Shown: piece after piece, positions 1-64,000 of the stretch | Layout of the letters: each line of letters starts with the position of its first letter | Position numbering within the stretch: the stretch's first letter is position 1 | Origin: Dehalococcoidia bacterium | GTDB lineage: Bacteria; Chloroflexota; Dehalococcoidia; Plut-88900 | DNA length: 64,000 bases | NCBI GenBank assembly: GCA_965197585.1 | Contig: OZ240215.1 | Location: 2,080,001-2,144,000 of the forward strand | Direction: 5' to 3' | Position numbers and translations under genes: made by a program | Notes under the pieces: generated by a model | Databases searched by the model: none | Told to the model about the DNA's origin: nothing | What the model saw: only the letters and a program-made list of their open reading frames with translations

Positions 1-2
1 AC

Positions 3-335
3 CTTGACATACCGGCAGAGCATTACGCTATGACCCTGGAGAGTCTTCAGCTTCCGGCCAGGATATTCAACTGCCTGGACAGGGAAGGCCTGAAAAGTGT
101 CGGGGAAGTGCTTGAGAAGGGCGAAGATGAGCTGCTCCAGATCAGGAACTTCGGTGAGAAGTCGCTGAGTGAACTGTACGAGGTGCTGATGGACCACGGT
201 GTGGATGTGGCATCCATACTGGCCCAGACCGCCCAGCCCTTTGCACCCCCGACTGCTGAGGTCCCGGAAGAGGCGGAGGAAGAACCCTCTCTGGAAGAAG
301 TGGACGTGCCGGCAACGGTCGAAGGAACCGAATAG
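3..335 (+). CDS. rpoA: RNA polymerase alpha subunit, C-terminal part (5' truncated by window)
   Basis: alpha-CTD motif [14 protein letters not shown]...[14 protein letters not shown]; directly upstream of rplQ. Confidence 0.95.
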
Positions 336-345
336 AGACACCAAG

Positions 346-699
346 ATGAGACACAGGAAATCGGGTCGCAAGTTAGGACGCAAGTCGGACCACCGGAAAG
401 CCCTGTACCGGAACCTGGTCACCGACCTGCTTCGCAACGAGCACCTATCAACAACCGAGGCGAAAGCCAAAGAGATCAAGGGCATCGCCGAGAAGATCAT
501 TACCCTCGGCAAGAGGGAAGACCTCCACGCCCGTCGTCAGGCCCTGTCATACGTGGCCGACAAGAAAGTGGTATCCAAGGTCTTCGATGAATTGGGCCCG
601 CGGTTCTCGGAGAGGCCCGGCGGGTACACGCGGATGGTCAAGCTCGGGCCCAGGCTGGGCGACGCAGCGCCAATGGCGCGCCTCGAACTGGTCGAGTAA
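346..699 (+). CDS. rplQ: 50S ribosomal protein L17
   Basis: [20 protein letters not shown]...[22 protein letters not shown]; true start is the ATG at 346, inside the longer ORF. Confidence 0.97.
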
Positions 700-710
700 T
701 TACATACTGA

Positions 711-1553
711 ATGACACACGCGGAAGCAAATACAACCCAGGGCGGTGGTCTCAGAAGGATCGCTTTGCACCTGGAATATGACGGGACTCGCTACCAGGGG
801 TTCCAGTGGCAGCCCGACGTGCCTACCATCCAGTCCGCACTGGAACTCGCCATTGAGAAGGCAACGGGCGAAAAGGTCAGGGTCTCGTGTGCGGGGCGCA
901 CGGACTCGGGAGTCAATGCTCGCGGCCAGGTAGCCGCATTCCTTATCAGTTCGGAGCTCTCTGCCGAAACTCTGCTTCACGCCCTCAACCATTACCTGGA
1001 TGACGATATTTCAGTGCACCGGGCCGCTGAGGCGGACTTGGGATTCGACCCCCGGCATGATGCCGTGTCCCGACGCTATCACTACTCAATTTTGAACAGC
1101 CCGACACGCTCACCCCTGCTGCGAGGCCTCACGTGCCACGTCAGAGGCAATCTGGACGGAAGCATGATGGATCGGGCAGCCGGGCATCTGGTGGGCTCGC
1201 ACGATTTCGCTTCCTTTTCCAAGGCCCCACAGGTACCTGGTACCTCTACTACCCGCCAGATCATGGAGGCCTCCATCTCAATGCAGGGCACTATGGTGAC
1301 ACTGGCGATGGAAGGCAACGCCTTCCTTACTCACCAAGTGCGGCGCACTGCCGGTGCACTGGTACAGGTGGGACTGGGCCGCATCACCATCGAGGAGTTC
1401 CGAGACCTCGTAGAGAACCCGACACCCGGGACTGCAGGCCCTACCCTGTCTCCCGCGGGTCTGTGCCTGGAAGCCGTTCGGTACCCGGCCCACGCCGACC
1501 CTTTCTTATCTGAAACTATGTTAAAGGCCGAAGTCTCGGCCATGATTAGCTAA
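711..1553 (+). CDS. truA: tRNA pseudouridine(38-40) synthase
   Basis: EYDGTRYQGFQWQ, AGRTDSGVNA, FL.HQVRR motifs; canonical position after rplQ. Confidence 0.95.
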   Translation: MTHAEANTTQGGGLRRIALHLEYDGTRYQGFQWQPDVPTIQSALELAIEKATGEKVRVSCAGRTDSGVNARGQVAAFLISSELSAETLLHALNHYLDDDISVHRAAEADLGFDPRHDAVSRRYHYSILNSPTRSPLLRGLTCHVRGNLDGSMMDRAAGHLVGSHDFASFSKAPQVPGTSTTRQIMEASISMQGTMVTLAMEGNAFLTHQVRRTAGALVQVGLGRITIEEFRDLVENPTPGTAGPTLSPAGLCLEAVRYPAHADPFLSETMLKAEVSAMIS

Positions 1554-1574
1554 CAGCAAAGCGATACTGAAAAA

Positions 1575-2357
1575 ATGGCAACACTTACGAAGAATATAAC
1601 GGCAACGGCAACGGCAAACGACCTTCGGCCCAGATGGCAGGTCCTTGATGCGCAAGGACAGGTTTTGGGTCGGCTGTCCGTGCAGGTGGCCCACCTGCTG
1701 AAGGGCAAGCACAAGCCCAACTACTCGCCCCACATGCTCACCGGCGATTTCGTGATAGTTATCAACGCCGGCAAGGTGCGGGTCACGGGGCGCAAGGCCG
1801 AGCAGAAGGTCTACTACAGCCATTCCCAATACCCCGGCGGGCTAAAGGAAGTGCCCTACGAGAGCATGATGACCAGGCACCCGACCCGGGTGGTGGAACA
1901 CGCCGTGAAAGGCATGCTCCCCCACAACCGGCTGGGCCGACAGATGTTTAGACGTCTGAAGGTCTATGAGGGCGCCGAACATCCCCACGAGTCCCAGGTG
2001 GCGGACAGCCTCAATGCCCTGGAGAAAGATCGCGAAGAGGGCGTCGTATGGCTTGGACTGCCCAAACCGCAGTACAAGAAACGGATTCGCAAGGCAAAGG
2101 AATCCTCCGAAGCTCCGGCCCCGGCCATCGAAGAAGCCCCGGCGGACGCCGTGACACCCGAGGACCCGACCGCAGAAGCAGAACCCGTAACAAGCGACGC
2201 AGAGCCAGTCGTAGAGGCAGAGGACTCGGTGGAAGAAGCCGAGCCAACTGCTGAGATGGCGGACGAGGGAGTCGACTCTGAACCAGTCGCCGAGGTAGAG
2301 GCGGCAGAAGCCTCGGAGACCGAGCCCCCAGAAGAAGATAAGGAGCGGGGCGCTTAG
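1575..2357 (+). CDS. rplM: 50S ribosomal protein L13 with long acidic C-terminal extension
   Basis: LGRLS..VA.LLKGKHKPNYSPH.LTGDFVIVINA, HSQYPGGLK, AVKGMLP; precedes rpsI. Confidence 0.96.
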   Translation: MATLTKNITATATANDLRPRWQVLDAQGQVLGRLSVQVAHLLKGKHKPNYSPHMLTGDFVIVINAGKVRVTGRKAEQKVYYSHSQYPGGLKEVPYESMMTRHPTRVVEHAVKGMLPHNRLGRQMFRRLKVYEGAEHPHESQVADSLNALEKDREEGVVWLGLPKPQYKKRIRKAKESSEAPAPAIEEAPADAVTPEDPTAEAEPVTSDAEPVVEAEDSVEEAEPTAEMADEGVDSEPVAEVEAAEASETEPPEEDKERGA

Positions 2358-2373
2358 CCCCCGGGAGAGGCCG

Positions 2374-2769
2374 TTGACAGAACAAAGATATTTCTACGCC
2401 ATTGGCAAACGCAAAGAGGCCGTGGCCCGAGTCAGATTGTTCCCCGGCAACGGTGCAATAGTCGTCAATGGCAAGCCCATGAACGAATTGTTCACACTCC
2501 GGACGCTCCAGCAGGTCATTCATGAGCCATTCGCAACAACCGGCCTCACCAACAACTACAGCGTTTCGGTAAAGGTGGCCGGTGGCGGTATAGCGGGACA
2601 AGCCCACGCCATCAGACACGGCATATCCCGCGCCCTCCTGGTCGCCAACGAAGAACTGAGGCCCGTGCTCCGCAAGGCCGGCCTCCTGACTCGGGACGCC
2701 CGCGTCAAGGAACGTAAGAAGTACGGCCTTAAGAGAGCCCGAAAGGCGCCTCAGTACACGAAGCGGTAA
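2374..2769 (+). CDS. rpsI: 30S ribosomal protein S9
   Basis: GKRKEAVARVRL...GGG..GQA.AIRHGISRAL...ERKKYGLKRARKAPQYTKR. Confidence 0.97.
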   Translation: MTEQRYFYAIGKRKEAVARVRLFPGNGAIVVNGKPMNELFTLRTLQQVIHEPFATTGLTNNYSVSVKVAGGGIAGQAHAIRHGISRALLVANEELRPVLRKAGLLTRDARVKERKKYGLKRARKAPQYTKR

Positions 2770-2793
2770 CGTATAAAAAGCCTGGAAACGAAG

Positions 2794-2831
2794 GGACGGC
2801 CCGACGCATGCGTCGGGCCGTCCTCTTTTTT
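2794..2831 (+). terminator. Intrinsic terminator of the ribosomal protein operon
   Basis: Perfect palindrome ggacggcccgacgcatgcgtcgggccgtcc followed by a T-run, right after rpsI. Confidence 0.8.
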
Positions 2832-2872
2832 ACAAATGGCGCCGTTGGCGAGGATTAGCTCCTCAGGTACGG

Positions 2873-3283
2873 TTAGCGGAAGTTGTTTCTGAGGGCCTCC
2901 AGGGCCGCAACACAACAGGCGACGTCCTGCTCATTCGAAGCGCCTGCAGCGGCTATTCCACCCACCACCTCTCCGCCAATCTCTATGGGCATTTCACCGT
3001 CTGCGGGGACTATCTTGCCCTGGGTAGAGATAACCATGCTCTGAAACCAGGGCCTGCCTACCATTGTCATTATCTTGGCTCCTTCCGCCCCGAACATGAC
3101 CGCCGTATAGGCCATGTTTATCGCTTCGTCGGCGGACAGGGGCAAGGCGCCGTCCATTCTGGAGACAGTTAGGGTGTATCCCCCATTGTCTACTACGGCT
3201 ACACTCACGGAGCAGCCCATTGCAACGGCCTTGGCCTTGGCGGCATCTGCCATCTTCTCGGCTACATCAAGGGATAGCGGCAT
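2873..3283 (-). CDS. GlcG/HbpS family heme-binding protein
   Basis: SVAVVD.GG...RMDGA, G.VVGGIAAAGA..EQD..C pattern; 136 aa. Confidence 0.85.
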   Translation of the reverse strand: MPLSLDVAEKMADAAKAKAVAMGCSVSVAVVDNGGYTLTVSRMDGALPLSADEAINMAYTAVMFGAEGAKIMTMVGRPWFQSMVISTQGKIVPADGEMPIEIGGEVVGGIAAAGASNEQDVACCVAALEALRNNFR

Positions 3284-3356
3284 ATATCATCCCTCCTCTA
3301 AGTTTCCTGTAAGAATATCAGGACACGGGGTGCTATGTTGTAGCGACTTGGTGTAT

Positions 3357-4550
3357 TTATCCTCGGGGCAGTCCGAGGCCTCTACGGGCAATGATCCCCC
3401 GCTGTATCTCCGAGGTTCCACCTGCTATGGTCTGCGATATCGAAAGCAAATAGTCCCTTTGGAACCGGCCTTTGAACACTTCCCACGCCGACCCGGGGCC
3501 CAGTTGACCGTGGAGGCCGAGCACCCACAATATAGTATTGGCAAGCTTCTGGGCGCTCTCGGTTAGGATTAACTTGCACATCGAGGCTTCGGCGTTGGGC
3601 ACGAGGCCTTGGCCCTGCATCGAGGCCACCCGGTACGCCATCCATCGACCCACCTCTATGTTTATGGCCGCATCTGCCAGCCTGTTCCTGACGGACTCAT
3701 CCGCATTCAATGCCGGTCTTCGAGACCCGGACCTGCCGAGGTGAGCGGCTATTTCGTCCAGGTGACGCCTCTGGATCGCAGCGTCTCTTATGTGCGATCT
3801 TTCGAAATCCAGGGCCACGGCCACGTAGTACCAGCCCATGTTCTCTTCGCCCACCAGGTTGGCCTTGGGCACCCGGACGTTTTCGAAGAATATCTCGTTG
3901 AAGTGATGAGAATTGGCCATATTCACGATTGGGTCGATAGTGACGCCCGGCGTCTTTAGGTCCACCAGTACCAGGCTTATCCCCTTGTGCTTGGGCGCCG
4001 AGGGATCCGTGCGAACGGCGAGCCAGCACCAATCCATCGCGTGGCCGCCGCTGTTCCATGTCTTTTGCCCATTGACCACGTAGTGGTCTCCATCAGAGAG
4101 GGCCTCCGTCTGCAGAGAGGCGAGGTCGGATCCCGAGTCAGGCTCGCTGTATCCCGTGCACCAGAACCTTTCCCCTGCGCCTATGTAGGGGATTTGCTCC
4201 TTCTTCTGCTCCTCGGTGCCATAAATCATCAGCGTGGGCCCGACCCAACCTATCCCCCCGACTCCCATGTCCAGGGTGGCTGGAGGGACCATGTTGTAGG
4301 CCATCTCTTCCTGGTAGACGACCTGCTCCATCATCGGGCGGTCCTGACCTCCGTATTCCTTGGGCCAGGCCAGGGTCAGCCAACCCTTGTTAGCCAGGGT
4401 CTTGGCCATGCGTCGGGTGAACTCCAGGCCTTCGCCTTCGTACTCGTCGCCTTCCTCCAGCCCCTCCCAGTCGTCGGGCAGCTCCTGTTTAAGGAAACCT
4501 CTTATCTCCTGGCGGAACGCCTCTTCCTTTTGCGTGAAGGCTAACTTCAT
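3357..4550 (-). CDS. Acyl-CoA dehydrogenase family protein
   Basis: WPKEYGG, GYSEPDSGSDLASL, NGQKTW.S, TIAGGTSEIQR. Confidence 0.93.
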   Translation of the reverse strand: MKLAFTQKEEAFRQEIRGFLKQELPDDWEGLEEGDEYEGEGLEFTRRMAKTLANKGWLTLAWPKEYGGQDRPMMEQVVYQEEMAYNMVPPATLDMGVGGIGWVGPTLMIYGTEEQKKEQIPYIGAGERFWCTGYSEPDSGSDLASLQTEALSDGDHYVVNGQKTWNSGGHAMDWCWLAVRTDPSAPKHKGISLVLVDLKTPGVTIDPIVNMANSHHFNEIFFENVRVPKANLVGEENMGWYYVAVALDFERSHIRDAAIQRRHLDEIAAHLGRSGSRRPALNADESVRNRLADAAINIEVGRWMAYRVASMQGQGLVPNAEASMCKLILTESAQKLANTILWVLGLHGQLGPGSAWEVFKGRFQRDYLLSISQTIAGGTSEIQRGIIARRGLGLPRG

Positions 4551-4584
4551 GGCTCCTCCGTCCGGGTCTACACGGTGTTAACTG

Positions 4585-5640
4585 CTAGCTTTCCTCGATC
4601 ATTGCTTTCAGGGCGTTAATGCGGGGTACGGGAGAAGGGTCTGCGCCGTATAGCAGGCCCAGATAGTAGCTAGCGTAGTCTCCCAACACCGTCAGGCTCA
4701 TTATTTGTGCCAAGACTGACTCCCCTTCCGCCTCCACAACACTCTGCCCGACCCCGCTCCTTCTCAGAAGCTCGACAATGCCGTCATAGGTGGACTGGAG
4801 GCGCTCATCCACGGCATTAGCGCCCAAGAGGACAACGTGGGTCTGATCAGAGACATTGCCGGGCCTTTCCAGGCCCTCGACCGCATTGTGACCCGCTTCC
4901 GGCAGCATTTCGTAGAATGCCCAAGACTTGCCGTTTTCGTTGAGTTGGGTCTTCCATCGCCGGGCTACGCAGTTGAATATATCACCGGCGTAGACCACAA
5001 TCAAATTCTCCATCAACTGCCATGCCAGCGTCTTGGCGGGGTTATCCTCTGTCGGGGTGGACTCTGAATACTGCTCCGAAAGCCGTTCGATCAGCTCAAT
5101 GGCCTCCTCGACGTCCGACCCAAGGTTTTCGACCAACTCAAGCCTGTTCATGCAGGACAGGAGTGTGAAGAGGCAATAGCCAAGCGCAGCGCGAGGCTCG
5201 GAGACTATGTCAATGGCGTAGACCGGTATACCGTACTCCGCCGCCGTCTCCTCCAACCGACCTCCCCCCGTCACAGCCACCTTACACCCCGACAACCCAA
5301 GATCGAAGGCCGAGAGTGTCTCCTCGGTGTTGCCTGAGTAGCTTGACCCGATGACAAGGGTCTCATCGTCGAGCGGACTGGGATACTCGAAGCCGCGAAA
5401 CACCTCCACCGGAGGGCCGCCTGCCTGCACGACTACCGTCTGAAGATAGTCGGCCGCTATGGCTGATCCACCCATGCCGAAATGCACTACGCGGTCCACG
5501 TGTCTGTAGCTCTCCGGCAGGTCCGGCACAGGCATGGTATTCCATCCCCTGCGGCACTGCTCGGCCATGGTTCGCAGCCGGATCCGCAGCCTTGATTGGT
5601 CAAGGACGTCGTAGATTCCGTGGTCGTCCAGGTCTATCAT
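4585..5640 (-). CDS. Bifunctional phosphoglucose/phosphomannose isomerase
   Basis: GMGGSAI, SYSGNTEETL, RWKTQLNENGK, PEAGHN. Confidence 0.92.
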   Translation of the reverse strand: MIDLDDHGIYDVLDQSRLRIRLRTMAEQCRRGWNTMPVPDLPESYRHVDRVVHFGMGGSAIAADYLQTVVVQAGGPPVEVFRGFEYPSPLDDETLVIGSSYSGNTEETLSAFDLGLSGCKVAVTGGGRLEETAAEYGIPVYAIDIVSEPRAALGYCLFTLLSCMNRLELVENLGSDVEEAIELIERLSEQYSESTPTEDNPAKTLAWQLMENLIVVYAGDIFNCVARRWKTQLNENGKSWAFYEMLPEAGHNAVEGLERPGNVSDQTHVVLLGANAVDERLQSTYDGIVELLRRSGVGQSVVEAEGESVLAQIMSLTVLGDYASYYLGLLYGADPSPVPRINALKAMIEES

Positions 5641-5642
5641 CG

Positions 5643-7070
5643 TTATACGGAGGCCAGGGCTCGACCGGCGTTCAGAAGTCGGTCAACGGCCTCCATGCTC
5701 CTGCTTTCAGCGTAAATTCTCATTAAGGGCTCGGTGCCCGAGAAACGGAACAGGAGCCAGCTCCCATCCTCGAACTCGAAGCGGGGCCCGTCCGTCCTGT
5801 CCAGCCGGGACACGGGCATTCCAGCTATGGAGTCGGGCTGTGCATTTGCTATCCGCTCCCTGGCCTGCTCTTTGGCAGCACCTGCGATGGGGATATCCAC
5901 GCGGTCATAATGGTGCGGCCCGACAAGATCATAAAGGTCACCAATTAGCTGTGATACCGTCCTGCCGGTCTGGGCCAGGAGGTCCAGTATGTAGAGGGAG
6001 GCCAAGATCCCGTCCCGCTCCGGGACGTGGCCGCGGAAACCGAATCCTCCGCTTTCCTCTCCTCCGATCAGGGCGTCTTCCGCCATCATCTTCGGCCCGA
6101 TGTGCTTGAAGCCGACCGCGGTCTCGTGGACGGGTACGCCGTACCGTTCTCCCAGCCGGTCTATCATCCTGGTTGTGGTGATGGACTTGATCATCGGGCC
6201 CCTCTCCCCCAGCACCTCCAGGAGATAGTAGGCCAGCAGCCCGAAAATCTGGAGGGGCGTGAGGATGTTTCCATACTCGTCGGCAACGCCGACCCTGTCG
6301 GCATCTCCGTCGGTGGCTAGGCCCACGTCGGCATCGGTCTTTCTGACCTGGACCCTCAGTTTGGCAAGGTTTCGGGCTATAGGTTCCGGCTGCCCGAGCC
6401 CCGGGAAAAGGGGGTTGCGGGTACGGTGTATCTCACTCACCCTTGCCGAGCCTCCGCCAACAATTCGCTTGACGTAGCCGATGCCCGCCCCGTACATCGA
6501 GTCCACGGCCACCCCCAACCCCGACTCCTGTAGCCTATCCAGATCTACCAGTGTTGCGACGTGGCGTTCGTACGCGGGCACGAGGTCCACTGTCTCGATT
6601 AGGCAATCAGCGTTCGTGTCTTCTGTGTTGAGCTTGGGCACGCCGCCCCGCCCTTGTATATCGGCGATTATGGATTCCAGGTTCGCGGTTATCTCGGGAG
6701 TGGCACTTCCTGCGTATTCAGGCTTGAACTTGAAACCGTTCCATCCAGCAGGATTGTGACTGGCCGTAATGACTACCGCCCCGGCCGCTTCCCTGTCCAT
6801 GACTGCGTAGCTGGCGACGGGGGTCGGCACGGCAGAGATACTGAGATAGGCACGGATGCCGTTGGCGGCAAGGACTCCTGCCACGTCGTAGGCGAAGCGC
6901 TCGGAGAGGAATCGGGTATCGTACCCGACCACCACCCCCCGCCCCCCGAGTCCCCTGCCCTTAACGTATTCCGCAACGGCTTGCGCGCAGATCCGGACGT
7001 TGGAAAAGGTGAAATCGTCGGCGATGAGGCCACGCCAACCGTCGGTCCCAAATTTAATCTCGCCCGGCAT
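5643..7070 (-). CDS. Phosphoglucomutase/phosphomannomutase
   Basis: FGTDGWRG, TASHNP, DGDADR, GGEESGG, RFSGTEP. Confidence 0.95.
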   Translation of the reverse strand: MPGEIKFGTDGWRGLIADDFTFSNVRICAQAVAEYVKGRGLGGRGVVVGYDTRFLSERFAYDVAGVLAANGIRAYLSISAVPTPVASYAVMDREAAGAVVITASHNPAGWNGFKFKPEYAGSATPEITANLESIIADIQGRGGVPKLNTEDTNADCLIETVDLVPAYERHVATLVDLDRLQESGLGVAVDSMYGAGIGYVKRIVGGGSARVSEIHRTRNPLFPGLGQPEPIARNLAKLRVQVRKTDADVGLATDGDADRVGVADEYGNILTPLQIFGLLAYYLLEVLGERGPMIKSITTTRMIDRLGERYGVPVHETAVGFKHIGPKMMAEDALIGGEESGGFGFRGHVPERDGILASLYILDLLAQTGRTVSQLIGDLYDLVGPHHYDRVDIPIAGAAKEQARERIANAQPDSIAGMPVSRLDRTDGPRFEFEDGSWLLFRFSGTEPLMRIYAESRSMEAVDRLLNAGRALASV

Positions 7071-7126
7071 CTACCAGATTGTACCCCAGCAGAGCGTTGC
7101 CGGACGATTCGAGGGAGTTATGTCTG

Positions 7127-8368
7127 CTAACCCGCCTGTACCTGGCCCCGTGTCCCGGCATCGGCCATCAGAGCCTCGGCCTTGTCGGTGTGCTCCCAGG
7201 GCAGATCCAAGTCTAAACGCCCGAAGTGGCCGTAGGCGGCAGTGGGTCGGTAGATGGGACGCCGAAGGTCCAGCATCTCGATAATGGCCGCTGGCCTGAG
7301 ATCGAAGTGCTTTTTGGTGAGCTCCATGATCAGGTCATCGGGGACTTTGCCCGTGCCAAAGGTCTCGACGGCTACGGAAATGGGGTGAGCAACGCCGATG
7401 GCGTAGGAGAGCTGCACTTCCAGCCTGTCCGCGAGTCCCGCGGCGACCAGGTTCTTGGCAACGTAGCGGGCAGCGTAGCTGGCGGAGCGGTCAACCTTGG
7501 TCGGGTCCTTGCCTGAGAAGGCGCCGCCACCGTGTCGGGCCACACCGCCGTAGGTATCGACAATAATTTTCCGTCCGGTGAGCCCCGCATCCCCCATCGG
7601 CCCGCCGACTACGAAGCGCCCCGTGGGATTCACGTGGTACTTCGTGTTAGCGTCCAGCAGGTCGGCCGGTATGACTTTCATAACGACGTTCTCAATAAGG
7701 TCGCTCTCAATTTGTGAGTGAGTTGCATTGGGGTCATGCTGGGAGCTGAGGACAACCGTGTCGACCCTTACGGGTACGCCATAGCGATACTCGACGGTAA
7801 CCTGTGACTTTCCGTCGGGGCGGAGGTAGGGAAGGGTGCCATCCTTGCGTATGGCGGCCATTTGGCGGCAGAGCTTGTGCGCCAAGGAGATCGTCATGGG
7901 CATCAGCTCAGGAGTGTCGTTGCAGGCGAAGCCGATCATCATACCCTGGTCCCCAGCCCCGATGAGGTCGAAGTTGTGGCTCTCTTGGACGGGGAGCTCC
8001 TGCTCCTTTGCCTCCAGCGAGCGGTTGACACCCAGGGCAATATCACCCGACTGCTCCTTAATGGAGACGATAACACCACAGGTCTCGTAGTCGAAGCCGT
8101 ACTTGGCCCGGGTGTAGCCCGCGTCCCGAATCACGTCCCGGGCGATAGCGGGAATGTCGACATAGGAATTGGTGGTGATCTCTCCGGCGATTAGTACGAG
8201 TCCGGTGGTAGTTGCCGTCTCGCATGCCACGCGCCCCTGAGGGTCTTGGGCCAGGATCGCGTCCAGGACTCCGTCGGAAATCTGGTCGCACAGTTTGTCG
8301 GGGTGGCCTTCGGTGACTGACTCCGAGGTAAGCATGTAGGACTCGGAAGTCATCAGGGTTGTGCTCAA
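7127..8368 (-). CDS. metK: S-adenosylmethionine synthetase
   Basis: [33 protein letters not shown]. Confidence 0.97.
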
Positions 8369-8414
8369 TATATTCTCCTTGGCTCTTTAATGTGATTGCG
8401 TGATCAGGAGACGA

Positions 8415-9680
8415 TCAAGTCCCCGACTCCCAGCTGTTGGCGTACTTCACCTGTTCCTCGGTCAGCTCGTCAATCTGAATGCCCATGGATAGGAGCTTAA
8501 GACGGCCGACCTGCTGGTCGATCTCCCGGGGCACGGGGTGGACTCCCGGCCCGAGGCTCCCCGCCGACTTGACCATGTATTCCGCACAAAGGGCCTGGTT
8601 GGCGAAGCTCATGTCCATAACGCTTGCCGGGTGCCCCTCTGCGGCGGCGAGGTTAATCAACCTGCCCTCGGCGAGAAGGTGCACCCGTCGGCCGTCGGGG
8701 AAGGTGTACTCTCGGACCACGCCCCTGATATCCCGCTGTCCTACGGACAACTCCTCCAGGGCTTCCACGTTTATCTCAACATTGAAGTGGCCGCTGTTGG
8801 CTACCAGGGCCCCGTCCTTGATCACGGCCAGGTGTTGCGTATCAATAGCCCGGTAGCCGCCTGTAACGGTTACGAAGATGTCCCCTACCCTGGCCGCATC
8901 CATCATCGGCATGACTTGGTAGCCGTCCATCACGGCCTCCAAGGCCTTGATGGGGTCCACCTCCGCCACCACGACCCGGGACCCGAGTCCTCGGGCCCGG
9001 CTGGCTATTCCCCGGCCGCACCATCCGTAGCCGCATACCACCAGGGTCTTGCCGGCGAAAAGGACGTTGGTAGCCCGGATAATTCCGTCCAGGGTACTCT
9101 GGCCGGTGCCGTAGCGGTTGTCGAACATGTGCTTGGTGTCGGCTTCATTGACGCTGATGACGGGGTAGAGCAGCTTGCCGTCGGAAGCCATGTTCCTGAG
9201 GCGGATAACGCCTGTGGTGGTCTCTTCCATCCCGCCGACCATACCATCGAGCAGCTCGGTCCTGTCACGGTGTACGGTTGCAACCAGGTCGGCGCCATCG
9301 TCGAGGGTCATGTGGGGTTTGAGGTCAAGGGCAGAGTTGAGGTGGTTGTAATACAGATCCTCGTCCTCACCTCGGACGGCGAAGACAGGTATGCCATGAT
9401 TGACGACCAGAGACGCAGCGACGTCGTCCTGGGTGCTGAGAGGGTTGCTGGCGCAAAGGGCGACCTGTGCTCCCCCCTCCTTGAGAGTCAGAATCAGGTT
9501 GGAGGTCTCGGTGGTGACGTGAAGACAGGCCGCGATCCGCATCCCTTCCAGGGGTTTCTCCTTGGAAAAGCGTTCCTGGATTCTGCGGAGGACGGGCATC
9601 TCCCGGGCCGCCCAGTCCATGTGGTCCTGGCCCTCGACGGCGCGGCCCGCGTCTTTGATGTCAGATGCTATTGTTGCCAT
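8415..9680 (-). CDS. ahcY: Adenosylhomocysteinase
   Basis: [44 protein letters not shown]. Confidence 0.97.
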
Positions 9681-9782
9681 GGGGCGTTAAGGCTCTCTTT
9701 CTGAAGTTGCTGGAAGTAAGGTGCGGGAGTCGGGCGCAAAGGAGGCGCGCTAACACCGAATGGCGAGGAAGAAGCGAGCCTC

Positions 9783-10130
9783 TTATTCGATCGGGTAACC
9801 GTCATCCGCCCAGGCTCCGGTCCCGCCTTCTATGTTGTACAGATTCGTGTATTCGAAAGCGGCGGCCATCTCGCAAGCCAGGGCGCTGCGTACTCCCATG
9901 GCGCAAATGAAGAGAAGTTTCTTGTCTCCGTCCAACTCGTCCATTCTGGTAAACAGATCATCGACTGGAATGAGAGTTGCGCCGGGCACGTGCCCCGCGT
10001 CCCACTCGTCCTGGTTCCGCACGTCTATGAGTTGGACGTTGTCGTCAGCTAACATTTCACTGGCAGCTTTGGGGGTGATCCTGGTAAAGGGCTCGCCCTC
10101 TTCCTGCCAAACGTCTTGTCCCGAAGCCAT
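9783..10130 (-). CDS. Single-domain rhodanese
   Basis: IDVR..EW.AGHVPGA, C..G.RS active-site loop, GG..AW. Confidence 0.9.
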   Translation of the reverse strand: MASGQDVWQEEGEPFTRITPKAASEMLADDNVQLIDVRNQDEWDAGHVPGATLIPVDDLFTRMDELDGDKKLLFICAMGVRSALACEMAAAFEYTNLYNIEGGTGAWADDGYPIE

Positions 10131-10240
10131 TTAGCCCTCCCGGCCTCAACTATCCGCCCCGGCAATTCCGGGGCCCGTGGTTCGATCTAACAGTTTAACG
10201 CCTGAGGGGTGCAAAGGCCAGAAACAGGCAGTCTTCGGGC

Positions 10241-11101
10241 TCACAAATACTTCCCTATCAAGGGCGCGAGGTCCGATTTCACCTGCTCCGGTATCGCTTC
10301 TCGGGCGGTTATGATTGCGTTTTGCAAGGCGCTGGGGCACACACACTTCTCCCGACCCGGCACGTCCGACATGAGCCGCCTGACTATCTCTTGCCCAGCC
10401 GCTACATTCTTCAATAGGTTGGATACGACTAACTCGACCGACACCGAGTCATGGTCCGGGTGCCAGGTGTCGAAGTCCGTAACGCAGGCGAGAGTGGCAT
10501 AGCAGATCTCAGCCTCTCGGGCCAGTTTGGCCTCAGGCAGAGCGGTCATCCCAATGATCGACGCACCCCACGACCGGTACAGCTCGCTCTCTGCTCGCGT
10601 CGAGAATAGGGGCCCCTCCATGACTATCAAGCTCCCATCCATGTGAGCCCGGGCCGCGGTCCCTTTAGCTACACCATAAAGCGCGCTGCTCAGGCTCGGA
10701 CAGAAGGGGTTGGAGAAGGCAACGTGGGCCACTATCCCCTCACCGAAGAAGCTGTTCACCCGGCTCTTTGTCCTGTCGATAATCTGGTCTGGTATTACCA
10801 TATCCAGGGGATGCAGTTCTTCTTTCAGGCTGCCCACTGCACTCACCGAGACGATATGGGTCACTCCCAAAGTCTTCAGTGCGAATATGTTGGCTCTGGC
10901 CGGTATCTCCTCGGGGCTGATGCGGTGTCCCTTGCCGTGCCGAGGCAAAAACGCCACCCGACGCCCCTCCAGCGTCCCGACGGTTATCGCGTCGCTGGGA
11001 CTGCCGAACGGAGTCTCGATGTTGACCTCTTCTCTGTCGAGAAGGGCCTCCATATCGTAGAGCCCGCTGCCTCCGATTATTCCTATAGATGCTTCAGTCA
11101 T
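10241..11101 (-). CDS. mtnP: S-methyl-5'-thioadenosine phosphorylase
   Basis: IGIIGGSGLY, RHG.GH, MEGP.FSTRAES, GMT.LPEAKLAREAEI. Confidence 0.95.
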   Translation of the reverse strand: MTEASIGIIGGSGLYDMEALLDREEVNIETPFGSPSDAITVGTLEGRRVAFLPRHGKGHRISPEEIPARANIFALKTLGVTHIVSVSAVGSLKEELHPLDMVIPDQIIDRTKSRVNSFFGEGIVAHVAFSNPFCPSLSSALYGVAKGTAARAHMDGSLIVMEGPLFSTRAESELYRSWGASIIGMTALPEAKLAREAEICYATLACVTDFDTWHPDHDSVSVELVVSNLLKNVAAGQEIVRRLMSDVPGREKCVCPSALQNAIITAREAIPEQVKSDLAPLIGKYL

Positions 11102-11121
11102 ATTGAATTTCTATCGAACGC

Positions 11122-12156
11122 TCAGGCCCCGGTGCTAGAAAGCAGTTTCAGGGCCTCACTATAGGGCGCCCGAGCGATACCGTTCTCCGTGATGATTGCC
11201 GACACGTAGCGTGAAGGTGTGACATCGAAGGCAGGGTGGGCCGCCTTAACACCCTCGGGCGCCACCCCGACACCTGCGTATTCCAGCACCTCCCTTGGGT
11301 CCCGCTCCTCGATAGGGATGTCGTCCCCGGTTGTGAGACTCAGATCGAAAGTGCTTATCGGTGCTGCTACGTAAAACGGCACCGAGTTCTCCTTGGCGAG
11401 CACAGCTATGGAGTAAGTGCCAATCTTGTTAGCCACGTCGCCGTTGGCCGCGATCCTGTCCGCCCCGACCACCACGCAGTCAACCTCCCCCGACTTCAGG
11501 AAGTGCCCTGCCATCGAGTCGGTTATGAGCGTAACGTCGATCTCGTCCTGGGAAAGCTCCCATGCGGTGAGTCTTGCTCCCTGCAGGAAGGGCCGGGTCT
11601 CTGTGGCCAGCACCCGGACGGGAGTCCCGGATTCTATGGCGGAGCGGATAACCCCCAAGGCAGTGCCGTATCCCGCCGTAGCCAGGGCACCGGCGTTGCA
11701 GTGCGTCATCACCATGCCCCCACCTTGAATCAACTCCGCACCGTGCGCCCCGATACGGCGGTTGATTGCCTCGTCTTCTCGGTGGATAGTGATCGCCTCA
11801 GCGATGAGGGCGTCCTTGGCGGCTTCCGGGCTGCACTGTCCGTCGAAGACTCTCTGCATCCGGTCTACGGCCCACCTGAGATTTACCGCCGTGGGCCGGG
11901 AGGCGGCTATCTCATCACACACATGGCCCAGGCGGGCTTTGAAATCCACCATGTCCTGCGAGTCTATGGCCCGGGCCCCGAGGGCCACCCCATAAGCAGC
12001 CGCCACCCCGATGGCCGGGGCGCCCCGGACACGCATCTCCTTGATGGCCCGCGCTACCTCACGGTAGTCGTCCAGTTCGAGGTATACCTCCTGTCGCGGA
12101 AGCAGGGTCTGGTCAAGGAGTATGAGTTTGCCGTCTCGCCACTCGATGCTGTTCAT
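11122..12156 (-). CDS. mtnA: Methylthioribose-1-phosphate isomerase
   Basis: [52 protein letters not shown]. Confidence 0.96.
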
Positions 12157-12339
12157 ATCGGCTCTATACTGTTCACGTGTTTGTGGCTTCGGCCCGTGGC
12201 TCGGGTGCAGCTGGTAGATTATAGGTTAAGCAGGGCCTCAGTACCATTGCCGGGGGTCAGCCGACGGGCATTTGTTATAATCGGCTCCATAGCCCCCCTG
12301 ACCTCGGGGGATTTTCCATGAACAGACCGGGGAGATAGA

Positions 12340-13431
12340 GTGGAGAAGTTCGACCGTTTGGAAGAGATGGAGCAGCGGTTTCAGGAGATCGAACAACTCC
12401 TGTCCGACCCCGAGATAGCCAGAAATCCCCAGCGAATTCAGTCCCTCTCTCGGGAGCGCGCGTCAATCGAGGACATTGTAACGACCTACCGAGAGTTCAA
12501 AGACGTAGGGCAGGAGCTTGATGAAAGCCGGTCTATGCTCGACGACAACCTGGACGAGGAGATGAAGTCCTTCGTCAAGGAAGAGATGGCTACGCTGGAA
12601 CAGCGGCACGGTCGACTTTCAAGGGAGATCATTGAGGCCCTGGTCACGGGAGACCTGCGGGACAGTAAGGACGTGATCATGGAGATCAGGGCGGGCGCGG
12701 GAGGAGACGAGGCCGCACTATTCGCCTCCGACCTCTACCGCATGTACGTCCGGTACGCCCAGACCCTTGGATTTCACAGTGAAGTCCTGAACACCAACGA
12801 CATTGGCATCGGCGGCCTCAAGGAGGTCGTTTTCGGAATCAAGGGCAAGGGCGCATTTGGGAAGTTCAAGTACGAAAGTGGCGTTCACCGGGTCCAGCGT
12901 GTCCCGGTCACCGAGTCCTCAGGTCGCATCCACACCTCCACCGTAACCGTCGCCGTCATGTCCGAAATGGAGGATGTGGATGTCACAATCGATCCCGACG
13001 ACCTGAAGATCGACATTTTCCACGCCGGGGGCCACGGGGGTCAGAACGTCAACAAGGTCGCCACCGCCGTCAGAATCACACATCTACCAAGTGGCCTGGT
13101 CACGGTATGCCAGGATGAACGGTCTCAACTGAAGAACAAGACCAAGGCCATGTCCGTCCTCCGAGCCCGGCTATACGACATTGAGCACCGGAAACAGCAA
13201 GCAGAGGTAGCCGAGGCCCGCCGCTCCCAGGTCGGAACGGGTGACCGCTCCGAGAAAGTGCGCACCTATAACTTCCCCCAGGACCGCATCACCGACCATC
13301 GCATCGGCCTTTCCATTCACAACCTGCCCCGAGTCCTGGAAGGCGAGATGGGAGAGCTGGTCCAGGCGCTGGCCAACAAGGAGCGGGAAGAAAACCTGGT
13401 AAGGGCCGGAGTGGGTTCCGGGGGCGCATAG
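12340..13431 (+). CDS. prfA: Peptide chain release factor 1
   Basis: GGQ motif, RF1-type PVT tripeptide (RVQRVPVTE), followed by prmC. Confidence 0.96.
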   Translation: MEKFDRLEEMEQRFQEIEQLLSDPEIARNPQRIQSLSRERASIEDIVTTYREFKDVGQELDESRSMLDDNLDEEMKSFVKEEMATLEQRHGRLSREIIEALVTGDLRDSKDVIMEIRAGAGGDEAALFASDLYRMYVRYAQTLGFHSEVLNTNDIGIGGLKEVVFGIKGKGAFGKFKYESGVHRVQRVPVTESSGRIHTSTVTVAVMSEMEDVDVTIDPDDLKIDIFHAGGHGGQNVNKVATAVRITHLPSGLVTVCQDERSQLKNKTKAMSVLRARLYDIEHRKQQAEVAEARRSQVGTGDRSEKVRTYNFPQDRITDHRIGLSIHNLPRVLEGEMGELVQALANKEREENLVRAGVGSGGA

Positions 13432-13432
13432 G

Positions 13433-14311
13433 GTGAGGGTCAGGGACGCCCTCAGACAGGCTCGGGAGAAGCTGCGGGCTTCGGGGGTGGAGGATGCAGG
13501 TTTCGAGTCGGAATATCTCTTGCGGTCAGCCCTCAAGTGCACCAGAGAAAGCCTACTAATAGGCTTAGACTCCGACGTCTCATCCTTATATCAACTTCAC
13601 TTCGACTCGGTAATCGATCGGCGGGCTGCTGGGGAACCCTCGGCCTTTATCACAGGCCATAAGGAATTCTACGGACTCGACTTCAAGGTAGACTCCCGGG
13701 CCCTGATCCCCCGCCCCGAGACCGAGCTTCTCCTGGAGCTTGTCCTGGAATTCGCCGCCCGGCGTACTAGCAGGGACGAGGGTTTGAACATCGCCGAGGT
13801 TGGGGTGGGGTGCGGGGCTATTGCAATCGCGCTGGCAGTGAATCTGTCGGGGGCGAGGATTGTGGCTACGGACATCTCACCTGCGGCACTGAACTTGGCA
13901 AGCGAGAACGTATCCAGGCATCGAGTCGAAGATCGTGTAACGCTGCTGAATGGAGACCTGCTGGACTCAGTTTCCGGGCCAATCGACATCCTGGTCTCGA
14001 ACCCGCCTTACATACCTTCTTCTCAAGTCGATATCCTTCCCCGTGAGATACGTGACCACGAGCCCCGTGTCGCCCTGGACGGAGGAGAGAACGGTATGGT
14101 CCTTATCGAAAGACTCATATGTCAGGCTAAAAACAAGCTCAGGCCCGGCGGGGCCATGTTCGTAGAGATCGGCTGGGACCTTGGAGAACGAACCTTGGCC
14201 CGTTGCTTGGAGCTCTGGCCGGAGTCCGAAGTTTCCAGCACACCTGACCTCGCCGGCCTAGACAGAGTCCTAACCCTTCGCTCGCCCATCGGCGCAGCGC
14301 AGCCCGCATAA
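13433..14311 (+). CDS. prmC: Release factor glutamine methyltransferase
   Basis: LIPRPETE, NPPY, ALDGG..G; adjacent to prfA. Confidence 0.94.
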   Translation: MRVRDALRQAREKLRASGVEDAGFESEYLLRSALKCTRESLLIGLDSDVSSLYQLHFDSVIDRRAAGEPSAFITGHKEFYGLDFKVDSRALIPRPETELLLELVLEFAARRTSRDEGLNIAEVGVGCGAIAIALAVNLSGARIVATDISPAALNLASENVSRHRVEDRVTLLNGDLLDSVSGPIDILVSNPPYIPSSQVDILPREIRDHEPRVALDGGENGMVLIERLICQAKNKLRPGGAMFVEIGWDLGERTLARCLELWPESEVSSTPDLAGLDRVLTLRSPIGAAQPA

Positions 14312-14318
14312 GGAGCAC

Positions 14319-14711
14319 ATGAACATCTTCTTCGACGTCGACGACACCCTCATCGCCTTCGACGGCAGCCTTCGGCCCCACGTTTACGAGGTCTTCCAGA
14401 TGCTCCTGGACGATGGGCACGACATCTACATCTGGTCGGGGGTTGGGCTGCGCTGGGAGATAATCGAACGGCACAAGCTGCGTCCCTACATCCAGGACTG
14501 CTTCGTCAAACCCACCGCTAACTACCGGAAGGGCCTGGAGATTCTCGGCATCCCCGTCCACCCCGACTTCTGCGTCGACGACCATCCTGAGCTCGTCAAG
14601 GCTCTCGGCGGCGAAGCCGTCAAGCCCTACTATTGGGCCGACACAAGAGACAAAGAGATGCTCCGCATTTACGATGCCATCACCGAATTCGCTCGGAAAT
14701 GTACGCAATGA
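14319..14711 (+). CDS. Small HAD-superfamily-like protein
   Basis: N-terminal FFDVDDTL (DxD motif), IWS, later VDD; RBS aaggag just upstream. Confidence 0.7.
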   Translation: MNIFFDVDDTLIAFDGSLRPHVYEVFQMLLDDGHDIYIWSGVGLRWEIIERHKLRPYIQDCFVKPTANYRKGLEILGIPVHPDFCVDDHPELVKALGGEAVKPYYWADTRDKEMLRIYDAITEFARKCTQ

Positions 14712-14729
14712 CCCTTTTCCTGGGCGTGG

Positions 14730-14787
14730 GGTTCCGTTCGTCCGCCTGAGGCGGGAGCGGAGTCGAAGGGTCTCAAGAGCGGAACGG
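14730..14787. repeat. REP-like palindromic repeat, family A (TTCCG(T/C)TCGCCCTGAGC..GTCGAAGGG..CAAGAGCGGAA)
   Basis: Same consensus recurs at ~27268, 31105, 31159, 33275, 33716 and 34512. Confidence 0.8.
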
Positions 14788-14830
14788 GACGGCCCGTTGG
14801 TTAACGGGTTGTGCCTGGATTTCTTATAGA

Positions 14831-14863
14831 GAGGCGGGCTGCCACTTCATAGCAGCCCGCCTC
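14831..14863. terminator. Hairpin between convergent genes, likely terminator
   Basis: gaggcgggctgc / gcagcccgcctc 12-bp stem. Confidence 0.6.
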
Positions 14864-14875
14864 CTTCTACATTAG

Positions 14876-15391
14876 CTAGTTGACAGTGAAGGTCTTGGAC
14901 ATCCCCAAAAGGAAGTGGCTCTCGGGATTGCCCTCATCGTCTATCTCGTCATGCTCCACTATGTTGCATAGGAAGACATAGTTGCCGGGCTCCAGTTCGA
15001 AAACGCCGGCGCGTTTCTGCCCGGGATCAAACTCCTCAATCTCCCCGATGAACTCAACCCCGTCCACACCCTCTTCGGGAAGGAAACCGCGTTCCTCAGA
15101 GTTCGCTATGGCAATCTGCTCCAACTGCTCAATCGGCAGGTCCGTCCTGAAGATGACCAGCTCGTGAGGGTCAGCCGGGCCTCCGTTAGTAACGTCAAAC
15201 CGCACCAGCCCTGCGGGGACGTTATCGGGCGATGTCTCAATGCCCCACTCTCCCAACGCTACAATTACCGTAGATACGGGTTCCATGCCCTCAACGGTTG
15301 CCTCATGGTCCTCTTGGGAGATACCGGACCCGCACGCCATAGCCACCAGTAGCATGAGGCCGATCAGCACTATTCCTATCACCTTATTCAT
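14876..15391 (-). CDS. Cupredoxin-like (blue copper) lipoprotein
   Basis: Lipobox AMAC; PHELVI and C-terminal GNYVFLCN...H...GM type-1 copper ligands; RBS ggagg before ATG 15391. Confidence 0.8.
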   Translation of the reverse strand: MNKVIGIVLIGLMLLVAMACGSGISQEDHEATVEGMEPVSTVIVALGEWGIETSPDNVPAGLVRFDVTNGGPADPHELVIFRTDLPIEQLEQIAIANSEERGFLPEEGVDGVEFIGEIEEFDPGQKRAGVFELEPGNYVFLCNIVEHDEIDDEGNPESHFLLGMSKTFTVN

Positions 15392-15574
15392 GGCAAACCT
15401 CCACACAATGCTAAGTCCGCAATACACCGCAATTCCTATAGATAGACTGTACTATCTTATGGCTATAGTATCTTAAAGGAATTCAAAGGGTCAAACGCCA
15501 AAATTGCCGGCCCTCCACCCGACCGTCCGTAATGTAGAATTCACCCCATAGACCCGTGAAGGGAGACCCGAGAA

Positions 15575-16705
15575 ATGCCGAGAATCATAGACGCGGACAG
15601 CCACACCGTAGAGCCCCCTGACCTGTGGGTCGAAAACCTTGAACCCAAGTACAGACATCGCGCAATGCGCATCGCCGTAGATGAGGATGGCCTGGAATAC
15701 CTGGAGATCGACGGCAAGAAGCCCACGGGCTACCTGATCTCGGGCGGGATGTTCGGCAGGCCGAGCGGAATAGGCAAGGACGTAAAGGACCTGCTGACTC
15801 CCGGAAAGATCACTTATCAAGAAGGTCTCGAGCCCGGTGCGGTTGATCCCATTGAGCGCCTCAAAGTGCTGGACTCGGAGGGAATAGAGGCGACGGTGCT
15901 GTACCCGACAATGGGCCTCGCTTGGGAAGCCGAATGCCCCGACTACAAGCTGGCCGCCGCCTGCTGCCGGGTCTACAACGACTGGATTCTGGATTTCTGC
16001 CGCCCCAACCCCGACAGGCTCATACCCATCGCCCATGTCTCGGTATCCGACGCGGAGGAAGGGGCCAAGGAGCTGGAAAGGACGGCCAAGCTCGGGGCCC
16101 GGGGGGTCTTCCTTAGCGGCTACCCAATTAACGGCGTCTCTTACGGAGACCCGCGCCACGATCAATTCTGGGCCCTGGCACAGGAGGCCGATCTCCCGGT
16201 TTCCCTCCATATCGCTGCCACCCCTCGGCAGGTCTTCGACAACCTGTACACCGGCGGCGTCCCCGAAAACACTTGGTGGAACTTCCTCACCCTCGCCAAT
16301 GACACATTCATCGGATTCGCCAGCCTCTTCAAGGGCGCAGTCTTCGATCGGTTCCCGGACGTCAAGGTAATCGTCCTGGAGACGGGCGCCGGTTTCATGC
16401 CCTACTGGCTTGACCGGATGGACGAGTTCTACGAAAAGTTCGGGTTCGCCACGGGTATGCAGAAGGAACCCAGCGAGTATTTCCACAAGCAGTGTTGGAT
16501 ATCCCTTGAGCCCGACGACGAAATGGCCGTATCAACCATCAACATCCTCGGCGCAGACCGATTCATCTGGGGCGCCGACTACCCTCACTCTGACGGGCTC
16601 TACGGCGCCGTCGACGTCCTGAAAAAAAACATCAGCCCGCTATCCGAAGGGGACCAGGCCAAGGTGCTGGGTGAGAACGCCATTGAGCTTTATAACATTG
16701 ATTAG
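15575..16705 (+). CDS. Amidohydrolase_2 family protein
   Basis: IIDADSH, LYPT, YNDW, SLH, LETGAG, WGADYPH. Confidence 0.9.
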   Translation: MPRIIDADSHTVEPPDLWVENLEPKYRHRAMRIAVDEDGLEYLEIDGKKPTGYLISGGMFGRPSGIGKDVKDLLTPGKITYQEGLEPGAVDPIERLKVLDSEGIEATVLYPTMGLAWEAECPDYKLAAACCRVYNDWILDFCRPNPDRLIPIAHVSVSDAEEGAKELERTAKLGARGVFLSGYPINGVSYGDPRHDQFWALAQEADLPVSLHIAATPRQVFDNLYTGGVPENTWWNFLTLANDTFIGFASLFKGAVFDRFPDVKVIVLETGAGFMPYWLDRMDEFYEKFGFATGMQKEPSEYFHKQCWISLEPDDEMAVSTINILGADRFIWGADYPHSDGLYGAVDVLKKNISPLSEGDQAKVLGENAIELYNID

Positions 16706-16888
16706 GTGTCTTGAGAGGTGAAGTTTGAAGAAGAGCTACGTAGGGATCGAAAGCTAGGAGAGGACAGAGCAAAACGGGAAATCATCTCCCGGTGTCCCGT
16801 AGCAATTGAGCATATCCTGCTCATGCTAAACACCGCTTTTTTCGATGTCACTCGAATCAATTACCTTAGGACATAGGATATTTCGTTA

Positions 16889-17443
16889 ATGCGATATTGG
16901 GTAATAGAGCGAAGCATCCAACATCACACCAACAAAGAACGACGTAAGCGAGGACTGAAGCCTTTGAAAGGGAATAAGTCTCTAATACGCGCCGCGCAGG
17001 GCCACAGTAGATGGATGGCCAAAACAGGTCGCTATTCCCACACGGGAGTTGGGAAAAGCAATCACCACCAACGAGCTATTAATGCAGGATTTGGAGGCAC
17101 AGCAACAAGCGAGAACATTTGGAATACGCAGGGACGTAGTGGCATCGCATGGAAAAGCCGGTTCCGGTGGCGTGGCGACTGGCAATTGGGCAAGGCGGCG
17201 GTCATTTCGTGGCTTAACAGTCCTGGGCACCGGCAGAATCTACTATCGCCACAATGGAATTACTCGGGTATGGGGGTGGGGGTCAATCGCAAAGGACGGA
17301 TCTATATGACACAGGTATTCGGGTATGAAATCTTACTTGAACAGAACATATTTGGACGCATATTGTTATCGCGGGTTTTCGGTCTTGTGTTCATCCTCGG
17401 AGTTATGGCAGGAGTACCCGCGCTTTGCTCTCAAATTAATTAA
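16889..17443 (+). CDS. CAP (SCP-like) domain protein with C-terminal hydrophobic segment
   Basis: TNKER...GL.PL, AAQGHS..MA....SH, ENI, W.NSPGHRQNLL. Confidence 0.85.
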   Translation: MRYWVIERSIQHHTNKERRKRGLKPLKGNKSLIRAAQGHSRWMAKTGRYSHTGVGKSNHHQRAINAGFGGTATSENIWNTQGRSGIAWKSRFRWRGDWQLGKAAVISWLNSPGHRQNLLSPQWNYSGMGVGVNRKGRIYMTQVFGYEILLEQNIFGRILLSRVFGLVFILGVMAGVPALCSQIN

Positions 17444-17606
17444 CATGTAGTTGCCACCCATAAGAAGACCCGCTGTAACGCTCATTTAATACCATTTGCG
17501 AGTCAGAAATTGTCAGCTATATGCTGATCAGTGTCAGAATCATTTTTTGCAGGGAAATTAGAGCCCAAATGGACAGACACCGAGGTATGACCGACTTTCG
17601 TATCGA

Positions 17607-17795
17607 ATGAAACGATCTAGGTGTCTAACCGTGACACCCGACTTCCTGGATTGCAAATGTGAGAACAATTACATTTACCTGGCCTCTAGCCTGTGCTAAG
17701 ACGATGTGTTGTGCAACCACTGCGGTACCATCAAAAGTGTCACTCCAGACTCTCGCATATATGAGGTTCAAGACTTATTACACGATAGCCTTTAG
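17607..17795 (+). pseudogene. Degenerate small Cys-rich protein gene
   Basis: Frame reads TPDFLDCKCENNYIY...C*DDVLCNHCG...PDSRIYEV with an internal TAA at 17697-17699. Confidence 0.4.
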
Positions 17796-17875
17796 ATGCG
17801 GACTAACCCCCACCCCTTTGGTGTAAACTAGCCGTCAACCGACCCCTCCAAGCCATCTATGAGAGGTAATTCGAC

Positions 17876-18691
17876 ATGACCGGTATATGGCCTGGCCTTA
17901 CTCAGTGCACCGTCAACCTGGGCTTCGACATTGACGCCCAGAGCAACTGGATCGGCAGAGACCCGGCACTCCGGGACAGGCCGGTGATGATGACCGCCGC
18001 CGACTATGGCCCGAAAGTCGGCGTCCCTAGGATACTCAACCTGATGGATGAATACGGGCTCAAGGCCTCTTTCTTCATCCCCGGTTTCACCGCCGAGCAG
18101 TACCCGGCCCTCGTGAAGGAGATCCTGGCCAGGGGCCACGAGGTTGCAGGTCACGGCTACATGCACCGCCGGCCCGCAGAGCTGACACTGGAAGGGGAGA
18201 TAGAAGACCTGGACCGGGGCCTCGAGGCGTTAGAAAAGGCCGCCGGGCAAAAGATCACCGGCTACCGGGTCCCGGGCGGTGACGCCAGCAACCATACAAT
18301 GTCTCTCCTCGCAGAGCGGGGCATCATCTACGACTCAAGCTTGATGGACGACGACGCCCCCTATATGATCGAGACGACAAACGGCAGCGTTCTCCAGATC
18401 CCCTTCCACTGGCTCCTCGACGATTTTCCCTACTACGCCTACGCTCCCGCGGTGGGCATGCGGGGCCCGGGCTGCAGTCCTGCGTCGGTGGCCAGGACCT
18501 GGATCGCCGAGTTCGACGGCCTCTACCAGGAGGGCCGTTGCATGATACTGGTCATGCACCCACAGGTCACGGGACATCCGGGCCACCTCGCCGGCCTGGA
18601 AACGACCATCAAGCACATGCTCACCAAGCCCAACGTCGCCATCACCACCGCCGGTGACATCGCCGAGCAGTGGATGGCTAAGAACTCGTAG
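17876..18691 (+). CDS. Polysaccharide deacetylase / PuuE-like CE4 hydrolase, copy 1
   Basis: FDID, YGPKVGVPRIL, FFIPG, HEV..HGYMH, YDSSLMDDD, MHPQV.G. Confidence 0.9.
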   Translation: MTGIWPGLTQCTVNLGFDIDAQSNWIGRDPALRDRPVMMTAADYGPKVGVPRILNLMDEYGLKASFFIPGFTAEQYPALVKEILARGHEVAGHGYMHRRPAELTLEGEIEDLDRGLEALEKAAGQKITGYRVPGGDASNHTMSLLAERGIIYDSSLMDDDAPYMIETTNGSVLQIPFHWLLDDFPYYAYAPAVGMRGPGCSPASVARTWIAEFDGLYQEGRCMILVMHPQVTGHPGHLAGLETTIKHMLTKPNVAITTAGDIAEQWMAKNS

Positions 18692-19510
18692 ATGGCCGGT
18701 CTCTGGAAAGACGGAGTCCAGTGCGCCGTCAACATCGGCTTTGACGTTGACGGCGTCAGCTCGTGGCTGGGGCGCGACGGCGACTTCGCCAACAGGCCAG
18801 TCGCCATGACAATGGGCGAGTACGGGCCCAAGGTCGGCGTGCCCAGGATACTGGACCTGCTGGAGGAATACGGAATCAAAGGCAGCTTCTTCGTACCGGG
18901 CCATACCGCCGAGAACCACCCCAACATCGTCCCCGACCTCCTTGAACGCGGCCACGAGGTCGCTCACCACGGCTACATCCACGAGCGGCCCGCCGCCTTG
19001 GACGAATCCGAGGAGCGGAGAGCAATTGAGACAGGCCTCGAGATTCTTGAGCGGCAGGCAGGCTTCCGAATAAGAGGCTACCGCTCGCCGTCATGGGACA
19101 TCAGCGTAAAAACCCTCGGTCTCTTGGTGGAATACGGCTTCTCATACGACTCCAGCCTCATGGACGACGACGCCCCTTACGTACACGACGTGGACGGGTC
19201 TCGGTTGGTGGAGCTTCCCGTGCAATGGCACCTGGACGACTTCCCTTACTGGGGTTACGCCCCCGCCGCCGGAGTCCGAGGACCGCTCTCCAGCCCGGAG
19301 GCCGTGACCCGCACCTGGACCGCAGATTTCGACACCCTCTACCGGGAGGGCAGGTGCTACATTCTGACCCTTCACCCCCAAGTCTCGGGGCACCCGAGCC
19401 GATTGTCGTGCCTGGAGCGTACCATTCAGCACATTATGTCCCACCCTAGGGTCGCATTCATGCGCTGCGACGAAATCGCCCAGCATTGGATCGAGCGGGG
19501 TCTTTCCTAG
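18692..19510 (+). CDS. Polysaccharide deacetylase / PuuE-like CE4 hydrolase, copy 2
   Basis: Same motifs; ATG directly follows the stop of copy 1. Confidence 0.9.
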   Translation: MAGLWKDGVQCAVNIGFDVDGVSSWLGRDGDFANRPVAMTMGEYGPKVGVPRILDLLEEYGIKGSFFVPGHTAENHPNIVPDLLERGHEVAHHGYIHERPAALDESEERRAIETGLEILERQAGFRIRGYRSPSWDISVKTLGLLVEYGFSYDSSLMDDDAPYVHDVDGSRLVELPVQWHLDDFPYWGYAPAAGVRGPLSSPEAVTRTWTADFDTLYREGRCYILTLHPQVSGHPSRLSCLERTIQHIMSHPRVAFMRCDEIAQHWIERGLS

Positions 19511-19540
19511 ACCCGATCCCCAAGCATCAGGAGGAACACC

Positions 19541-20350
19541 ATGGCAGGCATATGGCCCGGAGACACTCAGTGCGTAGTAACCCTGGGATTCGACATCGAC
19601 GGCGTCAGTTCGTGGATTGGCAGAAACCCCGACTTCGCCAACAGGCCCGGCCTGCTTTCCATGGCCGAGTATGGGCCCAAGCGGGGCGTGCCCCGCATCC
19701 TGAAGTTGCTGGACGACTACGATATCAAGGCCACCTTCTACATCCCAGGCTACGTCGCCGAGAACTATGAGGACATGGTGAGGGATATCGTGAAGCGGGG
19801 TCACGAGGTCGGGCACCACGGCTACATGCACGAGGCTCTGGGGACCATGCCGCTGGACCAGGAAACCGAAATCCTCGAAAGAGGCATGGCCATCCTCGAA
19901 CGGCTTACCGGCACGAAGACTCTTGGGTATCGGGCCCCGTTCTTCGACACCAGCCTGGACACCATCCGTCTGCTGGCGGAGCACGGCTTCGCCTACGACA
20001 CAAGCATGCACGACAGCGACGTCCCCTATATCCACGAAGTCAGCGAGAAGAAGCTGGTGGAAGTCCCGGTCAAGTGGGTGCTGGACGACTACGGGTACTT
20101 CGCATTCGTGCCCCAGGCTGGGATGAGGTCGGCGATGCAAGACCCCCAGAGCGTTTACGAGACCTACGCCGCGGAGTTCGACGGCGCCTACAAATACGGC
20201 AACGTGATGACCATGACGCTGCACCCCCAGGCCAGCGGAAGGCCCGCGCGGCTCACGTCGGTGGAGCGGCTGATACAGTACGCCAAGTCCCACCCGAACG
20301 TGGAGTTCTGGCGAGGCATAGACATCGCGGAATACTGGCTGGGGCGGTAG
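19541..20350 (+). CDS. Polysaccharide deacetylase / PuuE-like CE4 hydrolase, copy 3
   Basis: Same motifs; strong RBS aggagg. Confidence 0.9.
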   Translation: MAGIWPGDTQCVVTLGFDIDGVSSWIGRNPDFANRPGLLSMAEYGPKRGVPRILKLLDDYDIKATFYIPGYVAENYEDMVRDIVKRGHEVGHHGYMHEALGTMPLDQETEILERGMAILERLTGTKTLGYRAPFFDTSLDTIRLLAEHGFAYDTSMHDSDVPYIHEVSEKKLVEVPVKWVLDDYGYFAFVPQAGMRSAMQDPQSVYETYAAEFDGAYKYGNVMTMTLHPQASGRPARLTSVERLIQYAKSHPNVEFWRGIDIAEYWLGR

Positions 20351-20367
20351 GCGGCTATATCAGGGAG

Positions 20368-20408
20368 AAAGGGTCGCGTGGTGGCAGTGACCACCGCCCG
20401 ACCCTTTT
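20368..20408. terminator. Hairpin terminator between convergent genes
   Basis: aaagggtcg..gtggt / accac..cgacccttt with A/T flanks. Confidence 0.6.
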
Positions 20409-20416
20409 CCTTTCAT

Positions 20417-20929
20417 TTAGTTACGCCTATTGCGTTTCGCGCCTCGTACGGGGCTGGGTGGACTATCCTCTCTGGCAAAATCTATATCTGCTAAAGAGGG
20501 TATGCGGAACGAAAACTTTGTGTCGCTTTGGGGATGGGTTATGGCGAAGTCGCCGAGGCTGATTATGTCCATACCGATGAGCACATCGTAGCCTGGCAGG
20601 TTGCCCAATATGACGGGCATCGCCTGAAATTCCAAGTCACTGGGCAGCTTCATATTGATCGTGTATGCCGGCACGCCTTGGGCCTATCCTTGAGCGTGGC
20701 GCATCGTTCGGGTGCCCGTAGTCTGCAATTCGCAAGCATTCACAACTGTCTGGGAGATTACGCCGCTGGTGGCGCCGGTGTCCCATAGAGCAGTGAACTC
20801 GTACATGGGAGGATGGGGCCTATGGCTATCTGCCCTCCATGACTTGGAGGCCATACAACGGGTCTTGAGGACAAGGAGACCACCTTTGTAGATGGTAGTA
20901 AAGCTGAAGGAATGTACTTGGCGAGCTAT
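20417..20929 (-). pseudogene. Retropepsin-like aspartyl protease interrupted by an in-frame TAG
   Basis: One frame reads ...ALWDTGATSGVIS...HAQG*AQGVPAYTINM...DVLIGMDII; TAG at 20686-20684; start codon unclear. Confidence 0.75.
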
Positions 20930-21186
20930 GGGGGAAACACCGGGGAGTGAATAGTTACGGTGTAGTCCTCTTCACCCTCACTGACCTTCTGGAGCATAAA
21001 GGTCCCTTCCTCGTGATCTTTGGTGGTTTTCACGTAAGCATCAATGTAAGTGTCGTATGCCCCGAGAACTTCGTGGTTCTTTAGCACAATGACCTTGCCG
21101 TCATACTTCTTCACGAAGTCGTCCTGGTTGTCTAGGTAATAGCGGAATTCGTTATTGACAGTTTCGATGTCCTTGGTGAGTGCCAT
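20926..21186 (-). CDS. Small DUF5678-like protein
   Basis: F.YY..NQ..FVKKY.GKVIV....V.G.YD pattern; typical partner upstream of aspartyl proteases. Confidence 0.7.
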   Translation of the reverse strand: MALTKDIETVNNEFRYYLDNQDDFVKKYDGKVIVLKNHEVLGAYDTYIDAYVKTTKDHEEGTFMLQKVSEGEEDYTVTIHSPVFPP

Positions 21187-21274
21187 GATATCGGCCTCCT
21201 GTTTGAATGGAGTATTGCACGTGGGAAACCGAGATGCAAAGAATATGCTATATATTATAGCTCGTAACTATCAT

Positions 21275-22054
21275 TCAAGTCCCCGCCGACACATCCACTA
21301 TCTGCCCCGTCATCCCGCTCGAGTCCTCGGAGGCGAAGAACACGGCGCACTGTGCCACCTCCTCGGGGGTGACCATACGGCGAAGCGACGCCCGACTTTC
21401 CAGCCGTGTCCGCACCTCCTCGTAAGTCCGCTCCGAGCTTCCGACGAACGCATTGATCACCCTCTCTATTCTGTCTCCCTCGGTGGCGCCGGGGCAGATG
21501 CAGTTGACCCGGATGTTGTCGGGCCCGACCTCTTGGGCCAAAGTCAGCGTGAACCCGTGCATTCCCCACTTGGACGTGACGTAGGAGCTTCGCTTGGGGG
21601 TTACCCTTTTCCCCGCCATCGAAGAAATGTTGATGATGTTCCCCGACTTCCGGGGCCGCATATCTTTCAAGGCTTCTCGGCTGCAGAGCATCGTCCCCGT
21701 TATGTTAACTGCGATAACTTGGTTCCAGTCTGCCAGGTCCATGTTGGAAACGTCCAGAAACTGCCCCGAAATCCCCGAGTTGTTCACCAGCAGGTCTATC
21801 TTTCCGAACTCGGCGATGGTCTTGTTCACCATCGCTATGACCTGGTCCTCGTCGGCGATGTCTGCGGTGATGGGCAAGCATTGTCGCCCCATTTCACGTA
21901 TCCTTGCCGCCACCCGCTCCAGGTTGGCGGTGTTCCGGGAGGCTATCGCAACGTCGGCGCCCTCCCTGGCGAAGGCCAGCGCTATCGACTCCCCAATCCC
22001 CACACCCCCACCAGTCACCAACGCCTTCTTGTCCAGCAATCTTTGACTTGCCAT
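21275..22054 (-). CDS. Short-chain dehydrogenase/reductase
   Basis: TGGGVGIG, NNSG, YVTSK, VNCICPG. Confidence 0.92.
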   Translation of the reverse strand: MASQRLLDKKALVTGGGVGIGESIALAFAREGADVAIASRNTANLERVAARIREMGRQCLPITADIADEDQVIAMVNKTIAEFGKIDLLVNNSGISGQFLDVSNMDLADWNQVIAVNITGTMLCSREALKDMRPRKSGNIINISSMAGKRVTPKRSSYVTSKWGMHGFTLTLAQEVGPDNIRVNCICPGATEGDRIERVINAFVGSSERTYEEVRTRLESRASLRRMVTPEEVAQCAVFFASEDSSGMTGQIVDVSAGT

Positions 22055-22059
22055 GTTCT

Positions 22060-23202
22060 TTACCTGACTGCCTTGCAGCTTCTCAGTCCTGAGATTTCTT
22101 CGCCTGAGTACCCGACTTCCCCAAGCACTTCATCAGTATGCTGCCCCAGAGAAGGCGCAGCCTTCTCCGACACACCAGGAGTTTTGGAGAAGATGGCCGG
22201 CGCTCCCCGCAGGGTTATGGGTCCCAGGTCCGGGGAATCGTAGTCCACACTTAGGCCGTTCCTCTTCATCTGCGGGTCTTCGTAAAGGTCAGAGACCTGC
22301 TGCACTAGGGAGCATGGGACTCGTTCCTTCTCCAGCCTCGAAATCCACTCGTCCGATGGAGCGGAGGCGAAGGTCTGGGCCAAAGACTCGGATTGCGCCT
22401 CGTCGGCAGAAGCCCCGTTTTCCATAGCCCTTGCCTTGTCGCCAAGAGCCCTGCTCAGCCGCCCCCACTCGTCTCCCGACCGCACACCTAGGAAGATCCA
22501 CCCATCGGAGGTCTTGTAGAGCCGATATCCGGGGCTTTCGCCGATGTAGTCAGCCTCCCGGGCCCCGTTCCCGCCGCTCCTAACAACCACATACCTCCCC
22601 GACTGCGTAGCCATGCAGGCCCGCAGCAACGAAGTCTCCACCTTCCGGCCCTTACCCGTCCGCGCCCTGGCCAGCAGCCCCAGTGAAACTCCGTAAGCCC
22701 CCAGGCACGCCGCCCCGTAGTCCGAGATGGCCAGAACCAGAAACACAGGCGGCCTGGACGCCCCTCCTTGGAATGCCATAGCCCCACTCCGAGCCTGGAG
22801 CAATGGGTCGAAGCCCGGTTTGCTCCTGTACGGCCCTTCCTGCCCATAGGCCGACACCGAACAATACACGAGGCTAGGATTTATCTTGCTCAACGTCGCA
22901 TAGTCCGCCCCCAGCCTCTTCGCCACTCCCGGCCGGTAGTTCTCCACCACAACGTCAGCCTCTTTAACCAGTCGATAGAGCACCCCCCGCCCCTCTTCCG
23001 TCTTGAGGTCAATACATATGCTCCTCTTGCCCCGGTTCCAGTCCTGGAAGGTCGGGCCGAGGCTGCGGAAGGGGTCGCCGGTCAGGGACTCCACTTTGAT
23101 TACGCTGGCCCCGAAGTCAGCCAGGAGTCCGGGGCACAGCGCACCCGCTATGTAGCTGGATAGGTCAACAACCTTGACGTTGGAAAACGGTGAGGTTAGC
23201 AA
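22060..23202 (-). CDS. Class III CoA-transferase (CaiB/BaiF), carrying the catalytic Asp
   Basis: VVDLS.YIAG, NRGKRS, ENYRPG, ISDY; probable TTG start at 23202. Confidence 0.9.
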   Translation of the reverse strand: MLTSPFSNVKVVDLSSYIAGALCPGLLADFGASVIKVESLTGDPFRSLGPTFQDWNRGKRSICIDLKTEEGRGVLYRLVKEADVVVENYRPGVAKRLGADYATLSKINPSLVYCSVSAYGQEGPYRSKPGFDPLLQARSGAMAFQGGASRPPVFLVLAISDYGAACLGAYGVSLGLLARARTGKGRKVETSLLRACMATQSGRYVVVRSGGNGAREADYIGESPGYRLYKTSDGWIFLGVRSGDEWGRLSRALGDKARAMENGASADEAQSESLAQTFASAPSDEWISRLEKERVPCSLVQQVSDLYEDPQMKRNGLSVDYDSPDLGPITLRGAPAIFSKTPGVSEKAAPSLGQHTDEVLGEVGYSGEEISGLRSCKAVR

Positions 23203-24368
23203 ATCAACGCCCCCGATTTCACCAGCTTGGCACACTCCGCCTCTCCGTATCCCAATCCTGACAGCACATCCACCCCGTGCTCTCCGAGCCCCGGCGCAGG
23301 AGCCGGCACCGAGCCGTTCAACCCGGAAACCGTCACCGGCGGCCCAAGCTGGGTCATGATGCCGAGCATCGGATCGTCAATCTGGACTAGGATGCTGTCT
23401 GATAAGACCTGTGGATCGACCAGGAAGTCGTCACGGGAGTCAGCGGGAGCTGCAGGGACGTCGTGCTCATCGAAATGCCGCACCCAGTATGCCTGCGGTT
23501 CCTTGCTGATCTTATCTCCAATGGCCTTCTTGACCGCCTCATGGTCTTCCGGCGTAAATGACCACGGTGCGTCCCGGAACCGAGGGTTGACCGTAAACTC
23601 TTCCATGTCCAGGGCAATGCAAAGCTTGCCCCAGAAAGTATCGTTGCCACAGGCGATGAATATCCACTTCCTGTCACTGCACTGGTAGAGGCGATAGGCG
23701 GGCTTCACCCCTCGAGGGTCTCGCTCCGGCCCCTCAGGGTCTCCGAGGCCCGGTCCCCGGATGAAGCCGCTGCCCTGCATGGTTACCGAGCCGTTGAGTA
23801 GAGGGACCTCCACCTTCTGCCCGATTCCCTCGGTCTCCCGCACGTAAAGCGCCGAAGTTATTGTGTAGGCCGCGAGGAAGGCCGACCCGGAGCTCGGGCC
23901 GGGCACGGTGCTGTACTCCGGCATACCATCAGGACCATTCTGGTTACCCATGAGGGCCGAATAGGCAGCGACCACGCCGTCGTTGGCCGGTTTATCGGCG
24001 AGAGGACCTTCCTCGCCGAAAGGCGGAATGGCACAGTAGATGAGAAGCGGGTTCAGATCACTCAGCGATTCGTAGTCAACCCCACGCTCCCATGCCTCGC
24101 GGGGCAGATAGTCTTCCACAACCACGTCCGCCGACTTCACTATAGCCTCAAAAGCATCCCAGGCCCCTTCCACCGACAAGTCGAGGGCCACGCTCCACTT
24201 GCCCCGGTTCCAGTGATGGAATGGCGCGTCGCCTCGCCAGTCAGGGGCGTCGGGAGTCTCCACCTTAATCACCGAGGCCCCCATGTCTCCCAGCAGCATG
24301 CAGGCGTAGGCCCCAGCCATGTCTCGGGACAGGTCTACTACGGTATAGCCGGAGAGGACGGATTCCAT
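23196..24368 (-). CDS. Class III CoA-transferase (CaiB/BaiF), apparently lacking the catalytic Asp
   Basis: VVDLS..MAG, GA.VIKVE, NRGK.S, APGLGEH; PGPSSGS at the position of the Asp. Confidence 0.88.
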   Translation of the reverse strand: MESVLSGYTVVDLSRDMAGAYACMLLGDMGASVIKVETPDAPDWRGDAPFHHWNRGKWSVALDLSVEGAWDAFEAIVKSADVVVEDYLPREAWERGVDYESLSDLNPLLIYCAIPPFGEEGPLADKPANDGVVAAYSALMGNQNGPDGMPEYSTVPGPSSGSAFLAAYTITSALYVRETEGIGQKVEVPLLNGSVTMQGSGFIRGPGLGDPEGPERDPRGVKPAYRLYQCSDRKWIFIACGNDTFWGKLCIALDMEEFTVNPRFRDAPWSFTPEDHEAVKKAIGDKISKEPQAYWVRHFDEHDVPAAPADSRDDFLVDPQVLSDSILVQIDDPMLGIMTQLGPPVTVSGLNGSVPAPAPGLGEHGVDVLSGLGYGEAECAKLVKSGALIC

Positions 24369-24524
24369 ATTCAGGATGCCTCGGGAGGAGAGATTAAGGT
24401 TGCCACTTACCTATGGTTTTACTCGTGGAAAACGCGGCCAATTGTGCCATTGAGCCTTGAAGAGTGTCAACGCGGAGCAGCATAACAGCGAGGATGAGTA
24501 TAATGCCCCCAGGAGGCCCCACCC

Positions 24525-25334
24525 GTGCCCGAGATACCCGACCTCGAAAACATAATCGCATTCCTCAACAACAAGGTTCCCGGCGTGAGGATCGACTCCG
24601 TGGAGCCCCGCATCCCCATCGTCATCCGGTTCCCCACAGCCGACGATCTCGCCAAGAGGCTCAAAGGGCAGACCTTGTCCGGCGTCAGCCGCAGGGGCAA
24701 ATTCCTGCTTTTCAAGACGGAGTCGGGCGACACCCTGGCCGTGAACCCCATGCTCACAGGCCGCTTCCAGTATGTCGAACCGGAAACGAAAACCCACGCC
24801 AAGACCTGCTTCACCCTGAAACTCGGAAACGGAATGGATCTCCGCTACCACGATATGCGGGTCATGGGCAAGGTCTACTGCGTCGGGCTCGGTGAGGAAT
24901 CGATAATCCCCAACTTTGAGCGCATGGGCCCCGACGCCCTAGACCCCGACGTCACCCTCGAAGTCTTCAATGCCCGGCTCCGCCGCTTCTCCGGCCAGAT
25001 AAAACGAGTCCTGGTCACCGATACCTTCCTCGCAGGAATCGGCAACGCCTACTCCGACGAAATCCTCTTCGACGCCGGCATCTACCCCTTCCGGCGCCGG
25101 ACTACCCTATCCGATGAGGAAATCGAGACCCTCTACAACAGCGTGCACTCGGTGCTAGGGGAGGCCACGAGAGTCGTGGGTGAGCGCATGAACGGGCGCA
25201 TCGACCTGAAGATTAGGGACTTCCTGAAGATTCACCGCAAGGGTGGTCAGGACTGCCCCAACTGCGGAGGCAGGATCGGCGAGGTGAAGGCCAATCAGCG
25301 GATGACCAACTTCTGCCGCACCTGCCAGAAGTAG
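24525..25334 (+). CDS. Fpg/Nei family DNA glycosylase
   Basis: N-terminal PE, RRGKFL, GIGNAYSDEIL, C-terminal CPNCG...FCRTCQ zinc finger. Confidence 0.92.
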   Translation: MPEIPDLENIIAFLNNKVPGVRIDSVEPRIPIVIRFPTADDLAKRLKGQTLSGVSRRGKFLLFKTESGDTLAVNPMLTGRFQYVEPETKTHAKTCFTLKLGNGMDLRYHDMRVMGKVYCVGLGEESIIPNFERMGPDALDPDVTLEVFNARLRRFSGQIKRVLVTDTFLAGIGNAYSDEILFDAGIYPFRRRTTLSDEEIETLYNSVHSVLGEATRVVGERMNGRIDLKIRDFLKIHRKGGQDCPNCGGRIGEVKANQRMTNFCRTCQK

Positions 25335-25347
25335 CCGCCGGACTGGG

Positions 25348-26298
25348 TTAGAGTCCCAGGGCCTGCTCTGCGTAGGCCCCCAGCATCCCCTCCTTCTCCT
25401 CGTTGGAGAGCAACGGCAGGGCCATGACCTGCTCGATAGTACGATCAAGGTCGTACCAGGGGAAGTCCGAGCCCATTAACACGCGGGATGCGCCGATATC
25501 CCGGATGAGCCGGGCGAACTCGTCTTCACCTGGGGCGTTAGTTGCCCCACCGACCCACTCGATGATCTCGCAGCAGTCGAAATAGGCATTCGAATACTCC
25601 TCGGCAAGCTCCCGAGCCTGGCCCCAGGTTCCTCCTCCCATGTGGGCTATGACAACCTTGAGGTCGGGGAACGCCGCCAGCATTCCCGCAAAGGCCCGTG
25701 GCTCGGCATACCCCGCACCCAGTTTGTCCGGCCCCGAGTGCGCGACTATCGGCATCCCCATCTCCTGGCAGGCACTGTAGGCAGGCCACATCCGCTCATC
25801 GCTCATGTTGAAGCCCTGCGCCGGCCCGTGCAGCTTCACACCCCGTGCCCCGTGCTTTTCGACCATCTCCCGCAGATGGGATGCACCCTCTTCTCCCGGC
25901 ATGGCTATGGCGTCCAGCGCGATGTATGGCAAGAGGTTACCGTGGCCCTTGACCCGTTCACACGCACCGATGTTGAACTCCCTCAGGTTGTCGGAATACC
26001 CCGCCTCAACCTCCCTGATCGCCGCCTCCCGCTCCGTTGCCGACATCCTCCCCGGCATCTTGGCCACCGCCCGCTCCATCACCCCTCTGGTGGAGAACAG
26101 GTTGACGACAATTGCCTTGTGTACACCCGCTGCCTCCATCGCCTCCAAAGTGTCTTCCAGGTCGCCATCGTATTCGCTGAACTTGACGCCCGGTTTCTCG
26201 CCATATTCCCAAATGCCGTAGTCTCCTTTTTCGAAGGCGCCCACGGCCTTGGTCGGGTACAGGTGCAGGTGGGAATCTATCTTAAGTACGTCAGCCAT
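25348..26298 (-). CDS. Amidohydrolase_2 family protein
   Basis: IDSHLH, GVKLH, AHSG, AHMGG, MGSDFP; start taken at MADVLK. Confidence 0.88.
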   Translation of the reverse strand: MADVLKIDSHLHLYPTKAVGAFEKGDYGIWEYGEKPGVKFSEYDGDLEDTLEAMEAAGVHKAIVVNLFSTRGVMERAVAKMPGRMSATEREAAIREVEAGYSDNLREFNIGACERVKGHGNLLPYIALDAIAMPGEEGASHLREMVEKHGARGVKLHGPAQGFNMSDERMWPAYSACQEMGMPIVAHSGPDKLGAGYAEPRAFAGMLAAFPDLKVVIAHMGGGTWGQARELAEEYSNAYFDCCEIIEWVGGATNAPGEDEFARLIRDIGASRVLMGSDFPWYDLDRTIEQVMALPLLSNEEKEGMLGAYAEQALGL

Positions 26299-26445
26299 AT
26301 TTTGCGTCTCCTCCCCTGGGGGTGGGTTGGGGTTTTGAGCAATGGTATTCCGGGGCGGGGCCGGGGGCAAGGGAGGTGATACGCCAAATGGCCAGCAGTG
26401 TGATATTGTGTCGGGGCTACGCAGAATTCGAAAGGGGGTGGAAAC

Positions 26446-27222
26446 TTGGCATCGACATCCATAGACCTGAGCGGACAGATAGCCATTGTAACCGGCGGTT
26501 CGAGGGGTATTGGAGGCGCCATAGCCGCGGGGCTGGCCCGGTCGGGCGCCGACGTAACCATCGCCGACCTCCCCCAACGGCGAGAGGATGCCTCCAGGAC
26601 CCTCGCCCTCATCGAAGAGTCGGGCGGCGTGGCCCGGGCCCTTGACGTGGATGTCAGCGACCCCGACCAAATCCGAAATGCCGTCTCACAGACCGTTGCT
26701 GACAAAGGCCGCCTGGACATTATGGTCAACAACGCTGGGATCACAATTCGCGGCTCTGCCCTGGACCTCACGCCTGAGCAGTGGGACCGCCTCCACAATG
26801 TCAATCTCAGGGGCGTGTTCTTCGGCTGCCAGGCCGCCGCCCGAGAGATGATGAAGACAGGAGGGGGCAGGATCGTCAACACCGCCTCGGAGCTCGCCTT
26901 TGTCGTTCCCAGGAGCCATATCTCGGCCACTTACATTGCGAGCAAGCACGGGGTGGTCGGCCTGACCAAGTCCCTGGCCGTGGAATGGGCACAGCAAGGG
27001 ATCCGCGTCAACGCCATCTCCCCAGGCCCCACCAACACCGACATGATGGCCCCAACAGTCAACGACCCCGAACGCCTCGCCGTTACGGTGGCCGAGATTC
27101 CCATCGGCAGGATGGTCGAACCCCAGGACCTCGTCGGCGCTGTCCTATTCTTGGCCAGCAACCTTTCAGCCATGGTCACGGGTCACGTGATCCTGGTGGA
27201 CGGGGGCCGGATACTGGTCTAA
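26446..27222 (+). CDS. Short-chain dehydrogenase/reductase
   Basis: TGGSRGIG, NNAG, YIASK, VNAISPG. Confidence 0.92.
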   Translation: MASTSIDLSGQIAIVTGGSRGIGGAIAAGLARSGADVTIADLPQRREDASRTLALIEESGGVARALDVDVSDPDQIRNAVSQTVADKGRLDIMVNNAGITIRGSALDLTPEQWDRLHNVNLRGVFFGCQAAAREMMKTGGGRIVNTASELAFVVPRSHISATYIASKHGVVGLTKSLAVEWAQQGIRVNAISPGPTNTDMMAPTVNDPERLAVTVAEIPIGRMVEPQDLVGAVLFLASNLSAMVTGHVILVDGGRILV

Positions 27223-27267
27223 GGCTGCGTAGATACCTCTGTGCAACCCCTTGCAAGGTTCCGGGAT

Positions 27268-27333
27268 ATTCCGTTCGCCCTGAGCGAGCTGTAAGTCCGC
27301 CTCTGGAGGATCGAAGGGTCGCAAGAACGGAAT
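27268..27333. repeat. REP-like family A copy with nested 22-nt module
   Basis: attccgttcgccctgagcgag[ctgtaagtccgcctctggagga]tcgaagggtcgcaagaacggaat. Confidence 0.8.
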
Positions 27334-27579
27334 AGGTGTAGGGAGGCGTCCCGTCCCCTCTCCATTGACGAAACCTTTGCATAACCTATGTTGGAGGGGC
27401 CGGGGCCGCTCGTGCTGAGGCTCTCGAAGTATGAGCGGGAGTGGAAGTCGTGTGATCTGGATAGAACAACACGTGCAAGCCGCCGTTACGCAAAGGTCAC
27501 TTGACGGAAGAGGGCTAGAGTCGAAGATTAGCCGAGGAGACTGAGGGTGATCCGGCTTTGGCGCACATTTAAGCAAAGA

Positions 27580-29115
27580 TCACTCAGCTACTATCGGCTG
27601 GGCCACAATCCACAGGCTCACGACCGTGTAACCGACCATCAACACCACCATCGGGTACTGGCTCCTTATCGCCGCCCGTGAGCCCATCTTCCTCATCGAT
27701 ATTACGTGGGCCACGTACACCGCGATCACGTGTCCGATGACTATCGCCGCTACCCCCACGAACCACACTAGCCGAGCGCTGACTACGGATATCTGCACTT
27801 GCCAGTCCGCCGTACCGAACAGGTCCCAGCCCCACCCAAATGGGTCGGAAATCTCCTTGACGATCAGCTGCCCCTGGATAGCGAGAAACGAGAAGAAGTG
27901 GGCCACGTTGTAGGCCAGCGCGATGGGTATTAGCGATGGTATGTACGCCCGAGCCGTCTCGCCCGTCGAACCCCCCTCCCCCGACGCCAGGTTGGAAATT
28001 CGGCAGGTCAACAGGTAGGCGCCCATGAAAACAAGCGGTGCCGCGATAAGTACAATAGTGGTGTTCAGGTCATTGCGGTAGAACTGGACGTCGGTCAGGA
28101 AGTACCCCTTGACGCTTTGCCAGGCCTCGGTCTCCTTGAACCCGTCCAGCGTCACGGTGGACAGGGCCAGGACTATGAAAACTACCTCTGAGGTTCGAAC
28201 GGATTGGGGATAGGCGAGTCCGGCGCCCGGAGGTCGCAGGTTCAACTCCCGAGCCCCTTTTGCACTCTCGAAACAGTCGTAGCAGTTAACGCATTCCTCA
28301 CCCGACTCTTCACAGGTGAGCTCGCACTGGGCGCACCCCTGGGGGTCTGTGGCACGTACCTCGGTGACAGCGAATTTGGATAGGAAGCGGTAGAGAACGG
28401 CAAAGGCCTCGCCGTACTGAAGCCAGGTGTGCTTGCCGAACAGGAACATCCCGCCGAGAGTAACGACGGTGTAGAAGACAATCATTATCCCGATATGGGT
28501 CGGGGCGCCGGCGTGAACGTACACGTTTTCGATCCATGCAAAGCCAAAGAACAGGACGATTGCCGGCGTAACCCCGAGCTCTTCCGGATACCGGAGCCCG
28601 AGCCCCAACCTCCGGCCACCCGTGAGCCTCGCGTAAAGGGCTGCAGCCCATTCGAAGATAACCTGCCAGGGATTGAGCAGAGCCCACAGGTTCCCCACCA
28701 GCGAGAACAGGTACCCCAACCCCACCCACCACCCCACCCATATGAACGCCACCGAGAAATTCAGTATCGAGGCAGGGTTCCCCCAGAAGGCCGTCGCTAT
28801 CAACAGTCCCAGCGTCGCGACGGAAATCAACCGCAGGAAACTCAGAGTCAGGACGTTTTCCAGCACGGCCCGGAGCCCGCGCAGTCGATAGAGATTCAAA
28901 CGGGCCACGCCTCGGGCGCCGGGCCTGCCCCGAAGGAACATCCCCACAACGACGAATGAGACCAGCACCGTGGCCCCGGCCCCGTACAGGTAGAGCCAAA
29001 GCGGCACCGGAAGATCATACCGCTCCCCAAACCCGTGGGCGTAAGCAATGCCGGGCTGAAACAATACGAGAGCCGCAAGGAACAACCCACCTAGCAACAG
29101 GACTCGCACCATCAA
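27580..29115 (-). CDS. Polytopic membrane protein (AHGFG.RYDLP family) with internal Cys cluster
   Basis: Signal peptide ending AYA-HGFGERYDLP; many transmembrane segments; CAQCELTC...CVNCYDC; conserved YNVAH and GHV. Confidence 0.8.
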   Translation of the reverse strand: MMVRVLLLGGLFLAALVLFQPGIAYAHGFGERYDLPVPLWLYLYGAGATVLVSFVVVGMFLRGRPGARGVARLNLYRLRGLRAVLENVLTLSFLRLISVATLGLLIATAFWGNPASILNFSVAFIWVGWWVGLGYLFSLVGNLWALLNPWQVIFEWAAALYARLTGGRRLGLGLRYPEELGVTPAIVLFFGFAWIENVYVHAGAPTHIGIMIVFYTVVTLGGMFLFGKHTWLQYGEAFAVLYRFLSKFAVTEVRATDPQGCAQCELTCEESGEECVNCYDCFESAKGARELNLRPPGAGLAYPQSVRTSEVVFIVLALSTVTLDGFKETEAWQSVKGYFLTDVQFYRNDLNTTIVLIAAPLVFMGAYLLTCRISNLASGEGGSTGETARAYIPSLIPIALAYNVAHFFSFLAIQGQLIVKEISDPFGWGWDLFGTADWQVQISVVSARLVWFVGVAAIVIGHVIAVYVAHVISMRKMGSRAAIRSQYPMVVLMVGYTVVSLWIVAQPIVAE

Positions 29116-29210
29116 GTTGCGCCCCCCGGATCATGGACCGGCATTAGAGTTCCTGCCATTACCGAGACCTTTATACAAACCCGCACAATAGGGGAAAAGG
29201 AGGTGTCTTA

Positions 29211-29335
29211 TCCCCTCTCCCTCGATGGGAGAGGGCTAGGGTGAGGGTGATCCCTGTCCTGCTGCAACAACTACGCAATGGTTTCTCGACGGGAGAGGGC
29301 TAGGGCCGTAGGCTCGCTGAGGAGAGTGAGGGTGA
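29211..29335. repeat. REP-like family B (CCCCTCTCCC..GGGAGAGGGCTAGGGTGAGGG), two copies
   Basis: Copies at 29211-29250 and ~29285-29335; degenerate copy at ~27500-27550. Confidence 0.7.
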
Positions 29336-29367
29336 TCCGCGGCCCGCAGCAGTTCCCCAAAGACCCC

Positions 29368-30192
29368 CTACCTCGGCAGCACTTCCAGGAATCCAATTAC
29401 GGTCTCTTCAGGAGTGGCAACAGTGCCCTCTCCACCGCTATCATCCATGCCGTCGTGGTCCGTTTCGCCGTCCATGGCGTCATCAACCACGCTCATGTCC
29501 CCGTGTCCCGCGCCGTCGGCGAGGGTCACGGTGGTCATCACGTCTATGTTGTAGTAACAGTGCTCAGTATCGGATAGTCTGGCCATGATGTCGTGCTCAC
29601 CGCCTGACTCTACCAGGACCTTTGCCTCGGGTATCAGGTACATTCCCCGAAGCTCTCCATCAACGTAGAGATGCCAGTGACCCTTGGCTACTTCCCTTTC
29701 GGTCTCGGTCAGGGTCAACTCGAAGTTCTCCAAGACAACCCCGACTTCGATTTCGCCCGCATCGCTCCCCGGCTCCGCGTTCACCTGTATAGTCGGAGGC
29801 TCGGCGCCCTCCGGGAGGGGGACAACGTCGGGACAACCCGAGGTATCGGAGTTGTCATGCGAGTGCCCCCCGACCGCGGCAGGATGCACGGCCATCGCAA
29901 ACCGACCCTCCAGGTCGGCAACAAACTCCATCCTCGTGACCCCTTCTTCGCCTAGCTCATCCTCGAGATCATACCCGTGGAGATGGAGTGTTCCGGCTTC
30001 ATCAGAGGTGATTAAGAGGACAACCGTGTCCCCATTCTTAGCCCTGAACACCGTCGACCCCTGCTCCAGCTCTCTGTCCCGGATATCGAGGTTGAACTCA
30101 ACGGTCTCGGGCACCGACCCCGAGCAGGCCGCTATTAACAGCAACCCTACGGCGGCCAGTCCCACGACCATAAAGCTCACGCGTCTCATCAT
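29368..30192 (-). CDS. Lipoprotein with cupredoxin-like N-terminal domain and His/Met-rich segments
   Basis: Lipobox IAAC; LHLHGYD, GRF...H, GHWHLYVDG, GHGDM. Confidence 0.7.
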   Translation of the reverse strand: MMRRVSFMVVGLAAVGLLLIAACSGSVPETVEFNLDIRDRELEQGSTVFRAKNGDTVVLLITSDEAGTLHLHGYDLEDELGEEGVTRMEFVADLEGRFAMAVHPAAVGGHSHDNSDTSGCPDVVPLPEGAEPPTIQVNAEPGSDAGEIEVGVVLENFELTLTETEREVAKGHWHLYVDGELRGMYLIPEAKVLVESGGEHDIMARLSDTEHCYYNIDVMTTVTLADGAGHGDMSVVDDAMDGETDHDGMDDSGGEGTVATPEETVIGFLEVLPR

Positions 30193-30818
30193 CAGTTCTT
30201 ATCCTGCTCCAGAGTGTCAGTGTCAATAACGTCTGAGCCGCCGTTTTGTTGCGCTCTCTTCCTGCGTCGGTCCCAGCGTCTCCACGCTTCCAGCATAGCC
30301 AAGAGAATGGGAAAAGCCAGTACAACTATAAGTATTGCGAAAATCTTGCTGGCCGGGCCCCGAACCTCGAGAGGAAAACTCGCCTCGGCCAGACCCAGGG
30401 GCCCGTCGATGGAAAGTCCCAAGGTCCAAACACCCTCCGCCTCCATGTGGACGTTTACGTCGTACAGGTCCGGGTTCACGGTGGACCTGTTGATGCCGAA
30501 GGAGTTCGCCTCCAGGCCCGACTCTTCAGGCGGAGTGACGGAGAGCGAGAGTGCCGCTTCAGTGATGACTTCCTGAGTAGATGGGTCAGAAATGCTGAAG
30601 GTGAAGTGGACCAGGCCCTCGGTGGGGTTGCCGGGAGTGGAAGTTACAACTACCTGGTACCCTTCCACCTGCTCTTCGAAGATGGTTCGGGTGTCGACTC
30701 CCCCGTTGGCCAACGCCCGAGGCGCGCCCGCTACAATCAGCGCGCCAAACGTGACCAGTATGCCGATGAAAAGGAGCGCAGTTCTAGGACTCACACGAAG
30801 ATGGGAAAGGGAGAACAA
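30192..30818 (-). CDS. Exported YtkA/FixH-like Ig-fold protein with C-terminal membrane anchor
   Basis: Signal peptide, Y.V....EG.W.L.L.IDGPLG, C-terminal TM plus basic tail; overlaps next gene. Confidence 0.6.
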   Translation of the reverse strand: MFSLSHLRVSPRTALLFIGILVTFGALIVAGAPRALANGGVDTRTIFEEQVEGYQVVVTSTPGNPTEGLVHFTFSISDPSTQEVITEAALSLSVTPPEESGLEANSFGINRSTVNPDLYDVNVHMEAEGVWTLGLSIDGPLGLAEASFPLEVRGPASKIFAILIVVLAFPILLAMLEAWRRWDRRRKRAQQNGGSDVIDTDTLEQDKN

Positions 30819-30830
30819 ACCAGGTACCGG

Positions 30831-31043
30831 CTATCCGTCGCTCAATCCCGATACAAAGGTGATCTCTTCAAGGTCTTTGCGGCAGTCGGGGCAGCGGCGT
30901 GTCTTGTACATCCGGATCGTAGCGTCGATGTCCATGTATTCCTTGTCCCGCGGGACCTTGCTCCAGATCACGTCGCAGGAATTGCAGATCAACACGTTGG
31001 CATTCGCTGAATATTCGCCTGTCCACTCGTCGCCGCGTAGCAA
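30831..31043 (-). CDS. Small CxxC-x-CxxC putative zinc-binding protein
   Basis: ICNSCD and RCPDCR in 70 aa; co-oriented, 12 nt upstream of the next gene. Confidence 0.5.
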   Translation of the reverse strand: MLRGDEWTGEYSANANVLICNSCDVIWSKVPRDKEYMDIDATIRMYKTRRCPDCRKDLEEITFVSGLSDG

Positions 31044-31104
31044 CTAATTTTATCACACCCCCTCCCCCATCCCCGACTCCGCTCTGGAATCCATCCCGCG
31101 GGGC

Positions 31105-31248
31105 ATTCCGTTCGCCCTGAGCAAAGTCGAAGGGTTTCAAGAGCGGAATGGGGCAGGGCATTCCGCTCGCCCTGTCGAAGATGCGCCGGGGCGTAAGCGC
31201 GCTGTAAGTCCGCCGAGGCGGATCGAAGGGTCTCAAGAGCAGCATGGG
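31105..31248. repeat. Two tandem REP-like family A copies, the second with nested modules
   Basis: cattccgttcgccctgagcaaagtcgaagggtttcaagagcggaatg, then a copy carrying gtcgaagatgcgcc.. and ctgtaagtccgccgaggcgga inserts. Confidence 0.8.
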
Positions 31249-31272
31249 GCGGGCCTCCCCCCGACGCGCGAA

Positions 31273-31303
31273 ACACGGGCCCGAGCTAAGCCCGGGCCCG
31301 TGT
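31273..31303 (-). terminator. Hairpin downstream of the vWA gene
   Basis: acacgggcccg / cgggcccgtgt 11-bp stem. Confidence 0.6.
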
Positions 31304-31328
31304 CCCAAACTTTGTGCCGAAAGTGCCT

Positions 31329-33143
31329 CTAAGGACTGTACCCCGAACCCCCAGACCCGCCTTCGTAGCTGGGCAGTGTATTGACCAGGTGACCTAGCAG
31401 GTATGCGAAATCGTTGTACGAGTCCAGGTGCGACATGGACATCCTAAGGGATCCCAACCAGCTCTCCAGGGCCCTCAGATCATCCCCAATCACGGATCCT
31501 CCCTCCGCCTCCACGTATGGCAGAGCGCCGTACCTGTCGGAAGCCAGGGCTACTATGGACCCGAACCGCAGCATGTCGTCACTCGGCTCCTCGAAGCGAA
31601 CGTTCTGGTAGCCCCGGATCTCCGTGTCCTGCTGTCTCGTTTCGCCACTGATGGGGGTCACCCACCTGACATGTACGTCTCCCAGCCTGATGGCCTGTCC
31701 GCTCCAGTCGTCGACTCGGCGTGTCAGCGCCAGTTCGTAAAAGACGGTTGTGGCAGTGCCTGAGGGAATCTCTGCGAACTCCTTGCGATTCTCCACAAAG
31801 GACTCGTCAGGAGTTATACGGTTTTCGTATCCTATCAGCCGCCAGGAATTCACCGTCGAGGGGTCCCATTGCACCTGCGCTCGAGTCTGGTCGGCAAATG
31901 GAGTCGAGATTGTGGTCCAGTTTTCCCGGCTGAACGTGGCCCGGGCCTGGTTTGCATCATCCAGGTACCTGTACCATCCGTTGCCGTACTGCGCCAGCTG
32001 CTCCAGCAGGTAGTCGTTGTAGTTCTCGATGCCCACCCCTATGGTTATCAGCCGCAGCGGATTGTTGCTTTGCCGGTCGTCCGCCGACCGCAGGATTGCA
32101 AAGGGGTCCGTCGCATCCACGTTGGCAACGCCGTCCGACATGAGGATCACGTAGTTGTAGGAGTCGGGGCGGTCATAACGCATCCGGTCGGCGATCCGAA
32201 CGCCCAGGTTAAGTCCGGCCTGCACGTTGGTGCTGTTGTTGGGCCGAAGATTCCCTATGGAATTTGTGACCGCACGGTCGTCCGGCCTCCGACTCTCTAC
32301 CGTGTACCGACCGATGACGTCATCCGAGAATTGGACGACGGAGATTCGGTCATTGCTCCCCAGGCTATTTCTTATCGATTCCGCCGCCGCCCGGGCTATT
32401 TCCACCCGGTTCCCGTCCGACATTGACCCCGATGCATCCAGCACCAACGTAACGTTTAGGGGCCTGTTGTCATCCCTAACGTCCGGTGCCTGGAACGTTA
32501 ACCGGGCCAGGTGCATCTCGCTCTGCAGCGGGTGTTCGACCAGCGCCGAGGAGATTGCAAAGCTGTTGTTGTCTCTCGGCCGCGCGTACTGGTAGTTGAA
32601 TGCGTTGACCCATTCTTCCGCTCTCACCGAGTCCGGGTCGACCTGGTATCCCTCCCTAGCCCAGTTCAAAGCCAGCTGGAACGACGTCCGATCGGTGTCC
32701 AGGCTGAACGTGGAGGTTCTGTCCCGAGAGGTCGCCACCAAAGGACTGCGCCGGTAGTCCTGGAATGTCGTAGCCGCGGGCACGGCGGTCGGGGCCGGAG
32801 CCGCACTATCGGCTGAACGGGCCCATGCAAACGGGGTTGGTTCCGGCATAGCCGTTGCCCCTACCGAATAGGAGGAAGAGCTATTTTGACCGTAGTTGCC
32901 GCTTTCGGGAATAGCGTCGTCCGCCTCTTCCATCATTGCCGTGGGCTCTGGCATCGCCATCGCCGGCACCGTAGTTGATGTAGCACTTGCTTTGTACGAA
33001 TCCGATCCGGACGTATAGGATGTACTCTCTGAACGCTCCCTCATCGCCTCGGGCGTTGCCGTCGCACCTTCTGCACAAGCGAACCCCACTATCGCCACCG
33101 CCATTGTCAAAATCAGGGCTATTGCTAAACGTCTAAACAGCAT
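31329..33143 (-). CDS. vWA-domain lipoprotein (YfbK-like)
   Basis: Lipobox GFAC; STFSLDTD..S, VR.EEWVNAF.Y, MIDAS DASGS, SDG.AN, RLIGYENR. Confidence 0.9.
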   Translation of the reverse strand: MLFRRLAIALILTMAVAIVGFACAEGATATPEAMRERSESTSYTSGSDSYKASATSTTVPAMAMPEPTAMMEEADDAIPESGNYGQNSSSSYSVGATAMPEPTPFAWARSADSAAPAPTAVPAATTFQDYRRSPLVATSRDRTSTFSLDTDRTSFQLALNWAREGYQVDPDSVRAEEWVNAFNYQYARPRDNNSFAISSALVEHPLQSEMHLARLTFQAPDVRDDNRPLNVTLVLDASGSMSDGNRVEIARAAAESIRNSLGSNDRISVVQFSDDVIGRYTVESRRPDDRAVTNSIGNLRPNNSTNVQAGLNLGVRIADRMRYDRPDSYNYVILMSDGVANVDATDPFAILRSADDRQSNNPLRLITIGVGIENYNDYLLEQLAQYGNGWYRYLDDANQARATFSRENWTTISTPFADQTRAQVQWDPSTVNSWRLIGYENRITPDESFVENRKEFAEIPSGTATTVFYELALTRRVDDWSGQAIRLGDVHVRWVTPISGETRQQDTEIRGYQNVRFEEPSDDMLRFGSIVALASDRYGALPYVEAEGGSVIGDDLRALESWLGSLRMSMSHLDSYNDFAYLLGHLVNTLPSYEGGSGGSGYSP

Positions 33144-33224
33144 TTCTCAGGCCTCCTTCTGATCGTGTATAGACTGTTAGACGTTTACCCCCTGTCTTTT
33201 GTTCCCTTACGCTCCCACCTCCCC

Positions 33225-33765
33225 ATCCATCATTCTCGTGCCCCGACACGGCAATCCATCCCCCAGGCACGGGGCCGCTCACCCTGAGCGACGAGTCGAA
33301 GGGTCGAGCGAGGGGTGGCCCACCTTTGCCAATCCGTCGCCTGTGCCACCCCACCCACCCCCTACCCATCCCGATGCCCCGCGAGGGATCTAAAGCGCCC
33401 GCCTGCACAACACAGATGCCTATCCGGCCATCCTTGTCCCCCTTCCACCCCCTTCATTCCCGACTCCGATCGGGAATCCATCCCCATCCCCCCATTCCCA
33501 ACCCCGATCGGGCTGTAAGTGCGCCTCTGGCGTGAATCCATCCCCCTCCCACTCCCCCCAAGATTGAACTAGAGGCCCGCACGGGTGCACAGCACCCGTG
33601 CGGGCCTCTGTTCTTATCTCCCCCTCTCCCTTGAAGGCCCTAAGGGTCGAAGATGTCGTAGATGCGCCTGGGAGTGCGCCTGTCGCCTGACTTTACTTAT
33701 TCCCGGGGTGTGGGGGTTCCGCTCGCCCTGAGCAGAGTCGAAGGGTCTCAAGAGCGGAACGGGGT
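33225..33765. repeat. Cluster of mixed REP-like palindromes (families A and B, CATTCCC..GGGAATCCA family C, long perfect hairpin)
   Basis: Family C at ~33231, ~33455, ~33493; family A at ~33275 and 33716-33760; 18-bp-stem hairpin at 33571-33609. Confidence 0.75.
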
Positions 33766-33791
33766 GGACTCCCAAGTGTGACACGAACCCC

Positions 33792-33821
33792 TTGACCCTA
33801 CCTGAACATACGTGCTATTAT
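33792..33821 (+). promoter_or_regulatory. Sigma70-type promoter with overlapping LexA-like box
   Basis: TTGACC (33792-97), 18 nt, TATTAT (33816-21) with extended -10 TG; GAAC-atac-GTGC at 33804-33815. Confidence 0.65.
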
Positions 33822-33827
33822 CCCCAC

Positions 33828-34490
33828 CGTTCGAACACCACCCCAACTATCTCAAGGAGGAACCAAAAACCCAGGGAAGCCCACTAGACCCACCCGAGGA
33901 CTCAACGCCTCAGCCCATCCCAACGGCCTTCGCGCAGGCCCGCGGCACAAGTGACCGGCGCCATCTCCTTTTCCCATCGGGTCCCGTGCCCCTTTCCCTG
34001 GTAGTCAGGCGATGGAAGATGCCTGGACGGCGTCATAGCGGAACGGCCATTCCCCGCCGAGACCCCGTCTCGAAGGTCGGTTAGCAGCGAGCTTACGCTT
34101 TATCAAGCTAGGGGTGGCGGACCGGCTATCCCCGTCCGAGACTCCCTCTCGGAGGTTGGCCCGCCTGCGAGCTTACGCCATATCAAGCAAGGGGCCGTTG
34201 GGCCGCTTGGACCCTCGGGTGGCCCACGCAAATAGGATATCTGAGGGGGCCACAGCCCGATCACTGGCCCCCATCATGCCTGCGGGCATTCAGAGGCGGG
34301 GTCACAGCCGGACTATCTCCCCGGAAAGTCCGCGTTTATCATCGAGCATTAGGGGTGGCAGGGCTTCCACGCCTCGGAGCAGCCCAACATCCGCCAGCAA
34401 AACGGGGCAAGGCCGACCAATCAGCGTCTTCCATCGCCGACCACCCAACAAGCCAATCAACACCCGAATCCCAACCGAATAACCCAAATC
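33828..34490 (+). ncRNA. Candidate large structured non-coding RNA (unassigned class)
   Basis: No credible ORF; 15-bp helix 34008-22/34424-38; 9-bp helix 33871-79/33993-34001; many hairpins; internal 80-nt duplication; own promoter. Confidence 0.55.
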
Positions 34491-34511
34491 CGTAGGAGTG
34501 ACCGGCCGGTC

Positions 34512-34574
34512 GACCTGAGCCGAGCTGCAAGTGCGCCTCTGGAGCATCGAAGGGAGTCTCAAGAGCGGAATGGG
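34512..34574. repeat. REP-like family A copy with nested module, preceded by a GTAG-type palindrome
   Basis: cctgagccgag[ctgcaagtgcgcctctggagca]tcgaagggagtctcaagagcggaatg; gtaggagtgaccggccggtcgacct at 34492. Confidence 0.75.
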
Positions 34575-34643
34575 ACAGGACGTCCCCGATTCAGCCGGCC
34601 AAGCCTGCTATAATCGGCCCATCCCCTCCCCCGGAGGCCCCAC

Positions 34644-35729
34644 ATGAGACCGCCATTTCAGGTCATAGACTCCGACGGCCATATCAATGAACCCGAAGAG
34701 ATCATCGCCACCTACATGCCGCCTCCCTATGACGCCTATCTCCACGCCTGGAAGGCCAATGCGGGCGGCGACGTCTACTCCAACAACACCCTGGTTCCCA
34801 AGCAGCCCGGCATGGACCCCACCATGGGCGGCGCCCTGGGCACGAACGGCCCTTCCGGATTCCCCTTTCCCTCCGACTGGCTTGCAATCATGGACAAGGC
34901 CGGTGTCGAGAAGACCTACCTCTATCCCACCGCCTTCCTTCCCTATTCCATGATGGTCGACCCCGAATACACCGTCGCCGTGACCCGTGCCTACAACTCC
35001 TTCATCCACGACCACTGGCTGCAGGTCAACGACAGGTTCGGCGCGGTCGCCGTCATGCCCCTGCTGGACGCCGAGGAGTCCGCCAAAGAGTTGCGCAGAT
35101 CGGTGACTGAGCTCGGGTTCGCCGGAGCGTTCACTCCCGCAGTCGGGTACGGGCTAATAGGCAGGAAGCAGAACCACCCCTTCTTCGCCGAGGCCCAGGA
35201 CCTCAACACCACCGTCGCCATCCACGGCGGCCACGCCACCGCCGAATACATACCCTACACACGGTTCATCCAGCGTCACGCAGTCGGGTTCCCGGTTTCC
35301 CAAATAATCCAGATGACCAGCCTCGCCCTTGAGGGCATATTCGAGCTGTTCCCCAACCTGCGGGTTGCATTCCTCGAAGCCGGGTGCACCTGGGTCCCCT
35401 ACATGCTCGACCGGCTCGACGAGGAATGGGAGCTGCGAGGCAAGGTGGAGGCCCCCAACTGCAAGCGCGCCCCCAGCGAGTACCTCCGAGGCAGCAACGT
35501 ATTCGTCCACCTTGAACCCAACGAGAAACTACTGCCCCAGACCATCGACATTCTCGGCGGCGACGCCCTGGTCTACGCCTCCGACTGGCCTCACTGGGAC
35601 AATGACTTCCCCAACAGCATCGATCACATCTGGGAGAGAGAAGACATCACTGAAGGTCAGAAGCGGGCCATCCTCAGGGACAACCCGCTCGCCATGTACG
35701 GGATCAGTGACTCGGAAGGAGGCGCTTAA
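34644..35729 (+). CDS. Amidohydrolase_2 family protein
   Basis: IDSDGH, LYPT, AIHG, FLEAG..W, YASDWPHWD; TATAAT at ~34609. Confidence 0.9.
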   Translation: MRPPFQVIDSDGHINEPEEIIATYMPPPYDAYLHAWKANAGGDVYSNNTLVPKQPGMDPTMGGALGTNGPSGFPFPSDWLAIMDKAGVEKTYLYPTAFLPYSMMVDPEYTVAVTRAYNSFIHDHWLQVNDRFGAVAVMPLLDAEESAKELRRSVTELGFAGAFTPAVGYGLIGRKQNHPFFAEAQDLNTTVAIHGGHATAEYIPYTRFIQRHAVGFPVSQIIQMTSLALEGIFELFPNLRVAFLEAGCTWVPYMLDRLDEEWELRGKVEAPNCKRAPSEYLRGSNVFVHLEPNEKLLPQTIDILGGDALVYASDWPHWDNDFPNSIDHIWEREDITEGQKRAILRDNPLAMYGISDSEGGA

Positions 35730-36163
35730 TGCCCCGATTCCCCTCCCTGGAATGGTTCGAGGAAGTCCGCCAGGTGTTCAACAGCGACGACGCCTTTCAG
35801 ACCGCCGGAGGCGGCTCCTGCGACGCCATCGTCGGGCTCAAGATAGGGAATGAAATCTACGTCATCGTCTTCGAGAGTTTCGAGTGTAGCTCTGTCCGTC
35901 TGGCGGAAGAGGACGATCTCTATGAGGCCGACTTCTACCTCGAAATGAACGGCGACGAGTGGCGGGAAATGATCCTGAACATCTCCGAAAATGGCTCAGC
36001 AGACCTGGACCATTCCCTTAACAGCATCGACCTCAACAAGTCCCCCGACAGCTTGGCCCACTCTCTGAACGAAGACGGCTACCGCATGGACTTCTTCTTC
36101 CGCTACAACCAGACCTTCCAGTACTTCTTCGACGCCTCCTCCCGCGTCGAGACGCAGTTCTAG
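35729..36163 (+). CDS. Hypothetical protein, possibly SCP2-like fold
   Basis: FPS.EWF....FN N-terminus; TAATG coupling to the amidohydrolase; RBS ggagg. Confidence 0.7.
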   Translation: MPRFPSLEWFEEVRQVFNSDDAFQTAGGGSCDAIVGLKIGNEIYVIVFESFECSSVRLAEEDDLYEADFYLEMNGDEWREMILNISENGSADLDHSLNSIDLNKSPDSLAHSLNEDGYRMDFFFRYNQTFQYFFDASSRVETQF

Positions 36164-36267
36164 CTCTCCCGCCAGCTATTCACCCGTTCGGCTCCGGCCT
36201 CGGAATTGTTGCCTCTCGGCTGTGGCCTCAATATACTGTGAAACACAGAAACTGTGAGGCTGCGACC

Positions 36268-36555
36268 ATGAAAAACATCACCCTATCCATTGATGAACAC
36301 ACCCATCGCCAGGCGCGTATAAGGGCTGCGGAGCTAGGCACTTCGGTGTCCGCTCTGGTCAGGGACTACCTGAAGTCTCTGGTTGCCGAGCCCCCGGAGA
36401 AAACAGCAGCGGATGTTCAGGGGTCAGAGACACCCTCGGAACATCCTGGCGGTTTAAAAGAATTGTTGGATGACTGGCAAGCGAAAGGCATAGGGCTGAA
36501 GATGTCCGAGAACCTGACCAGGGAAGAGCTTTACGACCGCAATGCGCTTCGTTGA
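36268..36555 (+). CDS. Ribbon-helix-helix antitoxin, copy 1
   Basis: MKNITLSIDE...ARIRAAE.GTSVSALVRDYL...LTREELYDR. Confidence 0.85.
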   Translation: MKNITLSIDEHTHRQARIRAAELGTSVSALVRDYLKSLVAEPPEKTAADVQGSETPSEHPGGLKELLDDWQAKGIGLKMSENLTREELYDRNALR

Positions 36556-36584
36556 TACTAAGCAGAACCTGTGAGGCTGTGACA

Positions 36585-36872
36585 ATGAAAAACATTACCG
36601 TATCCATTGATGAACACACCCATCGGCAAGCGCGTATAAGAGCTGCGGAGCTGGGTACGTCAGTGTCCGCCCTCGTCAGAAGCTACCTAAACCGCCTCGT
36701 GGCCAAACCACTGGAGGAGAAGGTGACTGAAGAGGAGTCGGAGACTCTCCTCGAGAGTCGCCGGAGGCTTTTGAGGGAAGTCATTGAGGACTTCGATGCG
36801 CGGGGCATTGGGCTCCGCATGTCTGAGAACCTTTCCCGAGATGAGCTCTACGACCGCAATGCGTTTCGTTGA
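36585..36872 (+). CDS. Ribbon-helix-helix antitoxin, copy 2
   Basis: Paralog of copy 1, same length; overlaps the PIN toxin start. Confidence 0.85.
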   Translation: MKNITVSIDEHTHRQARIRAAELGTSVSALVRSYLNRLVAKPLEEKVTEEESETLLESRRRLLREVIEDFDARGIGLRMSENLSRDELYDRNAFR

Positions 36873-37272
36873 TACCAACGTTCTGATATATGCGGTTAGT
36901 CTTGATCCACGGGATGCCATTAAGCGCCGCCTAGCTCTCGAACTCTTAGACGAGGAGGACTTGGCCATTTCAGTGCAAGTGCTTCAAGAGTTTTATTCAC
37001 AGGCCACTCGTGTGACTCGGCCAATCCCGATTTCTCACGACGATGCTATAAAGTTTTTGCAACCTATCCTGAAATTCCAAATCCACCCCATCACCCTGGA
37101 AATCTTCCATTCCGCAATCGCAATCTCCCAACGCTTCCAACTCTCATACTGGGACGGCGCAATCCTCGCCGCCGCCCGAGCCCTCGGCTGCGACGCCGTC
37201 TACTCTGAAGATATGAGCTCGGAGCAGGACTACGACGGCCTCCGAGTCATAAACCCGTTCGCCGCCCCATAA
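36859..37272 (+). CDS. PIN-domain (VapC-type) toxin
   Basis: MRFVDTNVLIYA, SVQVLQEF, SYWDG.I.AAA, YSEDM, INPF. Confidence 0.92.
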   Translation: MRFVDTNVLIYAVSLDPRDAIKRRLALELLDEEDLAISVQVLQEFYSQATRVTRPIPISHDDAIKFLQPILKFQIHPITLEIFHSAIAISQRFQLSYWDGAILAAARALGCDAVYSEDMSSEQDYDGLRVINPFAAP

Positions 37273-37350
37273 CCGTCCCTTGACCCCACCCCCCACCCCA
37301 CCCTAAACTCCCCCAAAATCAAGCATCCATATCCTTCCGGAGGCACACCC

Positions 37351-38679
37351 ATGTCCACTAACGAGTCCAGAAAATACGTCATAGTCGGCGCGGGAATTCA
37401 CGGTCTCAGCACCGCGTGGCACCTGGCAATGGACCTCAAGAGCCGTGGCCAAGGCTCCGGCAGGGACATACTGGTCCTCGAAAAGAGCCATGTCGGAGCG
37501 GGGGCTACAGGCGTAGCCTGCGGCAACGTCCGAAACTTCTACATGACCGAGGCCCTGCACCCCATCCTCAAGCACAGCGTCGACGTCTGGATGCACGACC
37601 CAATCAACTTCGGGTTTCAGCAGGTGGGATACGTCTCCTGCGGCGAGGCCAACCAGACCCCCGACTTCGAGAAGATGCACAAGTCTCACAATTCGGTGGA
37701 CTACACTTCCAACCTGTACGTCGGCAAGGAGGCCCGAGACTTCCTCACGTCCATCTGGCCCGACTTCAAGACCGATGGCATAGACGTGGCCCTGGACGAA
37801 CGTCTCAGCGGTTACGTCGGCACCCGAAACGTTCTCCGCGGTCTGGTGGAGAAATGTGAGCAACACGGGGTCGAGATTCGCACGGGCGTCGAGGTCACGG
37901 GCTACGACACCCGGGCAGGTAGCGTCAAGGCAGTAACCACAAACCAGGGCGAAATCGACTGCGACGCGGTCATCTGGGCCCTCGGCGCCTGGACTCCCAA
38001 GCACTGGGCCATGCTCGGCAAGCCCTCCCACATCGACTGCTCCTACTCGGACGGCTCCATAATCAACAAGGACATGTGGACCTTCTGGAGACTCCGGGAA
38101 GGCGAGGTCTACTTCGACGAACCCTACGTAACCCCGGAGGGCAAGAATCCCCCCATCCTCCACATCGAGAAGATGAGCACCCCCGTCTACGACGAGAGCA
38201 CTGGCGAGATGCTCCGGGACTACCTGTACGTATACTTCAAGAACGCCAACGAACGGATGGAGAGCCCCGGCCTCCAGGGCGGCATCACACCCGTCAAGAT
38301 TGGCCCCGACGCCGTTGTAGACCCCTACGGCCACTCCAACGAGCTCTACCAGGCCGAGCCCGAGTTCGCCGACTACTTCTGCGCCGCAATGGGCGCCACA
38401 ATGTCCCGTTTCGAAGGCATCAGGTCGTCCTTCAAGCAACGGCCCAACGGCGGCATCGGCGCTTTCACGCCCGACAACCTGCCCGTCCTCGACTGGGTGG
38501 CCCCCAACGTCTACATGATCGAAGACAGCAACCACGGCTTCAAGATGATCGGGATAGGTAAGCTGGTATCCAAGCTCCTGATGGGTGAGGATGTCCCCGA
38601 CCTGAAACCCTTCGCCTTCAGCCGCTACGCCGAGGGCAAGACCTTCGGCAGCAACAACAGCCATTCGCCGTGGGTGTAG
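37351..38679 (+). CDS. FAD-dependent oxidoreductase (DAO/sarcosine-oxidase-beta-like)
   Basis: IVGAGIHGLS.AWHLA, GAGATG, FTPDN.P, SNHGFK. Confidence 0.85.
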   Translation: MSTNESRKYVIVGAGIHGLSTAWHLAMDLKSRGQGSGRDILVLEKSHVGAGATGVACGNVRNFYMTEALHPILKHSVDVWMHDPINFGFQQVGYVSCGEANQTPDFEKMHKSHNSVDYTSNLYVGKEARDFLTSIWPDFKTDGIDVALDERLSGYVGTRNVLRGLVEKCEQHGVEIRTGVEVTGYDTRAGSVKAVTTNQGEIDCDAVIWALGAWTPKHWAMLGKPSHIDCSYSDGSIINKDMWTFWRLREGEVYFDEPYVTPEGKNPPILHIEKMSTPVYDESTGEMLRDYLYVYFKNANERMESPGLQGGITPVKIGPDAVVDPYGHSNELYQAEPEFADYFCAAMGATMSRFEGIRSSFKQRPNGGIGAFTPDNLPVLDWVAPNVYMIEDSNHGFKMIGIGKLVSKLLMGEDVPDLKPFAFSRYAEGKTFGSNNSHSPWV

Positions 38680-39620
38680 ACGGTCTACAGGCCCGATTGG
38701 ACTCGGGACCCGTCCTGATATTGGACGGCGCAGTCGGCACTGAGCTCGAAAAAATGGGTGTGCCCATGCACGGGCAAGTCTGGTGTGCCTCTGCGCTGGA
38801 CACCCATCCCGGCATCGTCCGCCAACTCCATGAGGACTACATCAACGCTGGCACCGACATCATAACGTCCAACTCCTACGCGTCCTCGCCTCACAATCTG
38901 GAGTCCGCGGGCCTCGGGGACCGGGCCGTAGAACTGAATGCCCTGTCCATCAAGCTGGTCAGGGATGCAATCGCCAACACCGCTCCCGGCAGGCCCATAT
39001 GGGTTGCCGGTTCCATGTCCAGCTTCGGGGTATACGCCTTCAGCCGGAGGGGACGCAGCCTTTTGCCGTTCCCCGTGCTTGAAGAGAGCTACCGACTTCA
39101 GGCCCACGCTTTGGCAGATGCCGGCGCTGACTTCCTCCTCCTCGAAATGATTCGAGAGGCGGAACACGGCTCAGCACTCCTGAGAGCGGCCCTTGAGACC
39201 GGGCTCCCGGTGTGGGTCGGGCTCAGTTGCAGCCTTACCCCTGAGGGTGAAGTCCACATGCTCTCGGAGGTTGAGCCAACTGCACCCTCAGAGCTCGACT
39301 TCCTGGAAACCCTCGACGAGGTGATGTCAGTCGGCGGTTCCCTGCTGGCCGTAATGCACAGCGATGTGCCCTGCATCAGCCCCGCGCTGAGGGCTGCGCG
39401 CTCAAGTTGGAAAGGCCCCCTCGCCGCCTACGCCAACTCCGGCACTTTCTTCGTAGTATCTGATCCGGATGTCAGGAGGATCGTTCCCCCCGATACTTAC
39501 CTGCAGCACGTGCAAGAGTGGGTAGAGTTGGGCGCTAGAGTCGTGGGAGGTTGCTGCGGTGTGGGTAGGGAGCACATCCGCCTAATCAGCGAGGCTTTCG
39601 GCAGCGCATCGGTGAAATAG
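38670..39620 (+). CDS. Homocysteine S-methyltransferase family protein
   Basis: LDGAVGTEL, HEDYI.AG, YAN, GGCCG; overlaps the upstream gene. Confidence 0.88.
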   Translation: MGVDGLQARLDSGPVLILDGAVGTELEKMGVPMHGQVWCASALDTHPGIVRQLHEDYINAGTDIITSNSYASSPHNLESAGLGDRAVELNALSIKLVRDAIANTAPGRPIWVAGSMSSFGVYAFSRRGRSLLPFPVLEESYRLQAHALADAGADFLLLEMIREAEHGSALLRAALETGLPVWVGLSCSLTPEGEVHMLSEVEPTAPSELDFLETLDEVMSVGGSLLAVMHSDVPCISPALRAARSSWKGPLAAYANSGTFFVVSDPDVRRIVPPDTYLQHVQEWVELGARVVGGCCGVGREHIRLISEAFGSASVK

Positions 39621-39815
39621 TCAAAATCGCGGCGACTCCACGAAGCGCAACTCCGTGCGCCGCGGGTAGTTTTCCAGGTGAAGTGGTTGTTTGTACAATT
39701 GCTGTTCCGAATGATCTGTCATACTGATAGCAAGACAACCGTTTTATTGCGGTAGTTGTGATTCCAAGGCCTGCCCTTACCCGCTGTTAGGCAGGAATGT
39801 TTGGGGGGGTGAGCA

Positions 39816-40508
39816 ATGATAGCAAACACACTAGAACCAAAATCTTGCCCTACTTTTGACGGCATTTACGATATCCCTGAGGCGGCAAGATACCTAAAGG
39901 CCGCTACGCACGGAGACTCGATTTACCCGGTGAGTCCTGCCAAATTGATACGGTGGATTCGACGCGGGCTTGCATCTCTAGAACTTGTCGATTTGTCTGG
40001 GCTTGAGCTGCTAATTGCTTTTGAGGACTTAGTCTCCATGCGTGTCATCGCTGCACTTAGAGCTGCGAGTGTTAGCTGGCCAGAAATATACAAGACTGAG
40101 AACTGGCTGCGCGCCGAGACTCGTGTACAGCGACCATTTGCTACTGAACTAATATGGACTGGTCAAGGGCAGGTTTTCACCGAATGGACCGGCCGCTTGC
40201 TTTCCGCAAGTCGGCATGGTCAGTTAGCACTTGAATTACTGCGTAAATACCTAATCCCAGTGCATGGCCTAATCTTCGATGACTCATCCTTGGTTGCTAC
40301 TTCTTGGGAGCCCGTATCAGGTGTAATACTTGAACCTAGAGTGCAATTCGGCGCCCCGTGTATCAAAGGCACTCGCATCCCCACACGTACTATCTCCGGC
40401 ATGGTAGAGGCAGGCGACACGGTCAGATGGATCACTGCCGCATATGACCTTTCATCGAACGAGGTGCAGGCAGCTTGTGATTGGGAATCTCGAATCCGAT
40501 CCGTATAG
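39816..40508 (+). CDS. DUF433-domain antitoxin with N-terminal HTH
   Basis: IY...EAARYL, F.DLV; C-terminal PRVQFGAPCIKGTRIPT....M..AG. Confidence 0.85.
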   Translation: MIANTLEPKSCPTFDGIYDIPEAARYLKAATHGDSIYPVSPAKLIRWIRRGLASLELVDLSGLELLIAFEDLVSMRVIAALRAASVSWPEIYKTENWLRAETRVQRPFATELIWTGQGQVFTEWTGRLLSASRHGQLALELLRKYLIPVHGLIFDDSSLVATSWEPVSGVILEPRVQFGAPCIKGTRIPTRTISGMVEAGDTVRWITAAYDLSSNEVQAACDWESRIRSV

Positions 40509-40905
40509 CCAACGATTTCTGCTAGATGAGTCTTTAGTGCCTGTCGTAGCAAGAGCGCTTGAACTTGTAGGATATGCATTCGTTGACGCTGCCAGCGCCA
40601 TGGGACGTAAGGGTGCCACCGACCCCGAAATTATCAAGTGGTGCAGAGACTACAATGCCGTTTGGGTCCATGCCGATGATCGTGCCAAGAAACAACACAA
40701 AGTCTTATTGGAAACCAATGCCATAAGGACCCTGTGGGTCTACAGAAGCGGCGGCAAAATGAGTGGCAAAGAACAATTACGCATTTTGTCGTTTGTTCTA
40801 CCCAAACTTATAAGGAACTTTCAGGCTCGCCCCACGGATCGACACTACAGGGCAAACTCTGCGAATGAACAGGCCAAGATAAGCTTACGTCCGTTCCAGC
40901 TTTAG
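40477..40905 (+). CDS. PIN-like toxin (DUF5615/VapC45-like)
   Basis: RFLLDESL, G..D.EII.WC, VW..AD; overlaps the DUF433 gene. Confidence 0.75.
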   Translation: MIGNLESDPYSQRFLLDESLVPVVARALELVGYAFVDAASAMGRKGATDPEIIKWCRDYNAVWVHADDRAKKQHKVLLETNAIRTLWVYRSGGKMSGKEQLRILSFVLPKLIRNFQARPTDRHYRANSANEQAKISLRPFQL

Positions 40906-40963
40906 CACTCAGTAAGCTTGGTTTTAGTCTTTTCAAGAACATCTGCATGACCGCAGTGCCCCC

Positions 40964-41776
40964 CTATCCCACCCCCCAGTCGATCCCATTACGCAGAATC
41001 TGCACGTACTCCTCGACATCCCAGCTGGCCCTGAACGCAGCTGGCATCGACGCCGGGTCCTCGACAGTTTCGTCGAAGGCGTGGTTGGTCTGGCTGGCAG
41101 GCGAGTGGCAGTGTCCCAGCGCAACATAGGCCACTCCGCCCTTGCCTATGTCCCTTGTATATCCCATGACCCGGGTCTTCCCGTCGGCCTGAAGTGACGT
41201 ATCTTCGTCGTAGACAAACCCGTAGCCAGAGTGGTCCGGTCCCAACTCCGCCGACAGGATCACGTTGGTCTCATTCGGGTGCTGGACCTCGATCATGTAC
41301 GGTTCGTCGATTGTCATGAAGGAAGAGGGGAGCCCGCGTGTCAAAGGGTTGTCCGCCCCCGACACGTCCACGCGGAATCTCCGGGTCTGCGGGTGGCTGA
41401 TGAAAAAGCTTCCGAGGGTGTCGTGGTGCTCGGACTTGATCATGCGCCTTCGGGTCTCACCCTCCACACGCTTAGCCTTGCCGCCACTGGTCCCGTGCAA
41501 CCCGACCCACCGGCCCCCGTCCTCCATCCACCGCCGCACCAACTGGTTCTGATCTCCGTCGAGGTGGGGCCCGGCAGTATAGGTGAGCATTAAGGCTGTG
41601 CCCGGAAGCCAGCGATGGATGTCGGTAAAGTCGTTGCCGACCGTAGCCTGCACACCCCTCTCTTCCAGCAACTCCAGGAGCCGGATACGGGCATAGTCCA
41701 TGTCGTGTCCCGCCAACGCCCCCACCGGATAGCCCCCAGTAATCATGTGCACACGGCCCGGCTGAACTTCTCTCAT
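40964..41776 (-). CDS. ThuA-like (class I glutamine-amidotransferase fold) protein
   Basis: GGRWVGLHG, GS.F.SHP, DEPY, G.G.V.Y.ALGH; RBS aaggag before ATG 41776. Confidence 0.8.
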   Translation of the reverse strand: MREVQPGRVHMITGGYPVGALAGHDMDYARIRLLELLEERGVQATVGNDFTDIHRWLPGTALMLTYTAGPHLDGDQNQLVRRWMEDGGRWVGLHGTSGGKAKRVEGETRRRMIKSEHHDTLGSFFISHPQTRRFRVDVSGADNPLTRGLPSSFMTIDEPYMIEVQHPNETNVILSAELGPDHSGYGFVYDEDTSLQADGKTRVMGYTRDIGKGGVAYVALGHCHSPASQTNHAFDETVEDPASMPAAFRASWDVEEYVQILRNGIDWGVG

Positions 41777-41836
41777 TTCTCGCTCCTTACACACTCACTT
41801 CTCTACTATGGATACCGTTCACTTAGTCGGTCTCAT

Positions 41837-42190
41837 TCAGTCCGCAAGCTCTAAACTCGACTGTTTGAGAAGGTTGGCAATGGCAACTCGAAGATATGCT
41901 TCCATCCGGATGCCGCGGCGCCTGTGCGCGAGTTCCTGGAACAGCTCTGTTAGCAACTCTTCATCGGTGCGAGGTATGCCGTCCGACATGACCCATTGGA
42001 TAAGAGACATCAACTGCCCCTGAGTGTACTCAGTCACAGTCAGACCCTGCCGTACCGGGGGCCGAGGCCCTCGAGGAACGCCCTGCTTGATTGCTGGATC
42101 AGGTTGTTCTGGACTAGCTGAAGTTGCGATGATGAAACCCCGGTCCTGAGCGTCTCTTCTGTTACTTTGGGCCAGATATCCAGATGTCCA
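41837..42190 (-). pseudogene. 3' remnant of a larger gene, resembling the C-terminus of large AAA/helicase-nuclease proteins
   Basis: Open frame without a convincing start: RGPRPPVRQG..VTEY....L..LI.WVMSDG..RTDEELL.E...EL..RRRG.R. Confidence 0.45.
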
Positions 42191-42201
42191 CGCCCTCCGA
42201 C

Positions 42202-44106
42202 CTAGTCCTCCAGGGTCGTGATGTCTCCGGGGTCGAGGCCCAACTCCCGTGCCTTGAGCAGCCGACGCATGATCTTGCCCGACCGCGTCTTAGGCAGTAC
42301 GGGCGTGAAGTCTATCTCCGTAGGCACCGCTATCGGGCCCAGCTCCTTACGCACGTGGAGCTTCAACGCCTTAACCATTTCATCCGATCCCGACTCCCCC
42401 GCCCTCAGCGTCACGAACCCCTTGATCTGCTCGCCCTTTATCTCATCCGGCTTCCCGATTACCGCCGCCTCCGCCACCGCCGGGTGCGACACCAGCGCAC
42501 TCTCCACCTCCGCAGAACCTATCCGGTGTCCGGCCACGTTCAGAACGTCGTCGGCCCGCCCGACCACCATGTAATAGTTCTCCGCGTCCCGCAGTGCCAC
42601 GTCTCCCGAGAAGTAGACGCCGGGGATGGTGTTCCAGTCCTTGTCGTATCGTGATGCGTCGCCGTAGACGGTGCGGAAGAAGCTGGGGAAGGGCCGTTTG
42701 ATTACAAGAAATCCACCCTTGTCGGGCTCCGTGATCGGCACGCCCTCCCTGTCCACAATATCCATCTCGACCCCCGGTAGGGGCCTCCCGACTCGGCCCG
42801 GCTTCACCTTCATGATCGGCATGGTCCCCAGGCACGGGCCACCCGTCTCCGTCTGCCACCAGTTATCGACGATGTAGCCCCACTCTCCATTCCCGCACAG
42901 GTGCTCGTAGGCCCACTTCTGGGCCTCGGGGTTCAGGGGTTCGCCTGCGCAGGTCAGCAGGCGGAGGGAGCGAAGGTCGTAGTTCTTGGCGTAGTGCTCG
43001 CCGTAACGCATCAGCATCCGGAGAACAGTGGGCGCGGTGAACATGACGTTTACGCCATATTTTTCGATGACGTTGTAGAAGGCGCCGGGGTCCGGGTAGT
43101 CGGGTGCGCCTTCCTTGAACACCGTCGTCGCACCGTACAGAAGCGGCGCGTACACGATGTAGCTGTGCCCCACAACCCACCCGATGTCCGACGTACACCA
43201 GTAGACGTCGTCCTCTTTCATGTCCCAGAAGGCCCGGAAGTGGTAATACGTCCCGACCATAAAGCCGCCGTGGACGTGGAGCACCCCCTTAGGTTTCCCG
43301 GTAGTGCCGCTGGTGTAGAGGATGAACAAGGGGTCTTCGGCGTTCATCACCTCGGGTTCGCAGTCGACACCCCCGCTGGCCAGAAGCTCATCGAAGTCGA
43401 CCTCTTTCTCCATCAGGGGTGTGTCCTTCGTCTCCCGACGCCACACCACGATGTGCTTCAGATGGTCGATGTCTTTCGATGCTTCGTCGCTTATGCCTTT
43501 GAGGTCGACGGGCTTGCCACGCCTGTATCCGAAGTCCGCGGTTATCACTACCTTAGCCTCTGCATCTAGAATTCTCTGACGCAGCGCCCCGACGCTGAAT
43601 CCCGCGTACACCACGCTATGCACCGCCCCAATCCGGGCGCAGGCCAGCATGGATATCGCTCCCTCGGGAGTCAGTGGCATGTATATGATCACCTTGTCGC
43701 CCTTCCCGACCCCCAGGCTCCTCAGCCCATTGGCCATCCGGTTGACCAACTGGGCAAGCCGCCCGTAGGTGAGCACCTTCTCCGACCCGTCCTCCCCTAT
43801 CCACACGAAGGCCGCCTTATTTTTGCGGCCGTCTTTCAGATGCCGGTCCAGGCAGTTGTAAGTTATGTTGCATTCGCCGTCCGGGAACCACTTGAAGTTG
43901 GGGTAGTCCCATTCGAAAACCCGGGTCCAGGGTTTGTACCAGTCCAGCTCCGACGCCACCTCCGACCAGAACCCCTCAGGGTCTTCCGTGGAGCGTTTGT
44001 ACTCGCTTTCGTAGTCCTGAATGTTGGCGTTTTCAACCAGCCAGGCAGGCGGCTCTATCTCGCTCGTCTCCTGCAGCAGATGGTCGATCTGTCTTTGCTC
44101 TACCAC
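42202..44106 (-). CDS. acs: Acetyl-CoA synthetase
   Basis: YTSGTTGKPKG, WCTSDIGW, WWQTETG, GRADDVLNVAGHR, PKTRSGKIMRR. Confidence 0.93.
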   Translation of the reverse strand: MVEQRQIDHLLQETSEIEPPAWLVENANIQDYESEYKRSTEDPEGFWSEVASELDWYKPWTRVFEWDYPNFKWFPDGECNITYNCLDRHLKDGRKNKAAFVWIGEDGSEKVLTYGRLAQLVNRMANGLRSLGVGKGDKVIIYMPLTPEGAISMLACARIGAVHSVVYAGFSVGALRQRILDAEAKVVITADFGYRRGKPVDLKGISDEASKDIDHLKHIVVWRRETKDTPLMEKEVDFDELLASGGVDCEPEVMNAEDPLFILYTSGTTGKPKGVLHVHGGFMVGTYYHFRAFWDMKEDDVYWCTSDIGWVVGHSYIVYAPLLYGATTVFKEGAPDYPDPGAFYNVIEKYGVNVMFTAPTVLRMLMRYGEHYAKNYDLRSLRLLTCAGEPLNPEAQKWAYEHLCGNGEWGYIVDNWWQTETGGPCLGTMPIMKVKPGRVGRPLPGVEMDIVDREGVPITEPDKGGFLVIKRPFPSFFRTVYGDASRYDKDWNTIPGVYFSGDVALRDAENYYMVVGRADDVLNVAGHRIGSAEVESALVSHPAVAEAAVIGKPDEIKGEQIKGFVTLRAGESGSDEMVKALKLHVRKELGPIAVPTEIDFTPVLPKTRSGKIMRRLLKARELGLDPGDITTLED

Positions 44107-44271
44107 AATCTCTCTCCCGTTCAGGCAGGATTAAAAGGGCCTTAAAAAGGCCGCAAAAGAGTCCGTGACATGTTAGCAGTTATCAGAGGTGCGCGAAACG
44201 GGCAGGACTACCACCCCCCGCCCCACTACTGATAATATGTTCCCACACCCCACCAAGTTCAGGAGGCTCAC

Positions 44272-45228
44272 ATGTCCGATAAAAATGTAGGCATTGTTAA
44301 CGTACCCGGCGACCCCCGAGCTATCGTGGACGGCATCAAAGAACTCGAAAATGCCGGAATCCCCGCCGTCTGGCTCACCACCGGCGCCCCCGGAGCCGAC
44401 GCCCTTACCATCTTCTCCGCAGCCGCCGCCATCACTGACTCCATAAAGATGGGCACCGCAATCACCCCCACTTGGGGCCAGCACCCGGTCTATTCCGTCC
44501 AACAGATCCAGGTCATCGCCAACCTGGCGCCCGGCAGGCTCCGGTTCGGAGTAGGGCCCAGCGGCAAGGGCGGGATGATCAAGACCTACGGCGCCGACTT
44601 CCGGCAGCCCGTGACGAACATGCGGGAGTACATTCAGGTCGCTAAGTCGCTGCTTCAGAATGGAGAGGTCAATTTCGATGGAAGCCAGTACCGGGCCCGA
44701 GCCAGGATCAGCCCCTCCATACCAGACGTCCCGGTCATCGGCTCGGCCTTGGGCACGGGTGCATTCCGAGCCTGCGGAGAGGTCGCCGATGGTGCGATAA
44801 GCTGGCTCTGCCCGCCTCCCTACCTCAAGAACTACGGTCTACCCGCATTGAAAGCGGGTGCTCGCAACGCCGACCGCCCCACCCCACCCCTCTTCGCCCA
44901 CTTCGTGACCTGCCTTCACGAAGACATCGACGAAGTGCGGGCCGCCGTCCGGCAGGACTTCACCTACTTCGCCTCCGCCGAGTTCTACATCAACATGTTC
45001 GCAGCCGCCGGGTTCCCGGGAGTCAGCCGGGAGACGGGCCTCTCGGACGAGTTGATCGACTCCTTTACTTTCTACGGAGACCAGAACGCCATCGCCTCCA
45101 GCATTCAGGGGCTCTTTGATGACGGCGCCGGCGAAGTCTACGCATCCATCGTCACCCCGGGCCCCGACGCCAAAGCTTCCAGGCAGCGCACCGTGGCCGC
45201 ACTCAGCGAGATCAACAAGGGCCTATAG
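44272..45228 (+). CDS. LLM-class (luciferase-like) oxidoreductase
   Basis: A..TD.IK.GTAI.PTW..HP, APGR.R.GVG.S, GEVADGAISW. Confidence 0.9.
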   Translation: MSDKNVGIVNVPGDPRAIVDGIKELENAGIPAVWLTTGAPGADALTIFSAAAAITDSIKMGTAITPTWGQHPVYSVQQIQVIANLAPGRLRFGVGPSGKGGMIKTYGADFRQPVTNMREYIQVAKSLLQNGEVNFDGSQYRARARISPSIPDVPVIGSALGTGAFRACGEVADGAISWLCPPPYLKNYGLPALKAGARNADRPTPPLFAHFVTCLHEDIDEVRAAVRQDFTYFASAEFYINMFAAAGFPGVSRETGLSDELIDSFTFYGDQNAIASSIQGLFDDGAGEVYASIVTPGPDAKASRQRTVAALSEINKGL

Positions 45229-45284
45229 ACGAGCCCGGTTAGGCGGGAGTCGGGAGCCTAATCCACAGAGGAAGGAGGACCCTC

Positions 45285-46940
45285 ATGTCAGACACGCCCA
45301 TGAACATGCAGGACTACGAAGAGACATACGCCTCCTTCCGGCTGGACGTGCCGGAGTTCTACAACTTCGCCTTCGACGTGGTCGACAAATGGGCCGAGGA
45401 CCGCACCAAGCTCGCACTCCTGACCATCGATTCCGACGGCCAAAGCGCCGAACATCACACCTTCTGGGACCTGAAAGTCCAGTCCAACCGGTTCGCCAAA
45501 ATCCTCCGGGCCCAGGGGATTAAGAAAGGCGACCGTGCCTTCCTCATGCTCCCACGCAACCCCGAGTGGTACGTCGCGCTTCTCGGAATGATCAAGCTCG
45601 GGGTGCTGCCGATGCCCGCTACCACTATGTGCACCCCTAAGGACATCGAGTACCGTATCAACGCCTCTGACGCTGCCATAGTCATAACGGACGTCGAGAA
45701 TGCCTCGAAGGTAGACCAGGTCGCCGGGCAATGCCCTTCCCTCAAGCGCCTCATGACCACCCGCGGCAGCAGGACCGGCTGGCTCTGCTATGACGACGAG
45801 ATGGCTCAGGCCTCACCTTATCTCGAAGATGTCGAGCCCACCCGCAGCGACGACCCGCTCATGGTCTATTTCACCTCCGGCACCGTGGGTTACCCCAAGA
45901 TGGTGCTCCACACCCAGGCTTCCTACGGCATTGCCCACGTCATCACCGCCAAGTTCTGGCACGACCTCCGCTCAACCGACATGCAGTGGACAATCTCCGA
46001 CACCGGTTGGGCCAAGACCGCCTACGGCAAGCTCTTCGGACAGTGGACCCAGGGCGCTACGGTCGTCCAGCACGACGCCAAGGGCCGCTTCGGCCCCAAG
46101 GTCACGCTCAACATCCTCGGTAAGTTCGGCGTCACCTCCTTCTGCGCCCCGCCGACCGTATACCGGCTCCTGGTCCTCGAAGACCTGCAAAAATATGACC
46201 TCTCGGGCCTGCGGCACTGCACCAGCGCCGGCGAGCCGCTTAACCCGGAGGTCATCAAGCAGTGGCAGGACGGCACGGGCCTCACCATCTACGACGGATA
46301 TGGTCAGACCGAGTCGGTCCTTCTCGTCGGCAACTACCGGTGCATGCCCGTCATCCCCGGCTCGATGGGCAAGCCGACGCCCGGCTTCCTGGTTTCCATT
46401 GTCAACGAAGAGGGCGTCGAGCTTCCGACTGGAGAGGAAGGTCAGATCGCCGTGCGCGTCAAACCGGAACGACCCGTCGGGCTGTTCCGCGAGTACTGGC
46501 GCAACGAGGAGACCACTCGGGGCGTCTTCCAGGGCGACTGGTATTACACCGGCGACAAGGCTTACAAGGACGAGAACGGCTACTACTATTTCGTTGGTAG
46601 GGCCGACGACGTGATAATCTCCGCCGGGTACCGGATCGGCCCCTTCGAGGTCGAGAGCGCGCTCATTGAACACCCGGCGGTTGCGGAGTCCGCGGTCGTG
46701 GCCAGCCCTCACCCCGTCCGAGGTGATATCGTCAAGGCATTCGTGATCCTGAGCCCCGGCCACGTCCCCTCAGACGAGCTGGTTATCAGCCTCCAGGACC
46801 ACGTCAAGCAGTCCACCGCCCCCTATAAGTACCCCCGTGAGATAGAGTTCGTCACCGAGCTTCCCAAAACCATCAGCGGGAAAATACGCCGCGTCGAGCT
46901 ACGGCAACGTGAGCTCCAACGTTACGCCAAAGATGTCTAG
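45285..46940 (+). CDS. Medium-chain acyl-CoA synthetase / AMP-binding enzyme
   Basis: FTSGTVGYPK, SDTGW, YGQTE, GYRIGPFEVES, PKTISGKIRR. Confidence 0.92.
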   Translation: MSDTPMNMQDYEETYASFRLDVPEFYNFAFDVVDKWAEDRTKLALLTIDSDGQSAEHHTFWDLKVQSNRFAKILRAQGIKKGDRAFLMLPRNPEWYVALLGMIKLGVLPMPATTMCTPKDIEYRINASDAAIVITDVENASKVDQVAGQCPSLKRLMTTRGSRTGWLCYDDEMAQASPYLEDVEPTRSDDPLMVYFTSGTVGYPKMVLHTQASYGIAHVITAKFWHDLRSTDMQWTISDTGWAKTAYGKLFGQWTQGATVVQHDAKGRFGPKVTLNILGKFGVTSFCAPPTVYRLLVLEDLQKYDLSGLRHCTSAGEPLNPEVIKQWQDGTGLTIYDGYGQTESVLLVGNYRCMPVIPGSMGKPTPGFLVSIVNEEGVELPTGEEGQIAVRVKPERPVGLFREYWRNEETTRGVFQGDWYYTGDKAYKDENGYYYFVGRADDVIISAGYRIGPFEVESALIEHPAVAESAVVASPHPVRGDIVKAFVILSPGHVPSDELVISLQDHVKQSTAPYKYPREIEFVTELPKTISGKIRRVELRQRELQRYAKDV

Positions 46941-46989
46941 CCGCCCACATTCAGGCTTATAATCGCTTCACCCTAACCGGGAGGACGCC

Positions 46990-48237
46990 ATGACCCCCGA
47001 GACCAGCCCTTTAGTGCCCGAGACTTTCGGCCCTCTCCAGGGCGTCAAGATCCTGTCCAGCGGCACCATTATCGCCCAGCCCTTCGCCGCTCTCCTCGCC
47101 GCCGAAATGGGGGCTGAAGTCATCCAGATCGAGCGGCCCGGACAGGGCGACCTGGTCTGGCGCAACCTGGAATTTCCCCTGGAAGGCCCCAATGGAGTGA
47201 AGACCGCCAGTGCCTGGGTGCAGGAACGGCGCAACATGTTCCACGTCTCCCTGGACCTGTCCAGGCCCGAGGGTAAGGAGATTTTCCTCAAGCTCGTTGC
47301 CCGGTCCGACATCTGGATGGAGTCCTCCAAGCCCGGCGCCTACCAGAAGTGGGGCCTAGACGACGAAACCGTTCTGAAGGCCAACCCGAAGCTCGTCATA
47401 TGTCATGTGTCGGGCTATGGCCAAGAGGGTCATCCCGACTACCTAGGCCGCGCTTCCTATGACTTCGTTGGCCAGGGCTTTGGAGGCATGATGCACCTCA
47501 CCGGATTCCCGGAACCCGAGCCTCCCGTCCGTGCCGTCCCCTGGACCGCCGACTACATCACCGCCGGCTTCTGTCTCTGGTCTTCCCTCGCTGGATACAT
47601 CCACGCCCAGCGCACAGGGCAGGGGCAGGTCATCGACCTCGCCCAGTACGAGGCCATCCACAAGACCCTCGCAGGGACTATGGTCGCCTACTACGAGATG
47701 GGTCTGAACCGAGGCCGCTCCGGCAACAAGGCCGGCCTCTTCCAGCCATACGACGTGTTCCATGCCAAGGACGGCTGGGTCATCATCGCCGCCGTGGGCA
47801 CTCCCTACGACCGCGTGTGCGGCGTGCTGGGCCTCGACCCGAAAGAAGAGAAGTGGCAGAAGGCCCACCAGGGCGTCTACACCCCCGAGGGCCTGGAGTT
47901 CGACGCCATCCTCCGCGCCTGGGCAGAAGAACGCACCGTCCAGCAGATAGTCGACACTATGAACGAGGCCCAGGTCGCTGCCTGCCCGATCATGACCCCC
48001 GAGGACACCGCCAAAGACCTCCATTACGAGTTGCGGGACATGCACGTGGAGTGGGAAGACGTGCAGCTTAATCGTAAGGTGAAGGGCACGGGGGTCGTGC
48101 CCAAGTTCTCGGAGACGCCCGGTAAGATCTGGCGGGGTTCAGTAGCTCTCGGCCACGACAACGAGCTCATCTTCTCCAAGCTGCTGGACCTCAGTTCCGA
48201 TGAAATTGCAGCCCTAAAACAGGAAGGTATAACTTAG
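46990..48237 (+). CDS. CaiB/BaiF-subfamily CoA-transferase
   Basis: FGPLQGV......IA.PFA, GAEVI.IE, P.TADY, closely resembling L-carnitine CoA-transferase motifs. Confidence 0.88.
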   Translation: MTPETSPLVPETFGPLQGVKILSSGTIIAQPFAALLAAEMGAEVIQIERPGQGDLVWRNLEFPLEGPNGVKTASAWVQERRNMFHVSLDLSRPEGKEIFLKLVARSDIWMESSKPGAYQKWGLDDETVLKANPKLVICHVSGYGQEGHPDYLGRASYDFVGQGFGGMMHLTGFPEPEPPVRAVPWTADYITAGFCLWSSLAGYIHAQRTGQGQVIDLAQYEAIHKTLAGTMVAYYEMGLNRGRSGNKAGLFQPYDVFHAKDGWVIIAAVGTPYDRVCGVLGLDPKEEKWQKAHQGVYTPEGLEFDAILRAWAEERTVQQIVDTMNEAQVAACPIMTPEDTAKDLHYELRDMHVEWEDVQLNRKVKGTGVVPKFSETPGKIWRGSVALGHDNELIFSKLLDLSSDEIAALKQEGIT

Positions 48238-48245
48238 GATTTACC

Positions 48246-49007
48246 ATGCCGGACGCCACCCGACTCGACAATCAAGTTGCCATAGTCACCGGCGCCGCCC
48301 GAGGCATAGGCCGCGGCATCGCCCTCGTCCTCGCCGAAGCCGGAGCTTCGATAGTCATCGGTGACCTTTTAGACTCATCGGAGACCGTTCGCTTAGTTGA
48401 AGACCTCGAAGGAAAGGCTGTCTCCATGCAGATGGACACCAGCCGCCCTCAGGACGCTCAGGCCCTAGTAGACCTTGCCCTTAACACCTTCGGACGGCTG
48501 GACATTCTGGTCAACGACGCCGGAATAGATGCCCCCGACGGCAACGCCTGGGACCTCCCCGACGAAGAATGGACGCGTGTCATTGACGTGAACCTGAGTG
48601 GCGTCTTCTATTGCTCCAAGGCCGCCCTCCAGCCCATGCTCAAGGTGGGTAGCGGTGCGATTGTCAACATCTCTTCCCAGTCGGCGCGCATCGGGTCCAA
48701 GGGAATGTCCCCTGCCTACAACACCTCCAAAGCAGGCGTCCTCGGACTCACAATGGCCTTCTCCGCCCACGTAGCCGACAAAGGCGTGCGGGTCAACGCC
48801 GTGACCCCCGGCCTCGTCCGGTCCAAGGAGTTTGGCTGGTCCAAGGAAGAGGACGATGGAAAGACCGCCGAGTACCCCTTGGGCCTCGGCGCGCCCAGGG
48901 ACATCGGTGAGGCCGTCAGATACCTCGCCAGCCCCGCGTCCCGATGGGTCTCGGGCACCGCTCTCCACATCGCCGGCGGCTATCAAAAAGGGGCAAGCTG
49001 GTTCTAG
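48246..49007 (+). CDS. Short-chain dehydrogenase/reductase
   Basis: TGAARGIG, NDAG, YNTSK, VNAVTPG. Confidence 0.92.
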   Translation: MPDATRLDNQVAIVTGAARGIGRGIALVLAEAGASIVIGDLLDSSETVRLVEDLEGKAVSMQMDTSRPQDAQALVDLALNTFGRLDILVNDAGIDAPDGNAWDLPDEEWTRVIDVNLSGVFYCSKAALQPMLKVGSGAIVNISSQSARIGSKGMSPAYNTSKAGVLGLTMAFSAHVADKGVRVNAVTPGLVRSKEFGWSKEEDDGKTAEYPLGLGAPRDIGEAVRYLASPASRWVSGTALHIAGGYQKGASWF

Positions 49008-49036
49008 CCCGACCAGTCCTAAAGGAAAACTGCACC

Positions 49037-49684
49037 ATGTCAACTCAGGACACTCCAATGAGCAGCCCAGAAACATCGAAACAGGGGATCATCTATCTTC
49101 TGGAAAACCCAGCCTTTGAGTCTCCTGTGATAAAAATCGGAAAAACCAAAAGAGAGGAATGGCGTAAGCGGATTAATGAACTTAACACCAGTGTGCCGCT
49201 ACCTTTTATCTGCTATCGCGCTTCTCGGGTTGATGACGCCGACAGAGTCGAGAAAATCCTACACGACGTTTTTCACCCAGCCAAACGACATTGGAGAGGT
49301 GAATTTTTCGAAGTTGAGCCATGGCGCATTTTGTTGGTGTTAGAAAAATATGAGATCGAAAACTTAACTGAGTCCGCACCTAAACCATCTGAAGAAGACT
49401 GGACGTTAATCAGTGCAGCAGTCCAAGAAAAGGATAAGCGGGAGACAGCCACTTTCAAAAGGCTCGGTATACAAATTGGCGAGAAGCTGACACTATTGGA
49501 TAATCCAGAGATTCAGTGTGAGGTCGTCGACGAAAAGACCGGTGTTCTCTATGAAGGCACGCAACACGCTTTAACCACACTAACTCAACAGGTGGGAAGG
49601 AGTTATATGAGGCAGGGAATAAGGTGCTGGACATATAAGGACGAGACTCTTCTGGAAAGACGAGATCGCATGCATGGGAACTAG
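49037..49684 (+). CDS. GIY-YIG family (T5orf172-like) nuclease domain protein
   Basis: GIIYLL.NPA...IKIGKT, RI.EL.TSVP.PF, E..LH.VF, EFF; visibly more AT-rich than neighbours. Confidence 0.82.
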   Translation: MSTQDTPMSSPETSKQGIIYLLENPAFESPVIKIGKTKREEWRKRINELNTSVPLPFICYRASRVDDADRVEKILHDVFHPAKRHWRGEFFEVEPWRILLVLEKYEIENLTESAPKPSEEDWTLISAAVQEKDKRETATFKRLGIQIGEKLTLLDNPEIQCEVVDEKTGVLYEGTQHALTTLTQQVGRSYMRQGIRCWTYKDETLLERRDRMHGN

Positions 49685-49741
49685 ATAGCGTCGTAACGTA
49701 GCTAAAGGAAATCGAACCGGTCAGTCAAAGGAAAACCCACC

Positions 49742-50716
49742 ATGACAACCTCCTTCCCGACCAAGGATTCCCTCCGCATCTGCTTCGCCCACGTCGCCTA
49801 CGCTCTCTCCGACACCTTCCAGAAGCGCGGCACAGGCATCTCCGATTTCCAGGTCTGGGACAACGACTCCCTCAAAGCCCGCTCCGACTATGATGTTCTT
49901 GTAATCTCCGGACTCTGGAACAACGACATCCTGTCCAGCGCCCCCGACCTCCGCTTCATCCAGTCCATCGGCGCGGGCTACGACCAATTCCCCCTAGACG
50001 AGCTCCGCAGCCGGGGCATCCGGCTCGCCAACGCCAGCGGTGTCAACAAGAACGCCGTAAGCGAGCACACCTTCTCTCTGATCCTCTCCCTGACTCGCCA
50101 CCTGAAGTCGGGAGTGAGAAACCAGCGCGCCCATTTCTGGCGAGGCATGATCTCCGAAATACCAAAGCGGGAGGACGAGCTGGCAGGCAAGACCATGGGC
50201 ATCGTGGGAATGGGGGCCATCGGGTCCCGGGTTGCAAAGATAGCCAAGGCATTCGACATGACCGTCCTCGCCACCAAGCGAAACCCCGCCACCGCCCAGG
50301 GCCCCGCCGACAAGGTAGTCACTCCCGACCACATCGACGGTCTGCTCACCGAATCCGACTTCCTTGTCCTAACCTGTTCCCTGAACGACCAGACCCGCGG
50401 CCTCATCAACTCCGGCTCCCTCTCCCGCATGAAGCCCACCGCCTGCCTTATCAACATGGCCAGAGGCGGATGCGTCGACGAAGGGGCCTTGGTGAACGCC
50501 CTGAACAGCGGCGTAATCGCTGGTGCGGGCCTGGACGTCGTCGAGCAGGAACCCCTCCCCGACGATAGCCCGTTGTGGGACATGGACAACGTAGTCCTCA
50601 CCCCTCACACCGGCGGCGAGACCCAGGCCTACGAGGACAATGTCATCGACATCCTCCTCGAAAACGTCAACCGCCTCACCTCCGGCCAATCCAACCTCTT
50701 CAATCACGTCCTTTAG
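49742..50716 (+). CDS. D-2-hydroxyacid dehydrogenase
   Basis: GAGYD, GIVGMGAIG, INMARG, LDV..EPLP, TPH.GG. Confidence 0.92.
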   Translation: MTTSFPTKDSLRICFAHVAYALSDTFQKRGTGISDFQVWDNDSLKARSDYDVLVISGLWNNDILSSAPDLRFIQSIGAGYDQFPLDELRSRGIRLANASGVNKNAVSEHTFSLILSLTRHLKSGVRNQRAHFWRGMISEIPKREDELAGKTMGIVGMGAIGSRVAKIAKAFDMTVLATKRNPATAQGPADKVVTPDHIDGLLTESDFLVLTCSLNDQTRGLINSGSLSRMKPTACLINMARGGCVDEGALVNALNSGVIAGAGLDVVEQEPLPDDSPLWDMDNVVLTPHTGGETQAYEDNVIDILLENVNRLTSGQSNLFNHVL

Positions 50717-50731
50717 CGTCCAACTGGCCCA

Positions 50732-50776
50732 AAAGACAATCGGGGCGTCGGCAAAGCCGACGCCCCGATTGTCTTT
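50732..50776. terminator. Bidirectional terminator
   Basis: 21-bp perfect stem aaagacaatcggggcgtcggc / gccgacgccccgattgtcttt between convergent genes. Confidence 0.8.
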
Positions 50777-50800
50777 CCTAAGAAGAGTGTCGTTCCTGGG

Positions 50801-51427
50801 TTACTGGACAGGCGAGAAGGCGGACGGGAGCATGAATTTTGTATTCATCCCAACAATGTGTCCTCCAATGGCCGGAGGCCAGTCTCCCGCTGCCACGGCC
50901 GCCGCCCGGGTCTCGGTCCGGTGGTTCATGTCGTTGTAGGGCCAGATGTGGATTAGCTTGTTGAGCAGACCCATGTCCGTCGAACCGGCGAAGAACACGT
51001 CCGAATGCTTCCGTCTGTCCGGCAGCTTGGCCCCGAACGCTTCCATAATCTCCGGCATGGAGCCGGGTGTGGCGTCGTAGTAGCGCATTTCGTAGAGAGG
51101 GCCGTAGTTGCCGGGCTCTATCGGCTTCTGGAATGGCCCGGGCACGACAATCTCGCTCTCCATCTTGACGATCAGATGGCTGGCTTTGGGGGGCCAGTTG
51201 GGATTCGCTGCAGCGGCGGCCCTGATCTCGGACCTCTGCTGTGCGTCGTCATAGCCCCATACGTGAATGACCTGGTTCAGCGGCCCGACCTCCGTGTGCC
51301 AAAAAGCAGCGAGCTTTGAATACTTCTCCCGATGTGGCAGCGCCTCGCCAAAGATTTCTTCGAACTTGGGGACACCCCCGGGCTTCAGGGTATAGGTGCG
51401 GAATTCGTAGATCATTTTCTCCTCCAT
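50801..51427 (-). CDS. Double-domain NIPSNAP protein, copy 1
   Basis: IYEFRTY, TEVG.LNQVIHVWGY, YEMRYY, NKLIHIWPY, P..FSP. Confidence 0.9.
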   Translation of the reverse strand: MEEKMIYEFRTYTLKPGGVPKFEEIFGEALPHREKYSKLAAFWHTEVGPLNQVIHVWGYDDAQQRSEIRAAAAANPNWPPKASHLIVKMESEIVVPGPFQKPIEPGNYGPLYEMRYYDATPGSMPEIMEAFGAKLPDRRKHSDVFFAGSTDMGLLNKLIHIWPYNDMNHRTETRAAAVAAGDWPPAIGGHIVGMNTKFMLPSAFSPVQ

Positions 51428-51545
51428 AATGTTAGGGTGACGACACGGGACGCGGGTAGTTTATCAGAGAGGAATGCAACCGGGCCGAAGGTAGTGCCCT
51501 CGGCCCGATTCTTCCTCGATGATGCTTAGAGGTTGTGCACTAAGC

Positions 51546-52163
51546 CTAGTGCGCGGGCGAGAATGAGGATGGCGCCATGATTTTGTTGTTCATGGTAACC
51601 AGGAACTTCCCGGTCGCCGGGGGCCAGTCCCCCGCCGCGACCGACGCCGCACGAGTTTCAGCGCGGTGATTTAGGTCGTCGTAGGGCCAGATGTGTATCA
51701 GCTTGTTCAGCGACCCCATATCCGTGTACCCGCAGAAGAACAGCCGCGAATACTTCAGCCTTCCGGGAAGTTTGGCGCCCCAGATATCCATGATCTCGGG
51801 CATGGAATTGGGCAGGGTGTCGTAGTAGCGCATCTCGTAGACGTGGCCGTAGTGCCCGGGCTCGATAGGCTTCTGGAAGGGTGCGGGTATGACGATCTCG
51901 GTCTCCATCTTCACGATATATGCGTCATCGCCTGCCGGAGGCCAGTTCGGGTCAGCAGCAGCAGCGGCCCGGACCTCGGCCCTGTGCTTCATGTCATCAT
52001 AGCCCCAGACGTGGATGATCTGGTTCAGAGGCCCGATATCCGTGTGCCAGCAGGCGGTGAGCTCGGAATACTTCTCCCGGTGAGGGAGGGCATTAGCAAA
52101 ACTTTCCTCGAACTTGCCCATGTTCCCGACGGTCAACGTGTAGGTGCGAAATTCGTAGATCAT
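51546..52163 (-). CDS. Double-domain NIPSNAP protein, copy 2
   Basis: Close paralog of copy 1. Confidence 0.9.
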   Translation of the reverse strand: MIYEFRTYTLTVGNMGKFEESFANALPHREKYSELTACWHTDIGPLNQIIHVWGYDDMKHRAEVRAAAAADPNWPPAGDDAYIVKMETEIVIPAPFQKPIEPGHYGHVYEMRYYDTLPNSMPEIMDIWGAKLPGRLKYSRLFFCGYTDMGSLNKLIHIWPYDDLNHRAETRAASVAAGDWPPATGKFLVTMNNKIMAPSSFSPAH

Positions 52164-52277
52164 GGTTTCCTCCAGGGTGATTCGATAGGGACGCGTGACA
52201 TGGGGAGTTTATCAGAAGGTGGCCTGGCTGGGCGGGTGGTAGAATCCGAGAATACCTAGCTAGTTTGGGAGAGAAAT

Positions 52278-53048
52278 ATGTCCAAAGACCTGTTTGACCT
52301 ATCGGGTAGGGTAGCCATTGTCACGGGGGCATCCTCGGGGCTGGGGGTGACCTTCGCCGAGACCCTCGCCGAAGCCGGAGCCGACGTCGTCATCTGCGCT
52401 CGTCGCCTGGAGAAGCTGGAGGAGACGGGCCGGAAGGTGCGAGAAATCGGGGCTCGATGCCTGGTCGTGCAGACCGACGTCACCAAGGTCGGGCAGGTCG
52501 ATAATCTCGTCGAACGCACTATGGATACCTACGGCAAAATCGACATCCTGGTCAACAACGCCGGGGCCTTTTTCAAGGGCTCCAAGATCGCCGAAGACCT
52601 GGACTTCGATGCAGTGCAGAAGGTGATGGAGGCCAACCTGACCAGCGCGGCCCTTTGCTCTCACCGGGCAGGTCTGAAGATGCTCGACCAGGGCTACGGG
52701 CGGATCATCAACATCGCGTCGGTGTTGGCGGTGGTCGGAGGAGTGCCGGAGGACTATTCCTACGCGTATTCCATCTCGAAGCACGGGATGGTGGGGCTGA
52801 CCAAGGCCCTCGCCCTGCAATGGGCCAAGAAGGGAATCACGGCCAACGCCATAGGCCCCGCCTACTTCGAAACAGAATTGACAGAGTTCCTGTCAGATGA
52901 GTTCACCGGCCTCGCCGAGCGCACCCCCATGGGCCGCATGGGCAAACCCGAGGAGCTAAAGACCGCACTACTCTTCCTTGCCGCCGAGACCTCCAGCTAC
53001 ATCACAGGCCAGACCATCCTAGTAGACGGCGGCTGGACGGTCTGGTGA
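52278..53048 (+). CDS. Short-chain dehydrogenase/reductase
   Basis: TGASSGLG, NNAG, YSISK, VDGG. Confidence 0.92.
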   Translation: MSKDLFDLSGRVAIVTGASSGLGVTFAETLAEAGADVVICARRLEKLEETGRKVREIGARCLVVQTDVTKVGQVDNLVERTMDTYGKIDILVNNAGAFFKGSKIAEDLDFDAVQKVMEANLTSAALCSHRAGLKMLDQGYGRIINIASVLAVVGGVPEDYSYAYSISKHGMVGLTKALALQWAKKGITANAIGPAYFETELTEFLSDEFTGLAERTPMGRMGKPEELKTALLFLAAETSSYITGQTILVDGGWTVW

Positions 53049-53097
53049 TGGAGATTACGGTGGAGCAAGACCGGGACATACCGGTCAGATAGAACCT

Positions 53098-53367
53098 TCA
53101 CGAAAGGCAGGAGTTAACCAGAGCCCTCGACTCGTGTTCGAGAACGGCTTCTACCTCCCCCCTATCGACACCCGGGAACCACTCGAGAAAGTCATTCACC
53201 GAGGCGCCAGCCATCAGATTCTCAAACAGGGCGTGCACCGGCACCCGAGTACCGCGGAATACCCAAGCCCCGCTGACCTTACCGCTGTGCCGCTCGACGG
53301 CAGCGCAAGATCCCCAATAATCGTTGGCAATTGCGTGAGTGGGCATTGTTTCATCGCCGTTCTTCAT
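53098..53367 (-). CDS. DUF433-domain antitoxin (orphan)
   Basis: VER..GKVSGAWVFRGTRVPV.ALFENL..GAS...FLEWFPGV. Confidence 0.88.
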   Translation of the reverse strand: MKNGDETMPTHAIANDYWGSCAAVERHSGKVSGAWVFRGTRVPVHALFENLMAGASVNDFLEWFPGVDRGEVEAVLEHESRALVNSCLS

Positions 53368-53373
53368 AAGACG

Positions 53374-53403
53374 ATTATAGGTCGGCAAATTTGCCAGGGT
53401 CAA
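53374..53403 (-). promoter_or_regulatory. Sigma70 promoter with palindromic operator in the spacer
   Basis: Minus strand TTGACC-N18-TATAAT; spacer holds perfect palindrome ggcaaatttgcc; ATG 6 nt after the -10. Confidence 0.7.
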
Positions 53404-53447
53404 CGAAGTGCCCATGGCATGCAACTGGCATAAAGCCCGTTACAAAG

Positions 53448-53479
53448 AGGGTGGCCCCGTCTAGCGGTGGGGCCACCCT
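53448..53479 (-). terminator. Terminator after acyl-CoA dehydrogenase
   Basis: agggtggcccc / ggggccaccct stem with A/T-rich flanks. Confidence 0.65.
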
Positions 53480-53505
53480 TCTTTATTTCTTATTAGAATG
53501 AGGCC

Positions 53506-54675
53506 CTACTGCCTAGGCAACCCCAGCCCCCGGGTGGCGATGATGTTCATCTGTATCTCGTTGGTGCCACCGGCTATCGTGCTGGACCGGGTGAACAGGT
53601 AGTTCTTCTCGACAAAGCCCTTCAGGGGCGCGTGCTTGGAGTCTTCCGTTAGCTGCCCGTGCAACCCGAGAACTTGCATCGCCGTGTCGAAGGCACGCTG
53701 TTCGGTGGAGGAGCCGCACAGCTTGTCTATCGAGGCCTCCTTGTTCGGCACCTCTCCCTTGCTCTGGATGTGGACCACTTGGTAGGAGAGCATGTAGGCA
53801 ATCTCCACCTCGATTGCCATCTCCGCCAGCTTGTTGCGTACCACGGGATGCTGGATCAGGGGCTTGCCCCCGACCATGGTTTCTGAGGCGAACTTGACCG
53901 TTTCATCGAGGCAGCGCCGCGCTGACGCCGAGTGCGACAGGGAGGACCGCTCGAAGTCCAGCAGGGTCATCCCGGCGTACCAGCCCCGGTTTATCTCACC
54001 GACCACGTTCTCCTTCGGAATACGCACGTTGTCGAAGAAAGTCTCGTTGAAGGGGTGCCCACCCGACATGTCGGTAATGGGTCGGACTGATACCCCAGGC
54101 GTCTTCATATCGGCAAGAAACATGGTGATTCCCCGATGCTTGGGGGCCTCGGGGTCGGTACGGGCCAGCAGCAGTACCCAGTCCGAGTAATGGGCCTGGC
54201 TGGTCCATATCTTCTGACCGTTTATCACCCATTCGTCGCCTTCGAGCACCGCCCGTGTCCCGAGCGAAGCCAGGTCGGACCCCGACTCGGGCTCCGAGTA
54301 GCCCTGGCACCAGACCACCTCGCCGCGGGCTATGCCGCCTAGGTGCCGCTTCTTCTGCTCCTCCGTCCCATGCACCATGATGGCCGGGCCTATGTATCCT
54401 ATGCCCTCGCCGTCGCGGCCGGGGGCGTACGCATATGACCATTCGTCGGTGAAGATGGCCTGTTGCATGTGGCTCGCGCCCGCGCCGCCGTACTCCTTGG
54501 GCCAGGAGAGCGCCAGCCAACCCTGGTTGGCCAACTTTTTGCGCATGTTCATTTCTGTTGCATGGGCCTCTTCACTGCCCTCTACTGCAAAGGAATCGTC
54601 GGCCCACTCCTTGGCCAGGAAGTCCTTGACCTCCTGCCGGAAGTCCTGCTCTTCTGCGGTGAATTGGTATTTCAT
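53506..54675 (-). CDS. Acyl-CoA dehydrogenase family protein
   Basis: WPKEYGG, WCQGYSEPESGSDLASL, NGQKIWTS, TIAGGTNEIQ. Confidence 0.93.
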   Translation of the reverse strand: MKYQFTAEEQDFRQEVKDFLAKEWADDSFAVEGSEEAHATEMNMRKKLANQGWLALSWPKEYGGAGASHMQQAIFTDEWSYAYAPGRDGEGIGYIGPAIMVHGTEEQKKRHLGGIARGEVVWCQGYSEPESGSDLASLGTRAVLEGDEWVINGQKIWTSQAHYSDWVLLLARTDPEAPKHRGITMFLADMKTPGVSVRPITDMSGGHPFNETFFDNVRIPKENVVGEINRGWYAGMTLLDFERSSLSHSASARRCLDETVKFASETMVGGKPLIQHPVVRNKLAEMAIEVEIAYMLSYQVVHIQSKGEVPNKEASIDKLCGSSTEQRAFDTAMQVLGLHGQLTEDSKHAPLKGFVEKNYLFTRSSTIAGGTNEIQMNIIATRGLGLPRQ

Positions 54676-54779
54676 GGTTCCCCCTTGGAGCGGCTGCACT
54701 TTAACCCGTAACGTCTCCCATAGTATCATCGAATCCTCATTCATTCGACCAGTCAAGGAACCTCACCCCTATAGCCATT

Positions 54780-56075
54780 ATGAAACTTGAACTAGCCAAC
54801 TACCCCGTGAAACAAATCATCCTGGGAGACGAGACCCGGTACCTGGACGGCGATCTCCACGTCAACCCCAACGATGTCCGTGACCTGATGTTCGACGAAG
54901 AATTCTTCGAAGACATTTCCGTCCACGTTGCCCATCCCGGAGACTCGACTCGCATCATTCATGTCGTGGATGTGGTTGAGCCCAGGCACAAGCAGTCGGG
55001 TACTGGGTGCGTATTCCCCGGTGTGCTTGGCCCACCCGCGCAGGTCGGCAACGGCCGAACGGCGCAGCTGAGCGGAATGGCCGTCGTATCAACTTCGACC
55101 CCTGCCGCAGGAGAAGGCTATTACTGGAGAGAGGCGGTAATAGACATGTCGGGGCCGGGAGCCCGAATATCTCCCTTCTCCGAAAATGCCAATCTGGTCC
55201 TGGAGCTGTCCCCCCGTGACCCAGGCCCCGAGATTCCTGCGGAAGACATAGAGATGATTAACACCATCCGCGGGTCGATATACAGCCAGAGGTTGAACCT
55301 GGCGCTCAGGAAAGCCCAGATGGGGCTGGCATCCTATCTCGCAGAAACGGTCTCGGGCTCCGAGCCGGCCTCCGTAGACACCTACGAGCTCACGGAGGTT
55401 GACCCGGCCCTGCCCAAAGTGGCCTACTGCTGCCAGGTAATGGGAGAGACACTCTACGGTCTCCCGATAGGTTGGCAGCCGACCCTAATCCACCCGAACG
55501 AGATGATGGATGGCGCCATATACCGGCCCTTCAATACCCCCGGCGCAGTAAGGACGACCATCTACCACCATCAAAACAATTCCCTGTTAAATGACTTGTA
55601 CCAACGTCACGGCAAGGACCTTAATTTTCTGGGCGTGCTTCTGGTGCCGGCGGGTCCTGAGAAGCTGAGCGAAAAGGAGTTGGGCACGGGCTACGCCACA
55701 AAGCTCCTCAAAATGTTGGGCGCGGACGGTGTTGTCATCTCCTGGATGGGTGGGGGGCATCTGGCAGTCGACCCCATGCTCCTCATAAGAAACTGTGAAC
55801 GGGCTGGGATCAGCGCATCTCTGCTCAGCCCCGAGATGGCCCGCACCCCCGACGACACTGGCTTCGTTTACTTCGCTCCGGAGGCCGAGGCCATTGTCAG
55901 CACCGGCAACTACGAAGAACAGGTAACCCTCCCAGCCGTGGATCGTGTCATTGGCGGAGAATCGATCTTCGTGTCTGACGATGATCCAAAGGAAGAGTTG
56001 ACCATCCACATCACCCAGATCCTCGGGGCTACCCAAACATTTGGTCTGGGTAGACTGTCCGGCACCGCTTACTGA
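54780..56075 (+). CDS. Glycine/sarcosine/betaine reductase component B proprotein family (GrdE/GrdI-like), copy 1
   Basis: MKLEL..Y.V..I..G..T....G.L.V, DVVEPR.K, IDMSGPGA, PT.IHPNE.MDGA, QNN, HGKDLNFLGV, ADGV, IVSTGN. Confidence 0.85.
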   Translation: MKLELANYPVKQIILGDETRYLDGDLHVNPNDVRDLMFDEEFFEDISVHVAHPGDSTRIIHVVDVVEPRHKQSGTGCVFPGVLGPPAQVGNGRTAQLSGMAVVSTSTPAAGEGYYWREAVIDMSGPGARISPFSENANLVLELSPRDPGPEIPAEDIEMINTIRGSIYSQRLNLALRKAQMGLASYLAETVSGSEPASVDTYELTEVDPALPKVAYCCQVMGETLYGLPIGWQPTLIHPNEMMDGAIYRPFNTPGAVRTTIYHHQNNSLLNDLYQRHGKDLNFLGVLLVPAGPEKLSEKELGTGYATKLLKMLGADGVVISWMGGGHLAVDPMLLIRNCERAGISASLLSPEMARTPDDTGFVYFAPEAEAIVSTGNYEEQVTLPAVDRVIGGESIFVSDDDPKEELTIHITQILGATQTFGLGRLSGTAY

Positions 56076-56157
56076 GGGGCTCGGGGCTGGGTGGAGTAGT
56101 TAGGGTGGGATTCCTCGGCTATACGACACGCCGGGACCCCCGCCCCGAATATCCAAC

Positions 56158-57452
56158 ATGAAACTTGAACTAGCCAACTTCCCCGTGGAACGCATCATAC
56201 TGGGAGACGAGACCCGTTACATCGATGGCGAACTCCACGTCAGTCCCGAGGCCGTTCGCTCCGTATGTTCGACGAAGAATTCTTCGACGACATTTCAGTC
56301 CATGTCGCCCATCCCGGAGACTCGACCCGCCTTATCCATATCGTCGACGTAGTGGAGCCTCGATATAAGCAGTCGGGGCCCGGGTGCGTTTTCCCGGGCA
56401 TCCTCGGCCCTCCGGTGCAGGTTGGAACGGGCAGAACGGCCCGACTCAACGGCATGGCCGTGATATCAACATCCGGACCCGCCGCCGGGGAAAGCCAATA
56501 CTGGCGCGAGGCCATACTCGACATGTCGGGGCCCGGGGCCGGTATTCCCACTTCTCACAAACGGCCAACCTCGTCGTGGAGCTGTCTCCCAAAGACCCGG
56601 GGTCCGACACCCCACGGGAAGACGTGGAAACCCTGAACACCCTCCGGGGGTCTGTTCACAGTCAGAGAATGAACGTGGCGCTGAGGAAAGCTCAAATTGC
56701 TCTCGCCTCATATCTCGCCGAGACGGTCTCGGGCTTCTCGCCTGCCTCTGTAGATACCTATGAGCTTACGGATGTTGACCCCTCACTCCCGAAGGTAGTC
56801 TACGGTTGTCAGGTGGTGAGGGATCTTGTCTACGGTATCCCCCCAGGATGGCAGCCGACCCTGCTCCATCCGAACGAACTGATGGATGGCGCCGTCTTCC
56901 GTGTTTTCAACTACCTGGCCTCGGCAAAGAGCACCATCTACGATCAGCAGAACCATCCCCTGGTACAGGCGCTGTATCAACGTCATGGCGTTGACCTCAA
57001 CTTTCTGGGTGTGCTCCTGATACCGGCGGGAAACGAAAAGCTGAGCGAGAAAGAGCTTTCCGCCGGGTACGCCGCCAAGCTGCTCAGGATGCTGCACGCA
57101 GAACGGGGTAGTCATTTCATGGATGGGTGGAGGTCACCTGGCTATCGATCCCATGCTTCTGATTAGAAACTGCGAAAGGGCCGGTATAAACGCTTCCCTG
57201 CTGAGTCCCGAGATGGCCCGCACCCCCGACGACACCGGTTTCGTATATTTCGCCCCCGAGGCGGAGGCAATCGTGAGTACGGGCAACTTCGAAGAGCAAG
57301 TCGTTTTGCCGCGTGTCGACCGAGTCATAGGCGGGAAATCGCTTCTAATGACCGGTGACGACCCGCGGGGAGAACTAACCGTTCGCATCGGTCAGATTCT
57401 CGGCGCCACCCAGACCTTTGGGAAGGGCAGGTTGTCCGGGATTGCATATTAG
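56158..57452 (+). CDS. GrdE/GrdI-like protein, copy 2, split by three single-base indels
   Basis: Colinear with copy 1 across ORFs 56158, 56265, 56384 and 57123; frame breaks near 56262, 56540 and 57103. Confidence 0.8.
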
Positions 57453-57543
57453 GCAGTATGGAGTAGTATCGATACGGGAATCGGGTAGAATAGGGCCAGC
57501 CTGGTCGCCAGGCGTTGCCCAAGCAGCATTTCAGGGGGAGAGC

Positions 57544-59836
57544 ATGACTACCACCAACTACGAGCCCAACGTTGTCCTTGCCACCGGAGAATTCGACACC
57601 ATCGGGACCCGACCCATCAGGCACGACGGTGTAGACAAAGTCACTGGCCGCGCCCTGTACGGCGCCGACTTTCAGGCCAGCGATCTGCTCCACGGCAAGA
57701 TCCTTCGCAGCCCCCATGCCCACGCCCGCATCATCTCTATAGACACCTCCAAGGCGGAGGCCTACCCGGGCGTCAAGGCCGTGGTCACCGCCGCCGACTT
57801 TCCCGCGGGTGAACAACAGGGGCAGATGCAGATGGGCGAGATCAGCATGAGCCTCCGCTTCATGCGGGACAACGTCCTCGCCAGCAAGAAGGTGCTGTAC
57901 CCCGGACACCCCGTAGCCGGGGTAGCGGCAGTGAACGCCCACGTGGCCGAGGAAGCCATTAACCTCATCGACGTCGAATATGAAGTCCTCGAACCCGTGC
58001 CCACCGTCCTGGATGCAATCAGGGAAGGCGCACCCCTCCTCCACGATGACCTCAAGACCGAGGAGTTCGGCCAGCAGACGGACAAGGTAAGCAACATAGC
58101 CAGCCACTTCCAGCACACGATGGGAGACGTGGAAAAGGCGTTCGTCCGAGGCGGACTACGTGGTCGAGCGTGAGTTCGACACCAAGACCGTTCACCAGGG
58201 CTACATCGAGCTCCACAACGCCACCGCGTTCTGGAACCGGGACGGCCGGGTGACGATCTGGTGCAGCACCCAGGGCCCCTTCGAGGTTCGGGACGCAACT
58301 GCCGGCATCCTGGGACTGGACGTTTCGCAGGTCAACCTGGTGCCAATGGAAATAGGCGGCGGGTTCGGGGGCAAGTTCGAGCCCTACGGCGACCCTGTGG
58401 CCGCCCTCCTTTCCAAGAAAACGGGACATCCCGTCAAGATTGTCATGACTCGCCTGGAAGAGATCGAGAGCACCGGCCCGACCCCCGGCTCCTACATCAA
58501 GGTTAAGATGGGCGCCAGCAAAGAGGGCAAAATCGTCGCGGCGCAGGCTTACATGGCATACGAAGCAGGGGCATATCCCGGCTCTCCAATAGGCGCCGGC
58601 GCCCTGTGCATCTTTGGCCCCTACGACATCCCCAACGTCCTGATAGACGGGCTGGATGTCGTGGTGAATAAACCGAAGACCGCCGCCTACCGGGCCCCGG
58701 GCGCGACCAACGCATCCTTCGCATCCGAGACCATCGTCGACGAGCTGGCTGCTATGGCGGGCATGGACCCCCTAGACTTCCGCATCAACAACGCTTCCAG
58801 GGAGGGCACCAGGAGGGCCGACAGCGTACCCCACCCCAAGGTCGGCTGCATTGAGGTGCTACAGGCTATGAAGGACCACCCCCACTGGAACGCCCCTCTG
58901 GAAGGCGAGAACCGGGGCCGTGGTGTGGGACTCGGGTTCTGGATGAACTTTGGCGGTCCGGCTAGCTGCACGATCAAGGTAAACGCCGACGGAACCGTGG
59001 CTCTCCGGGAAGGCTCCCCTGACATCGGAGGCACAAGGACGACGATTGCCATGCAGGCCGCCGAGGCGCTGGGCATATCGGCGGAGAGTGTGGTGCCGGG
59101 TGTAGTGGACACCGACTCGGTGGGCTACACCAATGGCACGGGCGGCAGCAGCGTCACCTTCAAGCAGGGGTTGGCCGCTCACGAGGCGGCCCAGCACGTC
59201 AAGCAGCAGATGATTGCCCGTGCCGCGACCATCTGGGCCATTGAGCCCGATTCTATCAAGTTCGAAAAGGGTGTCTTATTTTCCGAATCTGACCCCGAAC
59301 TGAAGATGACCTTCGCCGAGCTTGCCTCCAAGATTGAGGAAACGGGCGAGCCGATTGTCGGAGTGGGTAATGTTCAGGCCACCAAGGCAGGGGCCTCATT
59401 CGCCGGCTCCATCGCCGACGTGGAGGTCGACCCGGAGACCGGAAAAGTGAAGATACTGCGCTTCACCATGATCCAGGACGTGGGCAAGGCCGTACACCCC
59501 AGCTATGTCGAGGGACAGCTGCAAGGCGGCGGCGCCCAGGGCATCGGGTGGGCAATGAATGAGGAGTATTTCCTCAACGACAAGGGCCAGGTCCTCAACT
59601 CCAGCCTGCTGGACTACCGCCTCCCCACCAGCCTCGACCTCCCGATGATCGACACCGTAATCGTAGAGGTCCCGAACCCCGGCCACCCCTTCGGTGTACG
59701 GGGAGTCGGCGAGGCGAACATCATCCCGCCCGCCGGGGCCTTGGGCAACGCCATCGCCAACGCAATCGGCGTCAGGATGGCGAACCTGCCGATGAATCCG
59801 CCAGCGATACGGGAAGCCATTGGGCGCAAGGGCTAG
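57544..59836 (+). CDS. Xanthine dehydrogenase family molybdopterin-binding subunit, one frameshift near 58146
   Basis: DKVTG.A.YG.D, LRSPHAHARI, HQGYIE, GGGFGGK, AYRAPG, EGQLQGG, GVGE. Confidence 0.88.
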
Positions 59837-59850
59837 GAACGGCAATCGTC

Positions 59851-61037
59851 ATGCGATTCGACAGCAACGTCTTCTACCACCCTCTGCAGGTCTACCCCGT
59901 TGACCGGATGCTGGACGAGTGGCGGCAGACAGTGAAGCTCTATGATCAGACCGGTTTCACCGGAGTTTGGATCGGGGAGCACCACTTCTGGCACTCGGGG
60001 TTCCACGTGGCTGCCCCGAGCCCCGTGCAGGTTTGCACCCACCTGGCCTCGATCACCGAGCGGTTGCGCGTCGCCCAGAGCGCCTGCATCCTCCCCGACT
60101 ACCACCCCATCCGCCTGGCCGAGGAGCTGGCCATGCTCGACCAGATGACCAAGGGCGGCTGGACGTGGGCGTGGCCCGGGGCACCAACAGCCCCGCCTGC
60201 ATCCAGTTCAACATAGACGCCGACAGGCGCAACAAGGATCGTAACTACGCCCTGTTCAAGGAAACTCTGGACATCATGATCAAGGCGTGGACCGAAGACG
60301 CCCTGGTCCACGACGGCGAGTTCTACACGTTCCCCGTGCCCGGCTGGACGGAGAAAGACCCGCGCATCTACACCGGCGACACCTCGCACTACGGCCCCAA
60401 CGGAGAGCTCATTGGGCTAGGGGTCGTGCCCAAGCCTTACCAGAAACCCCACCCCCCGATTTACCAGGCAGCGGACTCCACCGAGTCCTATATGTTCGCT
60501 GCTACAAAGGGGATTTCGGTCACGGGGTTCGGGCGCACTTTCGACGGGCTGAGAGAAGCGTGGACAGCCTACCGGGATACGGCGTCACGCGTGTCGGGCC
60601 GAGACATCCCCATGGGTGAGACAGCCAACGGCGACACCCTGAACATCATGAGGATGTTCTACATGGCCGAGACCCAGGAGCAGGCCGAGCAGGAGGCCCG
60701 TGAGGGCATCAATGCCCACTACGAGATCACCTTCGGGCTGAGCCGGAACTGGGGTCGCAGCGGGGCCATAGCCAAGGGTGAGGAAGTTAGCGCCGAGCAG
60801 ATGAACATGGACTGGTTCGACTTCGCCATGTCCAAGGATGTCATCCTGGTCGGCACACCCGAGACCGTCGCCGAGAAGATTGAAAAGCTGCAAAACGAGC
60901 TCAACTGTCGGCACGTCACCCTGTGGCCCAACCCTTCCTTCCTCCCCTTCGAAAAGGTGTACCACAGCCTCGAGCTCTTCGCCGAACGGGTCATCCCATA
61001 CTTCGAAAAGAAGCGGGCCCTTGCCCCCGTGGGATAG
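59851..61037 (+). CDS. LLM-class monooxygenase, frameshift near 60155
   Basis: W.GEHHF, HPIRLAEELAMLDQMT.GRLDVGVARG, PKPYQKPHPP; two ORFs join with one base. Confidence 0.85.
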
Positions 61038-61109
61038 ACGTGCAAATCAACACCGCCAAATATTTGTTAGAGACAACTTATAAAATCTGGAAAAGGGAGA
61101 CCAAAGTTC

Positions 61110-62108
61110 ATGGCTGACGATCGAGTCCTGATAGTAGACGGAGCACAGCACCACAAGTGGACCAAGGAGACCTTCGAGGACATCCGGCAGGGTGACATCA
61201 GCGCGGTCAACATCACGCTTGCCATCTGGGAAAACGCCCGCGAGACCCTCGCCGAGATCGGGCAATGGTACCGCCGCTTCGACCAGTTCTCGGACCTCAT
61301 AATGCCCGTCTACACCTCGGACGACATCAGGGCTGCTTATGAGGCCAAGAAAACGGGAATACTCTTCGGCTTTCAAAACACCTCTCCCCTCGAAGACAAC
61401 ATCGAGTTTGTAGCAGTCTTCGCCAAGCTCGGGGTCCGGGTTATGCAGCTCACCTACAACACTCAGAACCTGATAGGCTGCGGTTGCTACGAGCCCAACG
61501 ACAGCGGACTCACCTACTTCGGAGCGGACGTGATCGCCGAGATGAACCGTCACGGCGTAGTCATAGACCTCTCACACACCGGCGAGCGTACTTCCATGGA
61601 CGCCATCGAGGCCTCGACCCAGCCGGTAGCAATCACCCACGCCAACCCGACCTGGTGGAAGGACGTCCAGCGCAACAAGTCGGATGACATGATGAGGGCC
61701 CTTGCTGAGAACGGCGGCGTGATGGGCCTGGGCACCTACCCCAACCTCTTCGCCCCCGACGGCACCCTGGAGCAGTTCTGCGACATGGTCGCCCGCACCG
61801 TCGACTTCATGGGCATAGACCACGTGGGTCTCGGCAGCGACCACAACACAGGCTTCCTCCCCGACGAAAAGCGCTACTGGGCCCGTGGCCGCTGGTCTCG
61901 GGAAGTGCCCAAGTTCATGAGCGCCAAGGGCTTCCACAGCCCCAAGTGGCCGGCAATCGACTGGCCCGAATGGTGTGAAAAGCCCTCGGGGCTCAGGGTA
62001 ATTCCCAACGGCCTCCGGGAGCACGGCTTCAACAATGAAGAAGTCTCCAAGATCATGGGCGGCAACTACCTGCGGGTGTTCGACCAGGTGTCCGCAGCCG
62101 CAAGCTAG
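61110..62108 (+). CDS. Membrane dipeptidase (peptidase M19) family protein
   Basis: GFQN, QLTYN, DLSH.G, ITHAN, RNKSD, DHVGLGSD. Confidence 0.9.
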   Translation: MADDRVLIVDGAQHHKWTKETFEDIRQGDISAVNITLAIWENARETLAEIGQWYRRFDQFSDLIMPVYTSDDIRAAYEAKKTGILFGFQNTSPLEDNIEFVAVFAKLGVRVMQLTYNTQNLIGCGCYEPNDSGLTYFGADVIAEMNRHGVVIDLSHTGERTSMDAIEASTQPVAITHANPTWWKDVQRNKSDDMMRALAENGGVMGLGTYPNLFAPDGTLEQFCDMVARTVDFMGIDHVGLGSDHNTGFLPDEKRYWARGRWSREVPKFMSAKGFHSPKWPAIDWPEWCEKPSGLRVIPNGLREHGFNNEEVSKIMGGNYLRVFDQVSAAAS

Positions 62109-62230
62109 CAGAGGCTGATTATTCGCCTGCGCGGGCGTTCAAGTGTAGTACGCCGAGTTTTGACCGTACGCGCCCGCGCCACAAGGGATAATGCCCGCAT
62201 GAAATCTCTCCATAAAGGAATCCCGAGACC

Positions 62231-63415
62231 TTGAGGTTCGACGGCAACGTCTTCTACCACCTGCTGGAACGCTACCCGCCCGACCTGCTCATGGAGGAGT
62301 GGCGGGAAGAGGCTACCCTCTTCGACGAGGCGGGCTTCACAACCATATGGATCGGTGAACAGCACTTCTGGATAGCCGCCCCAAACCCCATCCTCATCAA
62401 CACGCATCTGGCCACCCACACCAAGCGGCTCAGGGTCGGGCAGAGCGCCTGCGTCCTCCCCGACTGGCACCCGATCCGCCTCGCCGAGGACCTCGCCCTC
62501 CTGGACAACATGACCCGCGGCAGGCTGGACGTCGGCATCGCCCGGGGCGTGAACACCCTGGCCGGAATCACCTTCAACGCCGACGCCGACCGGAGGGACC
62601 AGGCTCGGAACTACGCCCTCTTCAGCGAGACGCTGGACGTGCTCATCAAGGCCTGGACCGAGGACGCTTTTGTTCATCAAGGCCGGTTCTACAACTTCCC
62701 TCCGACGGGATGGAAAGAGCAGGGACCGCGGATATACTCGGACGATCCGGCGCACTACGCCTGGACGGCGAGATACATCGCCCTCCCCGTGCGCCCGAAG
62801 CCCTACCAAAAACCCCACCCTCCCATCTGGCAGGCCGCCGACTCCACCGCGTCCTACGCCTTCGCCGCCGAGAGAGGCCACGCCACAACCTGTCTTAGCC
62901 GCTCCTTCGAAGGTGTCAGGGAAGCCTGGACCACCTACAAGGAGACGGCCTCCCGCGTCTGGGGCCGGGACGTACCCATGGGACGCAGCGCCGACGGCAA
63001 GACTCTCAACGTCATGCGCACCTGCTACGTCGCCGAGACCCAGGAACAGGCTGAACGAGAGGCCCGAGAGGGAATCAATCGCTGGTACGACGTTACAACT
63101 GGCCTTAACCCCAGCCGTGGCAAGCAGTCGTGCGTCGCTTCTTGGGAGGAGCTTAAAGACCGGGACCTCAACGCCGAGTGGTTCGACTTCCTGCAGGAGA
63201 AGGAGATCATCTGGGTCGGGTCTCCGGAATACGTCGCCGAGAGGATAGACCGGCTGCGCACCGAGCTTAACTGCGCCCACGTCACCCTCTGGCCCAACCC
63301 CGTCGGCCTGCCCTACAAAAAAGTGATGCACAGCCTCGAACTCTTCGCCGAGCGGGTCATCCCAATGTTGAGTCACGGGAGTCTGTGCCAGACAGCATCA
63401 CAATCATCGTATTAA
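62231..63415 (+). CDS. LLM-class monooxygenase, paralog of 59851-61037
   Basis: W.GEQHF, HPIRLAEDLALLD.MTRGRLDVGIARG, PKPYQKPHPP; exact C-terminus uncertain. Confidence 0.87.
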   Translation: MRFDGNVFYHLLERYPPDLLMEEWREEATLFDEAGFTTIWIGEQHFWIAAPNPILINTHLATHTKRLRVGQSACVLPDWHPIRLAEDLALLDNMTRGRLDVGIARGVNTLAGITFNADADRRDQARNYALFSETLDVLIKAWTEDAFVHQGRFYNFPPTGWKEQGPRIYSDDPAHYAWTARYIALPVRPKPYQKPHPPIWQAADSTASYAFAAERGHATTCLSRSFEGVREAWTTYKETASRVWGRDVPMGRSADGKTLNVMRTCYVAETQEQAEREAREGINRWYDVTTGLNPSRGKQSCVASWEELKDRDLNAEWFDFLQEKEIIWVGSPEYVAERIDRLRTELNCAHVTLWPNPVGLPYKKVMHSLELFAERVIPMLSHGSLCQTASQSSY

Positions 63416-63428
63416 GAGGTATGTGGAA

Positions 63429-64000
63429 ATGAGTATTGGTACAATCGGGGTGGAAGTCTCGGGCCGTAACGCGACCGAAATCGTCGGGCAAATACAACGG
63501 CTTGGAGGATCTGGGCGTCAAGGCTGCCTGGGCCACTTCGGGCGGCGACTCGGATCCCATAACCCTGCTTGCCGTGGCGCCTGGCAGACCGAGTCCATAC
63601 TCCTCGGCACATCCATCGTCCCAACCTGGCCCCGCCACCCGATTACCATCGCCCAGCAGGCCAACGTCCTCGCCCATTCGGCCCCGGGCCGCTTTCGCCT
63701 CGGCATTGGACCAAGTCACTACTCGGAAATGTATCGAGCCCTTCCGGTTCAACTTCCGAAAGCCCCTCACCAACCTGCGGGAATACCTGCGGATAGTGAA
63801 GCCCCTGATCCAAAAAGGCTCCGTAGACTTCGACGGTGAGCAGTACCACGCCCACGTCGCCGCCGCAGACGCGTTCCCCGACATGCCGGTCATGGCCTCG
63901 GCGCTCAGACCTCGGTCATTCCGGCTCTGCGGAGAGGAGGCCGACGGTGCGATCAGCTGGGTCTGCCCACTTGCATATTTGCGGGACACAGCGCTCCCCG
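63429..64000 (+). CDS. LLM-class oxidoreductase, partial, several frame breaks, runs off the window
   Basis: TESILLGTSIVPTWPRHP, APGRFRLGIGPSH; later frame reads LCGEEADGAISWVCP; similar to the 44272 protein. Confidence 0.8.

What the first reader, a model, noticed from the sequence alone, without database searches (positions are those of the whole stretch)
33828..34490. Candidate ~600-nt highly structured non-coding RNA with its own promoter
Seen in sequence: the gap between the vWA and amidohydrolase genes has no protein-like ORF but folds into two nested domains. Domain I is closed by ccagggaag/tttccctgg (33871-79/33993-34001) and holds hairpins ggcct/aggcc and ggcac/gtgcc. Domain II is closed by a 15-bp helix ggcgatggaagatgc/gcgtcttccatcgcc (34008-22/34424-38), extended by tgg-cggc/gccg-cca (34024-31/34412-19). 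Its hairpins lie at 34199-226, 34245-72, 34276-89, 34309-32 and 34361-85. There are also cross-domain complementarities: ccacccgagg/cctcgggtgg (33890-99/34213-22), cccaacggcc/ggccgttggg (33919-28/34193-202), ggaagccc/gggcttcc (33875-82/34361-68), and atcggg (33976) to the loop cccgat (34256). Most non-Watson-Crick pairs are G-U on the + strand, matching the promoter direction. Unstructured A/C-rich flanks lie on both sides. Established knowledge: large bacterial ncRNAs (OLE, ROOL, GOLLD, MISL) are of this size order. Inference: an RNA class I cannot match to any motif I recognise, possibly pseudoknotted or conformationally switching.
Basis: partly seen in the sequence, partly recalled or inferred. 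Interest (0 to 1): 0.88.

Follow-up and report, generated by a model that had tools for sequence, protein, structure and literature searches.

The report
Multicopy promoter-driven structured RNA element
The structured stretch is real, but it is one of about 57 copies per genome of a repeat family found in a single genus of uncultured Dehalococcoidia, each copy having its own promoter, a conserved folded RNA scaffold and a swappable structured middle part.

Summary
The helices, the promoter and the absence of a real ORF are confirmed at the stated coordinates. Rfam has no match. The region is not a unique large ncRNA.

- **Copy number and range.** It is one of 57-58 copies in its own genome. 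Copies number 23-68 in all 9 genomes of one genus. None was found in 3 sister genera or in 392 other genomes of the class.
- **Anatomy.** Every copy has a sigma-70 promoter, an invariant AAGGAGG with no start codon, a conserved Domain I, a 15-18-bp closing helix round a variable Domain II (15 types), and a C/A-rich, G-poor tail.
- **Structure.** Base pairing is kept by compensatory changes, and wobble pairs favour the + strand.
- **Evolution.** At orthologous loci Domain II is swapped between species. One locus is empty in 4 of 5 relatives.
- **Ruled out.** No TnpB, Y1 transposase or reverse transcriptase is present. Downstream genes are diverse.

Best reading: a genus-specific family of independently transcribed, modular structured RNA cassettes lying just upstream of other promoters. 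Their function is unknown, and they probably end by Rho at the tail. The cis-acting promoter/leader cassette and the DNA-level mobile element remain rivals. RNA evidence is weak, because it rests on contigs only.

The parts
33570..33610 (+). Terminator-like hairpin (19 pairs) followed by TTCTTATCTC. It belongs to repeat modules that precede 13-16 of the 57 copies.
   Evidence: (I1)
33776..33791 (+). Promoter-upstream block GTGTGACACGAACCCC. The signature GTGACAY-N7-TTGAY occurs 68 times in the genome, 49 of them at element copies.
33792..33821 (+). Sigma-70-type promoter TTGACC-18-TATTAT with TG before the -10. The start is predicted near 33826-33828 (inferred). An equivalent promoter is seen in all 57 copies.
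33822..33870 (+). A/C-rich leader holding the invariant AAGGAGG (33854-33860) with no start codon behind it.
33871..34001 (+). Domain I. Helices: P1 33871-79/33993-34001; P2 33882-84/33986-88 and 33887-91/33979-83; P4 33896-33900/33966-70; P3 hairpin 33925-29/33936-40; P5 33944-46/33960-62. Invariant loops: GAGGACTCAACG 33896-33907, GCCCATCCCAA 33913-23, CGCCATCTCCT 33960-70.
34008..34022 (+). 5' arm of the closing helix of Domain II.
34023..34423 (+). Domain II, subfamily SF4 type. It holds about 2.5 tandem modules of about 80 nt (34040-34200) and hairpins at 34245-72, 34276-89 and 34309-32. It is the exchangeable cassette.
   Evidence: (D4)
34424..34438 (+). 3' arm of the closing helix.
34439..34482 (+). 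C/A-rich, G-poor, unstructured tail ending in CAACCGAATAA (34472-82). Candidate Rho loading site and 3' end (inferred).
34490..34574 (+). Other short repeat modules between the element and the next gene: the GTAGGAGTGACCGGCCGGTC hairpin type and a copy of the 33727-33763 repeat.
   Evidence: (D1, D6, D8)
34606..34614 (+). TGcTATAAT, the extended -10 of the downstream Amidohydro_2 gene (start 34644). It is conserved in the G002 and G001 orthologues.

Best explanation
Window 33776-34482 (+) is one member of a genus-restricted, multicopy family of modular structured-RNA cassettes.

**Build of each copy, in order.**
1. A conserved sigma-70 promoter.
2. An unstructured A/C-rich leader with an invariant Shine-Dalgarno-like AAGGAGG and no start codon.
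3. A conserved multi-helix Domain I.
4. A conserved 15-18-bp helix that closes a 300-550-nt structured Domain II of variable type.
5. A C/A-rich, G-poor tail of about 50 nt.

**Shown.**
- The family, its anatomy and its copy number.
- Restriction to one genus.
- Selection for base pairing, with + strand polarity.
- Exchange of Domain II between orthologous loci.
- Presence and absence that differ between species.
- No coding potential.

**Inferred.**
- Each copy is transcribed on its own into a stable non-coding RNA of about 0.65 kb.
- The AAGGAGG near the 5' end binds 30S subunits and shields the RNA, as STAB-SD stabilisers do.
- The long helix is a closing or processing stem.
- Transcription ends by Rho in the tail, just before the next gene's own promoter.
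- Copies are reshuffled by recombination between their conserved parts.

The cellular role of the RNA is not known.
For: **Family and range.**
- 57 copies with the 5' module in the genome (blastn). The covariance model finds 58.
- One further copy lacks Domain I.
- The core motif is present in 9 of 9 genomes of the genus at 23-57 copies. Only single 2-mismatch hits appear, in 6 of 392 other genomes of the class.
- The model finds 23-68 copies in 9 of 12 genomes of the order, all in one genus.

**Promoter.** All 57 copies show GTGACAY-N7-TTGAC, a spacer of 17-18 nt and a TATTAT/TATATT box, across 3-4 different leader classes (window site).

**RNA-level selection.**
- Domain I, 101 copies: 89.4% paired. 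17 of 30 pairs change on both sides. There are 168 such cells against 49.0 +/- 5.7 in shuffles (0 of 500 reach it). The covariation score is 0.182, against 0.088 shuffled and 0.055 or less when slid. This alignment was fitted to the model. On the unfitted MAFFT alignment 86.3% of cells are paired, against 37-50% when slid.
- Closing helix, 57 copies: 780 Watson-Crick, 32 G.U and 10 A.C pairs. Positions 12-14 covary: AT 33/GC 9, CG 25/TA 10, GC 32/CG 10.
- Domain II, 27 copies: 84.5% paired. There are 74 cells with two-sided change against 32.4 +/- 5.6 (0 of 500). One-sided changes are nearly all GC/GU or UA/UG on the + strand.

**Non-coding.**

**Cassette behaviour.**
- 15 Domain II types occur in one genome.
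- At three loci the orthologous copy in other species carries another type, although flanks are up to 95% identical.
- The arms never occur without the rest of the element.

**Independence from neighbours.**
- 12 of 57 copies face a convergent gene.
- 2 copies precede tRNA genes.
- The 20 downstream genes examined, of 45 co-directional, belong to unrelated Pfam families.
- Downstream genes have their own -35/-10 directly after the element.

**Termination.**
- The tail is A 42%, C 39%, G 10%, T 8%.
- A Rho gene is present.
- No terminator-like hairpin follows the element in the window.

**Weak RNA evidence.** Contigs of 4 metatranscriptome runs from 3 studies lie on 33811-34191, with summed depth up to 266.
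Against: - No raw reads were available. The RNA-library contigs give no strand and no ends, and may include DNA. Their depth sums many paralogues and relatives. Two contigs reach 33811, about 15 nt upstream of the predicted start.
- The single-sequence folding z-scores are modest.
- The orientation bias and the exact abutment to the next promoter fit a cis role or targeted insertion at least as well. 45 of 57 copies have a co-directional downstream gene. 20 of 21 blockB modules lie directly after element tails, and in these copies blockB ends 5 nt before a -35 (my reading).
- Related copies share descent, so part of the 5'/3' association of helix types would arise without selection. 8 of 98 copies are chimeric in P2.
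- The excess of G.U over A.C could partly reflect a transcription-linked mutation bias.
- The termination mechanism, the stabiliser role of AAGGAGG and processing at the helix are untested inferences.
Confidence: 0.7

Rival explanations
1. Cis-acting mobile promoter/leader cassette. The element exists to drive or modulate the gene downstream. It would do so by read-through from its strong promoter, by supplying an upstream activating block to the next promoter, or by conditional Rho termination in the tail. The structured RNA would serve as a stabilising or insulating leader.
For: - 45 of 57 copies have a co-directional downstream gene. By my normal approximation the two-sided p is about 2e-5.
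- The median gap from tail to start codon is about 140 nt.
- 20 of the 21 blockB modules in the genome lie directly after element tails. In these copies blockB ends GAGTACA-N5 immediately before a -35 hexamer, with a -10 about 17 nt further on (my reading).
- The position upstream of the same gene is kept in 4 of 5 genomes at the window locus. It is kept in at least 4 genomes at a second locus.
- In G002 the tail abuts the gene's TATAAT.
- One RNA contig spans 34477-34687, from the tail end into the gene.
- Reuse of promoters between unrelated genes is described in PMC3575422 (search listing and start of the abstract only).
Against: - 12 of 57 copies are convergent with the next gene.
- Downstream genes keep their own promoters.
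- Domain II type is unrelated to the downstream gene. It differs between species at the same locus.
- 20 downstream genes are functionally unrelated.
- The orthologous gene in G007, and the L007-locus genes in four genomes, do without the element.
- A 650-nt body conserved by covariation is more than a promoter carrier needs.
Confidence: 0.2
2. Non-autonomous DNA transposon (large MITE-like element). On this view the inverted arms and hairpins matter at the DNA level, for a transposase or as single-stranded DNA, and transcription is incidental.
For: - The element is multicopy, restricted to one genus and mosaic.
- One locus is filled in G000 and G001 but empty in G005, G002, G004 and G007, where the flanks lie 12-34 nt apart.
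- The two junctions there share a similarity of about 9 nt that could be a target duplication (one locus, my reading).
- The arms are perfect inverted repeats, as transposon ends are.
Against: - The inverted arms are internal, not terminal, and never occur apart from the whole element.
- No terminal inverted repeats of the whole unit were found.
- The genome has no TnpB, Y1 transposase or reverse transcriptase. It is a single contig rated 92% complete.
- The only IS seen nearby has an rve transposase and unrelated ends.
- Compensatory changes lie in many internal helices, and single-stranded loops are invariant.
- G.U outnumbers A.C by 32 to 10.
- A promoter is kept in all 57 copies.
- Flank identities at the polymorphic locus differ on the two sides. 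The left flank is 81% identical to G001 and 75-76% to G005/G002. The right flank is 87% and 92%. This suggests allelic recombination rather than transposition.
Confidence: 0.08
3. A single, unique large structured ncRNA gene of the OLE/ROOL/GOLLD type.
For: - Its size is about 0.65 kb.
- It has its own promoter and is highly structured.
- Rfam has no match.
Against: - There are 57 copies in the genome and 23-68 in each relative.
- 15 versions of Domain II exist.
- Rfam models of the known large ncRNAs do not match any of 16 subfamily representatives.
Confidence: 0.02

Closest known systems
BOX elements of Streptococcus pneumoniae (modular boxA-boxB(n)-boxC interspersed repeats). Source: PMC3049150, search listing and start of the abstract only; other details are recalled.
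   Same: - Interspersed intergenic repeats in dozens of copies.
- Modular, with conserved end modules and a variable middle. The SF4 type here carries 2.5-4.5 tandem 80-nt modules.
- Predicted to fold as RNA.
- No coding capacity.
   Different: - About 0.65 kb here, against roughly 0.1-0.3 kb (recalled).
- Every copy carries its own complete promoter.
- A large conserved multi-helix domain has invariant loops and covariation.
- The middle is a whole exchangeable structured domain in 15 unrelated types.
- No sequence relation was tested or expected.
Correia repeat enclosed elements (CREE) of Neisseria. Source: PMC2649163, search listing and start of the abstract only.
   Same: - Multicopy intergenic elements that sit next to genes.
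- They can provide promoter sequences.
- They contain inverted repeats that form double-stranded RNA bound or cut by RNase III. The 15-18-bp closing helix here is a candidate for the same (inferred).
   Different: - CREE are short MITEs with terminal inverted repeats and target duplications (recalled).
- Here the inverted arms are internal, and no terminal repeats or transposase partner were found.
- The element is several times longer and has a conserved scaffold.
Large structured bacterial ncRNAs (OLE, ROOL, GOLLD) and the multicopy HEARO/omega RNA of IS200/IS605-type elements.
   Same: - The size class is the same.
- There are many conserved helices supported by covariation.
- Like HEARO, it is present in many copies per genome.
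   Different: - No Rfam model matches.
- No IscB/TnpB-type gene accompanies it: PF07282 finds nothing in the genome.
- It is confined to one genus.
- Half of the RNA is an exchangeable cassette.
STAB-SD 5' stabilisers of Gram-positive mRNAs. Source: search listing only; the mechanism is recalled.
   Same: A perfect Shine-Dalgarno-like AAGGAGG lies about 30 nt from the predicted 5' end and is not followed by a start codon. It is nearly invariant in 98 copies.
   Different: - No evidence here for 30S binding or for stabilisation.
- The RNA behind it is non-coding.
rRNA operon architecture: leader, long processing stem round a structured RNA, and leader motifs.
   Same: - A strong promoter, a leader, and a long helix enclosing a large structured RNA.
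- The 11-mer at the end of 8 element tails occurs only three more times in the genome. Two are in tails of a sister repeat family. The third is in the 16S leader, where it is the 5' strand of the 16S processing stem.
   Different: - Only an 11-nt identity, and in a subset of copies. The window copy has the variant CAACCGAATAA.
- No complementary partner for the motif was seen in the element.
- The functional meaning is untested.

Membership tests
Any Rfam 15 family, including OLE, ROOL, GOLLD, HEARO, raiA, group I/II introns and ribozymes | A match to the family covariance model at or near its gathering score | tested here: not met
   - 0 matches at gathering score in the 64-kb window.
- Only microRNA models, at E 0.12-8.5, on an upstream hairpin.
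- For 16 subfamily representatives plus 2 orthologous loci, the only hit above gathering score is a neighbouring SRP RNA gene.
MITE / non-autonomous DNA transposon | Terminal inverted repeats at the ends of the mobile unit | tested here: not met
   - The only strong inverted repeat is internal (34008-22/34424-38).
- The 5' block and the 3' blockB share only an inverted 7-mer, GTGACAC (my reading).
MITE / non-autonomous DNA transposon | Target-site duplication at filled sites compared with empty sites | tested here: inconclusive
   At the one locus compared, both junctions and the empty site carry a similar string of about 9 nt. The compared genomes are only 75-80% identical there.
MITE / non-autonomous DNA transposon | A cognate autonomous element whose transposase recognises the same ends | tested here: not met
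   - PF07282, PF00078 and PF01797 find nothing in the own genome.
- The rve-type IS has unrelated ends.
- Other transposase families were not screened.
MITE / non-autonomous DNA transposon | Presence/absence polymorphism between close relatives | tested here: met
   - 4 loci were probed.
- Locus L007 is filled in G000 and G001 and empty in G005, G002, G004 and G007.
- Two loci are occupied in most genomes.
- One locus was uninformative.
Cis-regulatory leader / riboswitch-like element | The RNA type goes with the function of the downstream gene | tested here: not met
   - Domain II differs between species upstream of the same gene.
- 20 downstream genes have unrelated Pfam families.
Cis-regulatory leader / riboswitch-like element | Always co-transcribed with and upstream of a gene on the same strand | tested here: not met
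   - 45 of 57 copies are co-directional and 12 of 57 convergent.
- Downstream genes have their own promoters.
- Co-transcription itself cannot be tested with contigs.
Invertible DNA switch (inverton) | The segment between the inverted repeats is found in both orientations | tested here: not met
   There are no minus-strand matches among the 57 Domain II segments.
Independent small/large ncRNA gene | Own promoter conserved across copies | tested here: met
   57 of 57 copies. The window site scores 10 of 12 with TG.
Independent small/large ncRNA gene | Secondary structure kept by compensatory change | tested here: met
.
Independent small/large ncRNA gene | A discrete transcript with defined 5' and 3' ends | not testable with these tools
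   Only Logan contigs of RNA libraries could be laid. They give no strand and no ends.
Protein-coding gene | A conserved reading frame or a family match | tested here: not met
   - ORFs are low-complexity and R/P/S-rich, and their frames differ between subfamilies.
- There is no Pfam match.
- Indels of 1-2 nt separate copies.

The most novel reading that the evidence does not exclude
A new class of large, modular, multicopy non-coding RNA. Its conserved scaffold would be a functional platform that engages core machinery, such as the 30S subunit, rRNA-processing nucleases or Rho. The scaffold comprises:
- the Shine-Dalgarno-like leader;
- Domain I with invariant loops, including an anti-SD-like CAUCUCCUC;
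- the long closing helix;
- the tail carrying a 16S-leader motif.

Domain II would be an exchangeable RNA cargo, shuffled between loci by recombination at the conserved arms. That would make this an RNA-level cassette system without a known precedent in bacteria.
Probability: 0.22. Interest if true: 0.85.

Novelty: new variant of a known kind. Interest (0 to 1): 0.62.

Why it matters
If these are functional RNAs, one genus of uncultured Dehalococcoidia spends about 1% of its genome on them (57 copies of roughly 0.7 kb in 3.43 Mb, my arithmetic). That is several dozen strongly promoted structured RNAs of 0.65 kb built on one scaffold with interchangeable domains. No curated RNA family has this organisation.

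- **Testable questions.** What binds the invariant loops and the exposed AAGGAGG? Is the long helix a processing site? How are 300-550-nt structured cassettes exchanged between loci whose flanks are 95% identical?
- **If the elements are selfish or merely cis-acting.** They still show how promoters and insulated transcription units spread through intergenic regions.
- **Practical use.** They are a strong caveat for genome scans, because a convincing lone large ncRNA can be a repeat.
- **Annotation.** The family should be masked or modelled in MAGs of this group.

Tried and rejected
- **Known RNA families.** Rfam at gathering and at permissive thresholds, on the window and on 18 further loci, gave nothing relevant.
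- **Coding.** Internal ORFs were translated for all copies and rejected as junk. Pfam was negative.
- **RNAalifold on a plain MAFFT alignment of 98 Domain I copies.** It gave only 13 pairs and no covariation, because MAFFT misaligned the two helix types. It was replaced by a hand-set structure and a covariance model.
- **Cognate versus non-cognate duplex energies for Domain I strands.** They barely differed (-23.0 against -21.2 kcal/mol, with 43% of non-cognate pairs as good), because most copies share one type. This is not used as evidence.
- **Domain II as an independent MITE.** Rejected: the arms never occur without the rest of the element.
- **Inverton.** Rejected.
- **CsrA sponge.** Rejected: there is no CsrA gene.
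- **Retroelement or IS200/IS605 derivative.** There is no RT, TnpB or Y1 gene.
- **Phage or plasmid origin.** No match in viral contigs, plasmids or phages. Only 6 short contigs of one metagenome record set hold the core motif.
- **Locus L005.** Uninformative, because its left flank has no match in relatives.
- **Locus L008.** Uninformative, because its right flank is a multicopy IS-like repeat.
- **RNA contigs.** In the four runs laid, no contig covered 33764-33810 or most of 34196-34451.
- **Literature.** Searches for a described counterpart returned only unrelated papers. This does not show that none is in print, since subscription journals are not covered. Papers' supplementary files were not opened.
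- **The search of earlier findings.** It was closed, and a second call failed on a formal requirement. No earlier findings were used.
- **Resemblance of the 16S-leader motif to an antitermination boxA.** This rests on recall only and was not tested.
Full report
**What was claimed and what is there.**

- The flanking genes are as stated: vWA domains in 31329-33143 (-) and Amidohydro_2 in 34644-35729 (+).
- The listed helices are present at the listed coordinates. One search finds the 15-nt arms 34008-22/34424-38.
- A sigma-70-type promoter, TTGACC-18-TATTAT with an upstream TG, lies at 33792-33821. It is the only such site in 1.4 kb, against 0.3 expected.
- The two + strand ORFs inside have no Pfam match.
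- Rfam gives nothing at gathering score in the whole window. Under permissive settings it gives only chance microRNA models on an upstream hairpin.
- Folding energy alone is modest evidence. The whole region gives z -2.0 on the + strand and +0.77 on the - strand. Domain I gives -1.39 and part of Domain II gives -2.16.

**The decisive finding: it is a repeat.**

- A search of the window's own genome (one contig of 3.43 Mb) returned 81 matches. Six were near full-length, and about 40 covered the first 240 nt.
- With blastn I defined 57 copies of the 5' module. A covariance model of Domain I finds 58, and only one of them lies in the window, at 33854-34018.
- The family occurs in all 8 other genomes of the same genus. 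These are titled as uncultured Dehalococcoidia MAGs.
- The invariant core motif is present at 23-57 copies in 9 of 9 genomes of the genus. In 392 other genomes of the class it gives only single 2-mismatch hits, in 6 genomes.
- The model finds 23-68 copies in the 9 genomes of the genus and none in the 3 other genera of the order.
- Nothing similar is in viral contigs, plasmids or phage records. Six short contigs of one metagenome record set hold the motif.

**Anatomy of the family.** Every one of the 57 copies has the same promoter architecture. An upstream block GTGACAY sits 7 nt before TTGAC, then a 17-18-nt spacer and a TATTAT/TATATT box. This holds even though 3-4 unrelated leader sequences follow it. 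The parts then follow in order:

- **Leader.** About 30-38 nt after the -10 box lies AAGGAGG, nearly invariant in 98 aligned copies, with no start codon behind it.
- **Domain I** (33871-34001 here). It has invariant single-stranded stretches: GAGGACTCAACG, GCCCATCCCAA, GGCNCAAGC and CGCCATCTCCT.
- **Closing helix and Domain II.** The conserved arm GGCGATGGAAG pairs with CTTCCATCGCC 313-515 nt downstream in at least 53 of 57 copies. A looser match finds it in all 57. Between the arms lies Domain II, which falls into 15 unrelated sequence types in this genome. The window copy belongs to a type with 6 members.
- **Tail.** After the 3' arm comes a tail of about 50 nt composed of A 42%, C 39%, G 10% and T 8%. 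It ends in CACAATCGAAGAT, CACAACTGAATAA or CAACCGAATAA.
- **Integrity.** The arms and tail never occur apart from the rest of the element. The only extra copy is one with Domain I deleted.

**Is the structure selected?** Yes, and on the + strand.

- **Domain I.** I set a structure from the window copy, built a model and aligned 101 copies from the genus to it.
  - 89.4% of cells pair, against 38-53% when partners are slid.
  - 17 of 30 pairs show changes on both sides.
  - There are 168 such cells, against 49.0 +/- 5.7 in shuffles (0 of 500 reach it).
  - The covariation score is 0.182, against 0.088 shuffled and 0.055 or less when slid.
  - That alignment is fitted to the structure. On a plain MAFFT alignment of 65 copies, 86.3% of cells still pair, against 37-50% slid.
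- **Helix P2.** The clearest case exists in two mutually compensating versions, CAC-nn-GACCC/GGGTC-CC-GTG and AGCC-CC-GGCC/GGCC-CC-GGCT. There are 58 and 16 matched copies, 8 chimeras and 16 unclear, out of 98.
- **Closing helix.** In 57 copies it has 780 Watson-Crick, 32 G.U and 10 A.C pairs, and three consecutive positions covary.
- **Domain II.** I aligned the window's type with 26 related copies at 72-95% identity from six genomes. Seven rows were cut short by a false arm match.
  - The window's own minimum-energy fold keeps 84.5% of cells paired, against 35-47% slid.
  - There are 74 cells with two-sided change, against 32.4 +/- 5.6 (0 of 500).
  - One-sided changes are almost all GC/GU or UA/UG.
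  - ggcac/gtgcc is not supported.
  - The cross-domain complementarities are confined to this subfamily, plus three other copies for one of them. They cannot be a family feature.

**How the copies behave in evolution.** Four loci were probed, and three were informative. L005 gave no left-flank match.

- **Window locus.** G005 holds the same type (95% identical), with an rve-type IS inserted just upstream of the -35. G001 and G002 hold an element whose 5' module and tail are orthologous but whose Domain II is of another type. G007 has no element, only a tail-like remnant.
- **Second locus.** The flanks are 95% identical between G000 and G005, yet the G005 Domain II resembles no type in G000. 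G002 has a third type.
- **Third locus.** A block of about 1.13 kb, comprising upstream terminator-like repeat modules plus the element, is present in G000. G001 has an element of another type there. In G005, G002, G004 and G007 the flanks lie 12-34 nt apart. The two flanks there have different nearest relatives, which points to allelic recombination.
- **Summary.** Positions are often old, Domain II is exchanged like a cassette, and whole units can be present or absent. No Domain II occurs inverted.
- **Mobilising genes.** The genome has no TnpB-like, Y1-transposase or reverse-transcriptase gene.

**Relation to neighbours.**

- With a crude GC-frame gene call, 45 of 57 copies have a co-directional and 12 a convergent downstream gene.
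- Two copies precede tRNA genes.
- In about half of the copies the tail is followed by short repeats and a conserved block (blockB). This block occurs 21 times in the genome, 20 of them right after an element. By my reading it ends five bases before the -35 of the next gene's own promoter.
- Twenty of the 45 co-directional downstream genes were examined. They belong to unrelated families: MFS transporters, Lgt, RibF, arginase, ZnuA, SulP, flavoproteins, amidohydrolases and others.

**Expression.** Only Logan contigs of RNA libraries could be laid. Contigs from four metatranscriptome runs of three studies lie on 33811-34191, with summed depth up to 266. The amidohydrolase gene reaches about 3, and only in two of the runs. 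This is weak evidence for four reasons:

- contigs carry no strand and no ends;
- DNA can be present in RNA libraries;
- depth sums paralogues and relatives;
- two contigs reach about 15 nt upstream of the predicted start.

**Most likely mechanism.** I read the element as an independently transcribed, non-coding, modular structured RNA.

- **Shown.** The promoter, the RNA-level constraint, the + strand polarity, the lack of coding and the cassette exchange.
- **Inferred: 5' protection.** The exposed AAGGAGG near the 5' end binds 30S subunits and protects the RNA. The same idea covers the C-rich leader and Rho. This is the STAB-SD principle, which is recalled; only a search listing was seen.
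- **Inferred: the long helix.** It closes or processes Domain II.
- **Inferred: termination.** The C-rich, G-poor, unstructured tail is a Rho entry site that ends the transcript before the next promoter. Rho is encoded, and no intrinsic terminator follows the element here.
- **Inferred: recombination.** Recombination between the conserved parts moves Domain II cassettes among loci.

A CsrA-sponge role is excluded, since there is no CsrA gene. The cellular role remains open.

**An unexplained link.** The 11-mer at the end of 8 tails occurs only three more times in the genome. Two are in tails of a sister repeat family. The third is in the 16S rRNA leader, where it forms the 5' strand of the 16S processing stem.

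**Rivals.**

- **Cis-acting promoter/leader cassette (0.2).** It explains the orientation bias and the exact abutment to promoters. It does not explain the 12 convergent copies, the independent downstream promoters, or a Domain II that is unrelated to the gene behind it.
- **DNA-level mobile element (0.08).** It explains the copy number and the empty site. It lacks terminal repeats and a transposase, and it does not explain the invariant loops, the internal covariation or the universal promoter.
- **Unique OLE-like RNA.** Refuted by the copy number.

**Comparison with known systems.** The closest analogues are modular interspersed repeats such as pneumococcal BOX elements (PMC3049150) and Neisseria Correia elements, which provide promoters and RNase III sites (PMC2649163). 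For both papers only the listing and the start of the abstract were seen. Among RNAs, the multicopy HEARO class is the nearest. The differences here are:

- a size of 0.65 kb;
- a complete promoter in every copy;
- a large scaffold conserved by covariation;
- a whole structured domain that is exchanged between loci.

I therefore file it as a new variant of a known kind, a transcribed interspersed repeat or structured RNA family. It is not a member of any described family.

**Verdict.**

- Interest is moderate to high. The organisation is unusual and directly testable, but function and even transcription still need proper data.

Noticed in passing
G000:C1 at 62860(+), 684518(-), 1590859(+), 2280200(+), 3022084(+), 3035253(-), 3062928(-), 3386770(-): A second non-coding repeat family of about 8-10 copies. 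It uses the same promoter signature (GTGACAY-N7-TTGAC, TACTATATT) and the same closing arms and C-rich tail. Its 5' domain is different, with a leader hairpin and then AAAGGAGTCCCATGAG. Its ORFs are R/P/S-rich junk of varying length. This suggests a wider superfamily built on the arm helix.
   Followed up: partly
L132:190-1560 (G005 orthologue of the window locus) and G000:C1 about 660600 (upstream of copy c660873+): An IS of about 1.37 kb with an rve (DDE) transposase is inserted just upstream of the -35 of the element's promoter, between the GTGACAC block and TTGAC in G005. This occurs in two independent places, so that spot may be a preferred target.
   Followed up: partly
window 33570-33650; also upstream of 13-16 of the 57 copies: A repeat module made of a terminator-like hairpin with conserved feet (CTAGAGG...CCTCTGTTCTT) but a variable inner stem. 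It is followed by a second hairpin, CTCCCCCTCTCCCTTGAAGGCCCTAAGGG. There are 20 and 34 copies in the genome, about half of them upstream of elements.
   Followed up: partly
window 33727-33763 and 34536-34574; 36 copies of the core in G000: A short repeat, ...CGAAGGGTCTCAAGAGCGGAAYGGG, flanks the element on both sides in the window. It occurs mostly elsewhere in the genome (30 of 36). RNA-library contigs also lie on it, with unlike sequence on both sides.
   Followed up: partly
after element tails, e.g. G000:C1 about 2527450; 48 copies in G000: Units of about 15-22 nt, (GGAACA)TCCGCCTCWGGAGGA, occur singly or in tandem after tails (22), inside Domain I of some copies (7) and elsewhere (19). Each carries a GGAGGA.
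   Followed up: no
window 34490-34512; 26 similar sites in G000: A palindromic GTAGGGGCGACCGGCCGGTCGCC-type hairpin repeat. In some relatives it is also inserted in the loop of the Domain I hairpin P3 (L042, L043, L050 and others).
   Followed up: no
G000:C1:681700-681830 (-) and the region after the 16S 3' end at 680173 (-): The 16S rRNA leader CCTTAACAACTGAATAG is complementary to CTACTGAGTTGTTAAGG after the 16S gene, forming a processing stem. Its 11-mer ACAACTGAATA is otherwise found only in the tails of the two repeat families.
   Followed up: partly
L153:1-133 (-), G000:C1 about 1427829-1427961: A bacterial large SRP RNA gene (Rfam RF01854, 73.5 bits, cut at the locus end) lies directly upstream of element copy c1428317+.
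   Followed up: no
G000:C1 about 3412500-3413700 (right flank of L008): A stretch of about 1.1 kb has 7 copies at 84-86% identity in G004. It is probably an IS.
   Followed up: no
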